Shown: positions 1 through 64,000, numbered from the stretch's first letter. The stretch is DNA of 64,000 nucleotides from Myxococcales bacterium (GCA_047601445.1 JASGJH010000001.1:3328001-3392000), one strand, 5' to 3'. Numbers and translations are program-made. The notes: generated by a model not told the origin, from the sequence alone.

Positions 1-1488
1 GAGGAAGCGCTGGTCCTGGAGCAGTTGGCTGGCCGCCACCCACGAACCGTCCTGCGCCAGCATGTCGAGCTCCGCCGGATAGGTGAGCGGTTCCTGGACC
101 AACCAACCGAATCCGAGCACCAGTGTGGGCGCGCGCGAGAGCACGTAATCGGTGTCGCCGCGCTCATGTCCACTGACGCCTCCGCGGATGCGCTTGGAGC
201 GCGCGATGTGCTTGTCGGCCAGCCCGACCAGGTCGAGGATGCGACGGCGCGAGACGTAGGCGATGGCCCCGATGCCCGTGGTCGCGATGGTCCCCTTGGG
301 AGCCTGCGCCAGCAGCGCCCCAATCTCGGCGGACTGGGCCGCATAGCCGACGCCGTACTCCAAGAACATGGGGAACTCGCCGACCGCGGCGGAGCGATGA
401 CCGAAGTAGCTCCAGGGCCACTGCAGCGCGAGCGCGAGCGCGGCTGCGAGCACCCAGCTGCGCCGTGCGCGCATGAGATGAACCGCATAGGCAGCCAACG
501 CGCAGACCAGGGGCAAGACCGGCAACGCGAGGCGCGTGAACCAGAAGTGATCGCCGCCCGTCCACAGAACCCCGAGCAGATACGTGCCCGTGATGGCCGC
601 CAGCCGCAGCACCGTGCCGGCCTGGTCACGCGCCTCTCCAGTCCGCAGGAGAGCGCGCAGCGAGACCAGCACGACACCCAGTGCGAGCAGACAGACCGCG
701 GGATGAAAGGCCACGAAACGCGCCACGTAGCCAGCGCCGCGCGATAGACGCAGCAAGGTGTCGTCGTTGACCTTCGCGTAATACGTGTTCGGCAGCCATT
801 CGCCGAAGTAGGCATGGCGCGCGAGAAACAAGCCGGCGACCGGCACGAGGAAGCTCACACCGTAAGCGACCAAGGCCCGCAGCTTGGCGCGCATGGTATC
901 GAGCCCCAGCGCGGCGACCAGCGCGAGCACGGGGATCACGACGAGCGCTTCGGGACGAGTAAAGAAGAGCAGCGCTCCCGTCACCCCGCCGAGGGCCGCT
1001 TGCCGAGGCGATCGCGATACGACTGCGCAGTAGGCCGCGAGCCCAACGGAGGCGATCGCGAGCGGTGTTTCCATGCCGCTCCCCACCCAGGCCACGAAGC
1101 CCGCCAAGGTGCCGAGCAGGACTGGTGCGAGCCAGGCGCCGAAGCTACCTGCCAGCAAATTGCCCAACAAGGCTGCCGCGATGCACGCCAGCACACCCGA
1201 CGTGACGCTGACGAGCTCCAAAGACAGGCGGTCCGGAATGCCGAGCCGCATCAAGGCAGCCACGCACAGCGTCCAAGCCGGCGAGGTGGAGACCTCCACG
1301 CGTTCCCCGACGTTGAAAACGGGCCCGTTGCCCTCCGCCAAATTGCGGGCGACGTGCATGTGGATATAGGCATCGTCCAGGGGTCCGAGCGCGACGACGC
1401 TGCGGTGCAGCAAGTACACGACCACGGGAACGAAGGCGGCCAGCAGCAGCTGATGGCGCTTCAAGCCTGCGGGTAATACGGACGTCAT
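1..1488 (-). CDS. GT-C-type polytopic membrane glycosyltransferase (AftB-like), 3' end outside window
   Basis: Not in ORF track (no stop in window). Manual translation from ATG 1488 gives MTSVLPAG...LDDAYIHMHVARNLAEGNGPVFNVGERVEVSTSPAW and later YFGEWLPNTYYAKV, hallmark motifs of this family, with many hydrophobic segments. Confidence 0.75.
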   Translation of the reverse strand, partial: MTSVLPAGLKRHQLLLAAFVPVVVYLLHRSVVALGPLDDAYIHMHVARNLAEGNGPVFNVGERVEVSTSPAWTLCVAALMRLGIPDRLSLELVSVTSGVLACIAAALLGNLLAGSFGAWLAPVLLGTLAGFVAWVGSGMETPLAIASVGLAAYCAVVSRSPRQAALGGVTGALLFFTRPEALVVIPVLALVAALGLDTMRAKLRALVAYGVSFLVPVAGLFLARHAYFGEWLPNTYYAKVNDDTLLRLSRGAGYVARFVAFHPAVCLLALGVVLVSLRALLRTGEARDQAGTVLRLAAITGTYLLGVLWTGGDHFWFTRLALPVLPLVCALAAYAVHLMRARRSWVLAAALALALQWPWSYFGHRSAAVGEFPMFLEYGVGYAAQSAEIGALLAQAPKGTIATTGIGAIAYVSRRRILDLVGLADKHIARSKRIRGGVSGHERGDTDYVLSRAPTLVLGFGWLVQEPLTYPAELDMLAQDGSWVAASQLLQDQRFL

Positions 1489-1562
1489 CCGTCGAGCTCC
1501 TACCGAGCAATGCAGTACGGCAACTGACTTGTGGCCGAACTTCGCGGCAGTATGATACGCGC

Positions 1563-2600
1563 GTGCGTGCTTGGCTGCGTCCTGCCCTTACTTTCTGCGC
1601 CTCAGTCATCACTATTCTGAGTGTCGACCACGTGTTCGGGACGTTCGTTCCGAAGGTCGAGCGCGAATACGAGACCGCGGACGGCATCGCAGCCTTCGAA
1701 GAGCAGCCACCTCACGTCTTACTACTCGGCTCGAGCTACGTGCGCTCGTTTGGCCCGGTGGTCGAGGCCGTCGCGCGCGAGCACCCGGGCCGCACGCTGT
1801 CCATGGTGCCCATCGAGGGCGGACGTTTCCTGTCTTACCAGTGGTTGCTCGAACACCGGATTGGGCCGCTCATCGATCAGAATAAGGAGCGAGCAGACGC
1901 ACCTCGTCTCGAGCGCATCGTCCTCGTGACGAACCTGTGGGACGCCTGCGGTGACGACGACTATCCGAACTTGCCAGCACGTGCGTGGACGCTCGGAGAC
2001 TACGTTTCCGACCTGTTCGAGCATGGTGTGACCGCGTACAACAGTAACTACGTCGACTGGCACGTGAGTGAAGCCACACGCTGGTCGGTCCTGGCGCAGG
2101 ACCGAGGCGTGCACCGGATTCCTCAAGCCGTTCGTCGCGCTATCTCACCCAAGCAAACCGAGACGCTGGCCGAGGATAAAGAGACGCGGGTCCAAGGCTC
2201 GATCGACATCATCGCGGAGTGCGACCTCGAGGGGCCCAAGTGCGACTCGCGGGTCCAGCTCGCGGCGCTGCAGGGCATCGCGGACTTCGCGCGCGCTCGC
2301 CAGCTTCCGTTGACCGTCGTGCTGTGGCCGACCATGCCCATCACCATGGCCGACAAGTCTCGGCGCGCCGTCGATCACTTCCGCGCGAAGATTCAGGAGC
2401 TCGCGCCCAGCCTGCACGCCGAAGTGTTCGACTGGAGCTATGCGAGCCCGCTGGTGGATGCCGATTTTCGCCCCGACTACGACCACTTGGAGCCGTGGGG
2501 TGACGAGAAGTTCGGCCGTTGGGCGATGCAGGGACCGCTGGCGAGCCAGCTGCGTAGCGAGCCCGAGCTCAGCCAGGGACAGCTGCCGGCCGCTCCGTGA
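1563..2600 (+). CDS. Membrane-anchored SGNH-hydrolase-like protein (possible glycan O-acylation partner)
   Basis: N-terminal TM, LLLGSS block-I-like motif, C-terminal DYDH (DxxH). Confidence 0.55.
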   Translation: MRAWLRPALTFCASVITILSVDHVFGTFVPKVEREYETADGIAAFEEQPPHVLLLGSSYVRSFGPVVEAVAREHPGRTLSMVPIEGGRFLSYQWLLEHRIGPLIDQNKERADAPRLERIVLVTNLWDACGDDDYPNLPARAWTLGDYVSDLFEHGVTAYNSNYVDWHVSEATRWSVLAQDRGVHRIPQAVRRAISPKQTETLAEDKETRVQGSIDIIAECDLEGPKCDSRVQLAALQGIADFARARQLPLTVVLWPTMPITMADKSRRAVDHFRAKIQELAPSLHAEVFDWSYASPLVDADFRPDYDHLEPWGDEKFGRWAMQGPLASQLRSEPELSQGQLPAAP

Positions 2601-2601
2601 G

Positions 2602-3045
2602 TCACACCCAGAGCGCCAGCCGAGCGACCCACACGAGCAGCACCGCAATGGCGAAGTAGAGCGAAAGACGATCGGCTTGCAGTCGCTCGATGGCAGCCAT
2701 CACGGAGAGCCCTCGCGTCATGGCGTAGAGCGCGCCCGGAACGGCCAGGCAGGTCGCGACGAAGAGAAACGGGGCGAGCGGGTGAGCGCGAAATGCGGCG
2801 AGCACGTCACCGTCGGCCAAGTGAGCGAACGACGTAGTCATTCCGCAAGCGGGGCACGGCACGCCGAGCCAGGCGAGCATGCCGCACGGAGGCAAGCCCA
2901 GCTGTTCGTGGGTGCCGACTCCGCTGGGGGACGGCGTGAGCCAACGCGCAGCCGCCAGTACCGAGAGCGACGAGAGTAGCGCTGCCAGCCACGCCACACG
3001 ATCCCACGCGCTGGCCCAGGAAGACGGCTGCGCGGGGCGGCCCAT
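2602..3045 (-). CDS. DUF2752 family membrane protein
   Basis: PC...PCPACGMTTSF motif flanked by TM helices. Confidence 0.8.
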   Translation of the reverse strand: MGRPAQPSSWASAWDRVAWLAALLSSLSVLAAARWLTPSPSGVGTHEQLGLPPCGMLAWLGVPCPACGMTTSFAHLADGDVLAAFRAHPLAPFLFVATCLAVPGALYAMTRGLSVMAAIERLQADRLSLYFAIAVLLVWVARLALWV

Positions 3046-4106
3046 CAGAGCGCTTTCTGCACGCGTTCCCAGGCCTCTGACTGACGCGCCAGTTCGACCA
3101 CCGTGATAGCTTCCGCCGCCGCGCGGTCAGTGCGCACCCGGGCGCGCACCAGCCGCTCGGTAATCGACTTGGCGAGCGTATACACGGTGGCGAGTTCGCG
3201 CCGTCCCGCGTGGAACGACCCCATGGAAAACACCCAGTCCATCGACCACAGGAGATCGGCCAACCAGTCGCGCAGGACCTCCTCCGAGCCGCGCTTCTTG
3301 CTGCGCGCCTCGGCCCGGTCGAAGGCAGCGCTCCAGGGCCGCGCCCCGAGCTCGAGCGAACTGCCGCCGTCTCTGGCATCGATGGCGTTGGCCATCCACA
3401 CCATGGCCTCGCCATAGGCGGTACCGTCCTGCTCCTGTCGCATGAGCTTGCTGATCTCCGACCAGCGCTCGCCGTCCAGCTTGCCGAAAGGCTTGGCGTC
3501 CAGGGCGCGTACCGGGTCGACGTCGGTGGACGTCAGGAGGGGAAACAGCATGCGCTCGATTTCCAGGAAGCGTGCGAAGCCCACGTAGCGACCGGCCCCG
3601 AGCGGAATGCGGGGCCCGACCCGACCGTTCGGAGACAGGCGCCCGGCCGCGTCGAGCAGGGACGGCAGCGCGTTCTCGGGGGTGATGGCGGGACGCTCCC
3701 CCATGCTCCGGCAGGGGCAGCGGTGCTCGGTCGTGACCCGTCCCCCTTCGGGGGTCGCCACGAGCCCAAAAGGAAAACGGGCGCACCCCACCGGCTTGGC
3801 CTGCGCACCATGTCGCGCGTGGAGCTCACAGCCCCGCTGCGACCGAAGGACGCAAGCACCGCTCTCCTGAGTCCGAAACACGGGGGCCATCAGGTCCTTG
3901 TGGCGGACCAGGGAGCCCGGCTCGAGCAGCTCGACCTCCTGCTTTTCCTTGCGGGTCACCGGCCCGAGCGCATGGATGTCGGTGCAGCACAGGCCGTCGC
4001 CGAAACAATCGAATGCGGCGCCGGGCCGGACGAGCAGGGGCCGCGAACGCGGGTCTTTGGACAGGTTGGTGGACGCAGGCAGAGTAGGAGTGGGTTCGAC
4101 AGCCAC
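3045..4106 (-). CDS. YkgJ/CxxCxxCC-like Cys-cluster protein
   Basis: FDCFGDGLCC, CVL..GCELH..G..AKPVGCARFPF and CPC motifs. Start chosen at GTG 4106 (uncertain). Confidence 0.65.
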   Translation of the reverse strand: MAVEPTPTLPASTNLSKDPRSRPLLVRPGAAFDCFGDGLCCTDIHALGPVTRKEKQEVELLEPGSLVRHKDLMAPVFRTQESGACVLRSQRGCELHARHGAQAKPVGCARFPFGLVATPEGGRVTTEHRCPCRSMGERPAITPENALPSLLDAAGRLSPNGRVGPRIPLGAGRYVGFARFLEIERMLFPLLTSTDVDPVRALDAKPFGKLDGERWSEISKLMRQEQDGTAYGEAMVWMANAIDARDGGSSLELGARPWSAAFDRAEARSKKRGSEEVLRDWLADLLWSMDWVFSMGSFHAGRRELATVYTLAKSITERLVRARVRTDRAAAEAITVVELARQSEAWERVQKAL

Positions 4107-4222
4107 GCAGCGTGCTCTACACGAGCGGGGTGGCCGCGTAAAGGCCGCCTGGCCCCGGCTTCGCGCTCGATAACGTGTACGCCCCTCCCGGAGGCGTGTT
4201 ACCGTGATGGCTTCCTGCCGCC

Positions 4223-4798
4223 ATGGCTTTTCGCGCACCCCTACTCGGCTACAACACGAATGTCCGTCACAAGGGCAAGCTCTATCACATTCAGACCGAG
4301 GACTCGGGCGTAGGCCATCCGCACATCATCACGCATCTGTTCGCCGATGGCGGACGCATCGTGGCATCCAAGAAGACCAGCTACACCGAGCACGTCGGCA
4401 GCCAGGCCATGCAGGACACGGTGAAGAAGCTGATGCAGGCCCAGCACAAGGCCATGTTCATCGCGCTTCGCGACGGGGTCTACGACGAGGGCGGTCCCAA
4501 CGACGCCGCGCGCGATCAGACTGGCACCCATAGCCTGGTCAACATGCCACCGGTCCCTGCGGACCCGGCCACGCTCGTGAGCCCTGCCTCGGCCAAGGCC
4601 GCCGAGGGCGATCGTCAGTCCCTGTACCAGGGCACCCGCGCGGCGGCGAAGATCAGCGAGACCCCGACCCCGCCCAAGGCACCTCCTTCGTCGCGCGCTC
4701 CGCGCTCCATCTTCGGCGGCGATCTGCTCAGCGAGAAGAGCCTCGACGAGGTGATCCTCTCGTACCTCGCTACCGACGAGCCCGAGCCCAAGCGCTGA
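4223..4798 (+). CDS. Conserved myxobacterial protein, possibly a RomY-like polarity factor
   Basis: Conserved-looking N-domain GYNTNVRHKGKLYHIQTEDSG..HIITHLF, low-complexity linker, C-terminal SEKSLDEVILSYL motif. RomY assignment from memory only. Confidence 0.55.
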   Translation: MAFRAPLLGYNTNVRHKGKLYHIQTEDSGVGHPHIITHLFADGGRIVASKKTSYTEHVGSQAMQDTVKKLMQAQHKAMFIALRDGVYDEGGPNDAARDQTGTHSLVNMPPVPADPATLVSPASAKAAEGDRQSLYQGTRAAAKISETPTPPKAPPSSRAPRSIFGGDLLSEKSLDEVILSYLATDEPEPKR

Positions 4799-4951
4799 CG
4801 CGTCGCCCTCGAGGGCGCCGCCGGGTCAGGCCAAGATCTGCTGCAACTCGCTCGCTAGCAGGCTGCTGGGCCGCCGTTCGAGGCACGCGGGGCCACGTTT
4901 GACACGTGTGGTAGTGGGGTCTATCGTGCGCGACCCCAGAGGAGTTTCGCG

Positions 4952-5209
4952 ATGAGCTTCAAGAAGAGCGTGCTGAGCCAGGGTATGAAACTGATGCAGG
5001 ACCCGCGGATCATGAAGGTCCTGCAGGACCCGCGCGTGATGCAGGTCATGGCCAAGGGCTTCGAGCTCAAGGGCAAGGTTCAGCAGGACTTCGACACCCG
5101 CGTCGAGAAGATGGCGGACTCCCTGAACCTGGCGACCAAGGCCGAGGTTCGCGAGCTCAAGCGCACCATCCGCAAGCTCGAGCGCGACCTCAGCAAGAAG
5201 TCCGGCTGA
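4952..5209 (+). CDS. Small coiled-coil protein, phasin-like C-terminus
   Basis: GAGGAG SD upstream; C-terminal LNLATKAEVRELKRTIRKLE. Confidence 0.6.
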   Translation: MSFKKSVLSQGMKLMQDPRIMKVLQDPRVMQVMAKGFELKGKVQQDFDTRVEKMADSLNLATKAEVRELKRTIRKLERDLSKKSG

Positions 5210-5287
5210 GCGCGGACGACTCCGGTGGCTGGGCGCCGCCGCATTGCTGGGTCCACTCCCCGGGCCAACTGAAACCGGCTTCGACGA

Positions 5288-6385
5288 CTAGCGCGGCGGT
5301 GGCGCGATGCTGGAGTTGCGCAACGGCTGTTCGAGGCGCTCCACGCGCGCGTTCAGCCACGTGCGTACCAGCGGCCAAACCGTGAAGGGCGCGTCGCGGC
5401 CGATGATCATATCGATGTGCCCCATCGGGAACTCGCGATAGGTCTTGTCGGGAGATTTGCTGCGCTCGAACACGGGCCGCACCGACTCCGGAGGCGCCAG
5501 CGCGTCTCGGCTGCCGGCGATCACCAACAGGGGCTTGTCACCGAGCTCGAACGCCAGGCCGTAGTCGACCAGGCCGTCGTGGCTCTTGAGCGCGTTCTCC
5601 GCGCCCATGCTCACGATACCCAGCGCGATGCCCATGCGGGTGTGCTCGAAAGCGGCGGCCAGGTTCTCCTCGAGAATCTCGGGCTCGATGCTGCCTGGTG
5701 CCCACGGGCGCAGGGGCAGCGGGATGTGACGCATGTCCCAGAACCGGCGGTTCTTGCGCATGTGGGCGCCGATGAGCTTGAGCGGGATCGGCGGATCGCC
5801 GTCGAAGATGCCTGTCAGGCGCACCCCGTAGAAGAGCGGCGCGACCACCCGCAGGAACACCGATCCTTCGCCGAAACGGTAGGGCGAGCCGATGGAGATG
5901 ACGCCACCCACCTGTTCGCGCATGCCGCTGCCGGCGACGCAATAGCTGATCAGCCCGCCCATGGAGTGACCGATCAAGAACACCTGCGAATGGCCGGACA
6001 GCCTCAATACGCTGTGGATGGCGGCCGGTAGGTCGTCTCGGATGTAGTCGTCGAGGCCGGTGTCGTGCAGGGCCCCGAAGCGTCGCGAGCGCCCGCGCCC
6101 CCGCAGGTCCAGGTTGAACACGTCGTAGCCGGCGTTCGCCAGGTAGTTCACGAAGGAACGCGGCTTGGTATGCCAGGTGTAGCGATTCTGACCGAAGCCA
6201 TGCACCAGGAGCACGGCAGCCTTGGTGGAGGTGCGGTAGCCGGCCGCCGCCGTGGGGTTGGCGAGACGCTTCCTCACCATGGCGATCGGATGGGAGCCTT
6301 CGCGGGTCGCGATGACGTCCTTGACGAAGCGCGCGCGCACGCCGGCGTCGATGTATTGCTCCACGATCTCCGTCTGGAGGATCAT
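5288..6385 (-). CDS. Alpha/beta hydrolase (lipase/PhaC-like fold)
   Basis: LLVHGFG, DLRGRG, GHSMGG nucleophile elbow, GSRD, GHIDMIIG. Start at ATG 6385 inferred. Confidence 0.8.
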   Translation of the reverse strand: MILQTEIVEQYIDAGVRARFVKDVIATREGSHPIAMVRKRLANPTAAAGYRTSTKAAVLLVHGFGQNRYTWHTKPRSFVNYLANAGYDVFNLDLRGRGRSRRFGALHDTGLDDYIRDDLPAAIHSVLRLSGHSQVFLIGHSMGGLISYCVAGSGMREQVGGVISIGSPYRFGEGSVFLRVVAPLFYGVRLTGIFDGDPPIPLKLIGAHMRKNRRFWDMRHIPLPLRPWAPGSIEPEILEENLAAAFEHTRMGIALGIVSMGAENALKSHDGLVDYGLAFELGDKPLLVIAGSRDALAPPESVRPVFERSKSPDKTYREFPMGHIDMIIGRDAPFTVWPLVRTWLNARVERLEQPLRNSSIAPPPR

Positions 6386-6449
6386 GTCGCTAAGGGTAGC
6401 AGTCTCGGCGGACTCACCGAGCAGTTTCGGTATCGGGTACAATCGAGGC

Positions 6450-7094
6450 GTGACGCCCTCGCACCGGTCCCGCGCGCTCGCGCTCGCCATGCTCTGCAGC
6501 CTGGCCGGGGCAGCGTCTGCGCGAGCTCAAGATGCCGTGGAAAGCCAGATACGAGAGATGCTGGCCATGGGCGTGGAATCGAGCCTGCCTCCGGCGGCGT
6601 ACGCGGCCCTGGGAGCCTCCGGGACGCGCGCGCTGATCAGCGTGTTCGAGCGAACGGATGCCCCCCGTCATGTTCGCTTGCGTGCCCTCGGGGTGCTTTC
6701 GGCGCTCGATGACGAACGAGCCAGCGAGTACCTCGCGCGGTTGGTGGAGCTGCGCTCTTCGGCGCAGATGGAGGGGCTGGGGAACTTGCACCCGCTGCGC
6801 TCGCCGAGCGTGTTGCGCCGCGCGCTCCAGGGGTTGACTCGACACCCGGGCAAGGTCGACGCCAGCCGCGTGATGCCGCACCTCGCCCATCGCGACGCCA
6901 CCGTGCGCGCGGCCGCTGTGCGTTTGCTCGCGAGCAAGCCCGAACCGTCGGTCACGCGAGCGCTGATGGGACAGCGCGAGCGGGAGCGTTCGCGCGAAGT
7001 GCTCGGAGCCCTCGAGATCGCCCTCAAAGATCGATCTGCTCTACCCGCAAGCCCTCCACCGGACGCCCCAGGAAGCGGCTCGCCACCTCGCTGA
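6450..7094 (+). CDS. Exported HEAT-repeat protein
   Basis: Signal peptide ending ARA-Q; HEAT-like VRLRALGVL and HRDATVRAAAVRLL. Confidence 0.6.
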   Translation: MTPSHRSRALALAMLCSLAGAASARAQDAVESQIREMLAMGVESSLPPAAYAALGASGTRALISVFERTDAPRHVRLRALGVLSALDDERASEYLARLVELRSSAQMEGLGNLHPLRSPSVLRRALQGLTRHPGKVDASRVMPHLAHRDATVRAAAVRLLASKPEPSVTRALMGQRERERSREVLGALEIALKDRSALPASPPPDAPGSGSPPR

Positions 7095-7854
7095 AGCGGC
7101 CCGGCATGTCCGTCACGAACATGGCCAGCTCGCCCTGGGCCGGCCGCTCGGGGCTCGTATTGGCCGCGAGTCCCCGTTCTTCCAACAAGTGTTGGAGTTC
7201 CTGGGCGGCCGCCTCGGCGCTGTCGACGATCTTGGTGTCAGGGCCGCAGAGCAGCTTGGCGCGCTCGTCGATGAGCGGGCGGAACAACGGGTAGTGCGTG
7301 CAGCCGAGGACGATGCTGTCCACCTGATGCCGTGCCAGCTGCCCGAGGTAACGGTCGATCACCAGCCCCGGGACCTCTCCCTCGACCCAACCTTCCTCGG
7401 CCAAGGGGACCAGGAGGGGCGCCGGCAGCGCGAACACCTCGCTGCGCGAATCGACGCTCGAGACGGCGCGGGGATAGGCCCCGGAGAGCACCGTTCCCCC
7501 GGTGGCGATGACGCCGATGCGCCCACTCTGGCTGGCCGAGACCGCGGCTCGCGCCCCCGGCTCGATGACGCCGAGCACGGGGATATCGAGCTCGACCCGC
7601 AACATGTCGAGGGCCACCGCGCTGACTGTGTTGCAGGCTACGACCAGCATCTTTATGCCGCGCCGCTGCAGGTGGCGTGCACAACTACGGGCATAGCGGA
7701 GCACGGTCTGGGAGCTGCGGGTGCCGTAAGGAACACGTGCAGTATCACCCAGGTAGACGAGATGTTCGTGGGGCAGGAGGTCGTAGATGGCACGGGTCAC
7801 GGTCAGGCCCCCCAGGCCCGAGTCGAAGATGCCGATCGGTGCGTCGCGGTCCAA
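7024..7854 (-). CDS. murI: Glutamate racemase
   Basis: PIGIFDSGLGGLTV, GDTARVPYG, VVACNT, VLGCTHYP. Start TTG 7854 inferred from GGGGAG SD. Confidence 0.95.
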   Translation of the reverse strand: MDRDAPIGIFDSGLGGLTVTRAIYDLLPHEHLVYLGDTARVPYGTRSSQTVLRYARSCARHLQRRGIKMLVVACNTVSAVALDMLRVELDIPVLGVIEPGARAAVSASQSGRIGVIATGGTVLSGAYPRAVSSVDSRSEVFALPAPLLVPLAEEGWVEGEVPGLVIDRYLGQLARHQVDSIVLGCTHYPLFRPLIDERAKLLCGPDTKIVDSAEAAAQELQHLLEERGLAANTSPERPAQGELAMFVTDMPGRFSEVASRFLGRPVEGLRVEQIDL

Positions 7855-7936
7855 TTCTGCCCACTCCCCAGGGTGTGTGATAGCGTAGGCCCCTCTATTC
7901 AGGCCCGGCGCTGATAGAATCTCGAATGTAGCGCGG

Positions 7937-9604
7937 ATGGATGAACCTGCCCCCATACTGCTCGTTGCAGAAGCCGACGCATCGTCGCGGCCCCTGCGCC
8001 AGATCATCGAAGGACGCGGTCTCACGGTGGTCGGGTTCGAGCGTGCATCCCAGGTGCTCGAGCGCTTCCTGAAGCCCGCTGCGGCCATCGTGGCCGCGGT
8101 CGACCGCCGGACCGCCCCCGAGCTCGCCGCACTGCGCAGCCACGAGCTCTATCGCGACACCCCCCTCCTGCTGGTGTGGAACGAGAATCACACCGAGGCC
8201 CTGGCCTTGATGCACGCCTTGTCGGCCGAGGAGTTCGTGAGCGCCGGCAGCGCGGAGCTCGAGCTGGGGCCGCGCCTGGGCAAGCTGTTGCGCGCCGATC
8301 GCATGCGCAGGGAGCTCGTGCGCAAGCAGCGCGATGCCCAGCTCGCGAGCGAGCTCACGCGCACGCTGGCCTCCGCCGTGGACTTCCACGACATCCTCTT
8401 CACCGTGGTGCGCCGCATCGCCGAAGTGGTGCAGATCGATCGCGTCTCGGTGGTGCTCACGCCGCACGACGAGCCGGACCTGGGGTACGTCATCGCAGCC
8501 AGCGACGATCACGGGGTCGTGAACCTCAAGCTGAGCCTCGCCAAGTATCCGGAGATTCAGCAGGTCCTGCAGACCAAGGACGTGCTCACCATCAACGACG
8601 TGGCGACGCACCCGGTGCTCGACGGCGTGCGCGCCAGCGTGGCAGCGGTATCGGCGCTGTCGTTGATCCCCATCCGCTGGCAAGACCACGTGATCGGCGT
8701 GCTGTTCCTGCGCACGCTCGATCCGAACCACAAGCTCAGTCGCGATCAGCTAGAAGTCTGCACCATCATCGCCAACGCCACGGGCGCGGCCCTGCGCAAC
8801 GCGCATCTGATGCAGAAGCTTCGCCACGACCACCGTGAAGCGCAAGCCGCGCAAAACCAGGCCGAAGAGGCCGCCGAAAAGGAGCGCACCCTCGCGCTCG
8901 AGCTGCGCAAGAGCAGGGACTTCCTGGAGTCGCTCATCGAAGCCAGCGTCGACGCCATCGTGGCCGCAGACCTCAACGGCACCATCATCCTCTACAACAA
9001 GGGCGCCGAGCGCATCTACGGGTACAAGGCCGAGGACGTGCTGGGCAAGCTGCCGGTGACGCGGCTGTATCCCGAGGGCGTGGCCAAGGAAGTCATGCGC
9101 CGCATCCGCTCCCACGAATACGGCGGCACGGGCCGTCTCGAGGGCATGCACAGCGCGGCGGTGGACAAGGATGGGAATCTGATCCCCATCTCCCTGTCGG
9201 CGGCGATGATCTACGAGCACGGAAAGCCCAAGGCCACGGTCGGGATCTTCATGGATCTGCGGGAGCGCTTGCAGGTGGAGGAACGCCTCGCGCAGGTCCA
9301 GAAAAAGCTCGAAGTGAGCGAGAAGCAGGCTTTGTTGGCGGAGCTCGCGGGCACGGCCGCGCACGAGCTCAACCAGCCCCTGACCAGCGTGATGGGCTAT
9401 GGCGAGCTGCTGATTCGCAGACTCGCCCCCGGTACTCCCGAGCGAAACGCGGCCCAAGTGATCATGCAGGAGGCCGAACGCATGGCCAACCTGGTGCGCA
9501 AGATCGGCAAGATCACGCGCTACGAAACCAAGTCTTACGTGGGCGAGCAGAAAATCCTGGACCTCGATCGCGCCGTCGACGAGGAGCCCGAGTCCGAGCG
9601 CTGA
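7937..9604 (+). CDS. Degenerate REC-GAF-PAS-HisKA protein lacking the HATPase domain
   Basis: GAF, PAS (YNKGAERIYGY), H-box AAHELNQPL; protein ends about 80 aa after the His with no N/G1/F/G2 boxes. Confidence 0.8.
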   Translation: MDEPAPILLVAEADASSRPLRQIIEGRGLTVVGFERASQVLERFLKPAAAIVAAVDRRTAPELAALRSHELYRDTPLLLVWNENHTEALALMHALSAEEFVSAGSAELELGPRLGKLLRADRMRRELVRKQRDAQLASELTRTLASAVDFHDILFTVVRRIAEVVQIDRVSVVLTPHDEPDLGYVIAASDDHGVVNLKLSLAKYPEIQQVLQTKDVLTINDVATHPVLDGVRASVAAVSALSLIPIRWQDHVIGVLFLRTLDPNHKLSRDQLEVCTIIANATGAALRNAHLMQKLRHDHREAQAAQNQAEEAAEKERTLALELRKSRDFLESLIEASVDAIVAADLNGTIILYNKGAERIYGYKAEDVLGKLPVTRLYPEGVAKEVMRRIRSHEYGGTGRLEGMHSAAVDKDGNLIPISLSAAMIYEHGKPKATVGIFMDLRERLQVEERLAQVQKKLEVSEKQALLAELAGTAAHELNQPLTSVMGYGELLIRRLAPGTPERNAAQVIMQEAERMANLVRKIGKITRYETKSYVGEQKILDLDRAVDEEPESER

Positions 9605-9631
9605 CGCTCTTGAGCCGATGAGAGTGGCCCT

Positions 9632-11299
9632 ATGAAAGCCAAAACTGCCGAGCGAAGCGAACCTCCTCAAGTCACCTCCCTGGTGACTTCGCTCAAGAGC
9701 CCTTCGCTCGACGAAGTCTTGAACGAGTTCCTGTCGCTGAGTCGAACGGTCAGCCTGGAGATGCACGACGAAGAGATCGTGCACGCCTACGTGAGCTCCA
9801 TGCTCAAGTTGTTCCCGGGTAGGCTGTTCGCCCTGCGTCTGTTCGAGCCCGACACGGGAGAGCTCTCGTTGGTCTACGCCACGGGGCGCCTGCGCAGTGA
9901 CCGCCGCGACACCGTGTACGTGACCACGCGGGCCCTCGAGGAGCAGGGCCTGAGCGAGCCCATCCCGCTGGCGGTGCTCGAGATCACGCCGCGCTACGTG
10001 CCCCTGTTCCACCAAGACGCCGAGGGCTTCGACGTGGCCATCGGCAACGGGCGCCGGGTGATCGGCGTGCTGGCGGTGGAGTACGTGCCGGGACAGGCCA
10101 TGGGCGAAGAGGATCCGCCGCGCATCGTGCCGGTGGCGCTGCAGCTCTCGGCGGCCCTGCGCAACGCGCGTCTGTTGCGCGAGTCGATGTACCTGCGCGA
10201 TTACCTCACCAAGCTCCTGGAGCACGCCAACGCACCCATCTTGGTGATCGGACGCAAGCGCGAGATCCGCGTGGTGAACCGCGCGCTCCTTTCACTCACC
10301 GGGTTCCGGCGCGACGAGCTCATCGGTCGTGACTTCACCAGCCTGCTCGACGACGAGGAGCGCTCGCGACTGCTGCCTGTGTTGATCGCCGCGTTGCGCG
10401 GTCAGTCGGCCACCGGGGTCGAGGTGCGCGTCCCGAGCAAGCGCGGCGGGGCAGCGCGTCTATTGATGAACACGGCTTCCGTGCTCAGCGCAGACGGTGA
10501 GGTAGAGGGCGTGATCGCCATCGGTCGCGACCTCACCGAGATCCGCGAGCTCGAGCAGCGCATCGTGCACGCCGAGAAGCTGGCCACGGTGGGGCAGCTA
10601 GCCGCCGGCGTGGTGCATGAGCTGAACAATCCGCTCACCAGCATCTCCGTCTACAGCGACTACCTGTTGAAGCAAGCCGAGCAGCAGAGCGCCGCCAGCG
10701 GCGTGAAGAGCCCAGACGCACACAAGCTGCGGCGCATTCACCAGAGCGCCGACCGCATCTTGAAGTTCACGCGCGAGCTGCTCGCCTACGCTCGCCCTAC
10801 CCCCGAAGAGCCGCGCTTCCTCGACGTGGCGCAACTGATCAGCAGCTCGCTCGAGTACTGCGACTACTTGATCACCGAGCGCGGCGTAGTGGTGAGCGTG
10901 GACCTGAGCGACTCCCTGGGGCCCATGCTTGGCGTGGCGGGACAGCTGCAGCAGGTGTTGGTCAACTTGATCACCAATGCGTGCCAGGCAATGCCGGAAG
11001 GCGCGGGCAACCTGCGGTTCTCGGCCCAGCCGAGCGACGACGGAAACGACGTCCAAATTCGGGTCACCGACAACGGCTTCGGAATCGCGCCCGACCACCT
11101 CGAGCGGATCTTCGAGCCCTTCTTCACCACCAAAGGGGAAGGTCACGGTACGGGCCTGGGTCTATCGATCGTGCGCAACATCGTGGAATTGCACAACGGG
11201 CGCATCGAGATCGAGAGCCAGCTCGGCAGCGGCACTACGTTCGTGCTCACCTTTCCCTCCCGCAACTTGGGGCGGGAGTACTCGCCACAGGGCGACTAG
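9632..11299 (+). CDS. GAF-PAS sensor histidine kinase
   Basis: VHELNNPL, QQVLVNLITNA, DNGFGI, IFEPFFTTK, GTGLGL. Confidence 0.92.
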   Translation: MKAKTAERSEPPQVTSLVTSLKSPSLDEVLNEFLSLSRTVSLEMHDEEIVHAYVSSMLKLFPGRLFALRLFEPDTGELSLVYATGRLRSDRRDTVYVTTRALEEQGLSEPIPLAVLEITPRYVPLFHQDAEGFDVAIGNGRRVIGVLAVEYVPGQAMGEEDPPRIVPVALQLSAALRNARLLRESMYLRDYLTKLLEHANAPILVIGRKREIRVVNRALLSLTGFRRDELIGRDFTSLLDDEERSRLLPVLIAALRGQSATGVEVRVPSKRGGAARLLMNTASVLSADGEVEGVIAIGRDLTEIRELEQRIVHAEKLATVGQLAAGVVHELNNPLTSISVYSDYLLKQAEQQSAASGVKSPDAHKLRRIHQSADRILKFTRELLAYARPTPEEPRFLDVAQLISSSLEYCDYLITERGVVVSVDLSDSLGPMLGVAGQLQQVLVNLITNACQAMPEGAGNLRFSAQPSDDGNDVQIRVTDNGFGIAPDHLERIFEPFFTTKGEGHGTGLGLSIVRNIVELHNGRIEIESQLGSGTTFVLTFPSRNLGREYSPQGD

Positions 11300-11305
11300 G
11301 CCGGA

Positions 11306-12784
11306 ATGAAACCCGTGCTCCGGAGGTTGGTCACGGCGATGGAAAAGAACTCGAAGGCTAAGATCTCGCGTGCGCTTTGTTTTGCTCGCGGGCGGACCCG
11401 CCCGCTTCGACTGATCGGCCTCGCGCTTGCTCTTCCCCTTGCCGCGGCGACCGCCGGCGCCTCCCCGCCCTCGGTGGCGGAGCAGAGCCCGGTGGCCACG
11501 GCGACCCAACTCGGAATGGCGTTCTCGCAGGTAGCCGAGCGCGTCTCGCCAAGCGTCGTCAGCATCCAGGTGGAGGTCAACCGCCCCCAGGCGCAGAGCT
11601 TTGGTTTCGGGTTCCCGTTCGGCCCTGCCCCAGATCGCGGCATTCAGCGCGGCGGCGGCTCCGGCGTGGTGCTCACGGCGGACGGCGGCATCCTCACCAA
11701 CAACCACGTGGTCGAGAATGCAACGCGCATCGTGGTGGCACTGCAAGACGGACGACGCTTCCCGGCCAAGGTCGTCGGAGTCGATCCAGCCACGGATCTG
11801 GCGGTGCTGCGCATCGACGCCAAGGGGCTGACGGCGGCTCGTTTCGGAGACTCGGACGCCGCCCAGGTCGGCCAGTGGCTGGTTGCCATCGGCTCGCCGT
11901 TCGGGCTCGACTACTCGGTGACCACGGGCGTGTTGAGCGCGAAGGGTCGCGGCGGCTTCAACGCCAACGAGATCGAGGACTACCTGCAGACGGACGCCAG
12001 CATCAATCCAGGCAACTCGGGCGGGCCGCTGGTGAACCTGCAAGGTGAGGTGCTCGGCATCAACACCATGATCATCGGGCACGCGAGCGGCATCGGCTTC
12101 GCCATTCCCTCGAACCTGGCTCGCCGAGTCAGCACGGAGCTGCTGCAGAAGGGCAACGTGTCCCGCGCCTGGATCGGCGTGTCCTATCAGGAGCTCACGC
12201 CCGAGCTCGCCTCGAGCTTCGGTGTGCAGCGCACGCGCGGCGCCCTGGTGAACGAACTGGTGCCCAACGGACCGGCGGCCAAGGCGGGCATTCGACCCGG
12301 CGACATCCTGCTCGAGATCCAGGGCCGTGAAGTCCGTGAAGGGCGAGACCTACTGCGCGCGGTGCTGCAGTATCCGGTGGGGCAGACACTCAACGTCACG
12401 GTGCTGCGCGACGGACAACAGAAGAAGCTCACGCTCGTGACGGCGGAGCGCCCCGGAGAGAACCACGAGGCGCGCGCCAACGGTGCGCGGAAGCAGCGCG
12501 GAAGCAACGGGGATGCGGGCGTGGCAGGGGCAGCGTTGGCTGCGCTCACGCCGGAGCTGGCGAGGCGCATCGACTACAGCGGCCCGGGCGGCGTGGTCGT
12601 CACGGGCGTAGCGCCAGGGTCGGCGGCCGATCGCGCGGGGCTCACGCGCGGCGACGTGATCGAAGAGGTCAACCGCAAGGCCGTGCAGAGCGAAGCGCAG
12701 GTGGAAGAGGCGCTCTCCAAGGGCAAGGCGCTGCTCAAACTGCACCGCCAGGGGGGCACGTTCTTCGCCGTGTTCGGCGAGTAG
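11306..12784 (+). CDS. HtrA/DegP (Do family) serine protease with two PDZ domains
   Basis: GSGV..ILTNNHVV, DLAVL, QTDASINPGNSGGPL; two PDZ-like segments. True start may be downstream. Confidence 0.93.
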   Translation: MKPVLRRLVTAMEKNSKAKISRALCFARGRTRPLRLIGLALALPLAAATAGASPPSVAEQSPVATATQLGMAFSQVAERVSPSVVSIQVEVNRPQAQSFGFGFPFGPAPDRGIQRGGGSGVVLTADGGILTNNHVVENATRIVVALQDGRRFPAKVVGVDPATDLAVLRIDAKGLTAARFGDSDAAQVGQWLVAIGSPFGLDYSVTTGVLSAKGRGGFNANEIEDYLQTDASINPGNSGGPLVNLQGEVLGINTMIIGHASGIGFAIPSNLARRVSTELLQKGNVSRAWIGVSYQELTPELASSFGVQRTRGALVNELVPNGPAAKAGIRPGDILLEIQGREVREGRDLLRAVLQYPVGQTLNVTVLRDGQQKKLTLVTAERPGENHEARANGARKQRGSNGDAGVAGAALAALTPELARRIDYSGPGGVVVTGVAPGSAADRAGLTRGDVIEEVNRKAVQSEAQVEEALSKGKALLKLHRQGGTFFAVFGE

Positions 12785-12888
12785 CCGAAGCGTTTCGAGT
12801 GCGGGTCTTGGTCTCGGCGTGACCTTCGATCCGCCGTTTGGTTGGCCGGCGTGACCATGGGTCCGCCGGCCAAACGCGCTCTAGCAGA

Positions 12889-14676
12889 TCAGAGTCGCTC
12901 GAGCGTGACCTCGATGGCAGCATCCTTGCCCACCACCTGATACTTGGGACGCAGCCCGGGCAGGAAGTCCACCGTGAGCTCGGCGTAGTCACCGCGATTC
13001 AGAATCATCGCGCGCGCCACGGCCCGGTGCGAGGTCGCGATGGGACTGGCCCGATCGAGCGCCAGTCGACCCGGGACACGCACAGTGAAGCCGTCGTCGC
13101 GACTTTCTCCTTCGACGCTGTCGACCGGGCCGCTCATGCGCAGGGAAAATGTGCGCCCGTTGGGCACGTCGGCTTCGCCAAAGCTGAGACTGCCTGGCTG
13201 ATTCGCGGGGGCTGCCGGATCGGCAACGGGGAGCGTGGGTAGCGCGGCTCCGGGCTGCGCCGCCGTGGGCTCCTGGCCGAGCACGGCCGGAGCGGAGCTC
13301 GGCTCGGTGGCAGCGGGCGCGGCAGGGGCGTAGCCGTTGGGTGCAGGCGTAGTGGCCTCGAGCCCGGGATCGCGACGCACGCGGATGCGATCGGCGCCAG
13401 AGCGTGGTGCCAGCGCGTACACGCCGAGTGCGATGCCTGCCGCGGCCAGGCCGATGGCGAGCCAGCGCGAGCCCTGGCTCTTCGTGGGCTTGCCGGTGGC
13501 GGGTTCGGGCGTGCGCGCAGCGGCGGCCGAGCTGCGCTGGACGCGCGGGGCCGGAGCGGTTGCGCGCTTGGCCGCAGAGGGCTTGCGAAGCTGAGCAAAG
13601 CGGGCCTTCTGGGCGGACACCAGCAGGCGCACACGCGCGAAGAACACGGCGAGCTTGGACTTGGCCTCAGGCCAGTGGGCATCCCGCAGCTGAGACGTCT
13701 GTCCGCGAAAGCCGCCCGCCCACCCCTTGAGCATCGGAACCAGGCGAGCCCAGCGGGCGGTCAGCCAGGCGAGCCACGTCTTGGCGAACGCGATGAGCTG
13801 CGCAGCAGCCGGGACGGCCGTCGGCAAGAGATCGGGCTCGGTGTCCGAGCCAAGGCTCGGTTCGGATGCGTCGGCAGACGTCGTCTTGAACTCGACGGTG
13901 GCTTGCGACGCGCGAGGCTCGGGCTTGCGCGCGGCGACCGGCACCACCATGGGCGCGGGATCGACTTCACGTGCGACAGGCGCAGGTGCGGCCTCTCGCA
14001 CCATGGGTGCAGGTGCAGGTACGGCGACCTGGGAGAGCTCGATGGGAACCACCACCTCGCGAACTTCGGCCTCGGCGTCGAGCAAGATACCGAACACCAG
14101 CGTCGGCACATCGAGAGCACCGTGACGCAGCTCCACCGATCCGATGCGACCCCGCCGGGTGCCAATGCCGGGCACGTCGATGGACACACCACGGCCGAGC
14201 TTCAGGAAGTTCAGCTCCTGCTCGAGCACGATGCTGCCATGGTCAGCGAACAGGACGTCGGTCTCCACCGGCGCGCCCACGCCGTCGATGCACATGTTGG
14301 CCACCCGCGGCAGCTGCGGCTCTGGAGCGGGCTCCTCCCACAGCTCGGGCTCCACATGGCGGCGGATCGCCGTGGCGCTCTTGGTGTCCAGCTCCAGGAA
14401 GCGCATCCCGAACGCGCCGTCGTGATCGCTCTGCCAGTGCGCCCAGACGACCTCGCCCTCGGCGCGCACCCGCTCGCCCTCGGGCGAGCAGCGGAACTGG
14501 CACTTCAACTTTGCCCCGACCGGAGGCACGAAGGCTGCGCGCATGGCCAGACCGCCGGGGCTCAGATCGAGTCCGTCGGCTTCCAGCACCTCGCTACCAT
14601 CATCGCTGCGCAGCTCGATCAGGGCATCGAGCGGCACCCGCTCTTCCCTTCGCCCGCTGTGGACCGCAGTTTCCAT
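12889..14676 (-). CDS. PilZ-domain single-pass membrane protein with C-terminal periplasmic beta domain
   Basis: RREERVP and DLSPGG PilZ motifs, Pro/Ala linker, TM (WLAIGLAAAGIALGVYAL). Confidence 0.8.
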   Translation of the reverse strand: METAVHSGRREERVPLDALIELRSDDGSEVLEADGLDLSPGGLAMRAAFVPPVGAKLKCQFRCSPEGERVRAEGEVVWAHWQSDHDGAFGMRFLELDTKSATAIRRHVEPELWEEPAPEPQLPRVANMCIDGVGAPVETDVLFADHGSIVLEQELNFLKLGRGVSIDVPGIGTRRGRIGSVELRHGALDVPTLVFGILLDAEAEVREVVVPIELSQVAVPAPAPMVREAAPAPVAREVDPAPMVVPVAARKPEPRASQATVEFKTTSADASEPSLGSDTEPDLLPTAVPAAAQLIAFAKTWLAWLTARWARLVPMLKGWAGGFRGQTSQLRDAHWPEAKSKLAVFFARVRLLVSAQKARFAQLRKPSAAKRATAPAPRVQRSSAAAARTPEPATGKPTKSQGSRWLAIGLAAAGIALGVYALAPRSGADRIRVRRDPGLEATTPAPNGYAPAAPAATEPSSAPAVLGQEPTAAQPGAALPTLPVADPAAPANQPGSLSFGEADVPNGRTFSLRMSGPVDSVEGESRDDGFTVRVPGRLALDRASPIATSHRAVARAMILNRGDYAELTVDFLPGLRPKYQVVGKDAAIEVTLERL

Positions 14677-14843
14677 ACTTCTCCTTCGAGAACCATCGCC
14701 GGCCGAAGACAGAACCCCGGCCCATAGGCCTTGATCCCAGAATGTCTCCAGCGGGTCCAGTTTTCGGCGTCGCCTCGCGGGCCCGAACGGCGTGCCGGCC
14801 GTTCTCTTGACCTTTGGCGGATCGCACGCGAAACGTGGACGCG

Positions 14844-15797
14844 ATGGCGGTCAAACTCGTGGTTCGCCACCCGGGTAGCTCGGGTGAACGGGGCGAGGTG
14901 AGCTTTGAGTTCGAGCAGGTGCGGGTCGCCATCGGCCGCAGCGCGGGGGCCGACGTGCGCCTGCCGGGCCTGACCGTCAGCGAGCTGCACGCCACCCTGG
15001 AGCTGCAAGGAGGGCAGGCGCGGCTGCGGGACGAGGGTTCCACCAATGGGACACGAGTCAACGGCGTCGCCCTGGTGCCCACTCGCCCGCGCAGCCTGAT
15101 CACCGGCGACGTGATCGAGATCGGTGACTTCAGCATTGCCTTTAGTAGCGGCCCCCTCCTGGGCGTCGCCACCTCGCCCGAACGCACGGCGTCCCTGGCG
15201 CGCAGGCTGCTACAGGAGCTGGCCGATCCCAGCTCGGAGGCCCGAGCCGCGCATTTCTTGCGCATCGCGCAGGGCCCCGATCAGGGCACCCTGATCAACT
15301 TGGCCGAGGCGCCGAGCAGGCTCGTGATTGGACGTGGGGAGGAGGCCGGCCTCGTGCTGCGCGATCCCGACGTATCGCGCGAGCACCTGGAGATCTGCTG
15401 CGACCTCGACGGCGCAGTGGCGCGCGACCTGGCCAGCAAGAACGGGCTCGAGGTCAACGGCAAGCGGCTACGCGAACGTCGCCTGCGGCACGGCGATACC
15501 CTGCGCCTGGGGGCCACGGCCATCGTCTACGAGGATCCTGCCGAACAAGCTCTCCGCGGCCTGGAGGGGCAGCCGGACCAGCTGATCACGCGCACGCGCG
15601 AGAGTGCGCCGGCCGCGACCGCCGAGAGCGCGCCCAGCGCAGCCTCCGAAAGCGCGTCCCCCTCGGGCCTACCGGCTGCCAGCGCGCCCGCGCGTACGCA
15701 GGTCCCCAAGACCGCCAGCACCGACCTGCTCATCTATGGTCTGGCCGCCCTGATCCTGGTGGCGAGCCTGGCCGGCCTGGTGTGGCTGTTTCGCTAG
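14844..15797 (+). CDS. Tandem FHA-domain protein with C-terminal TM
   Basis: IGR..VSELHA..STNGT and IGR..VSREH..SKNG FHA signatures. Confidence 0.88.
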   Translation: MAVKLVVRHPGSSGERGEVSFEFEQVRVAIGRSAGADVRLPGLTVSELHATLELQGGQARLRDEGSTNGTRVNGVALVPTRPRSLITGDVIEIGDFSIAFSSGPLLGVATSPERTASLARRLLQELADPSSEARAAHFLRIAQGPDQGTLINLAEAPSRLVIGRGEEAGLVLRDPDVSREHLEICCDLDGAVARDLASKNGLEVNGKRLRERRLRHGDTLRLGATAIVYEDPAEQALRGLEGQPDQLITRTRESAPAATAESAPSAASESASPSGLPAASAPARTQVPKTASTDLLIYGLAALILVASLAGLVWLFR

Positions 15798-16831
15798 CGG
15801 TCCTTGGCCACGTAGTCCGAGCTCACCGACACCTCCGGGCGCGCCTTGAGCCGCGTCTTGGAGCCGAAACCACGTGCGGACTCCTTGTACTCGTTGGCGT
15901 TGGAGGCGCTGGTATCGCGCTTCTGCACGCTGCGCTCGGACTCGACCTCGCCCACGAAGCGGTTCACGTCGCTGGCCTTGGCCGCCACGGCCGAGGCGGC
16001 GGGCTGGCTCGAGCGCTCGCCCCGCTGTGTGAGAGCGTCGAGCGCAGCCGCCTCGACCAGGCTCTTCTGGAATAGGCCGAACACCTTGGAGCTGGCGAAC
16101 CAGCGCACGCTGCGCACGGAGCCGTCGAGCGCGTAGGCGAGCCCGACGAGGGCCTTTTCCTTGGGCGCACTCGCGAGCGCTCCCTCGATGCCGCGCGCGA
16201 GCTTCTGCTTACTCGCATCCACGTCGCCTGCGTCGACCGTGGCCATGAGGGTGCCTGACGGCGCGCTCTTTTGATGCGCCCCGTTCAACTTGCTCACCTT
16301 GTTCCAGACCTCGCTCTGGTTCTGTTGGTACTGCGCGGCGCGCCGCACATCGCTGGTGGCGATCGCCTTGGTGGCGACGAACTTGCCGCCCGTGGTCGCG
16401 CCTTCGCGCTTGCTCTCCCAACGCCCCTGCTCGACGCAAAACGCATCTACCGCCACGCTCTTGTTCGGCTCGATCACGAAGTCTTGCCCGATCTGTCGGT
16501 CTTGCTTGCCTCCCTTGACCAGGGTGCCAGCCAATACGTAGATCGCGCGCTTTCCGCGGTTCTTCACTACCAGCTTATTGACCTCGCCGCCGTTCACTTC
16601 GCGCACCTCGGCCGCGCCGCGTGCGAGGGCTTCGTCCAGGGTGGTGATCTCGCCGAGATCCGTTTCTTGGCTCGCGAATAGCGGAAAGACCGTGAGGTTC
16701 TCCACACTGGTGCCCGCGCCCACCGCGATGCCCTGGGCAACCAAAGGGTCGCTCTGTTGAGCCGAAGCTCCGAAGGCGCTCAGCCAGAGCGCGCAAGTCA
16801 CCCACCACACCAAGCTCAGCTTATGCGACAT
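15794..16831 (-). CDS. Exported ARPP-1/DUF6569-like protein
   Basis: Signal peptide; NLTVFPL, EVNKLVVKN, GTLVKGGKQDR, FCVEQGRW, QSEVW. Confidence 0.7.
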   Translation of the reverse strand: MSHKLSLVWWVTCALWLSAFGASAQQSDPLVAQGIAVGAGTSVENLTVFPLFASQETDLGEITTLDEALARGAAEVREVNGGEVNKLVVKNRGKRAIYVLAGTLVKGGKQDRQIGQDFVIEPNKSVAVDAFCVEQGRWESKREGATTGGKFVATKAIATSDVRRAAQYQQNQSEVWNKVSKLNGAHQKSAPSGTLMATVDAGDVDASKQKLARGIEGALASAPKEKALVGLAYALDGSVRSVRWFASSKVFGLFQKSLVEAAALDALTQRGERSSQPAASAVAAKASDVNRFVGEVESERSVQKRDTSASNANEYKESARGFGSKTRLKARPEVSVSSDYVAKDR

Positions 16832-16964
16832 ACGAACCTCCCAAAGACGCCGCCCGGCCCCCGAATGCCCTCGGGTCTGCCCGTGAACCCCACCGACGCA
16901 CGGACCGCGCGAAGGATCTATCGAGGCGAACTCCAGCCGATCGAAAGCCAGGGGCGGTCGAAGC

Positions 16965-17681
16965 TCACTCCAGGTACACCGACCACACGGGCAGCTTGGA
17001 GCGCTCGACGATCAGGCTCGGCAAATCCGCCCAGGCGCGGGCATGTTCCAGCACCCAGGCGTCGGAGGAAGCGACCACCTCGGCCCGCTGCACCAACTCC
17101 TGGTCCACGCGTTCACTGAGCTCGCACGTGAGCTCGAGGCCGGCCTGCGCCGCGCTCGCCTCGCACAGACCGCGCAGCCGCCCGCTATTGGCCACCGGCT
17201 TGTCGAACAGCACCAACACGTTGCCGACGCCCCATCCCAGTAGCGCATCCACCAAGAGCGCCAAGGCTGGCTCGGTCTCGCTGACGCGCCGATAGGTGCC
17301 GTGCACGCTGGCCAGATCCCGCCGCGCGCCGTCGCGACCCACGAAGGTCGGCCCGCCCGAGAGGATGACCTCGAGCGTGATCGAGCAATTGAATCCATCG
17401 ATGCCGAGCTGGGCTCCCCGCAGACTAACCGCGTCCACCTGTCGGTCCCGCCGGGCCCGCACAGCGCCTTCGCTGCATGCCGCGCGCAACACGGCCTCGC
17501 GTTGACGCGTGGTGAGCTGATGCTTGTCTCCCACCAGCTTGAGCGCGGCGCGCTCACTATAGGCTCTGCCCAGAAGCCAGCTCAGCTCTTCGGTCGCGTC
17601 ACGCAAGCTCGCATGGTGCTCGCTCGCGAAATCGCGCGCGTCATCCGGATGGGCACCGCGGTGCTGGCGTCTATCGGGCAC
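16965..17681 (-). CDS. DUF434 (plus DUF5616/PIN-like) protein
   Basis: HRGAHPDD, LKLVGDKHQL..RQR, IDGFN, RDLA..HGTYR, DKPVANSG, VASSD. Confidence 0.8.
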   Translation of the reverse strand: MPDRRQHRGAHPDDARDFASEHHASLRDATEELSWLLGRAYSERAALKLVGDKHQLTTRQREAVLRAACSEGAVRARRDRQVDAVSLRGAQLGIDGFNCSITLEVILSGGPTFVGRDGARRDLASVHGTYRRVSETEPALALLVDALLGWGVGNVLVLFDKPVANSGRLRGLCEASAAQAGLELTCELSERVDQELVQRAEVVASSDAWVLEHARAWADLPSLIVERSKLPVWSVYLE

Positions 17682-17726
17682 GCTGCCTGGTGGCCACGCT
17701 GTGGCCTCGCGAGGATTCGAGTGATG

Positions 17727-18500
<774 letters not shown>

Positions 18501-18595
18501 GGCGCTGGTAGTAGCCCGCGTCAGCCTGCTCGGCCACTCGGGCCGAGGGACGCACGCCGCGGGCCCTCGAGCGGGCCCGTTTGAGCGGCGGTCAT

Positions 18596-18658
18596 CGAAG
18601 CGAGCCCTCTCGGGCGCGCGAACTGAAAAGAAGCGAGTCCTCGGCCGCGCGAGCGAAG
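18596..18658 (-). repeat. REP-like element family A, two diverged copies (reverse orientation)
   Basis: CGAAGCGAGCCCTCTCGGGCGCGCG and GAAGCGAGTCCTCGGCCGCGCGAGC are reverse-complement-like to the family A consensus. Confidence 0.55.
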
Positions 18659-18659
18659 A

Positions 18660-19367
18660 TCAGCGTGGACGCAGCGAAAGCGAGGCTTCGAGTAGGTCGC
18701 CGAAGTTCTTCGGTGCTTCGATGCGCGGCGAAGAGACCACCTTCATGACGGGCTCGGCGCGCGAGAGCAGTGGTGCTTCCACGCGCGCGCTCGGCGCGGT
18801 GAGTGGAGCCTCGACTGCAGCGGCGGTTTCGAACATGGGCTCGGGCGTGCCGACCAGGGTCTCGACCGACGGCTCGCGCTCGAGTGCCTTGACTGCGGGA
18901 GCAGGCGGCGGCTCCTTCGCACTCGGTGGCACGGGCGCCACCGAAATCGGCGCGGGCACCGGCGCCACCGAGGCCGGCGACGTCACGGGCGGAGCAGACG
19001 GCGTAGGCAACAGATCGTCAGCGGTCGGCGCCTTGGAGCGCGCGGTCGCGCCCGCGGAAGCAGGTGGCGCCACAGGAGCGGCTTGCACCACGGCCGGAGC
19101 TGCCTCGAACGCAGCCGGCCCGACATCGTCGAGGGTGAGCGGTGCGACCGGTGCGGGCGGCTCGGGCAAGCTGACCGTGACCTGGCGTAGGTCCTGGATG
19201 GTCTTCGCGACCGCTGCCTCGCTGTTAACCGGCACCACACTGACAGCCGCTGGCGCCGCGCTGCTAACGGCGACAGGCGTACTCAGCGGACGCAGACGCG
19301 GTGCGGCCTTGCGCTCCTGCACGCGGGCCAACAACGACTTGAGCTGTTCGATACGCGCGGCACTCAT
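18660..19367 (-). CDS. Hypothetical Pro/Ala-rich protein with short helical termini
   Basis: Start overlaps upstream stop (ATGA); termini IEQLKSLLARVQER and NFGDLLEASLSL. Confidence 0.6.
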   Translation of the reverse strand: MSAARIEQLKSLLARVQERKAAPRLRPLSTPVAVSSAAPAAVSVVPVNSEAAVAKTIQDLRQVTVSLPEPPAPVAPLTLDDVGPAAFEAAPAVVQAAPVAPPASAGATARSKAPTADDLLPTPSAPPVTSPASVAPVPAPISVAPVPPSAKEPPPAPAVKALEREPSVETLVGTPEPMFETAAAVEAPLTAPSARVEAPLLSRAEPVMKVVSSPRIEAPKNFGDLLEASLSLRPR

Positions 19368-19918
19368 GCGTTGCCCTCCGGCGCGAGACGCGAAATCACT
19401 TCGGCCACGGACTTGCCTTCCTTGGTCCAGGTCCACACGGTTTCAGCGATGGTCGGGTGCACGATGACGAAGCGCCCCTGCTCGTGCGCGGGCACGCAGG
19501 CGACATCGCGACCGCCCAGGCTGGTGAGCATGCCGCCCAGCAGCGCGGCCAATCCGAGGCGCTCGGCGTCCAGCTGCGGTGCGCCTTCGAGGTGCAGCAC
19601 CAGGGCCTTGCCCCAGCGTTCCAGCGAGAGCGTGCCCCAGCCGAGCAAGGCCAGCGTGCCGCTCGCGTGGGCCACCACGGCCTCCGGCGTGGCCGCGCGG
19701 ACCTCGTCGCCGAGCGAACGTGCCGCGTCGTCGCCGATGCGCTTGCCGAGCATGCGGATGGAGGTGAGATCCCCGTGGCGTGCCGCCGTGGTCACCAGCG
19801 GACCGAGCGTGTCTGCGGACAGCATGAGCACGCGTTCACCGTGCCGGGTATGCACTGCTCCGCGCGCCAAATCGAATGCGTAAAACGCCCCTGGGTCGAA
19901 GCCCCGCGATTCAGTCAT
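19364..19918 (-). CDS. V4R/H-NOX-like fold protein (hypothetical)
   Basis: G+RVLML, LGKRIG and LGWG pattern reminiscent of V4R proteins. Confidence 0.5.
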   Translation of the reverse strand: MTESRGFDPGAFYAFDLARGAVHTRHGERVLMLSADTLGPLVTTAARHGDLTSIRMLGKRIGDDAARSLGDEVRAATPEAVVAHASGTLALLGWGTLSLERWGKALVLHLEGAPQLDAERLGLAALLGGMLTSLGGRDVACVPAHEQGRFVIVHPTIAETVWTWTKEGKSVAEVISRLAPEGNA

Positions 19919-20066
19919 TGCTTCGATGTAGAAGCCAACTGCTGAAAATGTCAAATCTTGCGGGAGAGGATCGCACAACTTGAAGCGGCGAGAACTACAC
20001 ACGCGCACAGGCCCCCTCGGTGTGGCTCGCGTGAAGCCTTTCACGCATCCCACACGTCAGGTCTCC

Positions 20067-21482
20067 ATGCGAATGCGAAACGATTTGCTCGCGGGCGGCC
20101 TGGCCCGCTTCGACCGCCTGCTCGGCCGACTGCTCCTGCTGGCCTGTGCCTGGCTACCTCGGCCGGTCGAGGCGCAAAGTTTGATCAAGGGAGTCGACGA
20201 GTGGGCCGAAGCCACCACCAAGAGCGCCGCCCCCAAGTGGGCGGGGCCGCGCGTCGTGTTTCCCACCCCCCAGCCCAGGCCTGCCTCCATCGGAAGGCTC
20301 ACCTCGCTCCTGTGGCCGCTCGACGTGCACCTCGCCGCGGGGGTCCCGCTGGCGCGCGGTCAGGCGGTCCTGGAGGCCGGTGAAGAGGCCCTGGCGATCC
20401 TCGCGACCACCGGCTGGCTGGGGAACTTCGGTGACGGCGGCATGGGTGGTACGGGAGGCTACGACCTCTACGTCACGCCCCAGGCCAGTCACGGCGCCGA
20501 CGCCTTCCTCGACGCCACCGAGCCCATGTGGGGCCTCGACGGCGCGCGCGCCTTCGGCGTGGTGGACGCCCGCGTGCCGAGCGACCGCATCGCAGCTTGC
20601 ACCACCCAAACCCTGGCCGAGACCCTCCTCTACCAGCTCGACCCCGCCGAGTCGGCGAGCGCGCGCCAGAGCACCGGCGCGTACCTGAGCTGGCTGGTCA
20701 CGGGCGACCTCGGCTGCGACGACGAGGAGAACGGGCGGCGGGCCGACCCTCGACTCGCGGCGCTCGGCCCGGACGCCGGGGGCCGTGGCGCCGAATGGTT
20801 GGTGCAGCTCGGTCATCGTCAGGATCAGAACCGCGGCCACTTCATGCGAGACATGTGGCAGTTCGCGCGGCAGCGCACCTGGGAGGGCACCGGCCTGCGC
20901 GCGAGCCCCGACTTGTTCGAGGTGATCGCCGCGGCGCTGGGTAACGAGGACGAGCAACTCGAGAACGTGGCGAGCGAGTTGGCCGATCAGCAAGCGCTGA
21001 CGTGGCTGGACGATCCTCCACCGCAGCCCGCACTCAACAAAAAGGGCATTCGCAAGGTCGCTCCCCCACCATGGACGGCACTCAAATGGAGCACGCTGCC
21101 AGCCCGCCTGCCCTGGGTAGATGGAGTGCAACCGCTGGGTGGCCAGTACGCGTTGATCGACATCGACCAGCCGCTGGCCGGCGGGGAACGCCTACGCGTA
21201 TGGTCCCACGGTGAGTTCGGGACACGCTGGGCGCTCTCGCTATTGGCCCTCGATGGCGAGCGCCAGGTGATTGGCCGCATCACCGCCCCGCCGCGCAAGA
21301 ACCCGAACAGCTTCGCCACGCTCGAGCTGATGCCCAACACCCGCCAGGTCCTGATCGCCGTGACCAATGTGGCCGACGGCATCCCCGATGCCGACGACGG
21401 CGCTCCGTTCGAGCAGTTCGGTGTGGCCCTGACCATCGACCGCGGTGGCGACGGTGCGATGTCCGACGCGCTGCTGCCCTAG
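20067..21482 (+). CDS. Exported hypothetical protein, weakly like the MXAN_6640-type metalloprotease family but without HExxH
   Basis: Signal peptide (VEA-Q); DGGMGGTGGYDLYV segment. Confidence 0.45.
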   Translation: MRMRNDLLAGGLARFDRLLGRLLLLACAWLPRPVEAQSLIKGVDEWAEATTKSAAPKWAGPRVVFPTPQPRPASIGRLTSLLWPLDVHLAAGVPLARGQAVLEAGEEALAILATTGWLGNFGDGGMGGTGGYDLYVTPQASHGADAFLDATEPMWGLDGARAFGVVDARVPSDRIAACTTQTLAETLLYQLDPAESASARQSTGAYLSWLVTGDLGCDDEENGRRADPRLAALGPDAGGRGAEWLVQLGHRQDQNRGHFMRDMWQFARQRTWEGTGLRASPDLFEVIAAALGNEDEQLENVASELADQQALTWLDDPPPQPALNKKGIRKVAPPPWTALKWSTLPARLPWVDGVQPLGGQYALIDIDQPLAGGERLRVWSHGEFGTRWALSLLALDGERQVIGRITAPPRKNPNSFATLELMPNTRQVLIAVTNVADGIPDADDGAPFEQFGVALTIDRGGDGAMSDALLP

Positions 21483-21559
21483 CGGAGCAAGCGACGAGTC
21501 CGCCGCACTGGCGAGCGCGCTCCCTCTTCTCCGCTCGCGCCAAAGGGCGCGCCTCGACT

Positions 21560-22189
21560 CTAACGACCTGCTGCAGGCCAGCTGCGTCGATCGCCGATCA
21601 CCCGCGCCGGCACGCCACCGACCACGGCCCAGTCGGGCACATCCCGTGTCACCACGGCACCTGCACCCACCACGGCGTGATCTCCGATGCGCACCCCATC
21701 GGTCACCGTGGCCTGCGTGCCGATCCAGACGTCTGCGCCCACCACGATGCCCTTGGAGCTCACGGGCTGCTCTCGGATCGCGCGCGCTGCGTCGAGACCG
21801 TGGTCGAAGGCAAACAGGGAGGCGCGTGCCGCGATGCGCGTGCCATCACCGATCTCGATCCCGCGCCGACCGCCATCCAGGGTGGCGTAGGGATTCACGC
21901 TAACATGGGCGCCGAGCTTGACCGGGCCGTGCACGAAGGCATGGGCAGCCACGCTCGCGGAGGCGCCGACCACCACGGCCCGCCGCGGTTCGGCGAACAG
22001 CGCAGCCTCCTCCGCGACGAAGCAGGTGGGGTGAAGCTCGAGCGCCTCGAGTGTGAGCAGGTTCGCATGGACCTCACGCTGCCAGGCTTCGGCCCACGCG
22101 CGCACCTCGGCCGAGGCTTCGAAGTAGAGCCACGGCATGAAGGCCATGCGGCGCTTTTGCTGGGCGCGTAGCTGGGCTTGACGGTCCAT
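21560..22189 (-). CDS. Left-handed beta-helix (hexapeptide) acyltransferase
   Basis: [47 protein letters not shown]. Confidence 0.9.
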
Positions 22190-22293
22190 CCCGGGGGCGT
22201 AGCACCCACCCCGCCTTTTGCCCTCACATCACCGGGGACGTGTCTCTTGGCCAGGGTGACCGCTTGACCACGGTCCAAGCAAAAGGAGCGTCG

Positions 22294-23193
22294 ATGTCTG
22301 GAGGACGAGCGGCCGCAATCGTATACCTTTCGATTCTCATGCTGTTTGCGTGCAGCACTCCTGCCAGGCCCATCTACCCTGAACGACGAGCTGGCCGTGG
22401 CGACAGCTGCCTGACGTTGAACGAGTGCCAGGAGCCCCTGCTCTGCATCGCGGGTCGCTGCCTCGACGTGGATCTCGAGCTCGAAACGACGGGCAGGCAA
22501 TGTGCGGCAGTGGAGTGCCTCGAGACGCGCGACTGCTGCCCGCCTCCGCCGCTACCCACGATGCAACACTGCGAGGCCCAGGCGGCCCTGTGTACCGACG
22601 GAAACCCGCTCTGCCTGCAGGCCGCCCGCCAACCCTGCGAGTGCTCACGCGAATGCCAGGACTACTGGTGCGCCGACACCGAGCCTCCGTTCGGCGTGGT
22701 GCAATGCACGGAGGATTGGCAGTGCGGTGGCGCGGTCACCTGTGTGAACGGAGTCTGCACCGAATGCTCTGCCGACCCGGACTGTGGCCCCGGCTACACG
22801 TGCACGCGCAACCGCTGCGTTTCCGGATGCACACGGGACGAAGAGTGCGGCGCGCTGGCTCGCTGTGACTCGGCGCGCTGTGTGTACCGGCCCTGTGTCA
22901 GCAACCTCGAATGCGTCAACGTGTTGGGGGTGCGCGACGCCGAGTGCCGCGAGGGCACGTGCGGAGTTCCGTGCGAAGACGACGGTGCGTGCGTTGCGTT
23001 GGGCCCAGCGAGTCAGTGCGTCGCCAGACTGTGTCAGTCCACGGGCTGCCAGCAGAACGCGGATTGCGCAGGCCGCCCACCCGCGGGCGTTGGGTTATTG
23101 TCGGTGTGCCTCGACACCGCCGAAGCCTTGCGCGCGATGGAACACTACGCACCCGGCGGATCGAACGGGTGGACGCAGGGAGCCGTGCCGTGA
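22294..23193 (+). CDS. Cys-rich lipoprotein with Dickkopf-like CxxDxDC repeats
   Basis: AAGGAG SD, lipobox LFAC, repeated CxxxxxC..CxxGxC units. Confidence 0.8.
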   Translation: MSGGRAAAIVYLSILMLFACSTPARPIYPERRAGRGDSCLTLNECQEPLLCIAGRCLDVDLELETTGRQCAAVECLETRDCCPPPPLPTMQHCEAQAALCTDGNPLCLQAARQPCECSRECQDYWCADTEPPFGVVQCTEDWQCGGAVTCVNGVCTECSADPDCGPGYTCTRNRCVSGCTRDEECGALARCDSARCVYRPCVSNLECVNVLGVRDAECREGTCGVPCEDDGACVALGPASQCVARLCQSTGCQQNADCAGRPPAGVGLLSVCLDTAEALRAMEHYAPGGSNGWTQGAVP

Positions 23194-24263
23194 AGTTCTG
23201 CCTTTTCTCGCTCCAGAAGACACGCTTCGACTCGAAGGCGAGCGTCGCCATCGGCTTGTTCTTGGCGGCGACGTACACCGCACGGGTCGAAGCCCAGTCG
23301 CATGAATCGCACAATTCCGAGGCGATTCCAGGCTTGCCCGCGGCTGCCTCCTTGTCCGAACCTGCACGCCCGCCCCCATCCCCCTCCGCTGACTACGAAG
23401 CCGCCCTCTCCGAAGCGTTGGAAGCGCACGCGCGCGGTGACTACGGCCAGGCCCGTATTTTCATGGAGCGGGCGCACGATCTCGAGCCGAGCGCCCGCAC
23501 GCTGCGCGGCCTCGGCATCGTGGCGTTTGCCCAGGGGCGACACCTGGACGCCATTCGGTACCTGGAGGCCGCACTCGCCTCACCCGACAAACCGCTCACT
23601 GCGGAACTGCGAATCAGCGTCGAGGAGTTGCTCGCCCACGCCTGGGGCCAGGTCGGGCGCCTGGAGATTCTGGTGGAACCCGAAGGCCGATTCCTCGTGG
23701 ACGGTCTGGCTCCGGATTTTTATGGACCCAACACCGTCGTGCTCCCCCCAAGCACGCACCTCATCACCGCCCAGGCCCACAAGCGCGCCGATTTCGTGCT
23801 CCCTCTCGAGATCAAAGCAGGAGAGCGGCGAACCATTCAGATCGTGCTCGCGCGTCCCACTCCACCCGTGGTGATCGAACGAGTGACCGACGCCCCTCGT
23901 CCATCCGGGCGCGAGTTCTGGACCAAGCGCAAGCGACGTGTCGCGTGGCTCTCGGGGGCCGCGTTCGTCGGTGCCGGCGCGGCAGTCTATGGGGCGGCCT
24001 ACGCCCGGCTCAACCATGTGGTCCAGCGCTGCGAAGACATGGCGGACGGTGAGTGCACGTCGAAGCGCGCGCGTCAGCTCTATGATTCGGAGCACATCGC
24101 GCAGCTGGGCATCACTGCGGCAATGCTCGGCGGCGTAGGCCTACTTACCTGGCTGTCGGCCGCGGCACTGGAAATTTGGGGCGGAGCCAAGTCCGATGCC
24201 ACACCGCCGCGCGCCAAGCTGATGGTGGGACCGAGCTCGGTGTCCCTACGCAGCAGCTTTTGA
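23190..24263 (+). CDS. TPR + PEGA-like exported protein
   Basis: GTG start overlaps upstream TGA; TPR helices (RGDYGQARIFMERAHDLEP), PEGA-like VGRLEILVEP..VDG, C-terminal beta strand ending in F. Confidence 0.75.
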   Translation: MKFCLFSLQKTRFDSKASVAIGLFLAATYTARVEAQSHESHNSEAIPGLPAAASLSEPARPPPSPSADYEAALSEALEAHARGDYGQARIFMERAHDLEPSARTLRGLGIVAFAQGRHLDAIRYLEAALASPDKPLTAELRISVEELLAHAWGQVGRLEILVEPEGRFLVDGLAPDFYGPNTVVLPPSTHLITAQAHKRADFVLPLEIKAGERRTIQIVLARPTPPVVIERVTDAPRPSGREFWTKRKRRVAWLSGAAFVGAGAAVYGAAYARLNHVVQRCEDMADGECTSKRARQLYDSEHIAQLGITAAMLGGVGLLTWLSAAALEIWGGAKSDATPPRAKLMVGPSSVSLRSSF

Positions 24264-24285
24264 TGCCGCCCTCGGCGCCGCCTCC

Positions 24286-24903
24286 TTAGGTGTCGCTGTC
24301 GGTTAGGCCCGCCTCGCGCACCCACTGAGTCAGCCGCTCCTTGAGCACCTGAAAGCGCTTGCGATACCGAGCGGCGGCCTTCTTGGGCTCGTCTGTGTCC
24401 CCGAAGACCTCGGCGATTTCCAGCCACTCGAGTCCCCTGTCGACGCGCAGCGTGAGCAAAGCTTGTTCGTCCGGATCCAGGCGGTCGCGCAACTCGGCGA
24501 GCTTTTGCTTGCTGTCGGTCGCCAGGTAGGTGGCGGTTTTGCTGCGCACCTCGGCGACCAAATTCGTCATCAGCTCTGCGTCCGAGATTGGCACCCCTGC
24601 GCGCTGCTTTTTCAGGTCCCGTGCCAAGAAGCGGTGCTTGGCGTTTCGAGCCAGCGCATACGCATAGGCCCGCATCGAGGAGCGCAGGCTCAGGTCCGCC
24701 GACACCGCTCGCCACAAGTCCTCGGCGAACATGGAGAAGACCTCCTCGGCGTGCTGGTCGCTGCGCAGCTGGGCGATCAGAAAGCCCAGGATTTCCGGGC
24801 CGTAACTGCGAAGGGTGAGGACGGCGGCCTGCCGGGCATCCTGCGCTGCCAGGGCGGCGGCGATGCCGCGTTCGACCTGTGATAATTCTTCGCTCAAAGG
24901 CAT
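24286..24903 (-). CDS. ECF sigma-70 factor
   Basis: Sigma2 YGPEILGFL..AEEVFS..RSSMRAYAYALARN; sigma4 LDPDEQALLTLRVDRGLEWLEIAEV; GGAGAG SD before ATG 24903. Confidence 0.88.
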   Translation of the reverse strand: MPLSEELSQVERGIAAALAAQDARQAAVLTLRSYGPEILGFLIAQLRSDQHAEEVFSMFAEDLWRAVSADLSLRSSMRAYAYALARNAKHRFLARDLKKQRAGVPISDAELMTNLVAEVRSKTATYLATDSKQKLAELRDRLDPDEQALLTLRVDRGLEWLEIAEVFGDTDEPKKAAARYRKRFQVLKERLTQWVREAGLTDSDT

Positions 24904-24952
24904 ACTCTCCGCATCAGGGTCCTGGAGTCTAACAAGAGCATTCCCTTGCGGG

Positions 24953-26566
24953 ATGCCCAGGACACGGCAAGAAGAGTTGCTGCGACGTATGCGCGACCAG
25001 GATTCCGAGAGCCCCCCGCTCGATTCTGCCGACGAACACACGCCGGAGTTGGACGGCGTGCTTCAGGCGCTGGCCGCCGCACCCCGACCGCGCGTGAGCC
25101 AGCACGCCCTCGTGCAGCTCCCGCCCGAGCTTGCCGACACCTTCCACCACGACGCGGATCACGAACCAGCTCGCCCCCCGCGGGTCGGCGAGCTGGTCGA
25201 GGGGCGCTATCGCATCGACGGGGTGCTGGGCTCGGGTGGCATGGGCGTGGTGTTCTCGGCCTCCCATTTGGCCACGGGGCGCCGCGTGGCGCTCAAGTGG
25301 CTTCAGCTGGGTCAACGCTATCGCACGCAAGGCGAACACGAAGCCGCCCTGCAGCGCTTCGTGCGAGAAGCGCGCGCGGCCGGGAGAATCCAACACCCGA
25401 ATGTCGTCGATGTGCACGACGCAGGCACCTCACCCGAGGCTCCGTTCCTGGTGATGGAGCTGCTGGAAGGCGAGACCTTGCGTGCGTGCATCGCGCGCGG
25501 TCCGCTTTCGTGGAGCGACGCGCTGGCGCTGCTGCTGCCCGCGATGGAAGGCGTGAGCGAGGCCCATCGACGCGGCGTGGTGCACCGTGACCTCAAGCCC
25601 GACAACGTGTTCCTCGCCAAGCAGGCAGATGGAGCGCTCTGTCCCAAGGTGCTCGACTTTGGCATCTCGCGCTTGCACGGGGTGGACGCCAGCGAGCAAG
25701 CCCCTTCCCTGACACGCACCGGCGCCGTGGTCGGAACCCCCGCATACATGCCGCTGGAACAGCTGCGAGCCGAAGGCGAGATCGACGCGCGCACGGACGT
25801 GTACGCCCTGGGTGTCGTGCTCTACGAGATGTTGAGCCAGAAGCGCCCCTTCGTGGCGCGCAATGCCGCCGACTATGCGGCGATGATGGCGAGCAAGGGC
25901 CCGACTCCATTGAGTCGCCACCGCCCCGATCTACGCGGAGCGAGCGAGCGCGTCGTGATGAAAGCCCTCGAGCGAAATCCAGGCGATCGTCATGAGTCCG
26001 TGGCGGCTTTCGCGCTGGCCCTGCGCGAGGCCGGCAAGCGCGGTGTCGGTCGGCGCGCGCTGTACCTCGTGCTCGCTGCGGCCGTGTTGACGGGCTCGCT
26101 CTGGGCGCTGCGCTCGCCCGCGCCGACACACCCAGGTGCAACCTCGCTCACGCAGACAGCACGGCCCGTACCGCCTGCAGTGCGTGCGCCGACCGCATTC
26201 TTCGCATCTCCCGCGGCGAGCCATGAGACGTCTTCCGTTGTGGTAGCCGCCGCACCTGCGATGGATGCCTCGCCGCCCCCATTGGCTTCTACGCGCCAAG
26301 GCCCCTCACTGAACGACCCGGCGAGGCGGCCCAAGTCCGCCCCTGTGAACTCGCTCGCCCCGATCCCTCAGGCCGCGAGCACCACGAGTGCGCCCCAGCC
26401 GCAAGGCCGCCCCAGCGCGCGCGCCTTGGCCGCGCCGAACACGTCACCCCCTGCCCGCCTCGAACTCACCGACTTCACTTCAGGTTCCCCCTCTGCAAGC
26501 AGCATCCGCGCGCCCGCCGCGCCGCGCCCCCAGCCGACACTCGATCTCGGGCGCGACCAGTTCTGA
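24953..26566 (+). CDS. Hanks-type Ser/Thr kinase with TM and Pro-rich periplasmic tail
   Basis: LGSGGMGVV, VALK, HRDLKPDN, DFG, GTPAYMPLEQ, DVYALG. Confidence 0.93.
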   Translation: MPRTRQEELLRRMRDQDSESPPLDSADEHTPELDGVLQALAAAPRPRVSQHALVQLPPELADTFHHDADHEPARPPRVGELVEGRYRIDGVLGSGGMGVVFSASHLATGRRVALKWLQLGQRYRTQGEHEAALQRFVREARAAGRIQHPNVVDVHDAGTSPEAPFLVMELLEGETLRACIARGPLSWSDALALLLPAMEGVSEAHRRGVVHRDLKPDNVFLAKQADGALCPKVLDFGISRLHGVDASEQAPSLTRTGAVVGTPAYMPLEQLRAEGEIDARTDVYALGVVLYEMLSQKRPFVARNAADYAAMMASKGPTPLSRHRPDLRGASERVVMKALERNPGDRHESVAAFALALREAGKRGVGRRALYLVLAAAVLTGSLWALRSPAPTHPGATSLTQTARPVPPAVRAPTAFFASPAASHETSSVVVAAAPAMDASPPPLASTRQGPSLNDPARRPKSAPVNSLAPIPQAASTTSAPQPQGRPSARALAAPNTSPPARLELTDFTSGSPSASSIRAPAAPRPQPTLDLGRDQF

Positions 26567-26600
26567 CCTCACACGCCTGGCCTCCCGTCTCCTCAGAGTC

Positions 26601-27917
26601 ATGCAGATCCATCCATTCCTATTGAGCCTGTTTGTCGCCGCGAGTTCGGGGTGTCTATCCGTCAGCGTGGTGCCTCAGGGCGACCACGACGAGCACAGCT
26701 GGCCCAGTGGTGATGGTGATGGTGATGGCGATGGGAGCGCGCCCTGGTCGCCCGTCCACGATGCCGGTCCCGATGGCAGTAGCCCCCCCGCGCCGAACTG
26801 CGACGGCGGCTGTGTGACCCCGCCCCCCTGCGACTGCGATGCTGGATGCGCCGAAGAGAGCTGCACACCGCCTCCCCCTCCTCCGCCGCCGTCATGCGAT
26901 GGGTCATGCACGGGCGAATGCGCCACTCAACCGTCCTGCCAAAAAGCGCCGGCCTGCGTTGAAGGCCACTTGGACTCGATGTGCAGCTTCGAGCCGAGCG
27001 GAACCAAGGGACCCATCATGGCGTACACCTGGCACGGGGACTACCTGTACTGGCTGGAGCAAGGCACCACGGACGCCTCCAACAATCACAACAACGATGG
27101 CGTGCTCGCGCGCACGAAGCTCGGAACCTGGCAGCGCGAGATCATCCTGGAGGGGCTCAACTTGTTCGATGCGCGAACGTTCCGCTATCAGTGGTCTCTC
27201 GACGTAGTCGGCGAAACGATCGTTTGGAACGATGGCAGTTGGTCGTTCTGCAGCGCGAACTACTACTTGGTGTACTCGCGGTATCAGTATCTTACCGGTT
27301 TCGAGAAAAGCGCGTCGATCCGAGGCAACTTTCCCGCTAGTGGTCGGTGTTTCGGGCCAGACGCGGCCTACCGCAGCGAGGTGGACGGATTGTATGCCCT
27401 GAGCTTCGATGGTGTGAGCGAGCCCAAGCTCGTCATCTCGTGGTCGGCCGATAGTCCACCCAGTTGTCAGGTCGTTGGTGATCACCTCTACATCTACAGC
27501 CATGACTACAGCTCGAAGGTTCAGGGCCGTGCTTCGCTCGCATCCCTCACGGGGGATCAACCTGTTTCCCTCGAGCCCGCGACAAGCATCGACGGCGCCA
27601 CGCTGTGGACGAATGGGAACGGCCTGTTGTTGACGTTCATGTCGAATCATGGCGTCGGGGTGACCGCGGACGGGCCTGACTTCGATGCACTCAGCTGGAA
27701 AGCCGTCACGAGACCTGCGGATTCCATCCAAGGGGCAGACAGCAAGTACGTGTACTGGGCAGCCGGTGGCACCGCCTACCGCTCCCCGTTGACCGGCGGC
27801 GCCGAGCAGCCAACGACGTCCTTTGGCTCGGACACGTTGGTGGACTCGAAAGCCGCGGGCAGCGTGATCTACCGCTCGCGAGGCTTTTTCGAGTTCGTGC
27901 CCATGCCCGCGGAATGA
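26601..27917 (+). CDS. Lipoprotein with GDGDG tract, Cys-rich N-domain and beta-propeller-like C-domain
   Basis: Lipobox SSGC; YLYW and YVYW blade motifs. Confidence 0.7.
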   Translation: MQIHPFLLSLFVAASSGCLSVSVVPQGDHDEHSWPSGDGDGDGDGSAPWSPVHDAGPDGSSPPAPNCDGGCVTPPPCDCDAGCAEESCTPPPPPPPPSCDGSCTGECATQPSCQKAPACVEGHLDSMCSFEPSGTKGPIMAYTWHGDYLYWLEQGTTDASNNHNNDGVLARTKLGTWQREIILEGLNLFDARTFRYQWSLDVVGETIVWNDGSWSFCSANYYLVYSRYQYLTGFEKSASIRGNFPASGRCFGPDAAYRSEVDGLYALSFDGVSEPKLVISWSADSPPSCQVVGDHLYIYSHDYSSKVQGRASLASLTGDQPVSLEPATSIDGATLWTNGNGLLLTFMSNHGVGVTADGPDFDALSWKAVTRPADSIQGADSKYVYWAAGGTAYRSPLTGGAEQPTTSFGSDTLVDSKAAGSVIYRSRGFFEFVPMPAE

Positions 27918-27996
27918 GAGCGGGATAAGCATCCGAACAGTGATTCGCTATTTTGGAGCTCACATCGCTTGGCACCAGTCTCTTCGCCCCTAGAGA

Positions 27997-29295
27997 ATGC
28001 CCATGCCCCCACACTCACCCATGCTGCCCGCCCACCCCCTTGCCCGGCGCGTCGCTCGCCGACCCGGGCTCGTGCCCGCGGTTGCACTCGGCATCGCCCT
28101 CTCGAGCGGCTGCCTGTCCATCGACACGGTGCCCAGAAAGCATCCCGTGGCGGACGCCGGCGCCGATACCAGCACCGGCCCCATCCCTTGCATCGACCGC
28201 GGAACCTACACCGCGGATGGTGCGACCTATCGCGGCCTCGGCCAGACCTGCGATGGAGAACTCACGTGCATCGACGGCGTGTGCCTGCCTTTGCCTGCCT
28301 GCGAGGCCGGCAGCTTGCGGGAGTGTTCGTTCACGCCCGCGGGTCTGCGGGGCGAGCTACAGGGATTCACGCTGTACGAAGGCTACATCTACTGGATGGA
28401 GAGCGGCACCACGGACGAGCGCCACAACCCGCTCGGTGACGGGGCACTCGTGCGTGCGAAGCTGGGCTCGTGGCAGCGCGAGGAGCTCGTCTCGCAGCTC
28501 AATTTCTACGTGGAGGATCAGCGTCAGCTCGTGTTCGCAGATCTGGTCACGACAGACGACACCGCGCTCTGGTCGCTGGTCCAGGGCAGCGAGCGCTACC
28601 CCGGCGGCTATCTCAAGGGGTTGAGCAGTGACAATCGAGTTAGCTCCAAGCTCGCCAACGCGAACTGGTGCGCTGGCCACGACTCTGCCTACCGCGCCTA
28701 TGATGGTCTCTGGATCGCCCCGCTGGATGGCACCGACACGCAAGTGCAGCTCCTGCAAGGCGGCTTCGGCTACTTTCGCTGCTTGGTCGCTGGTGGGCGC
28801 TGGCTGCACGTGCAGGATGATCGTGGCCAAGACATACGCATGCGTATCGACGGGCCCGGGGGCCAGCCTCTGCAACCGGAGTCGTCGACCGTCGTGACCT
28901 TGCTCTCGACGGCCAACGATACCCACTACTTCACCCGCCTGGTCGACGGCTGGATTGGACGCGCCGAGATCAGCGACGACCCGCAGCCAGCGTGGGTTGG
29001 CGTGGCGGGTCCCGGCACGGTCATCAGCGCTGACTCTCGTTTCGTGTACTGGCTGCGCCCGAGTCCCTACGTCGATCCGACCTCGGACTGGTCCCACCCC
29101 GCTCGCACCGACCGCGTGGTGTTCCGCACCGCAGTCGATGGTACCGGCGTGCAGGAAACCATCGCGGAGGTGCTGGAATCCGTCTCCTGGCCGAGCGCCC
29201 TCGGAGACACGGGTGGCGTGCAGGCCGATGCCTCCGGCGTGCTTTGGCGCCGCTCTGGCACCGAGCTGCACTTCATGCCTGGCCCGGCGAACTGA
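27997..29295 (+). CDS. Lipoprotein, paralogue of 26601-27917
   Basis: Lipobox SSGC; shared YxYW.E.GTTD...N..DG.L.R.KLG.WQRE and ADS..VYW motifs. Start may be 28021. Confidence 0.7.
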   Translation: MPMPPHSPMLPAHPLARRVARRPGLVPAVALGIALSSGCLSIDTVPRKHPVADAGADTSTGPIPCIDRGTYTADGATYRGLGQTCDGELTCIDGVCLPLPACEAGSLRECSFTPAGLRGELQGFTLYEGYIYWMESGTTDERHNPLGDGALVRAKLGSWQREELVSQLNFYVEDQRQLVFADLVTTDDTALWSLVQGSERYPGGYLKGLSSDNRVSSKLANANWCAGHDSAYRAYDGLWIAPLDGTDTQVQLLQGGFGYFRCLVAGGRWLHVQDDRGQDIRMRIDGPGGQPLQPESSTVVTLLSTANDTHYFTRLVDGWIGRAEISDDPQPAWVGVAGPGTVISADSRFVYWLRPSPYVDPTSDWSHPARTDRVVFRTAVDGTGVQETIAEVLESVSWPSALGDTGGVQADASGVLWRRSGTELHFMPGPAN

Positions 29296-29314
29296 TCCGC
29301 GCGGGGACGCGCGC

Positions 29315-30709
29315 TCAGCTCCGCTTCTGCTTCTTGCCGTTCTGACGCTGCTCTTGCTCGTTGTAGCGCGTGACGTCGTAGGCCCACGCAGGCACCGGCA
29401 CGCCACGCGCCTCGCAGTCGAGCCCATGTAGCAGCGCCGCGTCGCCGAAGAACTCGCGCTTGGCGATGTTTCCGACCTTGCCCTCGCGCAGGCGCTTCTG
29501 GACCGACAGCAAGAGCCGCATGCGTTCACGGATGCGCCGCGGCACCGTGAAGCGCGCCGCCATCTCTTCCACGAAGGCATCGAAGGCCAGGGCCGGATCG
29601 CGCTCGCCCTCCATGTACTCCTCGGCCGGCGATTGCAGCAGCGCAGCGAGTAGGATGGCGTCGTTCGGCAGGCGGTTCTGACCGGCGAGGCGATCCACGG
29701 CCCGCAACCTGCGCCAGGCCACGTCGCCCTCTTCGCCCACGTCGTCCAGGTAGGCCGCGAGCTCGGGGATCATCACCGAGAGCAAGCCCGTGTCCCACAA
29801 CAAGTAGAACGAGCGATGGGCCGCGCCACCGCGCAACAACCGCAAGATCTCCTCGAAGGTGCGCGGAGGGGAGGCACGGCTCACGGTCTGGCGCTGATCG
29901 ATCATGGCCTCGTAGAGGTCCGAGTCGATGCCCAGGTCGAGCCGCGCGCAGAACTTGATGGCCCGCAGGATGCGGATCGGGTCCTCGCGGAAGCGGATGG
30001 CCGGATCGCCGATGGTTCGCACGATGCGGGAGCGCACGTCGCGCACGCCCCCCACGTAGTCGATCACCTCGTCGGCCTCGATGTCGTAGAAGAGCCCGTT
30101 GATCGTGAAGTCGCGTCGGATGGCGTCTTCGTGGGGCTCACCGAACGCGTTGTCATGGCGGATCAGCAGGTCGGCGTCTTCGTCGACCGCGCGCTTGGCC
30201 GGCACGAGTCGCACGCCATCGCCCTCGTCGACCGCGTCGACGGCCACCTCGTCCTCACGCGGATCGCGTCGAAAGGTCGCGACCTCGATGATCTTGCCGC
30301 CCGAGAACAGCACATGGGCCAGGCGGAAGCGGCGCCCGATCACGCGGCAGTTTCGGAACAGCGCCCGCACCTCGTGGGGCCGCGCGCTGGTGGCCACGTC
30401 GAAGTCCTTGGGCTTCTGCCCCAGCAGCAAATCGCGCACGCCCCCGCCGACCAGGTAGGCCGCGTGTCCATTGCGCGTGAGGCGCTTGACGACCTTGGCA
30501 GCGTCGGGGTCGACGCGTTCTTTCGGGACGATGCCGCTGTAGCGCACGGGTTCGGGCACGCTGCGCTTCGTACCACGCCCGAGACGTTGTCGAGGCTCGG
30601 ACTGCACACGTGCGTCCTGGCGCGAGGAAAGACTTGCCGGACGTTCCGAAATTGCGTCGAAGCGGGACTCGCCCGCGAGCACTCCAGAATCGTGGTTTAA
30701 ACGAATCAA
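29315..30709 (-). CDS. pcnB: Poly(A) polymerase I
   Basis: YLVGGGVRDLLLG, KDFDVAT, NCRVIGRRFRLAHV (PAP signature), RRDFTING, EDPIRILRA. Start uncertain. Confidence 0.92.
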   Translation of the reverse strand: MIRLNHDSGVLAGESRFDAISERPASLSSRQDARVQSEPRQRLGRGTKRSVPEPVRYSGIVPKERVDPDAAKVVKRLTRNGHAAYLVGGGVRDLLLGQKPKDFDVATSARPHEVRALFRNCRVIGRRFRLAHVLFSGGKIIEVATFRRDPREDEVAVDAVDEGDGVRLVPAKRAVDEDADLLIRHDNAFGEPHEDAIRRDFTINGLFYDIEADEVIDYVGGVRDVRSRIVRTIGDPAIRFREDPIRILRAIKFCARLDLGIDSDLYEAMIDQRQTVSRASPPRTFEEILRLLRGGAAHRSFYLLWDTGLLSVMIPELAAYLDDVGEEGDVAWRRLRAVDRLAGQNRLPNDAILLAALLQSPAEEYMEGERDPALAFDAFVEEMAARFTVPRRIRERMRLLLSVQKRLREGKVGNIAKREFFGDAALLHGLDCEARGVPVPAWAYDVTRYNEQEQRQNGKKQKRS

Positions 30710-30742
30710 CCCATCAACCTGTCAAATACGGGCCCGTAGGCC

Positions 30743-31861
30743 ATGACTTCCGTAAGCTCCGCCGCCATGACGAACGCTGTAGTGCGACGCTTGGCTGGGC
30801 AGGTCCTGGTGGCCGGATTCCCGGGCACCGAGGCCCCCGAGGAACTTCTGCGCGCAACGGAACGCGGCGAACTCGGTGGCATTCTTCTATTTAAGCGAAA
30901 CCTTGGGCAAATGCACGAAGTGGCCGCATTGGTGGCTCGCTTCGTCGAACGGACGCCCCACGATTCCCCACTCCTCGTGGCGGTGGACCAGGAGGGCGGG
31001 CGCGTGGCTCGGCTGCCCGCGCCGGTGGTTCGTCTGCCCCCCATGGCCAAGCTCGCGGCGCTCGGCGATCTGGAGCTCACCGAGCGCGCCGGGAGGTTGC
31101 TCGGCAGCCAGCTGGCCGCCCTCGGATTCAATATGAATTTCGCGCCCGTGCTGGATGTGAACACCAACCCGGCCAACCCCGTGATCGGCGATCGCTCGTT
31201 CGGCGCCGAGGCCCCCCAGGTGATCGCACAGGCGCTGGCCTTCGCGCGCGGCCTGGAGGCGCCCGGCGGGGTGCTCAGCTGCGGCAAGCACTTCCCGGGA
31301 CATGGTGATACCGACCTCGACTCCCATCTTGCCCTACCTCGCCTGGCCCACGATCGCGAGCGTCTCGATCACGTCGAATTGGCCCCCTTCCGCGCGGCGC
31401 GCGGCCAGCTCGCGGCCCTGATGACGGCGCATGTGGTCTTCGAAGCCCTGGCTCCCGGTGTGCCTGCGACACTCGCCCCCCAAGTAGTCACCGATCTGTT
31501 GCGTGGGGAGCTCGGTTACGACGGACTTGTGATAAGCGACGACCTCGAAATGAAAGCCATCGCGGACCATTACGGCGTGGAACAAGCCGCTTGCCTTGCC
31601 ATCGAGGCCGGCTGCGACACGCTGCTCGTGTGCTCTCGCCTCGACTGGCTTGCGCGCGCCCAGCATGCGCTCGCAGAAAAGGCAGCTACGGATCTTCGCT
31701 TCAGGCAACGCTTGGAAATTGCCGCAGAGCGCTCGCAGCGCGTGCGTGCCCAGAGAGCCCCCGCTCCCGTGACCTCGCCTGCTCAACTCGAGCAGGCCTT
31801 GGCCGTCGAAGCCGCGCACGAGCTAGCGCGCGAGATCGACGAGCGAATCCAGCGGGCGTGA
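30743..31861 (+). CDS. nagZ: Beta-N-acetylhexosaminidase (GH3)
   Basis: VDQEGGRV, FAPVLD, KHFPGHG..DSH, ISDDLEM. Confidence 0.93.
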   Translation: MTSVSSAAMTNAVVRRLAGQVLVAGFPGTEAPEELLRATERGELGGILLFKRNLGQMHEVAALVARFVERTPHDSPLLVAVDQEGGRVARLPAPVVRLPPMAKLAALGDLELTERAGRLLGSQLAALGFNMNFAPVLDVNTNPANPVIGDRSFGAEAPQVIAQALAFARGLEAPGGVLSCGKHFPGHGDTDLDSHLALPRLAHDRERLDHVELAPFRAARGQLAALMTAHVVFEALAPGVPATLAPQVVTDLLRGELGYDGLVISDDLEMKAIADHYGVEQAACLAIEAGCDTLLVCSRLDWLARAQHALAEKAATDLRFRQRLEIAAERSQRVRAQRAPAPVTSPAQLEQALAVEAAHELAREIDERIQRA

Positions 31862-33222
31862 TGGGCCGCTGGCTCCTCAGCGCCTGCCTCGGGCTCATGC
31901 TCGGTTTCTGGGGAGATTTGCCCCAGGCGCGGGCGCAGGCGCAGGGCGGCTTCACCAGCAACAACTATTCGATCGATCTGTTTACCGGACCGGTGGTGGC
32001 GGGCGGACGCATTCGCGGCATGGCGGGCGCGTACGCCGCGATTGCGTCGGGCATCGACGGCTCGGTGTTCAATCCCGCGGGTTATGCCGAACGCGTGGAG
32101 TCGGAGATCAACTGGTGGGAGTGGGAGCTCACAGGCAGCCTCTCGCTCGGCGGTATCTTCCACGACAACGACTTCGACAACAACGGCCACGATGACCTCA
32201 GCAGCGCCGACGCCTTCTCCGTGGGCCTCGGCGGTCGCATGCAGTTCGGCCACGTGGGTACCGGTCTCTCGGCCGTGGCTCAGACCTTCACGCTCAAGGA
32301 TGCCTCCGACAAGGCCTTCGCCGACGTGGTGCTCACCAACCTGCGCGCAGGCGGCGGTTATGCCTTCCTCGACGGTGATCTGGTGGTCGGCGCCACGTTA
32401 CGCGGCGTGATCCTGCAGGTCGATAGCCCGACCGGAGCCCAGCAAACCCTGGTGAACTTCTTCGGCCTCGGCGCCGAATTCGGCGTGCTCGCCCGCCCCG
32501 CCCACGAACGCTATCGCGCGGGCCTCGCAGTTCGCACGCCGATCGAATCGCGCCCCAACAACTCGGGCGAAGTGGTGAACGGCCTGCGCACCGCCCAGGG
32601 CCTGGTGCTGCCCGAACGCGTGCACGTGCCCTGGGAGCTCGACCTCGGCTTCGCCTACCAGTTCGGCGAGCGCCGCACGAACGTGCCCTGGCGGGAGACC
32701 ACGGGCATCCGCACGAACCTGCAACGGCAGCTGGCCAACGGCACCTATTTGCCGCCGCCGCTGTACGACGGTCCGGCCTACACCCCGATCCCGCACGACA
32801 ACCCCAAGGCTGCGTTGCGTCAGGCCATCGCCAACGATCGCGAGGCCGAGCGTCGCTTGATCCGTAACCAGCCGAGACGTTACGTCCTCGTGTCAGGCGA
32901 TCTCATCCTCTACGGTAAGACCGACAGGGGCCAGGGTCTGACCTCGTTCCTCACCCAACAGCCCGAGACCTCCGGCGCCAAGAACTCGGTGGGCGTGCGC
33001 TTCGGTATGGAGAGCGAAGTGCTGCAGAACCGCATGAAGGTCCGCGCCGGCACCTACCTGGAGCCGAGCCGTTTTCAGCGTAGTTATTACCGGCCCCACG
33101 GCACACTGGGCTTCGACGTGCGACTGTTCGATCTGTGGCGCTGGTCGTTCCGCGGCACCGCCACCATCGATGCGGCACCGCGCTTCTTCGACTGGGGCGC
33201 CGCCATCGGTATCTGGCGTTAA
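31861..33222 (+). CDS. Outer-membrane beta-barrel protein (FadL/OmpP1-like N-terminus)
   Basis: Signal peptide; RIRGMAGAYAAIA..NPAG hatch motif; alternating beta strands; terminal aromatic. Confidence 0.65.
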   Translation: MGRWLLSACLGLMLGFWGDLPQARAQAQGGFTSNNYSIDLFTGPVVAGGRIRGMAGAYAAIASGIDGSVFNPAGYAERVESEINWWEWELTGSLSLGGIFHDNDFDNNGHDDLSSADAFSVGLGGRMQFGHVGTGLSAVAQTFTLKDASDKAFADVVLTNLRAGGGYAFLDGDLVVGATLRGVILQVDSPTGAQQTLVNFFGLGAEFGVLARPAHERYRAGLAVRTPIESRPNNSGEVVNGLRTAQGLVLPERVHVPWELDLGFAYQFGERRTNVPWRETTGIRTNLQRQLANGTYLPPPLYDGPAYTPIPHDNPKAALRQAIANDREAERRLIRNQPRRYVLVSGDLILYGKTDRGQGLTSFLTQQPETSGAKNSVGVRFGMESEVLQNRMKVRAGTYLEPSRFQRSYYRPHGTLGFDVRLFDLWRWSFRGTATIDAAPRFFDWGAAIGIWR

Positions 33223-33339
33223 CCTTGCTCGCTGGCTCACTTCCGCGCGGCGCGCCCGGCGCCGGGAATGTGCCAAATACGGGCGTCCCCCCGTCTAGCG
33301 ATTGCAAGTTTCCCGGCTTGAAACTAGGCTCGAATTAAG

Positions 33340-35127
33340 TTGCAGGTATTCGGTAATACCCAAGGGCTGTCACCATCCGAACTCCACGCGCTCGAGCGCC
33401 TCTATCGCCGACGCGTCCCTGCAGATCAGCTCGTCACCCAGGAACTCACCCGCTCCCTGAGCGAGGTGTCCCACACCACCGGCCGTCAGGTCGGCGTGCT
33501 CATCAATCGCACGGGTGCGGTCGAGTTCGTGATTGTGGGCGACGCCACCAAGCTGATGCTGCCAGATCTGGGCCGTTTGCGCGGCACGGCGGGGCGCTTC
33601 CGGGGTGTACGCTTGGTGCATACGCACCTGCGCCGCGAGCTTCTGACCCGTGACGATCTGGTGGACCTGACGCGTCTGCGCCTCGATCTGGTGGCAGCCA
33701 TTTTGCTGGCCCCGGACGGCAGCCCGCAGCAGGTGCAGTACGCACACTGCGTGCCCACGCATCCGAATAACGTCGACGGCAAGGCGGGCGAAGAGCAGCA
33801 GCCGTTCCGGCAAGTGGGTCCCATCCCCTATTTCAAGCTGGATCTGAACCCCGCTCAGCTGATCGCGGCGCTCGAAGAGGAGTTCGCACGCATCGCGCGC
33901 ACGCGGCGCATCACGGCCAAGGACGGACGCGCGATCTTGGTGCACGTCTGCGACAAGCGACATGCCCATCAAGCCCAAGCCTCGCTCAACGAGCTCAAGG
34001 AGCTCGCGCGCACGGCGGGCGTCGAAGTGGCCGACGTCATTTTGCAGGTGCGCGACCAGGTCGATCCCAAGTTCGTGCTGGGTCGCGGCAAGCTGGAAGA
34101 CGTGGTGCTGCGTTCGATGCAGCTCGACGTGGAAGTGCTGATCTTCGACCGCAACCTGTCGCCCGCGCAGGGCACGGCGATTGCCCAGGTCACCGATCTC
34201 AAGGTGCTCGACCGCACCCAATTGATCCTCGACATCTTCGCGCAGCGCGCGGAGAGCCGCGACGGCAAGCTCCAGGTCGAGCTTGCACAGATGCGATACC
34301 TGCTGCCTCGCCTCGGACAAAAAGACGACTCGCTCTCGCGCCTTACGGGCGGCATCGGCGGTCGCGGTCCCGGTGAGACGAAGCTCGAGATCGGGCGCCG
34401 CCGCGCGCGCGAACGCATCACGTATCTCGAGCATCAGCTCAAGCAGACGGCCCGTCAGCGCAAGGAGCGCCGCCGCAAGCGCGCGCGCCACGATGTGCCC
34501 ATCGTGGCCATCGTCGGGTACACCAACGCTGGCAAGAGCACGCTGCTCAATACCCTCACCGAGTCGAGCGTACTGTCCGAGGACAAGCTCTTCGCCACCC
34601 TCGACACGCGCTCGCGACGGCTCAAGTTCCCGCGCGAGCAAGAAGTCGTCATCACCGACACAGTGGGCTTCATCCGCGATCTCCCCAAGGAGCTGTTTTC
34701 CGCGTTCCGAGCCACCTTCGAAGAGGCCCAGGACGCGGACCTCCTGTTGCATGTGATCGACTCGGCTGATCCGAATATCGCCGAACACATCGCGACCACC
34801 GAGAAGCTGCTCGAGGAGCTCGAGCTCGATCAGGTGCCGCGCTTGGTGGTCTACAACAAGGCCGACTGCCTGCCGCCCGACGAGGCCGGCGCCAAGGCGC
34901 GCGAGCACGACGGCGTCGCGGTAAGCGCGCTCGACAAGAACACGCTGCGTCCCCTGCTCGAGCGCATGGAGCACATGTTGTTCGTGGCGCGCGGACACAG
35001 CACGAGCCTGCTCGACTTCGATGACGCGGGGCACGAGCACGCGGGGCACGAGCAGACCGAGCACGACCAGCCCGTCCATGAGCTGAACGAGGACTTTGAG
35101 GGCTTCGGCGCACAAGCCGAGGAGTGA
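33340..35127 (+). CDS. hflX: GTPase HflX with long N-terminal extension
   Basis: [52 protein letters not shown]. Confidence 0.95.
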
Positions 35128-35206
35128 GCGTCGCTTCACGGGAGGGGCTCGCGCTCTCCTGCCCTAGCCGCAATGGGACCCACCCCTCCGCGGGTCTTCT
35201 CGGCCG

Positions 35207-36745
35207 CTATTTCGCCTTGGGCTTGAGGCCCACGCGACCGTCCTTCACCACGACCTCGAAATCGATGCTCTTGCCCTGATGCTTCTTCTGCAGCTCGGGC
35301 AGCATCTTCTGAATGCTCGAGACCATGTGGTCGAAGCGAACCTCGCCCTCGTTGTTGCGGCGGCGCGCAGAGGTGTACTCGTCGTAGATGCGCTTGAGGC
35401 GCTCCTCGTTCGGCACTTGCGTGTCGGCCCGCGAGGCCTGGGCCGTGGGGGCGCTGGGCTGAGCGGGGCGCGCGGGCGCACCCGCATTGGGCAAGCGGAA
35501 GGTGGCGCTCGGCGTGGGCTTGGCGAAGGCGGGAGCGGGCTCGGGAGTCGCCGGCGTGGGCTTGGGGGCGGAAGCCCCGGTGGGCGCGAGGGGGGCCGGC
35601 TTGGGCCCAGCGGGAGCGGGGCGCAGGACAGAGCCGGCGGGCGCCGTGGGGGCAGGACGCGGGACGGTGCCCGTCGCGGCGGGCGCCATGGGGGCCGGAT
35701 GCGGGACCGCCGTCCCGCTGGCAGCAGGCTCCGCAGGCGCCGAGCGGGGCAACGAGGTCGTTCCCGTGCCACCAGTCTCCGTGGGGGCAGGACGGGGTAG
35801 CGAGGTCGTTCCCGTGCCAACAGCCTCCGTGGGAGGAGGACGGGGCAGCGAGGTCGTCCCGGTGCCGCCGGGCTCGGTGGGCGCCGGCCGGGGCGCCGAG
35901 AGCCCCGTGGCCGTAGGAGCAGTGGGCGCGGGACGGGGTGCCGAAATCCCCGTGGCCGCGGGGGCCGTGGGCGCTGGGCGCGGTGCCGAGACCCCCGGGG
36001 TGGTCGGAGCGGGCCTGGGCGCAGAGCTGACTGGGCCGGGAACCGGCGGCGGCGGCCTGGGCAGGGACGAGTTGGGTCCCGCTGGCGGCGCACCCGGCAG
36101 CGATGCGCGCGACGGTGGAGGTGGCAACCCAGAGACCTTCGGCTGGGGACGCTGCGACACGCGGGGCGCGGGGCGCAATGTAAGCGAAGGCGGCTCGGAG
36201 AGCGCCCCGGGGCGCACCCTGGGTGCCGGCCTGGACTCGCGCCCAGCATTCGTGCGAGCCCGGGCCACCGGCGGCGGCAGGGTATCGAAGTCGGGTGAGT
36301 CCACCTCGCGCGCGAGCTCGTCCATCTCGAAGTCGCTCAGCAGATCGTCGACGCTCAGGCTCTCGTTGGGATCGAGCTCGTAGCTACGCGGCCCCGGTCG
36401 CTGTGAGTCGAGCTCGCGGCGACCGCGACCGGTGGCGTTGGCTCCCTTGCGCCGCATGCGCTGCAATTGCAGGCGATACGTCCCCTCCTCGATCTGCTTG
36501 GCGGTGCGGTGCCAGTAGTTCGCGAGGGTGGTGTAGCGCTGGTACAGCTGGTGATAGCGGAAGCGCAGCGCAGTGTTGCGCGGCAGCTCCTTGCGCATGC
36601 CGTAGACGCGGCGCTCCACATCCTTGCGAGCGACGTGAGGTTCGGTCTTCTCGTAGCCGCGGAACCAGTTCTCGTAGAGCGCACGCAGTCGATCGACGCG
36701 CGTCTCGAGATCGTTCAGCTGAAGTTCGAACTCTTTGGCGTCCAT
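35207..36745 (-). CDS. MXAN_5187-type protein with Pro-rich repeat linker
   Basis: N-term LYENWFRGYEKTEP..NTALRFRY..YW; C-term IDFEVVVKDGRVGLK. Confidence 0.75.
   Translation of the reverse strand: MDAKEFELQLNDLETRVDRLRALYENWFRGYEKTEPHVARKDVERRVYGMRKELPRNTALRFRYHQLYQRYTTLANYWHRTAKQIEEGTYRLQLQRMRRKGANATGRGRRELDSQRPGPRSYELDPNESLSVDDLLSDFEMDELAREVDSPDFDTLPPPVARARTNAGRESRPAPRVRPGALSEPPSLTLRPAPRVSQRPQPKVSGLPPPPSRASLPGAPPAGPNSSLPRPPPPVPGPVSSAPRPAPTTPGVSAPRPAPTAPAATGISAPRPAPTAPTATGLSAPRPAPTEPGGTGTTSLPRPPPTEAVGTGTTSLPRPAPTETGGTGTTSLPRSAPAEPAASGTAVPHPAPMAPAATGTVPRPAPTAPAGSVLRPAPAGPKPAPLAPTGASAPKPTPATPEPAPAFAKPTPSATFRLPNAGAPARPAQPSAPTAQASRADTQVPNEERLKRIYDEYTSARRRNNEGEVRFDHMVSSIQKMLPELQKKHQGKSIDFEVVVKDGRVGLKPKAK
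35610..36030 (-). repeat. Coding tandem repeats PRPAPT..(G/A)TG..S, about 14-17 aa period
   Basis: About 9 imperfect copies in the translation; the three central TGTTSLPR copies are 51 nt apart. Confidence 0.8.
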
Positions 36746-36773
36746 GGTTGTTTGCGAGCGCGACGACTCGCGT

Positions 36774-37403
36774 TCAGATCGGCGTGATCACCAGGTTGTC
36801 GAACCACAACTCGGACTGCCAGTTGTTGATGCCGAAGTGATCGTGGCCCACCCCCCAGAGAGGGTCCGGGTCGTTCATCTTGACCAGCATCTGGTCGTCC
36901 ACCCAAGCCGTAATGGTATCCCCTTGGCGCTCGATCTTCATGTGATAGGTGCGGCCTTTTTCGACCGGCCGACTGGGGCCCTCCACGCGGTCGGAGCCAT
37001 GCTCGTTCATTCGGGCCAGTACGTTCTTGGAGTTGTTCCAGCCACCGAAGATCACGACGTAGCTGGTGGCCGTGTAGCTCGCTTCGGTCGCCTTGGAGAC
37101 GCCGTCCCCGTAGATCTCGACCTTGATGTCCCCTTCGGGACTCTCGCTGCGTACGTCGAACTCGATGCGCGCATTGCGCGGCAGCGTACGTTTCAGCCAG
37201 AGCGGCTTGTTGCGGGCTCCGCGGACGCGCAGCTTACCGTCGACGATTTGGTAAGCGCCCCCGGTGTTGCGCCACAAAGGGCCGAGCTCCGCGCGCTCGA
37301 AGTCATCTCGAAAGGGCCCGCCGAGCGCAGGGTCACCACGCGGCACACAGGCCAGGACAGAGGCACACAACACACCGGCCAAGAGACGACGCATCCAGGT
37401 CAT
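36774..37403 (-). CDS. Lipoprotein with concanavalin-A/DUF1080-like domain
   Basis: Lipobox VLAC; FRDDFER, YHMKIER.G..I.AWVD, WFDNLVI. Confidence 0.7.
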   Translation of the reverse strand: MTWMRRLLAGVLCASVLACVPRGDPALGGPFRDDFERAELGPLWRNTGGAYQIVDGKLRVRGARNKPLWLKRTLPRNARIEFDVRSESPEGDIKVEIYGDGVSKATEASYTATSYVVIFGGWNNSKNVLARMNEHGSDRVEGPSRPVEKGRTYHMKIERQGDTITAWVDDQMLVKMNDPDPLWGVGHDHFGINNWQSELWFDNLVITPI

Positions 37404-37458
37404 AGGGCGGCAACTCTAGAAGAGAGCCGTCGGGCACACCAGCGGCGCCTACTCGAAC

Positions 37459-38646
37459 TCACTTGTCCGTGCAGCCGTCCTCGTCCTCGTCACGGCCGAT
37501 CTCTGCGGGCTCCAGAGGGCACTTGTCGTCCTCGTCGACAATCAGGTCGCCGTCGTTGTCGTCGTCAGCGCAGCCGTCCGCGTCCTGAAAGCCGTCGCGA
37601 TCCTCCGGCAAATGCTCGCATTGGTCTTCGCTGTCTGGCACGCCGTCCGCGTCCTGATCGTGTTTGCGCGGCGACCAGCCGAAGGCCCCGAGCACGCGCA
37701 GGTCCGGCGAGCCAATGGCCGGGCGAAACCCCGCGCCCACGCCCAAGGTGACGAAGAAGTCCCCGATCACCGCGCGATAGGCCAGGCGGCCCTCCACGGG
37801 TGTGGTGGGGCTGGCGAAGAAGTCCGTGGGGTTGGTGGCGACGTCGAGCTCCACCATTACGCTCTCCTGCAGCTTGCCGGGCAGCGCCCGCGCGATGACG
37901 GGCAGTGGCACGCGCAGGCCGAGCAACAACTGAAGCATGTTGGACAGCGAGCTGTCGCCGATACGGTCCGGGTCGAAGCTGTGCTGATAACCGAGCGCGC
38001 CGCCCAGACGGATGCCGAACATCTCGAGATCGCCGATGGCCGACACGGAGAGGCGCGTGCTGTTGTCGGCGAAATAGGAGTCGGAGGTGCCCACGGGTAG
38101 CTGCACGATGCCTCGCAGTGCCACTGCGGAGCCGTCGTTTACGCTGCCATCGGGACGCACTGGATTGCCGAACACGCGGATGCGACCTTCGATGGCGGGG
38201 TTGCCGGCCGCGGCGGGCGCCAGGGGCTTGCCAGGGACGTCATCGCCCTTCTGCACCATCACGAAGGGCATGCGCACGGCGAGCGCACCGCGCGTCATGA
38301 TGCCGAGCTGGGCGATGGCCGTGCCGTCGAAGCGCTGGTGAATGGGCGTGGGAGAGTTCGCGTAGTCGAGCCCATCGCGCGCCATGCTCGGATCGCTGAG
38401 CTTCATCGACGAGGTCTCGAGCGTGTTCAACGAGTAGTCGAGCCACAGCGTGGCATCGACTCCCCAGGGCCCCGGGGTACGCGTGCTCGGGAGCGCGATG
38501 AAGCCGGTCTGATCAGGCGCGGGCAAGAAGCCGTCGACGGGCACGTCCCCCGCGGCCGCGGGCAACGCTGGGACGCTCGTCAGTGCCAGGGCCACGAGCA
38601 CGCTGGAGGCCCGCCGCGCGAACAGGAAGAGATCGGTCGAAGTCAC
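37459..38646 (-). CDS. Outer-membrane beta-barrel protein with thrombospondin type-3 repeats, no OmpA domain
   Basis: Signal peptide; C-terminal DQDADGVPD..DQC..EDRDGFQDADGC..DNDGD..DKCP then stop. Start GTG 38646 inferred. Confidence 0.75.
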   Translation of the reverse strand: MTSTDLFLFARRASSVLVALALTSVPALPAAAGDVPVDGFLPAPDQTGFIALPSTRTPGPWGVDATLWLDYSLNTLETSSMKLSDPSMARDGLDYANSPTPIHQRFDGTAIAQLGIMTRGALAVRMPFVMVQKGDDVPGKPLAPAAAGNPAIEGRIRVFGNPVRPDGSVNDGSAVALRGIVQLPVGTSDSYFADNSTRLSVSAIGDLEMFGIRLGGALGYQHSFDPDRIGDSSLSNMLQLLLGLRVPLPVIARALPGKLQESVMVELDVATNPTDFFASPTTPVEGRLAYRAVIGDFFVTLGVGAGFRPAIGSPDLRVLGAFGWSPRKHDQDADGVPDSEDQCEHLPEDRDGFQDADGCADDDNDGDLIVDEDDKCPLEPAEIGRDEDEDGCTDK

Positions 38647-38670
38647 GGTGACGGACAGGATAGTCTTGTT

Positions 38671-38798
38671 AGCGGGGAGGTCACGCGACCTCCCCGCTCC
38701 GCGCGGCAAAGCCGCGCAGGGACACACCCCGCCGCGAGGTTCGCTGACGCTCACGAGTGCGCTCCATGTTCTCGAAAGAGGTCACGCGACCTCCCCGC
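38671..38798. repeat. Palindromic intergenic element family B (two copies here)
   Basis: AGCGGGGAGGTC-ACGC-GACCTCCCCGCT (12-bp arms) at 38671-38698; partial copy GAGGTCACGCGACCTCCCCGC at 38778-38798. Confidence 0.75.
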
Positions 38799-38833
38799 CC
38801 GTTCCGACCGTGGCCAGCCGCCACCCCGGCCAA

Positions 38834-39694
38834 CTAGGGAATCACCCGCAGGTTGCGACTCGCGCCCGTGTGCCGGGGGGCCTCTCCGATTCCGCTTCCG
38901 AAGGGATCGGCCCCCGGGTCCTCGGCCACGCTCAAGCCGAGCTTTTGCCACAGCCCCACGTCGAGGAGGTGGGACGCGCGCACGTTGCCCAGCGCGGCGA
39001 GGATGCTGTCCTTCACCTGCGGCGCCGTCTGCTCGAGGTTCGTGAGCAAGTTCTTCACCTGCTTGCGCATCAGGTTCTCCTGGGACCCGCACAGGTCGCA
39101 GGGCAAGATGGGGAACTTCAGGAGCTGCGCGAGCTCGGCAATCGTGGACTCGGCGGCGTAAAGCAACGGCCGAATCACCACGTTGCGGCCGTCGTCGCTC
39201 ACCAGCTTGGGCGGCATGCTCTTGATGGAGCCCGTGAACATCAAGTTGAGCAGCAGGGTCTCGATGGCGTCGTCGCGATGATGACCGAGCGCGATCTTGC
39301 TGCAGCCGAGCTCCTGGGCGGCGTTGTAGAGCACGCCGCGGCGCAGGCGTGAACACAAGGAACAATAGGTTTTCCCCTCGGGAACGTGCTCTTTTACGAT
39401 GCTGTAGGTGTCTTCGCGCAGGATCCGATAGTCGAACGCATGGTCCTTCAACCAGCTCTCGAGTGGGGAGCCGTCATAGCCGGGATGCCCCTGATCGAGG
39501 TGAACGGCGACGAGCGAGAACTCAATCGGGGCCTTTTTACGCGCCCTCTCGAGCAAATGGAGCAGCGTGTAGCTATCCTTGCCCCCGCTCATGCAGACCA
39601 TGATGCGATCTCCCGCTTCGATGAGCTTGAAGTCGGCGATGCAGCGGCCAAGCTCGCGGGCGAGCTCGTTTTCGAGCTTGTATTCGAGGGTCAT
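38834..39694 (-). CDS. ttcA: tRNA 2-thiocytidine(32) synthetase
   Basis: SGGKDS PP-loop, CSLCSRLRRG, GHHRDD, IRPL, CDLCGSQ. Confidence 0.95.
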   Translation of the reverse strand: MTLEYKLENELARELGRCIADFKLIEAGDRIMVCMSGGKDSYTLLHLLERARKKAPIEFSLVAVHLDQGHPGYDGSPLESWLKDHAFDYRILREDTYSIVKEHVPEGKTYCSLCSRLRRGVLYNAAQELGCSKIALGHHRDDAIETLLLNLMFTGSIKSMPPKLVSDDGRNVVIRPLLYAAESTIAELAQLLKFPILPCDLCGSQENLMRKQVKNLLTNLEQTAPQVKDSILAALGNVRASHLLDVGLWQKLGLSVAEDPGADPFGSGIGEAPRHTGASRNLRVIP

Positions 39695-39802
39695 GGGGGC
39701 AGCGGTGTGTAGCGGCCTAGTTACAATGTTTCAACCCGAGCGGGTAGAACAGGGCTCACGTGGGTTCCCCCATGCGGGCGCGCGTTGTATGGTGTCACGC
39801 TG

Positions 39803-41446
39803 ATGCAAGATAGCGGTCCCGCAAAGGATTCCCCGGCAGACCCGCAGGGTGCCGCGGAATTACCGACGATGGCCGCCGCAACGCCGCCTCCGACGTTGCA
39901 GGCCACGCCTGCCCAGCGTCCGCGCCCCAAGATGGTGCACGACTGGACGGGGCGGGACGTGGATGGTCGCTACCGGGTCCTCGAGCGTCTCGGCGAGGGC
40001 GGCATGGGCGTCGTCTACGTAGCCGAACACGTCCAGCTCAAGAAGAAGGTGGCCTTCAAAGTCATTCATCCGCAGCTGGCGGCGCACGAAGAGCTGCTGC
40101 TGCGCTTCAAGCGCGAAGCCCTGGCCACGGGGCAGTTGGACCATCCGCACATCGCGGCGGCCATCGACTTCGGCGAACTCGAGGACGGCAGTGCTTTCAT
40201 GGTCATGCCGTGGGTGCGCGGTCACAGCCTGCAAAAGCAGCTCGAAGAGGGCGAGAGCATGGACTTTCGCCGTGCCGCCAGCCTGTGCGCCCAGATCGCC
40301 GACGCGCTCAGCGCCGCCCACGGCATGGGCATCGTCCATCGCGATCTCAAGCCCGACAACGTGTTGGTGGAGACCCGCACCGACGGCAGCGAGGCCGCCA
40401 AGGTGCTCGACTTCGGCGTGGCGAGCCTGGCGGGGCAGCCCGAGGGCCTGAGCATGGACTCGCGTCCGCTCACGCAGGCGGGCACCATCCTCGGAACGCC
40501 CGGATACATGTCGCCCGAGCAAGCCAGCGCGGGCGAAGTCGACCACCGCACGGACCTCTACGCGCTGGGCGTGATCCTGTGGGAGCTCTGCAAGGGTGAG
40601 CGGCTCTTCAGTGGTAGCGATATCACCGCCATCTTCGCCAAGCAGTTCAACACCGTGCCCCCGCCCCTCGACCTCGGGCGCTCCTCCATGGCGCGCGAGC
40701 TGAGCGACCTGGTCACGCGCCTGCTCGCCTGGGACAAGAACCAACGGCCGGGCACCGCAGCCGAAGTGCGCGATGCGCTGCGTCGCATCTCCGACCTACC
40801 CGACTCCCGCATCTCGCACCTGCACCTGAGCCTCGAGTTCGTGCCCAAGTTCTACCAGCGCTACGTGCCTCCCGCGTACCAGCGCTACGTGCCCCACGCC
40901 ATCGCGGCCATCGCCGTGTTGATTGCCATCTTGATCGTGGCCTTCGACGACGACCCCGAGCCCGTCCAGCCCGAGCAGGCGCCGGTGGCCGCCGTGCTCG
41001 AGAAGCCCAAGAAGCTCACCAAGGCCGAGGCCAGGCGCGCCGAGCGTGCCCCTGAGCCCGCGGCCGCCGCGGCACCGGCTCCCAGCGAGCCCCCGCCCGC
41101 CCGCGTGGAGACCGAGGCCGATCCGAGCGACGACCGGGACACCCTGATCCGCAGCAAGAGCCGTGAGGCCCGCCGCAGCGCCGCCAAACGCGTGCTGAAG
41201 AACCCGTCGGGCTCGCCTCACTACCTCAAACTCATCGCCCAGCTCGAAGCCGCGAACGGCTGCCCCGAGAAGAAGGCGGTCCTCGAAGACATCCGCAACT
41301 TATCCGACCCTCGCGTGCTCCCGGCGCTCGAGCGCTTGGCCGAGCAACCCAAGCGCGGCTGCGGCTTGATTCGCTTGAGCGATTGCCTGGCATGTTTACG
41401 GAGAGACCTCGATCAGACGATCGGAGCGCTCGAGAACGGCAAGTAG
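39803..41446 (+). CDS. Hanks-type Ser/Thr kinase with TM and C-terminal Cys-containing helical domain
   Basis: LGEGGMGVVY, HRDLKPDN, DFG, GTPGYMSPEQ; C-terminal C..C..C..C. Confidence 0.93.
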   Translation: MQDSGPAKDSPADPQGAAELPTMAAATPPPTLQATPAQRPRPKMVHDWTGRDVDGRYRVLERLGEGGMGVVYVAEHVQLKKKVAFKVIHPQLAAHEELLLRFKREALATGQLDHPHIAAAIDFGELEDGSAFMVMPWVRGHSLQKQLEEGESMDFRRAASLCAQIADALSAAHGMGIVHRDLKPDNVLVETRTDGSEAAKVLDFGVASLAGQPEGLSMDSRPLTQAGTILGTPGYMSPEQASAGEVDHRTDLYALGVILWELCKGERLFSGSDITAIFAKQFNTVPPPLDLGRSSMARELSDLVTRLLAWDKNQRPGTAAEVRDALRRISDLPDSRISHLHLSLEFVPKFYQRYVPPAYQRYVPHAIAAIAVLIAILIVAFDDDPEPVQPEQAPVAAVLEKPKKLTKAEARRAERAPEPAAAAAPAPSEPPPARVETEADPSDDRDTLIRSKSREARRSAAKRVLKNPSGSPHYLKLIAQLEAANGCPEKKAVLEDIRNLSDPRVLPALERLAEQPKRGCGLIRLSDCLACLRRDLDQTIGALENGK

Positions 41447-41508
41447 GGCGCGCACAGCGCGCGAGCGACCGCCGACGCAGGCGGACCTGGTGCCAGCGTG
41501 CTGCCTCG

Positions 41509-41553
41509 GAAAGGAACGAAAAGGCCCGACCCGCTTTCGCGAATCGGGCCTTC
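41509..41553 (-). terminator. Rho-independent terminator of the 41595-43448 lipoprotein gene
   Basis: Minus strand AAGGCCCGATTCGC-GAAA-GCGGGTCGGGCCTT followed by TTCGTTCCTTT. Confidence 0.8.
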
Positions 41554-41594
41554 ATGCGGGCTCGCTAGCGAGGTGCCCTACTCGGGCGCGCGCC

Positions 41595-43448
41595 TCAGGC
41601 GCCGCCGATGCAGCCGGGCTTGTCGGCCACGTTGGGAATGCAGCTGTGCTGCTCGGGCCAGGCGGTGTCCTCGCCGCAGCCGTTCACGTTTGCGGGGTAG
41701 CCGGGCACGCACTCGCCCTCCACGGTGACGGGCTGCGGACCGCACACGTCGAGGTCGAGGTTGTTGAGGCAGGGCAGGCCGGCCGAGAACTTCACGTTGT
41801 CGCCGCAACCACACACGGTCTCGGGTAGCGTGGGGATGAGGGCACCGAGGGCGGCTTCGTTGATGGGCGTGGCGCCGCAGGCGTCGCCCGTGACGTTGCG
41901 CAGGCAGGGCAGCGAGGCCGGCGTGCCGGTCTGCTGGTCGTCGCCGCAGCCGCACATGAACTCGGGCAGGTTGCCGAGGTACGGGCTGCCAGCGAGGATG
42001 TTCATCTTGCCGCAGACCGCCGTCTCGACGTTGGGCAAGAGCATGGCGGCGCTGACGCCCGCGGGCGCACCGATGGCGCCACAGATGAACTCAGGCACTG
42101 CCGCGAGCACCTGGGAGTCGGCCGTGATGGGCGCCTTGCCGCACACCGCGTACTCCACGTTGGGCAGCTTGAAGGCAACGCTGACACCAGCGGGCGCGCC
42201 AGTCGCACCGCACATGAACTCGGGCACGCTGAGCAAGGCCTTCGAGTCGGCGTCGACAGGAGCCTTACCGCACACCGAGTAATCGACGTTGGGCAAGAGC
42301 AAGAGGCCGCTCACGCCCGCAGGTGCGCCAGTCGCACCACACAGGAACTCCGGAATGCCGGCGAGCACCTCGGTGGATTCCGCGGTGACGGGCAGCTTGC
42401 CGCAGATGGTGTTCTCCACGTTGGGCAAGAGGAAGGCCGGATTGGCCGTGGCGGGCGCGCCGATGGCGCCACAGAAGAACGCGGGCACGTTGTCCAGGAA
42501 CGACGAGGTGCCGTCGTTCACGGGAGCGCTGCCGCAGACCGTGGAGTCCACGTTCTTGAGCTTGACCGGGAGCGCCGAGGTGGAGCCGGTGGCGCCACAG
42601 ATGAACTCGGGGATCATCGCGAGCGAGCCGGTGTAGATGGCAGTGCCCGCTCCGTCCGCGCCGCACACGTCGGTGCCCGTGTGGTTCAGGCAGGGCAGGC
42701 CGTCCGCGCCGGGGCTCTTCTTGTCCTCGCCACAGCCACAGATGAATGTGGGTGCGCCGGGGATGCTGCCCGAGAGCTTGGGTCCACCGGTCTCGGGGTT
42801 GCAGAAGGGCAGAATCTCGAGCGTCGAGGGGTCGGGCGCACCCGCATCACCGCTGCCCAGCGAGGAAGCGAGCGTGGTGTAGGGAACGCAGCCGAGGTGG
42901 AGATCCAGCAAGCTGCCGAGCGACCCGGCAGGCTTCGAGAGGCTGGCGCCGCACATCCCCTCGGGTGTACAGCAGCCGGGGAAGCTCAACGACACGGTAT
43001 CGCCCTTGACGTAGAGCATCTTGTCCGTGTTGCTGGAGCCCTCGGCGGTCTCGACCTGATCGAAGAAGGAACCACAGACGTCGACGCTCTCCTTACCAGG
43101 TGCATCGCGCTCGAGGCAGCCGTCGAGCGAAGCGGGCGGCGGGAAGGTGTTGCCGAGGTAGCCGCACTTGTCTTGCGCTTCGCCGGCGCAGCAGGCGTCC
43201 ACCGGGTACATCCCGAGCAGCATCTGACCTTCGCACACGGTCCCACCGCAGGTCGCGCTCTTGGGGTTCTTGTCCTTCGTTCCGCCGTCGGACATCGGCA
43301 TCATCATCATGCCGTCGCCGTCGCCGTCGCCCGAGCCCGCGTCGATCTCCGGCTTCTTCTTGTTGTCGTCGCCGCAGCCCACGGCGCACGTGGCGCCGAG
43401 CGCCAGGGCTCCCATGATCGCGATCCGCTGATAGGTCCTCAAGGACAT
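41595..43448 (-). CDS. Large Cys-rich lipoprotein with about nine tandem 42-48 aa repeats
   Basis: GGAGAGG SD; lipobox AVGC; repeats PEFxCGA.GAPA.....LPNV...VCG. Confidence 0.85.
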   Translation of the reverse strand: MSLRTYQRIAIMGALALGATCAVGCGDDNKKKPEIDAGSGDGDGDGMMMMPMSDGGTKDKNPKSATCGGTVCEGQMLLGMYPVDACCAGEAQDKCGYLGNTFPPPASLDGCLERDAPGKESVDVCGSFFDQVETAEGSSNTDKMLYVKGDTVSLSFPGCCTPEGMCGASLSKPAGSLGSLLDLHLGCVPYTTLASSLGSGDAGAPDPSTLEILPFCNPETGGPKLSGSIPGAPTFICGCGEDKKSPGADGLPCLNHTGTDVCGADGAGTAIYTGSLAMIPEFICGATGSTSALPVKLKNVDSTVCGSAPVNDGTSSFLDNVPAFFCGAIGAPATANPAFLLPNVENTICGKLPVTAESTEVLAGIPEFLCGATGAPAGVSGLLLLPNVDYSVCGKAPVDADSKALLSVPEFMCGATGAPAGVSVAFKLPNVEYAVCGKAPITADSQVLAAVPEFICGAIGAPAGVSAAMLLPNVETAVCGKMNILAGSPYLGNLPEFMCGCGDDQQTGTPASLPCLRNVTGDACGATPINEAALGALIPTLPETVCGCGDNVKFSAGLPCLNNLDLDVCGPQPVTVEGECVPGYPANVNGCGEDTAWPEQHSCIPNVADKPGCIGGA

Positions 43449-43718
43449 GTCCACCTCTCCAAGCGCGGCCAACACACGAGTGGAAGCGAGCTATTTCCAA
43501 TTTGGAAACCTCGTCACCACTCGACCGGAGCTCCCCACGAGCCCTGAGTTGGTACGTTGTTGGCGCCGAGATCAGACCATGCGGTTCCAGCGAGCACAAC
43601 TTCTGCCGTATTCTTGCGCGTAATTCGCGAAGTTCGCGCGGTGTGCACAGCGCCTCGTCGGCCCGCGGCGCAGCGTCGATGACGAGCACACGTGAGGCAG
43701 CTCCCGAAACGGGACGCC

Positions 43719-43756
43719 AAAACAAAAACGCGACGGCCACTGGGACCGTCGCGTTC
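43719..43756 (-). terminator. Rho-independent terminator after the 43814-44530 lipoprotein
   Basis: Minus strand AACGCGACGG-TCCCAGTGG-CCGTCGCGTT then TTTGTTTT. Confidence 0.8.
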
Positions 43757-43813
43757 TTGGAGCTGCGCACTGTAGGTTCAACGCGCAGGTTCACTCAGCT
43801 TGTCTGAGTGCTT

Positions 43814-44530
43814 TCAGGGCTGCGCGGGCGCAGCCGGCTGCTCCGTGACCATGCCGCTCGTGGGGTCGCAGGTGATGGTGTCGCCGAAGCCGGCGGGCAC
43901 GGAGGCCGCCGCCAGACCGACGTACGCGGGATCGGGGCAGCCGTAGCCGATGTCCGTCGCGCCCGGGATCTTGTTGCCGCTGACGACCACATCGACCGTC
44001 TTGAAGTCGATGCTGCAGACGCCCGCCGAGGTGCAGCAGCCAGCGAAGTTGGTGACGATCGGAGGCGCGGCCGACACCTTGCGCGTGAACTTGCCATCCG
44101 TCTGATCGTCTGCGGGGCCAGCGTCAGCCTTGCCCGTCTCGTCCGCGAAGTCGACCTTGTCCCAAACCGCGCCGCAGCTGTCGGAAGCGACGCCAACGGC
44201 ATCACGCGCCACGCATGCCGGCAGGTTCTCTCCGGTGAGGCGCGTGCTCTCGAGACCGCAGGTGTTGTCGGGCAAGCAGCAGGCCTTGATGTTCGGCGGA
44301 GCGAGCAGCTTGACGCCGTTGCAAACGGTCTCGCCGCACTTCACCTGCTCGGCCGTGAGCATGGTGCCCGAGTCGTGCGTGCCGCTGTCCGCGGGGGCCG
44401 CGGCGTCACCATCGCCGTCGCCGCCGTTGGTCTCCTTCTTGTCGTCGTCGCCGCCACAGGCCACGAGGCCCAGCGAAAGCACGGCCAAGCTACTCACGAA
44501 TCCCAAGCGCTGAATGGTCCTCAAGGACAT
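43814..44530 (-). CDS. Cys-rich lipoprotein, paralogue of the N-domain of 41595-43448
   Basis: MSLRTIQR start, lipobox LVAC; shared CG.TVC.G, ACC, C..RDA.G, F.GCCT..G.C. Confidence 0.85.
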   Translation of the reverse strand: MSLRTIQRLGFVSSLAVLSLGLVACGGDDDKKETNGGDGDGDAAAPADSGTHDSGTMLTAEQVKCGETVCNGVKLLAPPNIKACCLPDNTCGLESTRLTGENLPACVARDAVGVASDSCGAVWDKVDFADETGKADAGPADDQTDGKFTRKVSAAPPIVTNFAGCCTSAGVCSIDFKTVDVVVSGNKIPGATDIGYGCPDPAYVGLAAASVPAGFGDTITCDPTSGMVTEQPAAPAQP

Positions 44531-44854
44531 ATCCCTCACCTCTTCCCAAAAACCGCGAACGTCGCGGTCCAACCGATCGGACGGTGCTGACACCCCGTGT
44601 AGTCACACCCATGCGACTCACGCGGTGGTCACTCGAGTCCTGATCTGCACGGAACCCAAACTCCGTGCCCCCGGTGGCGTCACCCTAGAGAGTGACTCTC
44701 GGGCCTCGTATCGCCTTCGTAAGCGTTAGTCAACACTGTGGACTGTGTGGCCCGAAATGGCTGCTACTCGCGCCGCAGGATTTGGCTGCGGCGACAGGCA
44801 TTCGTGCGCCCCTTGAACGGCCGAAGATAACGGCTACAGGACGCACGCCTTCTC

Positions 44855-45307
44855 ATGCCACAAGACAAATACATCAAATACGTGCCCGCCGAAGCCACCA
44901 TGAAACGTATCGGCAAGTGGCACGTGCGCCTGTACCGGGCCACGCGTGGACTGATCGGCCGGCGAGTCGACGGACTCGACATTCTGCTCCTGACCACGGT
45001 GGGCAAAAAGACGGGCTTGGCCCGGACGGTGCCCCTGCCCTACTACCGCGACGGTGCGGACTATCTCCTGATCGCCTCGTTCGGCGGCAACGACAAGAAC
45101 CCCGCCTGGTTCCTGAACCTGAGCGCCAACCCGCGAGTGGAGATCCAGGTCGGCGGGAAGCGCCTGCAGGTGCAAGCGGAGGTCGCGGCCGAGCCGGAGC
45201 GTCAGCGACTGTGGGCCAATCTGGTCCGTGAGTACCCGCGTTACGTGCAGTACCAGGCCAAGACCGAGCGCAAGATCCCGATCGTGGTGCTGAAGACGGC
45301 GAACTAG
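44855..45307 (+). CDS. F420-dependent (Ddn-like) nitroreductase family oxidoreductase
   Basis: LLLTTVGKKTG..RTVPL, IASFGG..NPAWFLNL.ANP, YQAKTERKIPIVVL. Confidence 0.9.
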   Translation: MPQDKYIKYVPAEATMKRIGKWHVRLYRATRGLIGRRVDGLDILLLTTVGKKTGLARTVPLPYYRDGADYLLIASFGGNDKNPAWFLNLSANPRVEIQVGGKRLQVQAEVAAEPERQRLWANLVREYPRYVQYQAKTERKIPIVVLKTAN

Positions 45308-45328
45308 GGGGGATGTCCCCAGGGGGCC

Positions 45329-45737
45329 CTAGTCCTCGCCGCCCTCCTCCACGTTTCGCATGTGATCCGCTAGCCGCTGGAATGAGCCACGCAGCTGCTC
45401 TTTGAGCAGGAGATCGCCGGTGCACTCGTCGAGTGCCTGGCGCATGCACAGCATCCAACCATCCCTGGCGGCGCTGTCGATGCGGAACGGCAGATGACGC
45501 GCGCGTAGACGCGGATGGCCGCGGCGTTCCATGTAGAGCTGAGGTCCACCCAGCCAACCACTCAGGAACTCGAAGAGCTTTTCCCGGGAGCTCGCCAGAA
45601 TCCTTGGGATGCATGACGAGCACGTGCTGCGCGTCGGGCAGCTCACTCATGAGGTCGTAGAAGCGGGTGACCAGCTTGCGCACGCCGACGGCGCCGCCGA
45701 TGCGATCGTAGGGAGTGGGTGCGGAAGGGGAATCCAT
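45329..45737 (-). CDS. Group II truncated hemoglobin (+1 frameshift at 45597-45602)
   Basis: PYDRIGG..LVTRFYDLM...MHPKD joins LASSREKLFEFLSGWLGGP..GHPRLRARHLPF if one T of GATTCT is removed; length 409 = 3n+1. Confidence 0.88.
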
Positions 45738-45744
45738 GGCGACT

Positions 45745-46476
45745 TCAGCGCAAGTCTAGCCGCAGCAGCGCGGAAGGGCCCGCGTCGCTACGCGTGAGAA
45801 GCTCCCATTCCTTGTGCCAGGCAGCGATGTAAGCGGGGTCCTGCACGAGCACCCCGAGGGACAGCGCGTGGTCGTCCTCGCTGCCTTGAAGTTCGCCGCT
45901 GGTCACCAGCACGCGCAGCTTGTCGACGATCACGGCGCGCAACCCCACGCGCAACGCAGCGCCGGTCCAAACCTCGATCTTCTCGAGGCGTCGAAAGCTG
46001 CGTCGCACGAGGTCACGCACGCGCTCGCGCGCTTCCTCAGTGTCATCGACGTCGAAGACCAGACGCCCCGGGACATCGCGCCCGTCGCAGACGGCCGCGA
46101 TGGTGCGCACGAGCCCGCGCGCGTCCTCGTCCCGCAGTCCGTACACCTCCACGCTCTGCGTGGCGGAGGTGAGCAGCTGACGCACTTGCTCGATGAGATC
46201 GCGCGAGCGCGTACCTGGCGTGGGAATGCCCGAGTACACGAGCTCCACGCTCGAAACTCCGCTCGAAGCGCGCTCCGCGAGCACCGCCGCCAACATCGCC
46301 TTGGCAGCCTCGAGATCACGCCCGACCACGCCCTCGAGGTGCCCCTCGATGTTGCCGAAACCCTTCTCGATGAGTGCCCAGCGCGTGATGGGCGAAGGCA
46401 GCGCGCCACGATGCAGCGCGCGCAGGAGACGCTTGAGCTCGTCGCTCGGTAGACGGTGCAGACCCGAAGTCGTCAT
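45745..46476 (-). CDS. DrmC-like phospholipase D-fold protein with degenerate HKD motif
   Basis: VELVYSG..SRD..VRQL..A..SVEVYG; GLRAVIVD..VLVTSGE..LSLGVLVQD aligns by eye to HxKxxxxD..TSAN..E.G. Confidence 0.6.
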   Translation of the reverse strand: MTTSGLHRLPSDELKRLLRALHRGALPSPITRWALIEKGFGNIEGHLEGVVGRDLEAAKAMLAAVLAERASSGVSSVELVYSGIPTPGTRSRDLIEQVRQLLTSATQSVEVYGLRDEDARGLVRTIAAVCDGRDVPGRLVFDVDDTEEARERVRDLVRRSFRRLEKIEVWTGAALRVGLRAVIVDKLRVLVTSGELQGSEDDHALSLGVLVQDPAYIAAWHKEWELLTRSDAGPSALLRLDLR

Positions 46477-46485
46477 GGCTGAATC

Positions 46486-49400
46486 TCAGTTGCGCAGGAG
46501 CCGCGAAGCGTGGTCGCTCAGGAGCACCACGTTGTCGGGTGTTTCCGCTTCCTCGGCCGGGGCTGGTTTCTTGTTCGGGTCGAGGCGCTCGCGCACGGCC
46601 TGCACGAGCTCGGAGGTCTTGAGCACCGCGGTGTCGACCGCCGGCGAGAGCGCGGTGGCAAAGGCCGAGGTGGTGAGACCGGTGGTCCAGGCGATGGGAC
46701 CGAGCGGCGTGCAGCCGAAGAGCTGGCTGAGGCCCGGCGTCTGGATGATGAGCCCGAGGGCCGCAAAGGATCCTAGGCTCGTCCAAAGCACCGAACGACT
46801 GTGACCGCCCTTGAGCAAGGTCTGCCCGAGCTGGGTGCCGACGAGCCCCACCAGCCCCACGGTGCGCGCGCGTGCTTGCCCGCCGCTCAAGCGCGCCAGG
46901 GTCCAAGCACTGCCAGCGCCGAAGGAGGTGGTGATGGCGCGAGCGATGATCTCGCGATCGAGGGGCGCACCAAGCGATGCGTCCGGGCCTGCGTCCCGCA
47001 GCGTGCTCAAGTCGCGCACGGAAGGCGGACGCAGCGCGATGGCCATCGAGGGCGCGATGTCGGTGAGGAAGTTGACGAGCAGAAGCTGGCGCGGGTTGAG
47101 CGGAGCGTGTCCGAGCAGCGCGCCGATGCTCACGGTGAAGGCGATTTCCCCGAGGTTGCCGCCCACCAGGATGGACACCGCATCGCGCACGGAGTTCCAC
47201 ATGGCGCGGCCTTCGACCACCGCGTCCACCAGCGAGTCGATGCGCGCGTCCGCCAGCACCACGTCGGCGGCCGCTCGCGCTGCTTCGGTGGAGCCCGCGC
47301 CCACCGCGATGCCGGCATCGGCCACACGCATGGCGGGCGCATCGTTGGCGCCGTCGCCGACCATGCCGACCACGTGCCCGGTGCGCTGCAGTGCCCGCAC
47401 CACGCGGACCTTTTGCGCAGGCGTGACGCGCGCGAAGATGGCCGTCTTGCCCACGGCGCGCTCGAGCTGCGCCTCGGTCATGTGGGCGATCTGAGCGCCG
47501 TGCAGCATGCCCAAGTGGTTCACCAAGCCCACCTCGCGACCGATGCTGTGCGCGGTGTTGGGATGGTCGCCGGTGACCATCACCACGCGCACGCCAGCCT
47601 TCGCGAGACCGCTCACGGCGCCCTGTGCACTGGCACGCACGGGGTCACGGAACGCCACCAACCCGCGCACGATGAGTTCGCGCGGATCTTCGATGAGGGC
47701 GCGGGCCGGAGCTTGCTCGAGCTCGGCGTCCCCCACGGCGCGCTCGGCCACCGCAATGACGCGCAGGCCATCCGAGGTGAGCCGCTCGAGTTGTTGCTGG
47801 TAGGCGCCCTTGCCGCGCGAAATGGGCAAAAGGTCCCCTGACAACGCCACCGCGCTCGCGCGCGCCAGCAGCTGCTCTGGGGCCCCCTTGACGTAGATGC
47901 GTGCGCCGTCGGGTCCGCGTCCGAGCACGGCCTCGAAGCCGCGACCGGACTCGAAGGCGTGTTCCGCGAGGCGCACGAAGCCTTGCTCGAAATCACTCGC
48001 GAGCCTGCTGCGTGCCGCACGTACGATTTCGGCGTCCATCGGATCGCCGGACAGGCCTCGATCGTTGGCGACCGCGAGCGCGCCCATGCGCAACACGTCG
48101 AGGCGGGCCCCCGAAAGCTGCGCGATGCCCTCCAGCCGCTCGCCGTCGTGTACGCCGCTGAGCTCGATGCGGCCTTCGGTGAGCGTGCCCGTCTTGTCCA
48201 GGCACAGCACGTCCACGCGGCCCAATGCCTCGATGGCGCGCGGGTTCTTCACCAGCGCGCCGCGCCGCGACAGACGCTCGGCGGCCGCCAGCTGACTCAC
48301 GGTCGCCAGCACCGGCAAGCCCTCGGGTACGGCTGCGACTGCCAACCCCACGCCCGTGCTCACGAGATCATCCACGCGACGCCCACGCAGCAGGCCCGTG
48401 CCCACCAGCGCGGCGCCCGCGGTCATGGCCACGGGTCCAGTCAGACGCATGAGCGCGCGCAGACGCGCCTCGACTCCGCCACGCGCCTCGTCCGGCGTGA
48501 CCAGCGTGCCGCGGCGCATGATGGTGTCGTCGCCCGTGGCCACCACCACCGCGGTAGCGCGACCGGCTGCCACCGTGGTGCCAGCCCAGAGCATGGAGCT
48601 GGTGTCGGCCACGCTCTCTGCGAACGAGGGCGCCGCGCTCTTGAGCACCGGCAATGACTCGCCGGTGAGCGCCGACGCGTCGACCTCCAGCGAGTGCGCC
48701 TCGAGGATGCGGCAGTCCGCGGGCACCAGAATCGCCCTGATGAAAGAGCACCAGATCACCGCGCCGTAGCTCGCTCGCCAGACATACGCGCACGCGACCG
48801 CCGCGCCGCACGTGGACACGGGTCTCGGCTTGCTGCACCAGGCTGCTGATGGCGCGCTCCGTCTTGAAGCGCTGGTAGCCACCGATCAACGCGTTGAGCC
48901 CGCCTACGCCCGCCACGATGCCCGCGTCGGCCTTGGACCCCACCACTGCCGAGATGCCGGCGCCCATCGCCAGAAGCGGCGAGAGGGGGCTCGCGAGCTC
49001 CTTCTGTACGGCGCGGCCGAGCTCCATCCAGGCCGAGAAGTCGCGCACGCGGTCGCGGGTGCGCACCACCTTGGGTTCGGGCAATCCCTCGTCGCTGCTG
49101 CCGAGGCGAGCCAGGACGCCGCGGGCTTCGAGCGCGTGCCAGGGTGTGGGGTCCACCGGCTTGCGGGTGGAGCCGTCGACGTGCGCGGTGCGACGCACGG
49201 CGTTCAGCATGGCCGCCAGGCTCGCCAGGTTCACCACGAGCAACACGCGACGGGCTGCTAGTGGCGTGCGCCCACCAGCCGAGGCCAGTGTGCCGACGGC
49301 GGCCGCTCCCATCGCCAGGCGCACACTCTGCCGCGAGACACCGCGCGCCACATTGCAAGCCTCGATGACGGTGGCCAATACCCCCGGATCGTCGGGGCAC

Positions 49401-51019
49401 AGCAGGTGCGCTCCCCAGGGCGTCTGGCGCGTTCGATCGCACAGTGCCACGCCCACGTCCGCCGAGCCGTAGCCCGCCGAAGGCCCGCGTCCCACGAAGC
49501 AAACGGTGCGGCCCTCGCTCTGCAGGCGGCGGATGCCATCCACGAGGCCTCGCTGCAGCCCGATGACGTCGTCCGGATGCAGCCCCTCGGCCACACTAAG
49601 GTCGTCGCTCGCCAACACCACCTGCATGCCGAGCTTGCGCGCCGCGGAGATGGCTTCGCCCACGCCAGCTTCGGGCGCAATTTGCACTTCCACCAAGCCC
49701 ACTACGCGGTCGTGCTGGGTCAGCGCCAGGATCAGCGCGCCACGCTGGGCACGCTCGGCCATCTCCACTTCGAGCTCGGCGTCGTCGAACTCCGCCAGCA
49801 AACGGGCAGGACCGAGGGTATACGCCTCACCGCGTTGCACACGCAGTGGACGGTCCGCCGCGAAGAGCTTGCGCGCTTCCGCCAAGGCCTGGGCCCGCGA
49901 CAGTCCGCGCAAGGCGAACACGTCGCCCACGAAGAACTTTTGACGCATCACCAAGTCTGCCGTGATCACCAGGCAATCGACCCGATCGAGGCGCCGCAAC
50001 GCCGCGGGCGAGAGCACCAACATGTGATGACGAGCGAACACGCGCCCGAGCTCCGCCGTGAAGAGCTCACGGCCCAGGCGCGCCGGCATCGGGAGCGCCG
50101 CGAAGCCGGCCGCGATGGCGCGCGAGGGACTGCGTGTGGTGAGCGCGCTGAGCCCGAACGTGCCGAGCGCGATCATCCAGGCTCGATCGGTGTAGCGCTC
50201 GAGCTCGCCCTTGGGAATCTCGCAGGGCCGCTGCTCGGGCAGCGTCGTCGTGGATACCACGCCATCATGGGCCGTCAGCGCTTCCGCCCAGCGCTGCCAC
50301 AGCGCGTTACGCTCGCGCAGCTCGCGCAAGCTCACCAGCTTTTCGCTCAGATCGACCAGCGAGCTCAGCGGCCGCTGCGAAAGGCCCTGGGCGCCCGCCA
50401 TGGCGATGTGCAGCAAGAAGTCCGCGCGCTGGCGTCCCAGGCGTTCGTCGAGCGGACGCCGCAGCCGCTCAATCTGAGAGATCGCGAACAGGAGTCCGTA
50501 CAAGTTGGTGCCCAGGCGCCGCGGCACGAAAGGGACCAGCCGGAAAGACAGGCCCGCCATCAGCGACAACGCATCGGCCACCGCGGCGACGCTGAGCTCG
50601 CGATCGAGCTGCGAATCATCCGGCAGCGCCCGCTCCAGGAGTGCCCGCTCCGCCGCCGCCCGCAGACGCGCGGCCGAGCGATCGTCCGGACTGGGCTCGC
50701 CCACCACCTGGGAAGCGCGACTCGCCGCCAGGTTCTGCTCCACCAGTTGGACCCACTGAGACAGGCGCTCGGCCGACCAAACGTCACCGTGGAAGCGCAA
50801 GCCGATTCGCCGCGTGAACGGGTTGAGGACAGCGCTCACCGGGCCGTCGCCCTCATCCGCCGCCAGGGCCTCCTGCACGATGCGCTCGAATGCGGGCTGA
50901 TCTGCTGCCGCGACGCCGCGATATTCCACGTGGGCCACGCTACCCACGACACTCACGGCCCGCTCTCGCTCGCCGAGGAACAATTGCCGCATTTTCGCCG
51001 CGCGTTGGAACAGGTTCAT
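46486..51019 (-). CDS. Giant P-type ATPase, CtpH/CtpI-like, about 1510 aa (+1 frameshift at 48728-48733)
   Basis: LTGES, AVPEGLP, DKTGTLT, KGAPE, TGDH, GDGAND; N-terminal half is a degenerate P-type copy; length 4534 = 3n+1. Confidence 0.85.
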
Positions 51020-51216
51020 CGCAGAACCCGCGCCCGGCTCGACCGCATTTCCCCAGCCATGACTACAGCTTTGGCACGAACAGATCGCCTCGCCAACACG
51101 GATTTGCCCTCGCTCTCCCTTGATCCGCGAGAGTACGAAAGTACAACAGCGCCCCGTTGACTTTTGTGGCGTCGCAGCGCGCAAATCCGCGCCCCGGCGA
51201 AGATAGGTAGGAGAGC

Positions 51217-52411
51217 ATGCGCGTCGACAGCGTGGAGCAGTTCACCAAGCTCGTGTCGGAGTACGAGGCCGCTGAAGGCTACACGCGCCCGCAGGCGTAC
51301 GGCGTAGGCCTCGCCACCTTCGGGGTGTCCGACTTCGGCGCGCCCGAGCGTATCGCAGACGGTGCAAGCGCCCTCGACACCTGGTTCCCCGCCCCCAACT
51401 GTGACGAGAACTTCGGCACCGCTGCCATCCTGGCGCACCTCGTCGGACATCGCTCCGGCAGCAAGAGCTACCGCCTCACGCGCGAACTCCTGGCCAGCGC
51501 CCTCGACTACTTCGCCCCCTTCGCCCAGGACGGCAAGTTCCACCCAAACATCGCCGCCCTCGAGCAGCTCGCCGGGACCCTCTCGCGCCTCGAGCGCGAC
51601 GCAGCGCGCTATGCCAAGGGCGAATCCAGCCTGCATCAAGTGCTCCCGCGGGCAGCCGTGGTCACCTTCGTCGGCGACCTCAAGCAGAAGCCCGTGGATG
51701 CCCATGATGCCTATCTACGTCTCCACCTGCTCTCGACCCGCAAGATCAAGCCCCACGGCCAGAGCCTGGAAGGCGTGTTTGGGCTGCTGTCCAACGTGGT
51801 TTGGACCAACGTGGGCCCCTTCGCCCCCGAGGGCTTCGAGCGGGTGCGCGGCGTGCTGCGCAGCCAGGGCGTCTCGGTGCACGTGCACTCCATCGACAAG
51901 TTCCCGCGCATGACGGACTACGTGGTCCCCACGGGGGTGCGCGTGGCCGACGCCGACCGCGTACGGCTCGGGGCCTACCTGGGCGAAGGCACGACCGTGA
52001 TGCACGAGGGGTTCGTAAACTTCAACGCCGGCACGCTCGGCAAGTCCATGGTCGAGGGCCGCATCAGCGCGGGTGTCACCGTGGACGATGGCAGCGACAT
52101 CGGCGGCGGAGCCTCGATCATGGGGACCCTGTCGGGCGGCGGCAACATGGTGGTCAAAATCGGCAAGGGCTCGCTGCTCGGCGCCAATGCCGGTTGCGGC
52201 ATCCCGCTGGGCAATGGCTGCACCATCGAGGCCGGCCTGTACATCACGGCAGGCACCAAGGTGCAGCTCGCCGACGGCCGGGTGATCAAGGCTCGCGAGC
52301 TGGCGGGACACGACGATTCTCCTGTTCCGCCGCAACAGCCTCACCGGCGCCGTCGAGGTGGCTCACAAGAAGAACGAAGTGGTCCTCAACCCCGAGCTCC
52401 ACAAGAACTAG
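51217..52411 (+). CDS. dapD: Tetrahydrodipicolinate N-succinyltransferase (+1 frameshift at 52315-52320)
   Basis: [42 protein letters not shown]; corrected end [24 protein letters not shown]. Confidence 0.93.
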
Positions 52412-52442
52412 GGCCGGGCGACAGGTTGGCGCACTGGGTCGA

Positions 52443-53465
52443 CTAGCTGGCCCGCGAGAGCGGCTCGTAGAGCTCGTCCGCGACACGCTGCTCCAGGCTC
52501 TGTACGCGCGGCGTAGCCGCGATGGCCTCCACCACTTTGGTGACCACCTCGCGGTCCCGCAGCACGCGCCGATGCCCCAGGCCCTGGGTCGTGAACAAGT
52601 CTGCGCTCGGCCAATGCCGGAACAGCTCGAGCCCGTGCTCGTACGGCACCTCGCGGTCGTTCCGGTCGTGAACCACAAGCGCGGGAAGCTCGAGCCTCGG
52701 CGTCAGCTGGCGCAGGTCGAAGCCCTCGAAGTTCACGCCGTAGCGCTCTCCGAGGCGAGCCTTCACGCCCTCGAGGGCCGCCCGCGAGAGCTGCAAGGTA
52801 CGCCCGAACTCGGCCAAGAACTCGCGTGGATGGAGCGGGCTCGCGATGGTGATCAGCCGCCTGCCGAAGGACCGCCGCGAGCGCGCGTAGACCGCCGCCG
52901 TGCCGCCCAGTGAATGACCGATCACGGCGTGCACCTCGCCGACCCGCTTCACGATGCCCTCGAGCACCTCGGTGAACTCCATCACCGTGACGCGCGCGGC
53001 CTCGGCGTCGCCGTGCCCAGGTTGGTCCCAGGACACCACGCGAAAGCCCTGCGCCACCAGGGACGCCACGAAGGGCGCCACCTGGCTGCCGCGCCCCTCC
53101 CAGCCGTGCGAGAACAGCACCACGGGCCCTTGCCCCCACGAGTACACCGGCACCCGGTGACCTGCGATGTGCCAGAGCTCGCGCCGCGCCGAAGCCAGCA
53201 CCTGCTGCTCTTCCGGCGGACGACGATGCCTGCGCGGACTCATGAACAGCGGCTCGGCCGCCCGTGCGGAGAGCTTGGGCGACACGAAGTCGAGCACCCG
53301 CAAGAGCCGGCGGACCTGCTGCAGCTGTGGCTCGGCCCGCGCATCCGCCTGGCCAGCAACCGGGGCGCCGCGTTCCGGTCCCTCGGGCGCTCCGCGATGC
53401 TCGACTACTGGCTCCGAATACACTCGACCGTTCGTGCTTTTATTGGAATGCAGTGACGAGTCCAT
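52443..53465 (-). CDS. Alpha/beta hydrolase
   Basis: HGWEG, DQPGHG, GHSLGG, HDRND, GLGH. Confidence 0.9.
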
Positions 53466-53494
53466 GACTTCCTCCCGTTCGAAATCACGCGTCC

Positions 53495-54100
53495 TTAGTT
53501 GGAGAGTCGCGGTGCACGGGCGTCAGCCAGCAGGCGCTCGAAGGCGGCCCGCACGCGACGCTCGACGTTGGGGATGCGCAAGAGACGCTTGTGCATCTGA
53601 TAGCTGTCGTAGACACCGTAGGCCTCGAAGGCGAACTGCTCCGGATCCAGGTCAGCTCGGAAGTGACCCTCCTCCTGGGCAATACGCACGGCCTGAGCCA
53701 GCGCTCCCAGCCAATCGCGCTGGGAGGCCACCAGGCGCTCGCGCGCGGGGCCGGGTCGATCGTCGAGCTCAACCGCCGTGGCGAAGAAAATGCAGCCTCC
53801 GGGCATGAACTCTTGTTCGCCCCAGGCAAGCCAGCGTTTCAACAGCGCACGCACACGTGGCTCCCCGCGCGGCTCACGCAGCGCCGGCGAGATCACGAGC
53901 TCTACAAAGCGTCGCACGGCCTCGTCGAGCACGGCGACCTGCAGGTTGTCCTTGGAGCTGAAGTGCGCGAACAGTCCGCTCTTCGACATCCCGACCTTAT
54001 CGGCCAGCACCCCGATGCTGAGGCCGGAAAGGCCCTGCTCGCTCGCAATCCGCAGCGCCTGCTCTACAATGCCTCGACGGGTATCTTCGCCCTTGCCCAT
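53495..54100 (-). CDS. TetR/AcrR family transcriptional regulator
   Basis: GLSGLSIGVLADKVGMSKSGLFAHF HTH; PGGCIF C-domain. Confidence 0.93.
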   Translation of the reverse strand: MGKGEDTRRGIVEQALRIASEQGLSGLSIGVLADKVGMSKSGLFAHFSSKDNLQVAVLDEAVRRFVELVISPALREPRGEPRVRALLKRWLAWGEQEFMPGGCIFFATAVELDDRPGPARERLVASQRDWLGALAQAVRIAQEEGHFRADLDPEQFAFEAYGVYDSYQMHKRLLRIPNVERRVRAAFERLLADARAPRLSN

Positions 54101-54112
54101 ACCCGACACAAA

Positions 54113-54132
54113 TAGAACGACCGGTCGTTTTA
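54113..54132. promoter_or_regulatory. Putative TetR operator
   Basis: Perfect 14-bp palindrome AACGACCGGTCGTT (54116-54129) just upstream of the TetR start. Confidence 0.7.
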
Positions 54133-54143
54133 GTCAAGTGCGC

Positions 54144-54882
54144 TCAACGCGAGCCCAGCAGTACCCCACGCTGGAGCGCCAAGGTGACCCCGGTTGCGAG
54201 CTCCTCGAGCAATGCTTCGTCGAAAACTTTCCCCAATGAATACGCAGACATGCGTACTAGAATCCGCCAGCGACGCCGCGTTGTCGCGACGGGCACATCG
54301 CAGGACTTCGGTGAACAGCGGGTCGGCCGCGTACCAGCGGATGTCGTCGATCTGGGGCGGTCGATAGACCAGCAGGCTGCAGGGCTCCGTGCGGCACGAC
54401 GTGTCCTCGAGTTCGTGCACCCGATGCGACAACGCGAGCTGCTCGAGCGCCGCGTTGAACACGGGGATACCCGCGAAGTCGAACTCCTTGATGCCCGGGG
54501 GCGGCTCCGCCTTGCGGTAGGCCACTCGCCACTTGGCTTCCTCGAAGCGCAGGAGGTCGGCGGCGTAGACCGGACTGTCCGAGAGCAGCTCGGTATCGTC
54601 CACGGCGAACGTTCCGAAGGCGGCGATCACCTCGCGAATGAGCGGACTACGCGGCGGTTGCGCGGCCAAGAAGCGCATGAAGCTGCGCTCGCAGGCCTCG
54701 GTTCCCAGCAGCTCGAAGCTCTTGCGGAAGGCTTGCTTGGCCATCCCGAGGAAGCGGGTCCGAATCATCTGGCGATACATCACGAAGCGCCCGCGATCCT
54801 CGAAGCCCTCGAAGTCTCGCTCGTCGGCCTCGGGCGCGAAGCTGAGCTTCACGAGGGCGCGCTGGTACTCGGCCAGGTTCAC
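54144..54882 (-). CDS. MNIO partner/peptide-binding chaperone (DUF2063, HvfC/BufC-like; +1 frameshift at 54259-54264)
   Basis: LAEYQRAL..RFVMYRQMI..F..FL...PPRSP..DLLRFEEA; start overlaps MNIO stop; corrected end LATGVTLALQRGVLLGSR*. Confidence 0.75.
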
Positions 54883-55751
54883 ACGGCCACCTTGGGAAGC
54901 ACGGACGCCTCTGCCGCTTGGAGCGCGCGCTGATAGATCGCGTCGAGGCGCGTGACCTCGGCGAGCAACTCCGAGAGCGCGGGGAAGTTGTCGTCGCGCT
55001 CGAGCAGGACGGGCAGGCGTCGTCCCAGCTTGCCCATGGTGTACTCGAACAACGCGAAGACCTCCTCACACACGGGCTCCGCGTGGGTATCGATGCGAAG
55101 GCCGTCCGGGCGCACCAGGTGCCCTGCCACGTGCAGCTGCACCACGCGCTCCAGCGGGAGTCCATCGATGAAAGCGCGCGGATCGAAACCGTGGTTTTGG
55201 CTGTTCACGAACACGTTGTTCACGTCGAGCAAGAGCTTGGCGTCCGAGCGCTCGAGGACCTCCACCAGGTGCTCGAGCTCGCTCATGCTGCCGCCGGGTG
55301 CATGGGCGTAATAGCTGATGTGTTCGAGGGCGATGGGCACGCCGAGTGCGTCCTGAGCTTGGTGCACGCGGTCGACCACCACATCCACGCATTCGCGGTT
55401 GAAGGGCAACGGCAAGAGGTCGTGAGCGAACACGCCGTCGACGCCCGCGAAGCACAGATGATCGGAGTGCCAGGGAACCTCGAGCTCCGCGAGTAGTCCG
55501 CGCAGCTCACGCAGATCAGCCTGCTCGAAAGGAGCCACGGAACCGAAGGCCATGGTGAGCCCGTGGGTCAGGAGCGGGAAGCGTTCGCGCGCCGTGCCCA
55601 ACATGGTCTCGTAACGTCCCCCGCGCTGGAGGTAGTTCTCGGGATGGATCTCGAGCCAGCGTACGGGCGTGTGCGGGGCCTCGAAGAGCTCCCTAGCCAG
55701 CGCATGTCGCAAGCCGAGCCCGATACCCTCTGCCTTGGTCCCGTGCGCCAC
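54879..55751 (-). CDS. Multinuclear non-heme iron oxidase (MNIO, DUF692)
   Basis: GLGLR, LEIHPENY, HGL, HSDHLCF, HDLLPLP, LLLDVNNVFVN..NHG, LHVAGH, IDTH, LLERD. Confidence 0.95.
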   Translation of the reverse strand: MAHGTKAEGIGLGLRHALARELFEAPHTPVRWLEIHPENYLQRGGRYETMLGTARERFPLLTHGLTMAFGSVAPFEQADLRELRGLLAELEVPWHSDHLCFAGVDGVFAHDLLPLPFNRECVDVVVDRVHQAQDALGVPIALEHISYYAHAPGGSMSELEHLVEVLERSDAKLLLDVNNVFVNSQNHGFDPRAFIDGLPLERVVQLHVAGHLVRPDGLRIDTHAEPVCEEVFALFEYTMGKLGRRLPVLLERDDNFPALSELLAEVTRLDAIYQRALQAAEASVLPKVAV

Positions 55752-55768
55752 TCGTCTGCCCCTTTCTA

Positions 55769-55826
55769 CTGCTCGCTTCGCCCGAGGGCGCGCTTCCTCG
55801 GCTCACGCCCGGGGGCGCGCTTCGAC
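55769..55826 (+). repeat. REP-like element family A, two copies
   Basis: CTGCTCGCTTCGCCCGAGGGCGCGCTTC and GCTCACGCCCGGGGGCGCGCTTCG. Confidence 0.7.
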
Positions 55827-55946
55827 CAGTCCGAAAACTAACGCCAAAATTGCAAAAGCGCCGCGACGAACCCGCCACGGCGCCCTCTGCCTACACGAAC
55901 CTAGGTCGTGCTCGTCCGAGCAGCTCCCTGAGGTTCGCTCACCCGA

Positions 55947-56201
55947 TCACTTGGACGCGCCGCAGCTGCCACCGCCGCAGGACGACTCGCCGCCACCCTC
56001 GGCCGGAGCTGCGCCCTCGGCCGGAGCCGTGCCCTCGGCCGGAGCGGCCGCACCACCACAGGATTGCTCGGCACCACTCGCGGCCTCGGCGGCCTCACCA
56101 GCGGCGGGCTCGGCAGCCTTCTTGGCACAGCCACCGACCAGGCTCAGTCCCAGGGTCGCCGCTGCCATCGTCAGAACCTGTGCACGCAACTTGGAATCCA
56201 T
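55947..56201 (-). CDS. Putative MNIO RiPP precursor with lipoprotein signal and three SCG motifs
   Basis: GGAGAGG SD; lipobox-like VGG-C25; QSCGG, ESSCGGGSCGASK; directly upstream of MNIO. Confidence 0.85.
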   Translation of the reverse strand: MDSKLRAQVLTMAAATLGLSLVGGCAKKAAEPAAGEAAEAASGAEQSCGGAAAPAEGTAPAEGAAPAEGGGESSCGGGSCGASK

Positions 56202-56263
56202 GATGTTTTCCTCTCCTGTGGACGGCTCGTTCGGACTGAACGGAGCCGTCTTGGTGTCGTGAC

Positions 56264-56290
56264 TACGCGTCGAAGGCGGGCCGAGTTACA
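56264..56290 (-). promoter_or_regulatory. ECF16/SigF-like promoter
   Basis: Minus strand TGTAACT-N16-CGTA, resembling the GTAACC-N16-CGAA SigF consensus, about 60 nt upstream of the precursor. Confidence 0.65.
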
Positions 56291-56467
56291 AACAATCGAT
56301 TGCGGAACTCAGAAATCGAGCGCACGCGCTCGCAACGTCCCCAACGGTGCGCCGCACGATAGCAAACAGGTTTTTGGATGGAAACAAAGAAAACTCAGGT
56401 GCGGGCTAGCCCTGCCCGGGGTACCTTCCGGTGCTCGAGCTTGCGTATCCAAAGGACATATTTCTTC

Positions 56468-56571
56468 GCTCGCGCGCCCGAGGGCGCGCTTCGACCGAAC
56501 GAGTTCGTTGGGCGTGTTCTCGAGCAGCCTCAGCCACTTCTCTGCTCGCGTCGCCCGAGGGCGCGCTTCGA
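56468..56571 (+). repeat. REP-like element family A, two copies
   Basis: GCTCGCGCGCCCGAGGGCGCGCTTCGA and TCTGCTCGCGTCGCCCGAGGGCGCGCTTCGA. Confidence 0.75.
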
Positions 56572-56580
56572 CTTGAAACG

Positions 56581-57414
56581 ATGAAACGTCCTGCCGCCGT
56601 ACCCAGCGATAAATCCCCCGTCGAGAGGTTGATCGGGCTCTGCATGTGGGCTCCAGGCGTGACCTGGTTGTCGAGCATGATGAGCACCATGATGCTCGTG
56701 CAGCGCTTCGTGCCCTCCGATCGCATCGAGTGGCTCACGCGCACGTACACGCGCGGCCAGGTCTTGCTCACGGGCTCCCGGCTCCACTACCACGTGCATC
56801 CGGCGGTGGATCCCAAACAGGTCTACATGTTCGCGCAGAACCACGTGAACATGCTCGACCACTGCACTTGCTACAACGGCACGCCGCACTTCAAGCAAGG
56901 CATCGAACTGGCCGCGCACTTCGACGTGCCGTTCTACGGCTGGTTCATGCGTCAGCGCGGCACCATCCCGGTCTATCGCGATGCCAAGGACGGCGTGCGC
57001 AAGCTCATCGAGGGAGTGAAGGCGGAGACCGAGCGCGGACACTCCATCCTCGTGTTCCCCGAGGGCACCCGCACGCGCAGCGGTCGCGTGGGGAAGTTCA
57101 ATAGCGGCGTGTTCCGCGTGGCGCACTCGCTGGGCTTGCCCATCGTGCCCACCGCCGTCACCGGGATGTTCGAGGTGATGCGCACGGGCGAGCCGTTCAT
57201 CAATCCGGGCCTCGACGTGAACGTCTACTTCGACGAGCCCATCCCGACGCGTGGGGTCCCCGAATCCGAGCTACCTTCCATCATCGAGCGCACCCAGGCC
57301 GCGGTGACCAAGCGTGTCGATGCGTACTATGCCGCGCGCGGTGGCTATCCCGAGTTGATCCCCACCGAAGACGCACCCGAGCCCGAAAAGCCTCAAACCT
57401 CGCGAGCATCATGA
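56581..57414 (+). CDS. Lysophospholipid (PlsC-like) acyltransferase
   Basis: NHVNMLD (NHx4D), FPEGTR, LPIVP. Confidence 0.9.
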   Translation: MKRPAAVPSDKSPVERLIGLCMWAPGVTWLSSMMSTMMLVQRFVPSDRIEWLTRTYTRGQVLLTGSRLHYHVHPAVDPKQVYMFAQNHVNMLDHCTCYNGTPHFKQGIELAAHFDVPFYGWFMRQRGTIPVYRDAKDGVRKLIEGVKAETERGHSILVFPEGTRTRSGRVGKFNSGVFRVAHSLGLPIVPTAVTGMFEVMRTGEPFINPGLDVNVYFDEPIPTRGVPESELPSIIERTQAAVTKRVDAYYAARGGYPELIPTEDAPEPEKPQTSRAS

Positions 57415-59187
57415 CCACGGTTCGCAAGACGCGTCCCCGCAAAACTTCCCCCGCCACCACCAAGCTCAGCGGCGCCAAACGCACCAAAAAGGCGCGCAGC
57501 AAGCAGAGCTCCGAGAACAAGACCCTCGGGCTGCGCAACAAGGGCCCGCGCGAGCTCGACTCTGGACACGCGCGACGCCTCTTGCGCGCCATGGAGCAGG
57601 AGCTCACGCGCCAGATCCGCGGGCTGCGTCAGCCTGGCGAGCCGCCGCCGTTCTTCCTCTCGTATTTGCTGCACGCCAAGGAAGGCTTGAGCGTGTGGGG
57701 CCGCTACGGTTCCGTGTTCCGCTCCGAGCCGCAGCGCGACACCGATCTCTACGCCGAAGTGCGCGTGGGCTCGCATCGCCTGGACAACACCATCGACGGC
57801 GGCATCACCTCCGACCCTTCGCAGCGACAGTCGCTCAACTGGGTCGAGGGCCCCGAGGATCTCGATCCCGAGGTACTGCGCTACGCGCTCTGGAAGCTGA
57901 CCCAGCACAAGTACGACGAGGCGCTGCAGGAGTACTACGAGAAGAAGAAGATCCTCGTGGAGCAGCAACTGCCCATGGGTGGCAAGAGCTTCTCCAGTGA
58001 GCCGCAGCTCAAGCACTTCGACCAGGTGAAGCCGGTGGTGTTCCCCAAGGCACGCTGGGAGCGCTTCGTGCGCGAAGCCAGCGGGCTGTTTCGGGCCTAC
58101 CGCTACATGCTCGACCCTTACGTGCAGATCCGTGGGCTCAACAAGGTCCGCATCTTCGCCAACTCGGAGGGCACCCGCTTCATCTGCCAGGACACCTACT
58201 ACGAGATGTCGTTGCAGGCATGGCTGCTCGGGGACGACGGTGTGCACCTGGAGACCACGCGCACGTTCTACGGGCGTGATCCGGATTCGCTGCCGACGCT
58301 CAAGCAGGTGGCCAAGGCCGTCGACGAGATGGCGCGAGAGCTCAAGGATTCTCAAGCACAGCAAGCCGCTCGACCCCTACGCGGGCCCGGCGCTGCTGTC
58401 TGGGTTCGCCAGCGGTCTCATCTTCCACGAGGCCATCGGGCATCGTCTGGAAGGCGAGCGCATGGGCTCGCGCAGCGAAGGACACACCTTCGCCTCCAAG
58501 ATCGGCCAGCGCATCCTGCCGGTCGAAGTCGACATCGTAGACGACCCCACGCTCACCGAATTCGCCGGCAAGCCGTTGCACGGCGCCTACAGGGTCGACG
58601 ACGAGGGCGTGCGCGCGCAGCCCGCAGAGCTCGTGAAGGACGGTGTCCTCAAGAACTTCTTGATGAGCCGCCAGCTGGTGGAGGGCTTCAAGCAGTCCAA
58701 CGGCCACGGACGACACGAGCGCTTCCAGGATCCCATGGCGCGCATGGCAAACTTGATCGTGAGCGCGCGCGAGCCGAAGACCTGGGAGGAGCTGAAGCGC
58801 ATGCTGTGCGAGGAGACCCTGCGGCGCGGCCTGCCCTACGGCATCATCATCCGCGGCGTTTCCGCCGGCGAGACCCGCACCGACCAATACGACTTCCAGG
58901 CCTTCAAGGGCGTCCCTACCGCCGTCTACACGGTGGATCCCAAGACCGGCAAGGAGACCCGTGTGCGCGACGTGACCTTCATCGGCACGCCGCTCGCGGT
59001 GATTCAGCGCATCCTCGGCTTCGGCGATACGCCCGACGTGGACAACAGCTACTGCTACGCCGAGAGCGGCGCGGTCCCGGTGGCCACCGTGGCCCCGGCG
59101 ATGCTCGTGGGCGAGCTCGAGCTGCAGCGGGCGAGCACGCGTCGGTATCGTCCGGCCCGCCTGGCGATGCCACCCATGCGCCCCTGA
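57411..59187 (+). CDS. TldD/PmbA family metallopeptidase (+1 frameshift at 58347-58352)
   Basis: FHEAIGHRLEG, DDPT, DDEGV, SNGHGR, RMANL, C-terminal CYAESG; length 1777 = 3n+1. Confidence 0.88.
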
Positions 59188-59193
59188 GCGGGG

Positions 59194-59292
59194 GCTCGCG
59201 TCGCCCGAGGGAGCGCTTCGGCCGTTCTGCTCGCGTAGCCCGAGGGCGCGCTTCGGCCGTTCTGCTCGCGTCGCCCGAGGGCGCGCTTCGGC
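59194..59292 (+). repeat. REP-like element family A, three tandem 35-nt copies
   Basis: Unit GCTCGCGTCGCCCGAGGG(A/C)GCGCTTCGGCCGTTCT starting at 59194, 59229 and 59264. Confidence 0.9.
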
Positions 59293-59319
59293 TCCAGGCG
59301 TCAGGCCGCGACGTGGCTG

Positions 59320-59646
59320 CTAGGCGCTCGGCTGGTCGAAGTAGCGCTGCACCAGGTCTTTGATGGTGGCGAGTTCGACATCGGCGACCTTGCCGTCGGC
59401 GCGGGCGAGCGCGATGGCCTCGCGCAAAAACATCTTGATGCACTCTTCGGGCAGACGCGTGTCGATCGGCGGAGGCCCGGAACGCATCCATTCCTCGAGC
59501 TCGGAAAACCCGACCGACCCGTGCGCCATGCGCGTGAGCAGATCGAGGAGCTGTTCGTACTCCGCGGTGCTTACTTCCCCGTCTGACCGAGCCACCACAC
59601 AGCACATCGCGAGCAGCGCGCGACGCTGGGGTCTATTGAGCTCCAT
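59320..59646 (-). CDS. TerB-like protein
   Basis: VARSDGEVSTAE and LARADGKVADVE paired TerB motifs. Confidence 0.8.
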   Translation of the reverse strand: MELNRPQRRALLAMCCVVARSDGEVSTAEYEQLLDLLTRMAHGSVGFSELEEWMRSGPPPIDTRLPEECIKMFLREAIALARADGKVADVELATIKDLVQRYFDQPSA

Positions 59647-59849
59647 ATGGGTGATCACAGCGTGCCGAACGGTAACGGTCAAGGGTATCCACAGGGGCGC
59701 ACGATGTTCTTACCTACGCCCAGCACGCACCACAGGGCCGAGGGGCGTCGGGACCGGGTCGACAGCCAAGGGGCAGCCGGTGTGGTCCTCCGGGGAGCCC
59801 TGAGCTATGACTCGGCCGCGCGGCCGATTTCCGGGCGTTTTCACGAGAC

Positions 59850-60984
59850 ATGTACAGCGACTACGACACGATGCGCACCATGCTGCGGCTGGCCAACAGC
59901 CCGGCGACGTTTTCCCTGCGCCGCGCGCTGTTTGCCGACGGGCTGGTCTCGCTGGTGGCGAGCATCGGGGCCCTCAACCGGGTGGCGGAGCGCATCGATG
60001 AGCGGCTCTACCCCGAGTACCACCAGCAGCCGGTGGGCAAGCCCATCTACATCGTGGCGGCTCCCCGCTCGGGCACCACGTTTCTGCACCGGCTGATGTC
60101 GCGGGACCCCCAGTTCACCACCTTCAAGATGCTGGAGACCTTCTTCCCGACCATCACGGGTCAGAAGGTCATCGAGCGGGTGACGCGGGTGAATGGGCGC
60201 GTGGGGGGGGCCCTGAACCGCCTCACGGAGCTCATCGACAGCTCGTCCTTTGGGGCCTGGGAGGGCATCCACGACACCGGGCTGAACCAGGACGAGGAAG
60301 ACGAGGCCATCTGGGCCATGGCCTTCGCCACGCCGGCCATCTGGCTGGTGCTGCCCTACCCCGAGCGCTTCGCCCACCTACGCTTCATCGACAAGCTGCC
60401 GGAAGACAAGAAGCGGAAGCTCATCGCCTACTATCGCGGGGTGGTGCAGCGGCACCTCCACCTGCGCCCGGGCAAGACCCTGCTGGCCAAGAACGTGCTC
60501 TTGCCGGGCCGCTTCGAGATCGTGACCGGGGCCCTGCCCGACGCGCGCTTCGTGCACGTGCTGCGTCACCCCTACGAGGCCCTGCCCTCGATGCTGAGCC
60601 TGTTCACGGTGCCCTGGCGCTGGCATTCCCCGGAGGTGCGCCCGGACGGCCCCGAGGCGCGCGCTTTGACCGAACTCACCATCGACTACTACCGATTCCT
60701 ACACAGCCAGAGCCTCGAGAGTGAGCGCCAGCGCAAGCGGCAGTTCTTCAACGTGACCTACAACGACCTGCTGGCCGACCCGATGAAGACGGTCGAGCAG
60801 ATCTGACGATCGCTTCGAGCTGCCCTTCACGGACGCGCTCAAGCAGGACCTGGGTCGGGAGGTCGCCCAACAGCGGCGGTTCCGCAGCGACCACAAGTAC
60901 AGCCTCGCGCAGTTCGGGCTGACCAAGGACTACGTGTACGAGCAGCTCAAGGAGCTGTTCGAGCACTACGGCTTCTCGCGCTGA
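59850..60984 (+). CDS. PAPS-dependent sulfotransferase (+1 frameshift at about 60805)
   Basis: PIYIVAAPRSGTTFLH, RHP..LPSM, YNDL.ADP; removing G from ATCTGAC restores IYDRFELPF..HKYSLAQFGL..YGFSR*. Confidence 0.88.
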
Positions 60985-60998
60985 AGGCCACGGGCGTG

Positions 60999-61054
60999 CC
61001 TCGCGGTGGGCCCCGGCGCCGCGACGGACCGGGAGGTCGCGTGACCTCCCCGCG
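60999..61054 (-). repeat. Palindromic intergenic element family B
   Basis: Reverse complement GCGGGGAGGTCACGCGACCTCCC..TCCG..CGCGGC..CCGCGAGG matches 38672-38740. Confidence 0.7.
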
Positions 61055-61165
61055 TTACAAACAAGCCAGCAGGATGGCGGCGCCGAGGGCCAGCCAGGGA
61101 GCCGCGCGCTCGAGGGGCGTGTGGGGCTGAAACCAGTCTTCGTCCCAGGTATCCATCTGCTTCAT
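61055..61165 (-). CDS. 36-aa small membrane protein
   Basis: GGAGG SD 7 nt before ATG; MKQMDTWDEDWFQPHTPLERAAPWLALGAAILLACL*. Confidence 0.5.
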   Translation of the reverse strand: MKQMDTWDEDWFQPHTPLERAAPWLALGAAILLACL

Positions 61166-61381
61166 GCGGAGGCCTCCAGCAGGGGTTTCGCGCGACGGTC
61201 GCGCGGCTCAGGACGCGCGACCCCGACTAAAGCAGCTCGAGTCGACGAGGTCTGCGAGCGAGCAAACCTTTGACGTCGAGTTCGGCGTTATCGTCACGCG
61301 TGCGCGCAGGATTCGCCAGAATTCGGCAGCCGAGGTGACCTGGCTTGGTGTGCCGGCCCACGCTCCCTGGCGCGCGCACGC

Positions 61382-62338
61382 TCAGCGGAGGATCCGCTCC
61401 ACGTCCGGCACGAGGAGCTCGGGCAGATTCTCTTCACCCAACATCTGGCGCAGGTTGACCTCGACGGTGCGCGAGATGGTCATCAGCGGCAGGTCATTGT
61501 CGTCCGTACCGAAGGGCTCCTCCAGCTCGTCGCCCACGGCGTCGAGGCCGAGAAAGGCGTAGGCAATGAGCAACACCACGACGGGCGTGAGCTGCTTGGT
61601 GGTGCTCACGAGTCCAAACGGCAGCGAGAAGCAATAGGCAGCCACGATGCTGTGGATCAGGAGTGTGTAAGACCACGGGATGGGCGTGGCCCGGATGCGT
61701 TCGCAGCCGCCCTGCACGTCCACCATGTCGCTGAGCAGGTTCTCGAGCAGGTGAACGTCGCGGGAGTGGAGCACGCCGTGGAAGCGCGCTTCGGTGACCA
61801 GGCGTCCCATCCCGTTCACGATGGCGAGTGGAACGTTGTACTCGCGCGTCAGCCCCGCGAGTTCGGCCTCGGGTAAGAGACCGCGTAGCGGCGTAAGGTC
61901 ATCGACAGGACCGCGCAGGTGCAGGCGTAGCGCGTGCGTGAACGCAATCGCTCGATAGACGAGGTCGCGGCGAAGGCTAGCGATGGCCTGCGCGTCCAAG
62001 CTAGCGTCAGGCGTCGCGCGCACGTCGATCAAGTCCAGCACCAGGCGGGCGAAGCTACGCGCGTCGTTGACGAGCCTGCCCCAGAGTCTCCTGCCTTCCC
62101 AGTAGCGGTCGTAGCTAGCGTTGTTGCGAAAGCCGAGAAACACGCCGAGCGCGAGGCCGATCAAGTTGAAGGGCAGCGGTGTAAGGTCCGTAAGTAGGCG
62201 GGCGTGATTCGAGAGATAAGTCACGATGCAGGCCACGGCGAACACGGCCAAGAGGCGCCCGCGGATCCGCGGCAAGGCACTGCCGCGCACCTGAAACAGC
62301 AAACGAAACCAGCTGATGCGTCGATCTGGAACGATCAT
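61382..62338 (-). CDS. Bestrophin family (YneE-like) ion channel
   Basis: FLGFRNNASYDRYWEGRRLWG, GGCERIRATPIP, ELEEPFG..NDLPL. Confidence 0.93.
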   Translation of the reverse strand: MIVPDRRISWFRLLFQVRGSALPRIRGRLLAVFAVACIVTYLSNHARLLTDLTPLPFNLIGLALGVFLGFRNNASYDRYWEGRRLWGRLVNDARSFARLVLDLIDVRATPDASLDAQAIASLRRDLVYRAIAFTHALRLHLRGPVDDLTPLRGLLPEAELAGLTREYNVPLAIVNGMGRLVTEARFHGVLHSRDVHLLENLLSDMVDVQGGCERIRATPIPWSYTLLIHSIVAAYCFSLPFGLVSTTKQLTPVVVLLIAYAFLGLDAVGDELEEPFGTDDNDLPLMTISRTVEVNLRQMLGEENLPELLVPDVERILR

Positions 62339-62607
62339 GCCGGCACGACCTGCAGGGCCTGTACGGCTCGCTCCGCCCGCGTGCCAAACGCCGAAGCACC
62401 CGCCGACCCGCGGATTTCGCGGCGCGCACCATGCGCTTTCGCCAGGGTATCGCGCACCGAAACGGCGCGCACGAAGGCGAGCGCATTGCCGCAGCGCACC
62501 GACGCTCTCGAGTTCGTTGGCGGGGCGCTCACGCGCGCACGAGCAGACGCTTTCAGGAGCTGGAATTCCTCGGAACCTTCAATAGGTACAGCGCGAATCT
62601 TCGACAT
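62335..62607 (-). CDS. Hypothetical protein
   Basis: AGGAG SD; stop overlaps bestrophin start (ATGA); no recognisable domain. Confidence 0.4.
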   Translation of the reverse strand: MSKIRAVPIEGSEEFQLLKASARARVSAPPTNSRASVRCGNALAFVRAVSVRDTLAKAHGARREIRGSAGASAFGTRAERAVQALQVVPA

Positions 62608-62680
62608 TGTCTGACTCCTACCACAACTTTCATCCCGGTCTGTCTTCGCCACGCCGCAGGCGTTTTGCTAGGCTCGCGCG

Positions 62681-63559
62681 GTGCTCGATTTCTCCGATCT
62701 CGCGACGCGAATGCGCCACGTGACAGATTGGTTGGCGTCCGTTTGGGATGGTCGGGGTCTGATTCTTACCCTCACGGGCGCGGGCATCTCGGCGGAGAGT
62801 GGCATCCCGACTTTTCGTGGCGAAGAGGGCTACTGGCAGATCGGCTCGCGCAACTATTTTCCAGAGGAGCTGGCCACCCGCGCCGCCTTCTCGCGCATGC
62901 CCGACGAGATCTGGGGTTGGTATCTGTATCGGCGCAGCGTATGCCGCGCCGCCTCGCCCAATGCGGGTCACCTGGCGCTGGCCGAACTCGAACGCGGTCT
63001 CGTGGAGCGCAACGAGGGCGAGCGTTTCCTGTTGGTCACGCAGAACGTAGACGGCCTGCATTTGAGGGCCGGGAACACCCTCGCGCGCACTTTTCAGATA
63101 CACGGCAACCTCGACTTCATGCGCTCCATCGAAGACTCCGACACGCGCTGCTATCCGTTGCCCAAGAGCCTCGGCGAGCGCTGGGAGCGCGGACGCGCCA
63201 TCGGTGCAGAGCAACGCGATCTCCTCGTCTGCCCGCACGACGGCAGCCCCGCGCGCCCGCACGTGCTGTGGTTCGACGAGAGCTACGACGAGGAACGCTT
63301 TCGCTATCAGAGCACGCTGGCCGCGGTGGAGCGCGCTGGGCTCGTGCTGGTGATCGGCACCTCGGGCGCCACCAATCTGCCCTCGATGATCGTCCACCGA
63401 ACGGCGCAACGGCAGGTCCCGCTGATCGTGATCAACCGCGATCCGAGCCCGTTCTCCAGCATGGCCGAGCGCATCCCGATGGGTCACTTCGTACAGGGTC
63501 CAGCGGGCGAAGTGCTGCCCCCGTTGGTGAACTTCCTGTTGGACGGCGAGTTGCCCTAG
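62681..63559 (+). CDS. cobB: NAD-dependent deacylase (Sir2/CobB family)
   Basis: TGAGISAESGIPTFRG, PNAGH, TQNVDGLH, HGN, RPHVLWFDE, GTSG, IN. Confidence 0.9.
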   Translation: MLDFSDLATRMRHVTDWLASVWDGRGLILTLTGAGISAESGIPTFRGEEGYWQIGSRNYFPEELATRAAFSRMPDEIWGWYLYRRSVCRAASPNAGHLALAELERGLVERNEGERFLLVTQNVDGLHLRAGNTLARTFQIHGNLDFMRSIEDSDTRCYPLPKSLGERWERGRAIGAEQRDLLVCPHDGSPARPHVLWFDESYDEERFRYQSTLAAVERAGLVLVIGTSGATNLPSMIVHRTAQRQVPLIVINRDPSPFSSMAERIPMGHFVQGPAGEVLPPLVNFLLDGELP

Positions 63560-63574
63560 CGGCGCGGCGGCTCC

Positions 63575-64000
63575 CTAGTTGGGCAGCTGGTTCTTCTTGC
63601 CGGGCTTGTTCCAGATGGCGTCCCAGTTGTCCCGGTAAGTACGCGTAGCCACTTGCGCGGGGCCGTGGTGAGCGTCGCTCCCGCCGCGGGCATTCAACGC
63701 GTTTTCAGGCAGCTGAACCTCCACGTCGCAGACGAGAGGGCTTTCCGGCCGCGGCTTGAGGCGGACGAGCTCGCCCTGGCCGATGTCGCCCTCCTTCACA
63801 CAGCGCACGATGCCCGCTTCGACGCGATCCTCGCGCGCTCGTAAGACAGCTAACGCTTCGCCGTCTTCGCTGATGCCCTGGATCAGCACCACGTCGCCGC
63901 GCTTCTTCTCGGCCTTGTCCCGGCGCGTCGGCTCCCGTTCACTCGCGGCCCGCTCGCGGGCGCCCCTCGTGGCTGGAGATTTCGGCTTGCTGCGGGGTTT
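63575..64000 (-). CDS. Conserved hypothetical protein (5' end outside window)
   Basis: Frame open to the window end; C-terminal GPAQVATRTYRDNWDAIW. Confidence 0.6.
   Translation of the reverse strand, partial: KPRSKPKSPATRGARERAASEREPTRRDKAEKKRGDVVLIQGISEDGEALAVLRAREDRVEAGIVRCVKEGDIGQGELVRLKPRPESPLVCDVEVQLPENALNARGGSDAHHGPAQVATRTYRDNWDAIWNKPGKKNQLPN

What the first reader, a model, noticed from the sequence alone, without database searches (positions are those of the whole stretch)
54144..56290. MNIO (DUF692) RiPP locus whose precursor looks like a lipoprotein with SCG motifs
Seen: co-oriented precursor (84 aa), MNIO and DUF2063-like partner, the last two with overlapping stop/start. The precursor has a basic N-terminus, a hydrophobic core and VGG-C25, then an Ala/Glu/Pro spacer with Cys only in SCG contexts (C48, C75, C80; ...EQSCGG...ESSCGGGSCGASK). 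Established: MNIO plus partner convert Cys to 5-thiooxazole or oxazolone-thioamide groups in bufferins (Caulobacter), oxazolin (HvfA, EGKCG repeats) and methanobactin, which bind copper; the bufferin and oxazolin precursors I know use ordinary Sec signals. Inference: this product is modified at SCG and lipid-anchored through C25, i.e. a membrane-tethered metallophore in a myxobacterium.
Basis: partly seen in the sequence, partly recalled or inferred. Interest (0 to 1): 0.85.

Follow-up and report, generated by a model that had tools for sequence, protein, structure and literature searches.

The report
Lipid-anchored copper-binding peptide of myxobacteria
Three adjacent genes encode a small peptide with a lipoprotein-type signal and an iron-enzyme pair that likely turns its cysteines into copper-binding rings before the peptide is predicted to be lipid-anchored in the cell envelope; this kind of product is already described, and this is a myxobacterial version of it.

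Summary
Observation confirmed: 84-aa precursor (C25, C48, C75, C80), MNIO (PF05114, 309 bits) and DUF2063 partner with a 4-nt stop/start overlap. The partner is frameshifted near 54,255-54,290, probably an assembly error. The precursor belongs to a myxobacterial family (87 clusters at 50% identity) with an invariant lipobox-type Cys and a C-terminal ExSCG(E/G/A)GSC motif, a Lys-to-Ser variant of the oxazolin/fontiphorin EGKCG repeat. The novelty claimed is largely gone. Lipidated MNIO products (DAG-RiPPs), including a triacylated EGKCG oxazolin (NedA), were shown in 2026 (PMC13056109). EGSCG repeats and Polyangium lipobox precursors are in a published data set (PMC13097082). The expected ring is 5-thiooxazole; oxazolin has been reassigned. 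Two additions: the signal peptide is unusually conserved and is modelled onto the partner's C-terminal domain (0.72, best control 0.00), so it probably doubles as the leader; and an ECF-type promoter (GTAAC-N17-CGTA) precedes the operon. This scan found the same kind of locus earlier in other genomes. Verdict: new member of a known kind, interest 0.33.

The parts
56264..56289 (-). ECF-type promoter-like motif GTAAC-N17-CGTA, 88 nt upstream of the precursor start
   Evidence: The motif G[TA]AAC-N16/17-CGT[AC] lies within 250 nt upstream of 33 of 59 precursors, against 12 of 3527 background windows. It fits the EcfF consensus of PMC3420878 and resembles the sigmaF motif of PMC3511200. Function untested.
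56222..56250 (-). 5' UTR hairpin just upstream of the ribosome-binding site
   Evidence: z -2.33, 6 of 200 shuffles fold as well; weak
55947..56201 (-). Precursor peptide, 84 aa: signal/leader 1-24, lipobox-type Cys25, Ala/Glu/Gly/Pro spacer, core Cys48, Cys75 and Cys80 in SCG
56130..56201 (-). Signal peptide (residues 1-24), predicted to be SPII-type and also the leader bound by the partner
   Evidence: conservation against the BamD signal control; model with a relative's intact partner
56127..56129 (-). Cys25 codon, predicted diacylglyceryl attachment site
   Evidence: Invariant in 33 of 33; sequence context differs from that of the core Cys
55947..55988 (-). C-terminal paired motif ESSCGGGSCG (Cys75, Cys80), predicted MNIO target
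   Evidence: C75, G76, G78 and C80 conserved in at least 90% of 33 sequences
55852..55889 (-). Stable hairpin between precursor and MNIO, possibly a leaky terminator or mRNA stabiliser
   Evidence: z -3.49, 1 of 200 shuffles. Not reported by the terminator scan
54879..55751 (-). MNIO (DUF692) enzyme, 290 aa, of the HvfB/BufB group; His/Asp/Glu motifs present (H63, H98, E143, D176, N179, H207, D221, H223, E251, D253)
54144..54882 (-). DUF2063 (PME type 1) partner, frameshifted near 54,255-54,290; its conserved C-terminal segment lies in another frame and ends at 54144

Best explanation
This is a three-gene operon (precursor, MNIO, DUF2063 partner) that likely makes a captophorin-type lipopeptide: the enzyme pair is predicted to oxidise the three Ser-Cys-Gly cysteines to 5-thiooxazoles, and the peptide would then be lipid-anchored through Cys25 and likely buffer excess copper at the cell envelope. 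Inferred order of steps: (1) an ECF sigma factor induces the operon under metal or oxidative stress; (2) the partner's C-terminal RRE-type domain binds the signal peptide as a leader while the MNIO modifies C48, C75 and C80 (-4 Da each); (3) Sec export, Lgt diacylglyceryl transfer to C25, LspA cleavage and Lnt N-acylation follow; (4) with no Asp at +2, the product would probably go to the outer membrane, where the C75/C80 pair sits at the end of a flexible acidic tether of about 50 residues and binds Cu. Shown here: the genes, the family conservation and the host's lipidation genes. Inferred: all the chemistry, the lipidation, the localisation and the regulation.
For: MNIO best matches are HvfB (280 bits) and BufB (274), against ChrH 48 and MbnB 35; the top PDB match is 3BWW at E 2e-53. 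All characterised MNIO-PME1 clusters install 5-thiooxazole and their products generally bind Cu (PMC13097082). FonBC accepts EAACGEGACG and Thr at the pre-Cys position and needs a small residue after Cys. In 46 lipobox-type precursors, 146 of 206 core Cys follow Ser and 178 of 206 precede Gly or Ser. Nine of 33 family members hit the HvfA model NF050137, best E 5e-7, and the family profile retrieves an EGKCG protein, P0083. C25 is invariant in 33 of 33; 0 of 46 lipobox Cys follow Ser, and 19 of 46 precede Lys, unlike the core Cys. The genome has lgt (2 matches), lspA (1) and lnt (2 over cut-off). Triacylated, MNIO-modified NedA is the precedent. Signal conservation is 20-25 of 25 residues among five congeneric genomes, against 6-13 of 16-24 for BamD signals in four of them, with 4-11 synonymous codon changes. 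The complex model scored 0.72, best of 3 controls 0.00; the mark was reached by 51 of 78 solved complexes and 2 of 108 mismatched pairs; runs agree in at least 61% of contacts; partner pLDDT at least 57. HvfA lacking its signal is poorly modified.
Against: No experiment on any member. SignalP was not available; the lipobox test is my own rule (recalled pattern), and VGG-C has Gly at -2, which is non-canonical. The MNIO is below both equivalog cut-offs (280 vs 360; 274 vs 310). It has Asp254 where 3BWW has Phe; I take this to be the FonB Phe250 position, so selectivity may differ. The window precursor hits no precursor HMM. In this assembly the partner lacks, in frame, the segment that carries the modelled leader contacts. 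The strict promoter motif is missing in five close relatives (L002, L003, L004, L006, L012) and was found in only 2 of 12 newly fetched loci, two of which had mis-picked starts. About 18 of the hits come from one tight clade. The complex pass may come from memory of solved leader-RRE complexes, and its controls were not signal peptides.
Confidence: 0.72

Rival explanations
1. The operon is as described, but in this strain it is dead or impaired because the partner frameshift is real; an unmodified Cys-lipopeptide would be made.
For: The frame break removes the conserved C-terminal segment that holds the modelled leader contacts at partner residues 207-238. HvfC is required for the active cofactor state of HvfB.
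Against: 3 of 19 other genes tested in this genome also show in-register frame breaks, two of them within 5 kb. The sequence past the break is still 54-66% identical to the five closest partners. All 15 relatives' partners translated were intact. The assembly is one 9.5-Mb contig, which suggests long-read indel errors (inference).
Confidence: 0.1
2. The MNIO installs a different chemistry on the Ser-Cys-Gly-x-Gly-Ser-Cys pair (for example a ChrH/DybH-type macrocycle or an oxazolone-thioamide), and the product has a role other than Cu buffering.
For: The MNIO is under both equivalog cut-offs and differs at the residue after the catalytic Asp. The substrate is acidic (mature pI 4.3) and its core motifs lack Lys. 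Function is unknown even for DybA.
Against: ChrH 48 bits and MbnB 35 bits against HvfB 280; no CPxCGxG motif; no ChrH C-terminal bundle (290 aa); a PME type 1 partner, which goes with 5-thiooxazole in all characterised cases.
Confidence: 0.12
3. C25 is not lipidated. The precursor is an ordinary Sec/SPI substrate or stays uncleaved, and C25 is conserved as part of the leader or as a further MNIO target.
For: In 17 of 46 relatives the residue after this Cys is Gly, which resembles a substrate motif. Sister lineages with non-lipobox signals exist, 13 of 59. SignalP was not run.
Against: The Cys sits at the end of the hydrophobic core after Gly or Ala in 46 of 59 precursors, and 83 of 87 profile hits pass the same rule. 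19 of 46 have Lys after it, and FonBC rejects a charged residue there. NedA keeps its lipobox Cys for lipidation.
Confidence: 0.06

Closest known systems
Lipo-NedABC of Neisseria dentiae / DAG-RiPPs (PMC13056109)
   Same: MNIO plus partner; precursor with an SPII-type signal and lipobox Cys; C-terminal x-x-x-Cys-Gly repeats; proposed membrane Cu sequestration.
   Different: Here the repeats are ExSCG/GGSCG instead of EGKCG, the peptide is acidic, the host group is Myxococcota, and nothing is shown experimentally. That paper expects lipidated RiPPs to be mostly leader-independent, whereas here the signal looks like the leader.
Lys-Cys captophorins: oxazolin (HvfABC), fontiphorin (FonABC), gonophorin (PMC13097082)
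   Same: Gene order A-B-C; PME type 1 partner; paired Cys five residues apart at the C-terminus; MNIO closest to the HvfB model.
   Different: Ser replaces Lys before Cys; lipoprotein-type signal; no DoxX gene next to the operon; MNIO below the HvfB cut-off; only three core Cys.
Bufferins Buf1/Buf2 of Caulobacter vibrioides (PMC11626156, PMC12452194)
   Same: Related MNIO (BufB 274 bits); ECF-type promoter similar to the sigmaF motif that drives the buf operons (PMC3511200); about 16% of Buf2 have lipoprotein signals.
   Different: The precursor has no DUF2282 or 6/12-Cys pattern and is low-complexity; no sigma or NrsF gene at the locus.
DybA/chryseobasin DAG-RiPPs (PMC13056109)
   Same: Lipobox Cys plus a C-terminal two-Cys motif modified by an MNIO.
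   Different: No CPxCGxG motif, no ChrH-type enzyme (48 bits), and a separate DUF2063 partner is present.

Membership tests
Captophorin (MNIO-PME1 cluster) | MNIO enzyme of the HvfB/BufB group | tested here: met
   PF05114 309 bits; HvfB 280 and BufB 274 against ApyH 99, ChrH 48, MbnB 35
Captophorin (MNIO-PME1 cluster) | Adjacent DUF2063-containing partner | tested here: met
   PF09836 30.4 bits over cut-off 27.2; HvfC model E 2e-13
Captophorin (MNIO-PME1 cluster) | Intact partner with its C-terminal RRE-type domain | tested here: inconclusive
   Encoded but frameshifted in this assembly; intact in 15 of 15 relatives translated
Captophorin (MNIO-PME1 cluster) | Cys-containing precursor with an export signal directly upstream of the MNIO | tested here: met
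Captophorin (MNIO-PME1 cluster) | 5-thiooxazole installed; product binds Cu | not testable with these tools
   Needs MS, UV, NMR and metal titration
DAG-RiPP | SPII signal with lipobox Cys | tested here: met
   Own rule (recalled pattern, not SignalP): basic N-region, 10 uncharged residues, G/A/S before Cys; C25 invariant in 33 of 33
DAG-RiPP | Host Lgt, LspA and Lnt | tested here: met
DAG-RiPP | Demonstrated di- or triacylation of the modified peptide | not testable with these tools
   Bench experiment
Oxazolin/HvfA family (strict) | EGKCG repeats / HvfA HMM | tested here: not met
   No hit for the window precursor; 9 of 33 relatives hit NF050137 at E<=1, best 5e-7
Oxazolin/HvfA family (strict) | HvfB equivalog cut-off | tested here: not met
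   280 against 360 bits
Bufferin Buf1/Buf2 | DUF2282 domain or 6/12 conserved Cys | tested here: not met
   No Pfam hit; three core Cys
Chryseobasin/DybA | CPxCGxG motif and ChrH-type enzyme | tested here: not met
   Motif absent; ChrH 48 against cut-off 600
Methanobactin | MbnB/MbnC pair | tested here: not met
   MbnB 34.9 against cut-off 325; no MbnC hit
CxxxxC lipoprotein family (PMC12452194; Cluster X of PMC13056109) | Conserved CxxxxC motif and family profile; often a Lactamase_B_2 neighbour | tested here: inconclusive
   C75-x4-C80 fits the spacing; no Lactamase_B_2 among 36 neighbour representatives scanned; the family's sequences could not be seen

The most novel reading that the evidence does not exclude
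In this myxobacterial family one 24-residue peptide is both the lipoprotein export signal and the RiPP leader. The partner's RRE grips it, which holds the precursor back from Sec until the distal Ser-Cys-Gly cysteines are converted and keeps the adjacent lipobox Cys25 out of the MNIO active site. This would explain how a Cys-oxidising enzyme spares the one Cys needed for lipidation, and the product would be an ECF-induced, outer-membrane-tethered bis-thiooxazole copper trap.
Probability: 0.4. Interest if true: 0.52.

Novelty: new member of a known kind. Interest (0 to 1): 0.33.

Why it matters
It extends captophorins and DAG-RiPPs to a broad, mostly uncultured myxobacterial lineage that the available precursor HMMs miss: the window precursor has no NCBIfam hit, and three sequenced myxobacteria checked score zero for the published precursor profiles despite carrying MNIO and DUF2063 genes. 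It is a minimal substrate (three target Cys, one anchor Cys) for an open question in the class: how an MNIO chooses among cysteines and how cytoplasmic modification beats export. It is not a new kind of system.

Tried and rejected
No sequencing run was listed for the region, so the frameshift could not be checked against reads; this is no evidence either way. Regulon idea rejected: genome-wide counts of GTAAC-Nx-CGTA show no excess at spacing 16-17 (7 and 9, range 4-13 for spacings 10-24); 67 genome sites gave no coherent gene set; the site before msrP is absent before the one full-length relative's msrP. Sigma assignment failed: 102 sigma70-family hits, none with the strict motif upstream, and the ECF/NrsF-like pair at L083 shows no such site. 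No second precursor of this family in the genome. No conserved accessory gene: neighbours are clade-specific housekeeping genes. The MNIO tree is a quick, unfinished search; 4 of 82 rows were dropped for internal stops; the lipobox label needs 3 changes against 11.9 shuffled, but one origin is not shown. Profile comparison with P0083 gave only probability 29% over 16 columns. No sigma-70 promoter and no minus-strand terminator from the simple scan. The Pal control was not usable as an orthologue set, so BamD is the only signal-peptide control. A literature search for DUF692 + ECF sigma factor + promoter + Myxococcus returned 0 papers.

Full report
Observation. The minus strand carries an 84-aa ORF (55947-56201), an MNIO (54879-55751) and a partner starting at 54882 with a 4-nt overlap. 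The MNIO scores 309 bits on PF05114 and the partner 30.4 on PF09836. NCBIfam ranks HvfB (280) and BufB (274) far above ApyH, ChrH and MbnB, all below their cut-offs, and gives the partner a weak HvfC hit; the precursor hits nothing at E<=0.1. The best solved relative is 3BWW, and the His/Asp/Glu motifs expected of the metal site (recalled for the family) are present.

Frameshift. Partners from 15 related loci are intact ORFs of 220-263 aa. The closest ones align to the window in one frame up to about 54,260 and in another from about 54,287 to the stop at 54,144. Three of 19 other genes tested in this single-contig genome have similar breaks, so an assembly error is the likelier cause. No reads were available to check.

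Family. A scan of genome contigs kept the best 80 of 208 related MNIO loci, mostly labelled Polyangiales, Sandaracinaceae or Myxococcales. Of 78 MNIO rows analysed (82 loci less 4 dropped for stops), 59 had an assignable upstream precursor: 46 pass a lipobox rule of my own and 13 do not; 19 were unassigned (cut contigs, wrong ORF picks or none found). In a 33-sequence alignment only M1 and C25 are invariant, and C75, G76, G78 and C80 are nearly so. The profile finds 87 clusters at 50% identity among 1.84 billion proteins; 83 pass the lipobox rule and 59 carry a paired Cys motif. It matches 30 of 41 sampled genomes of the order, and 19 of the 20 loci returned have an MNIO directly downstream. 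The core Cys follow Ser in 146 of 206 cases and precede Gly or Ser in 178; the lipobox Cys follows Gly (24) or Ala (22), never Ser, and precedes Lys in 19 of 46; none has Asp at +2 (the rule itself required G/A/S at -1). The genome encodes Lgt, LspA and Lnt.

Relation to oxazolins. The family consensus ExSCGEGSCG is the fontiphorin core EAKCGEGKCG with Lys changed to Ser. Nine of 33 members hit the HvfA model weakly, and L071 has an EGKCG end. FonBC processed EAACGEGACG and the Thr variant and needs a small residue after Cys (PMC13097082). That paper's precursor spreadsheet contains EGSCG 922 times, lipobox-type EGKCG/ASCG precursors, and Polyangium precursors with LAAC and Lys/Ser-Cys-Ser motifs; SCGGG occurs 0 times. 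So the motif type and the myxobacterial lipoprotein architecture are in published data, but I did not find this acidic branch there.

What is known. PMC13056109 (parts 1-5 of 7 read; supplements closed) shows triacylation of DybA and of the EGKCG oxazolin NedA, names the class DAG-RiPPs, and lists an uncharacterised lipoprotein cluster with a CxxxxC motif. PMC12452194 (parts 1-5 of 8; two spreadsheets searched) reports lipoprotein signals in about 16% of Buf2 precursors. PMC13097082 (parts 1-4 of 6; spreadsheets searched) and 10.64898/2026.06.05.730506 (part 1 of 3) reassign oxazolin to 5-thiooxazole. PMC11626156, PMC3511200, PMC3420878, PMC12538549 and 10.64898/2026.07.17.739211 were seen as passages only. 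Seven searches listed no paper characterising a myxobacterial SCG lipopeptide. The library lacks most subscription journals, and the unseen supplements could list this family.

Signal peptide as leader. Among G000, G001, G007, G008 and G009 the signal peptides are 20-25 of 25 identical while the spacers are about 48-75% identical. BamD signals in four of these genomes share only 6-13 of 16-24 residues although mature BamD is 78-94% identical. The signal codons carry 4-11 synonymous changes, so the constraint is on the protein (one control gene only). A complex of the intact L003 partner with residues 1-40 of its precursor scored 0.72, best of 3 controls 0.00. The mark was reached by 51 of 78 solved complexes and 2 of 108 mismatched pairs; runs agree in at least 61% of contacts; partner pLDDT is at least 57. 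Contacts run from signal residues 1-21 to partner residues 135-138 and 207-238. This supports binding but does not show it; leader-RRE complexes of other MNIOs are solved, so the pass may reflect likeness. It agrees with reports that HvfA without its signal is poorly modified and that the MmrA leader is conserved and modelled on MmrC. Against it, the BufA1 signal was dispensable on overexpression, and single Ala changes before the FonA core were tolerated.

Promoter. G[TA]AAC-N16/17-CGT[AC] lies within 250 nt upstream of 33 of 59 precursors against 12 of 3527 background windows. Within 400 nt it occurs in 35 of 45 lipobox-type and 1 of 14 other loci, with spacing 16 in 34 cases. I defined the pattern after seeing 130-nt printouts, but the cluster of hits at -191 to -197 lay outside them. 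It fits the EcfF consensus and resembles the sigmaF site that drives the Caulobacter bufferin operons. Limits: relatives are not independent; five close relatives lack the strict motif (two have a GTAAC-N17-CGA variant); only 2 of 12 new loci had it; and no sigma factor or regulon could be assigned.

Earlier scan notes reached the same reading on other genomes; they were consulted after my reading was formed and are not counted as support.

Verdict. A real, conserved captophorin-type operon whose precursor is very probably a lipoprotein. It works like lipo-NedABC. It is not a strict member of the HvfA family, because the EGKCG and HMM tests fail. Chemistry, lipidation and copper binding are inferred. 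New member of a known kind; interest 0.33.

Noticed in passing
G000:C1:6108027-6108809 (-), locus L081: Second MNIO locus in the genome, over the BufB cut-off (316.9 against 310). A divergently oriented ORF (L081 2236-2859 +) has a lipobox-like LTAC and a Cys-rich end resembling Buf2.
   Followed up: partly
G000:C1:5697716-5699360, locus L104: msrPQ operon with GTAAC-N17-CGTA ending 3 nt before the ATG; msrP (yedY) is a sigmaF target in Caulobacter. The site is not present before the msrP of G003.
   Followed up: yes
G000:C1:9275342-9276540, locus L083: ECF sigma factor followed by an NrsF-like anti-sigma (PF06532 32.9 bits); a candidate regulator, but no motif was seen upstream of it.
   Followed up: partly
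window 55780, 56476, 56553, 59238, 59273: 17-bp GC-rich intergenic repeat with 34 exact copies genome-wide, REP-like; two related copies lie between precursor and MNIO.
   Followed up: partly
window ~52317 and ~58370; possibly also 48368-48882: Frame breaks in the DapD-like and TldD-like genes and an apparently split P-type ATPase, consistent with indel errors in the assembly.
   Followed up: partly
L059, L063, L065, L069: Sister lineage with non-lipobox signals, Lys-rich KSCG/HSCK repeats and two tandem precursor genes before the MNIO.
   Followed up: no
L054, L055, L067, L068, L076: A well-supported MNIO clade with no precursor found directly upstream (L068 holds only 201 nt upstream); the substrate may be encoded elsewhere.
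   Followed up: partly
L094: Three tandem paralogous precursors with Glu-Thr-rich spacers, two of which have lost the core Cys while keeping the signal and lipobox Cys.
   Followed up: no
window 52443-54109 (-): TetR regulator and alpha/beta hydrolase directly downstream on the same strand; the TetR gene is present in only two close relatives, so probably not part of the system.
   Followed up: partly
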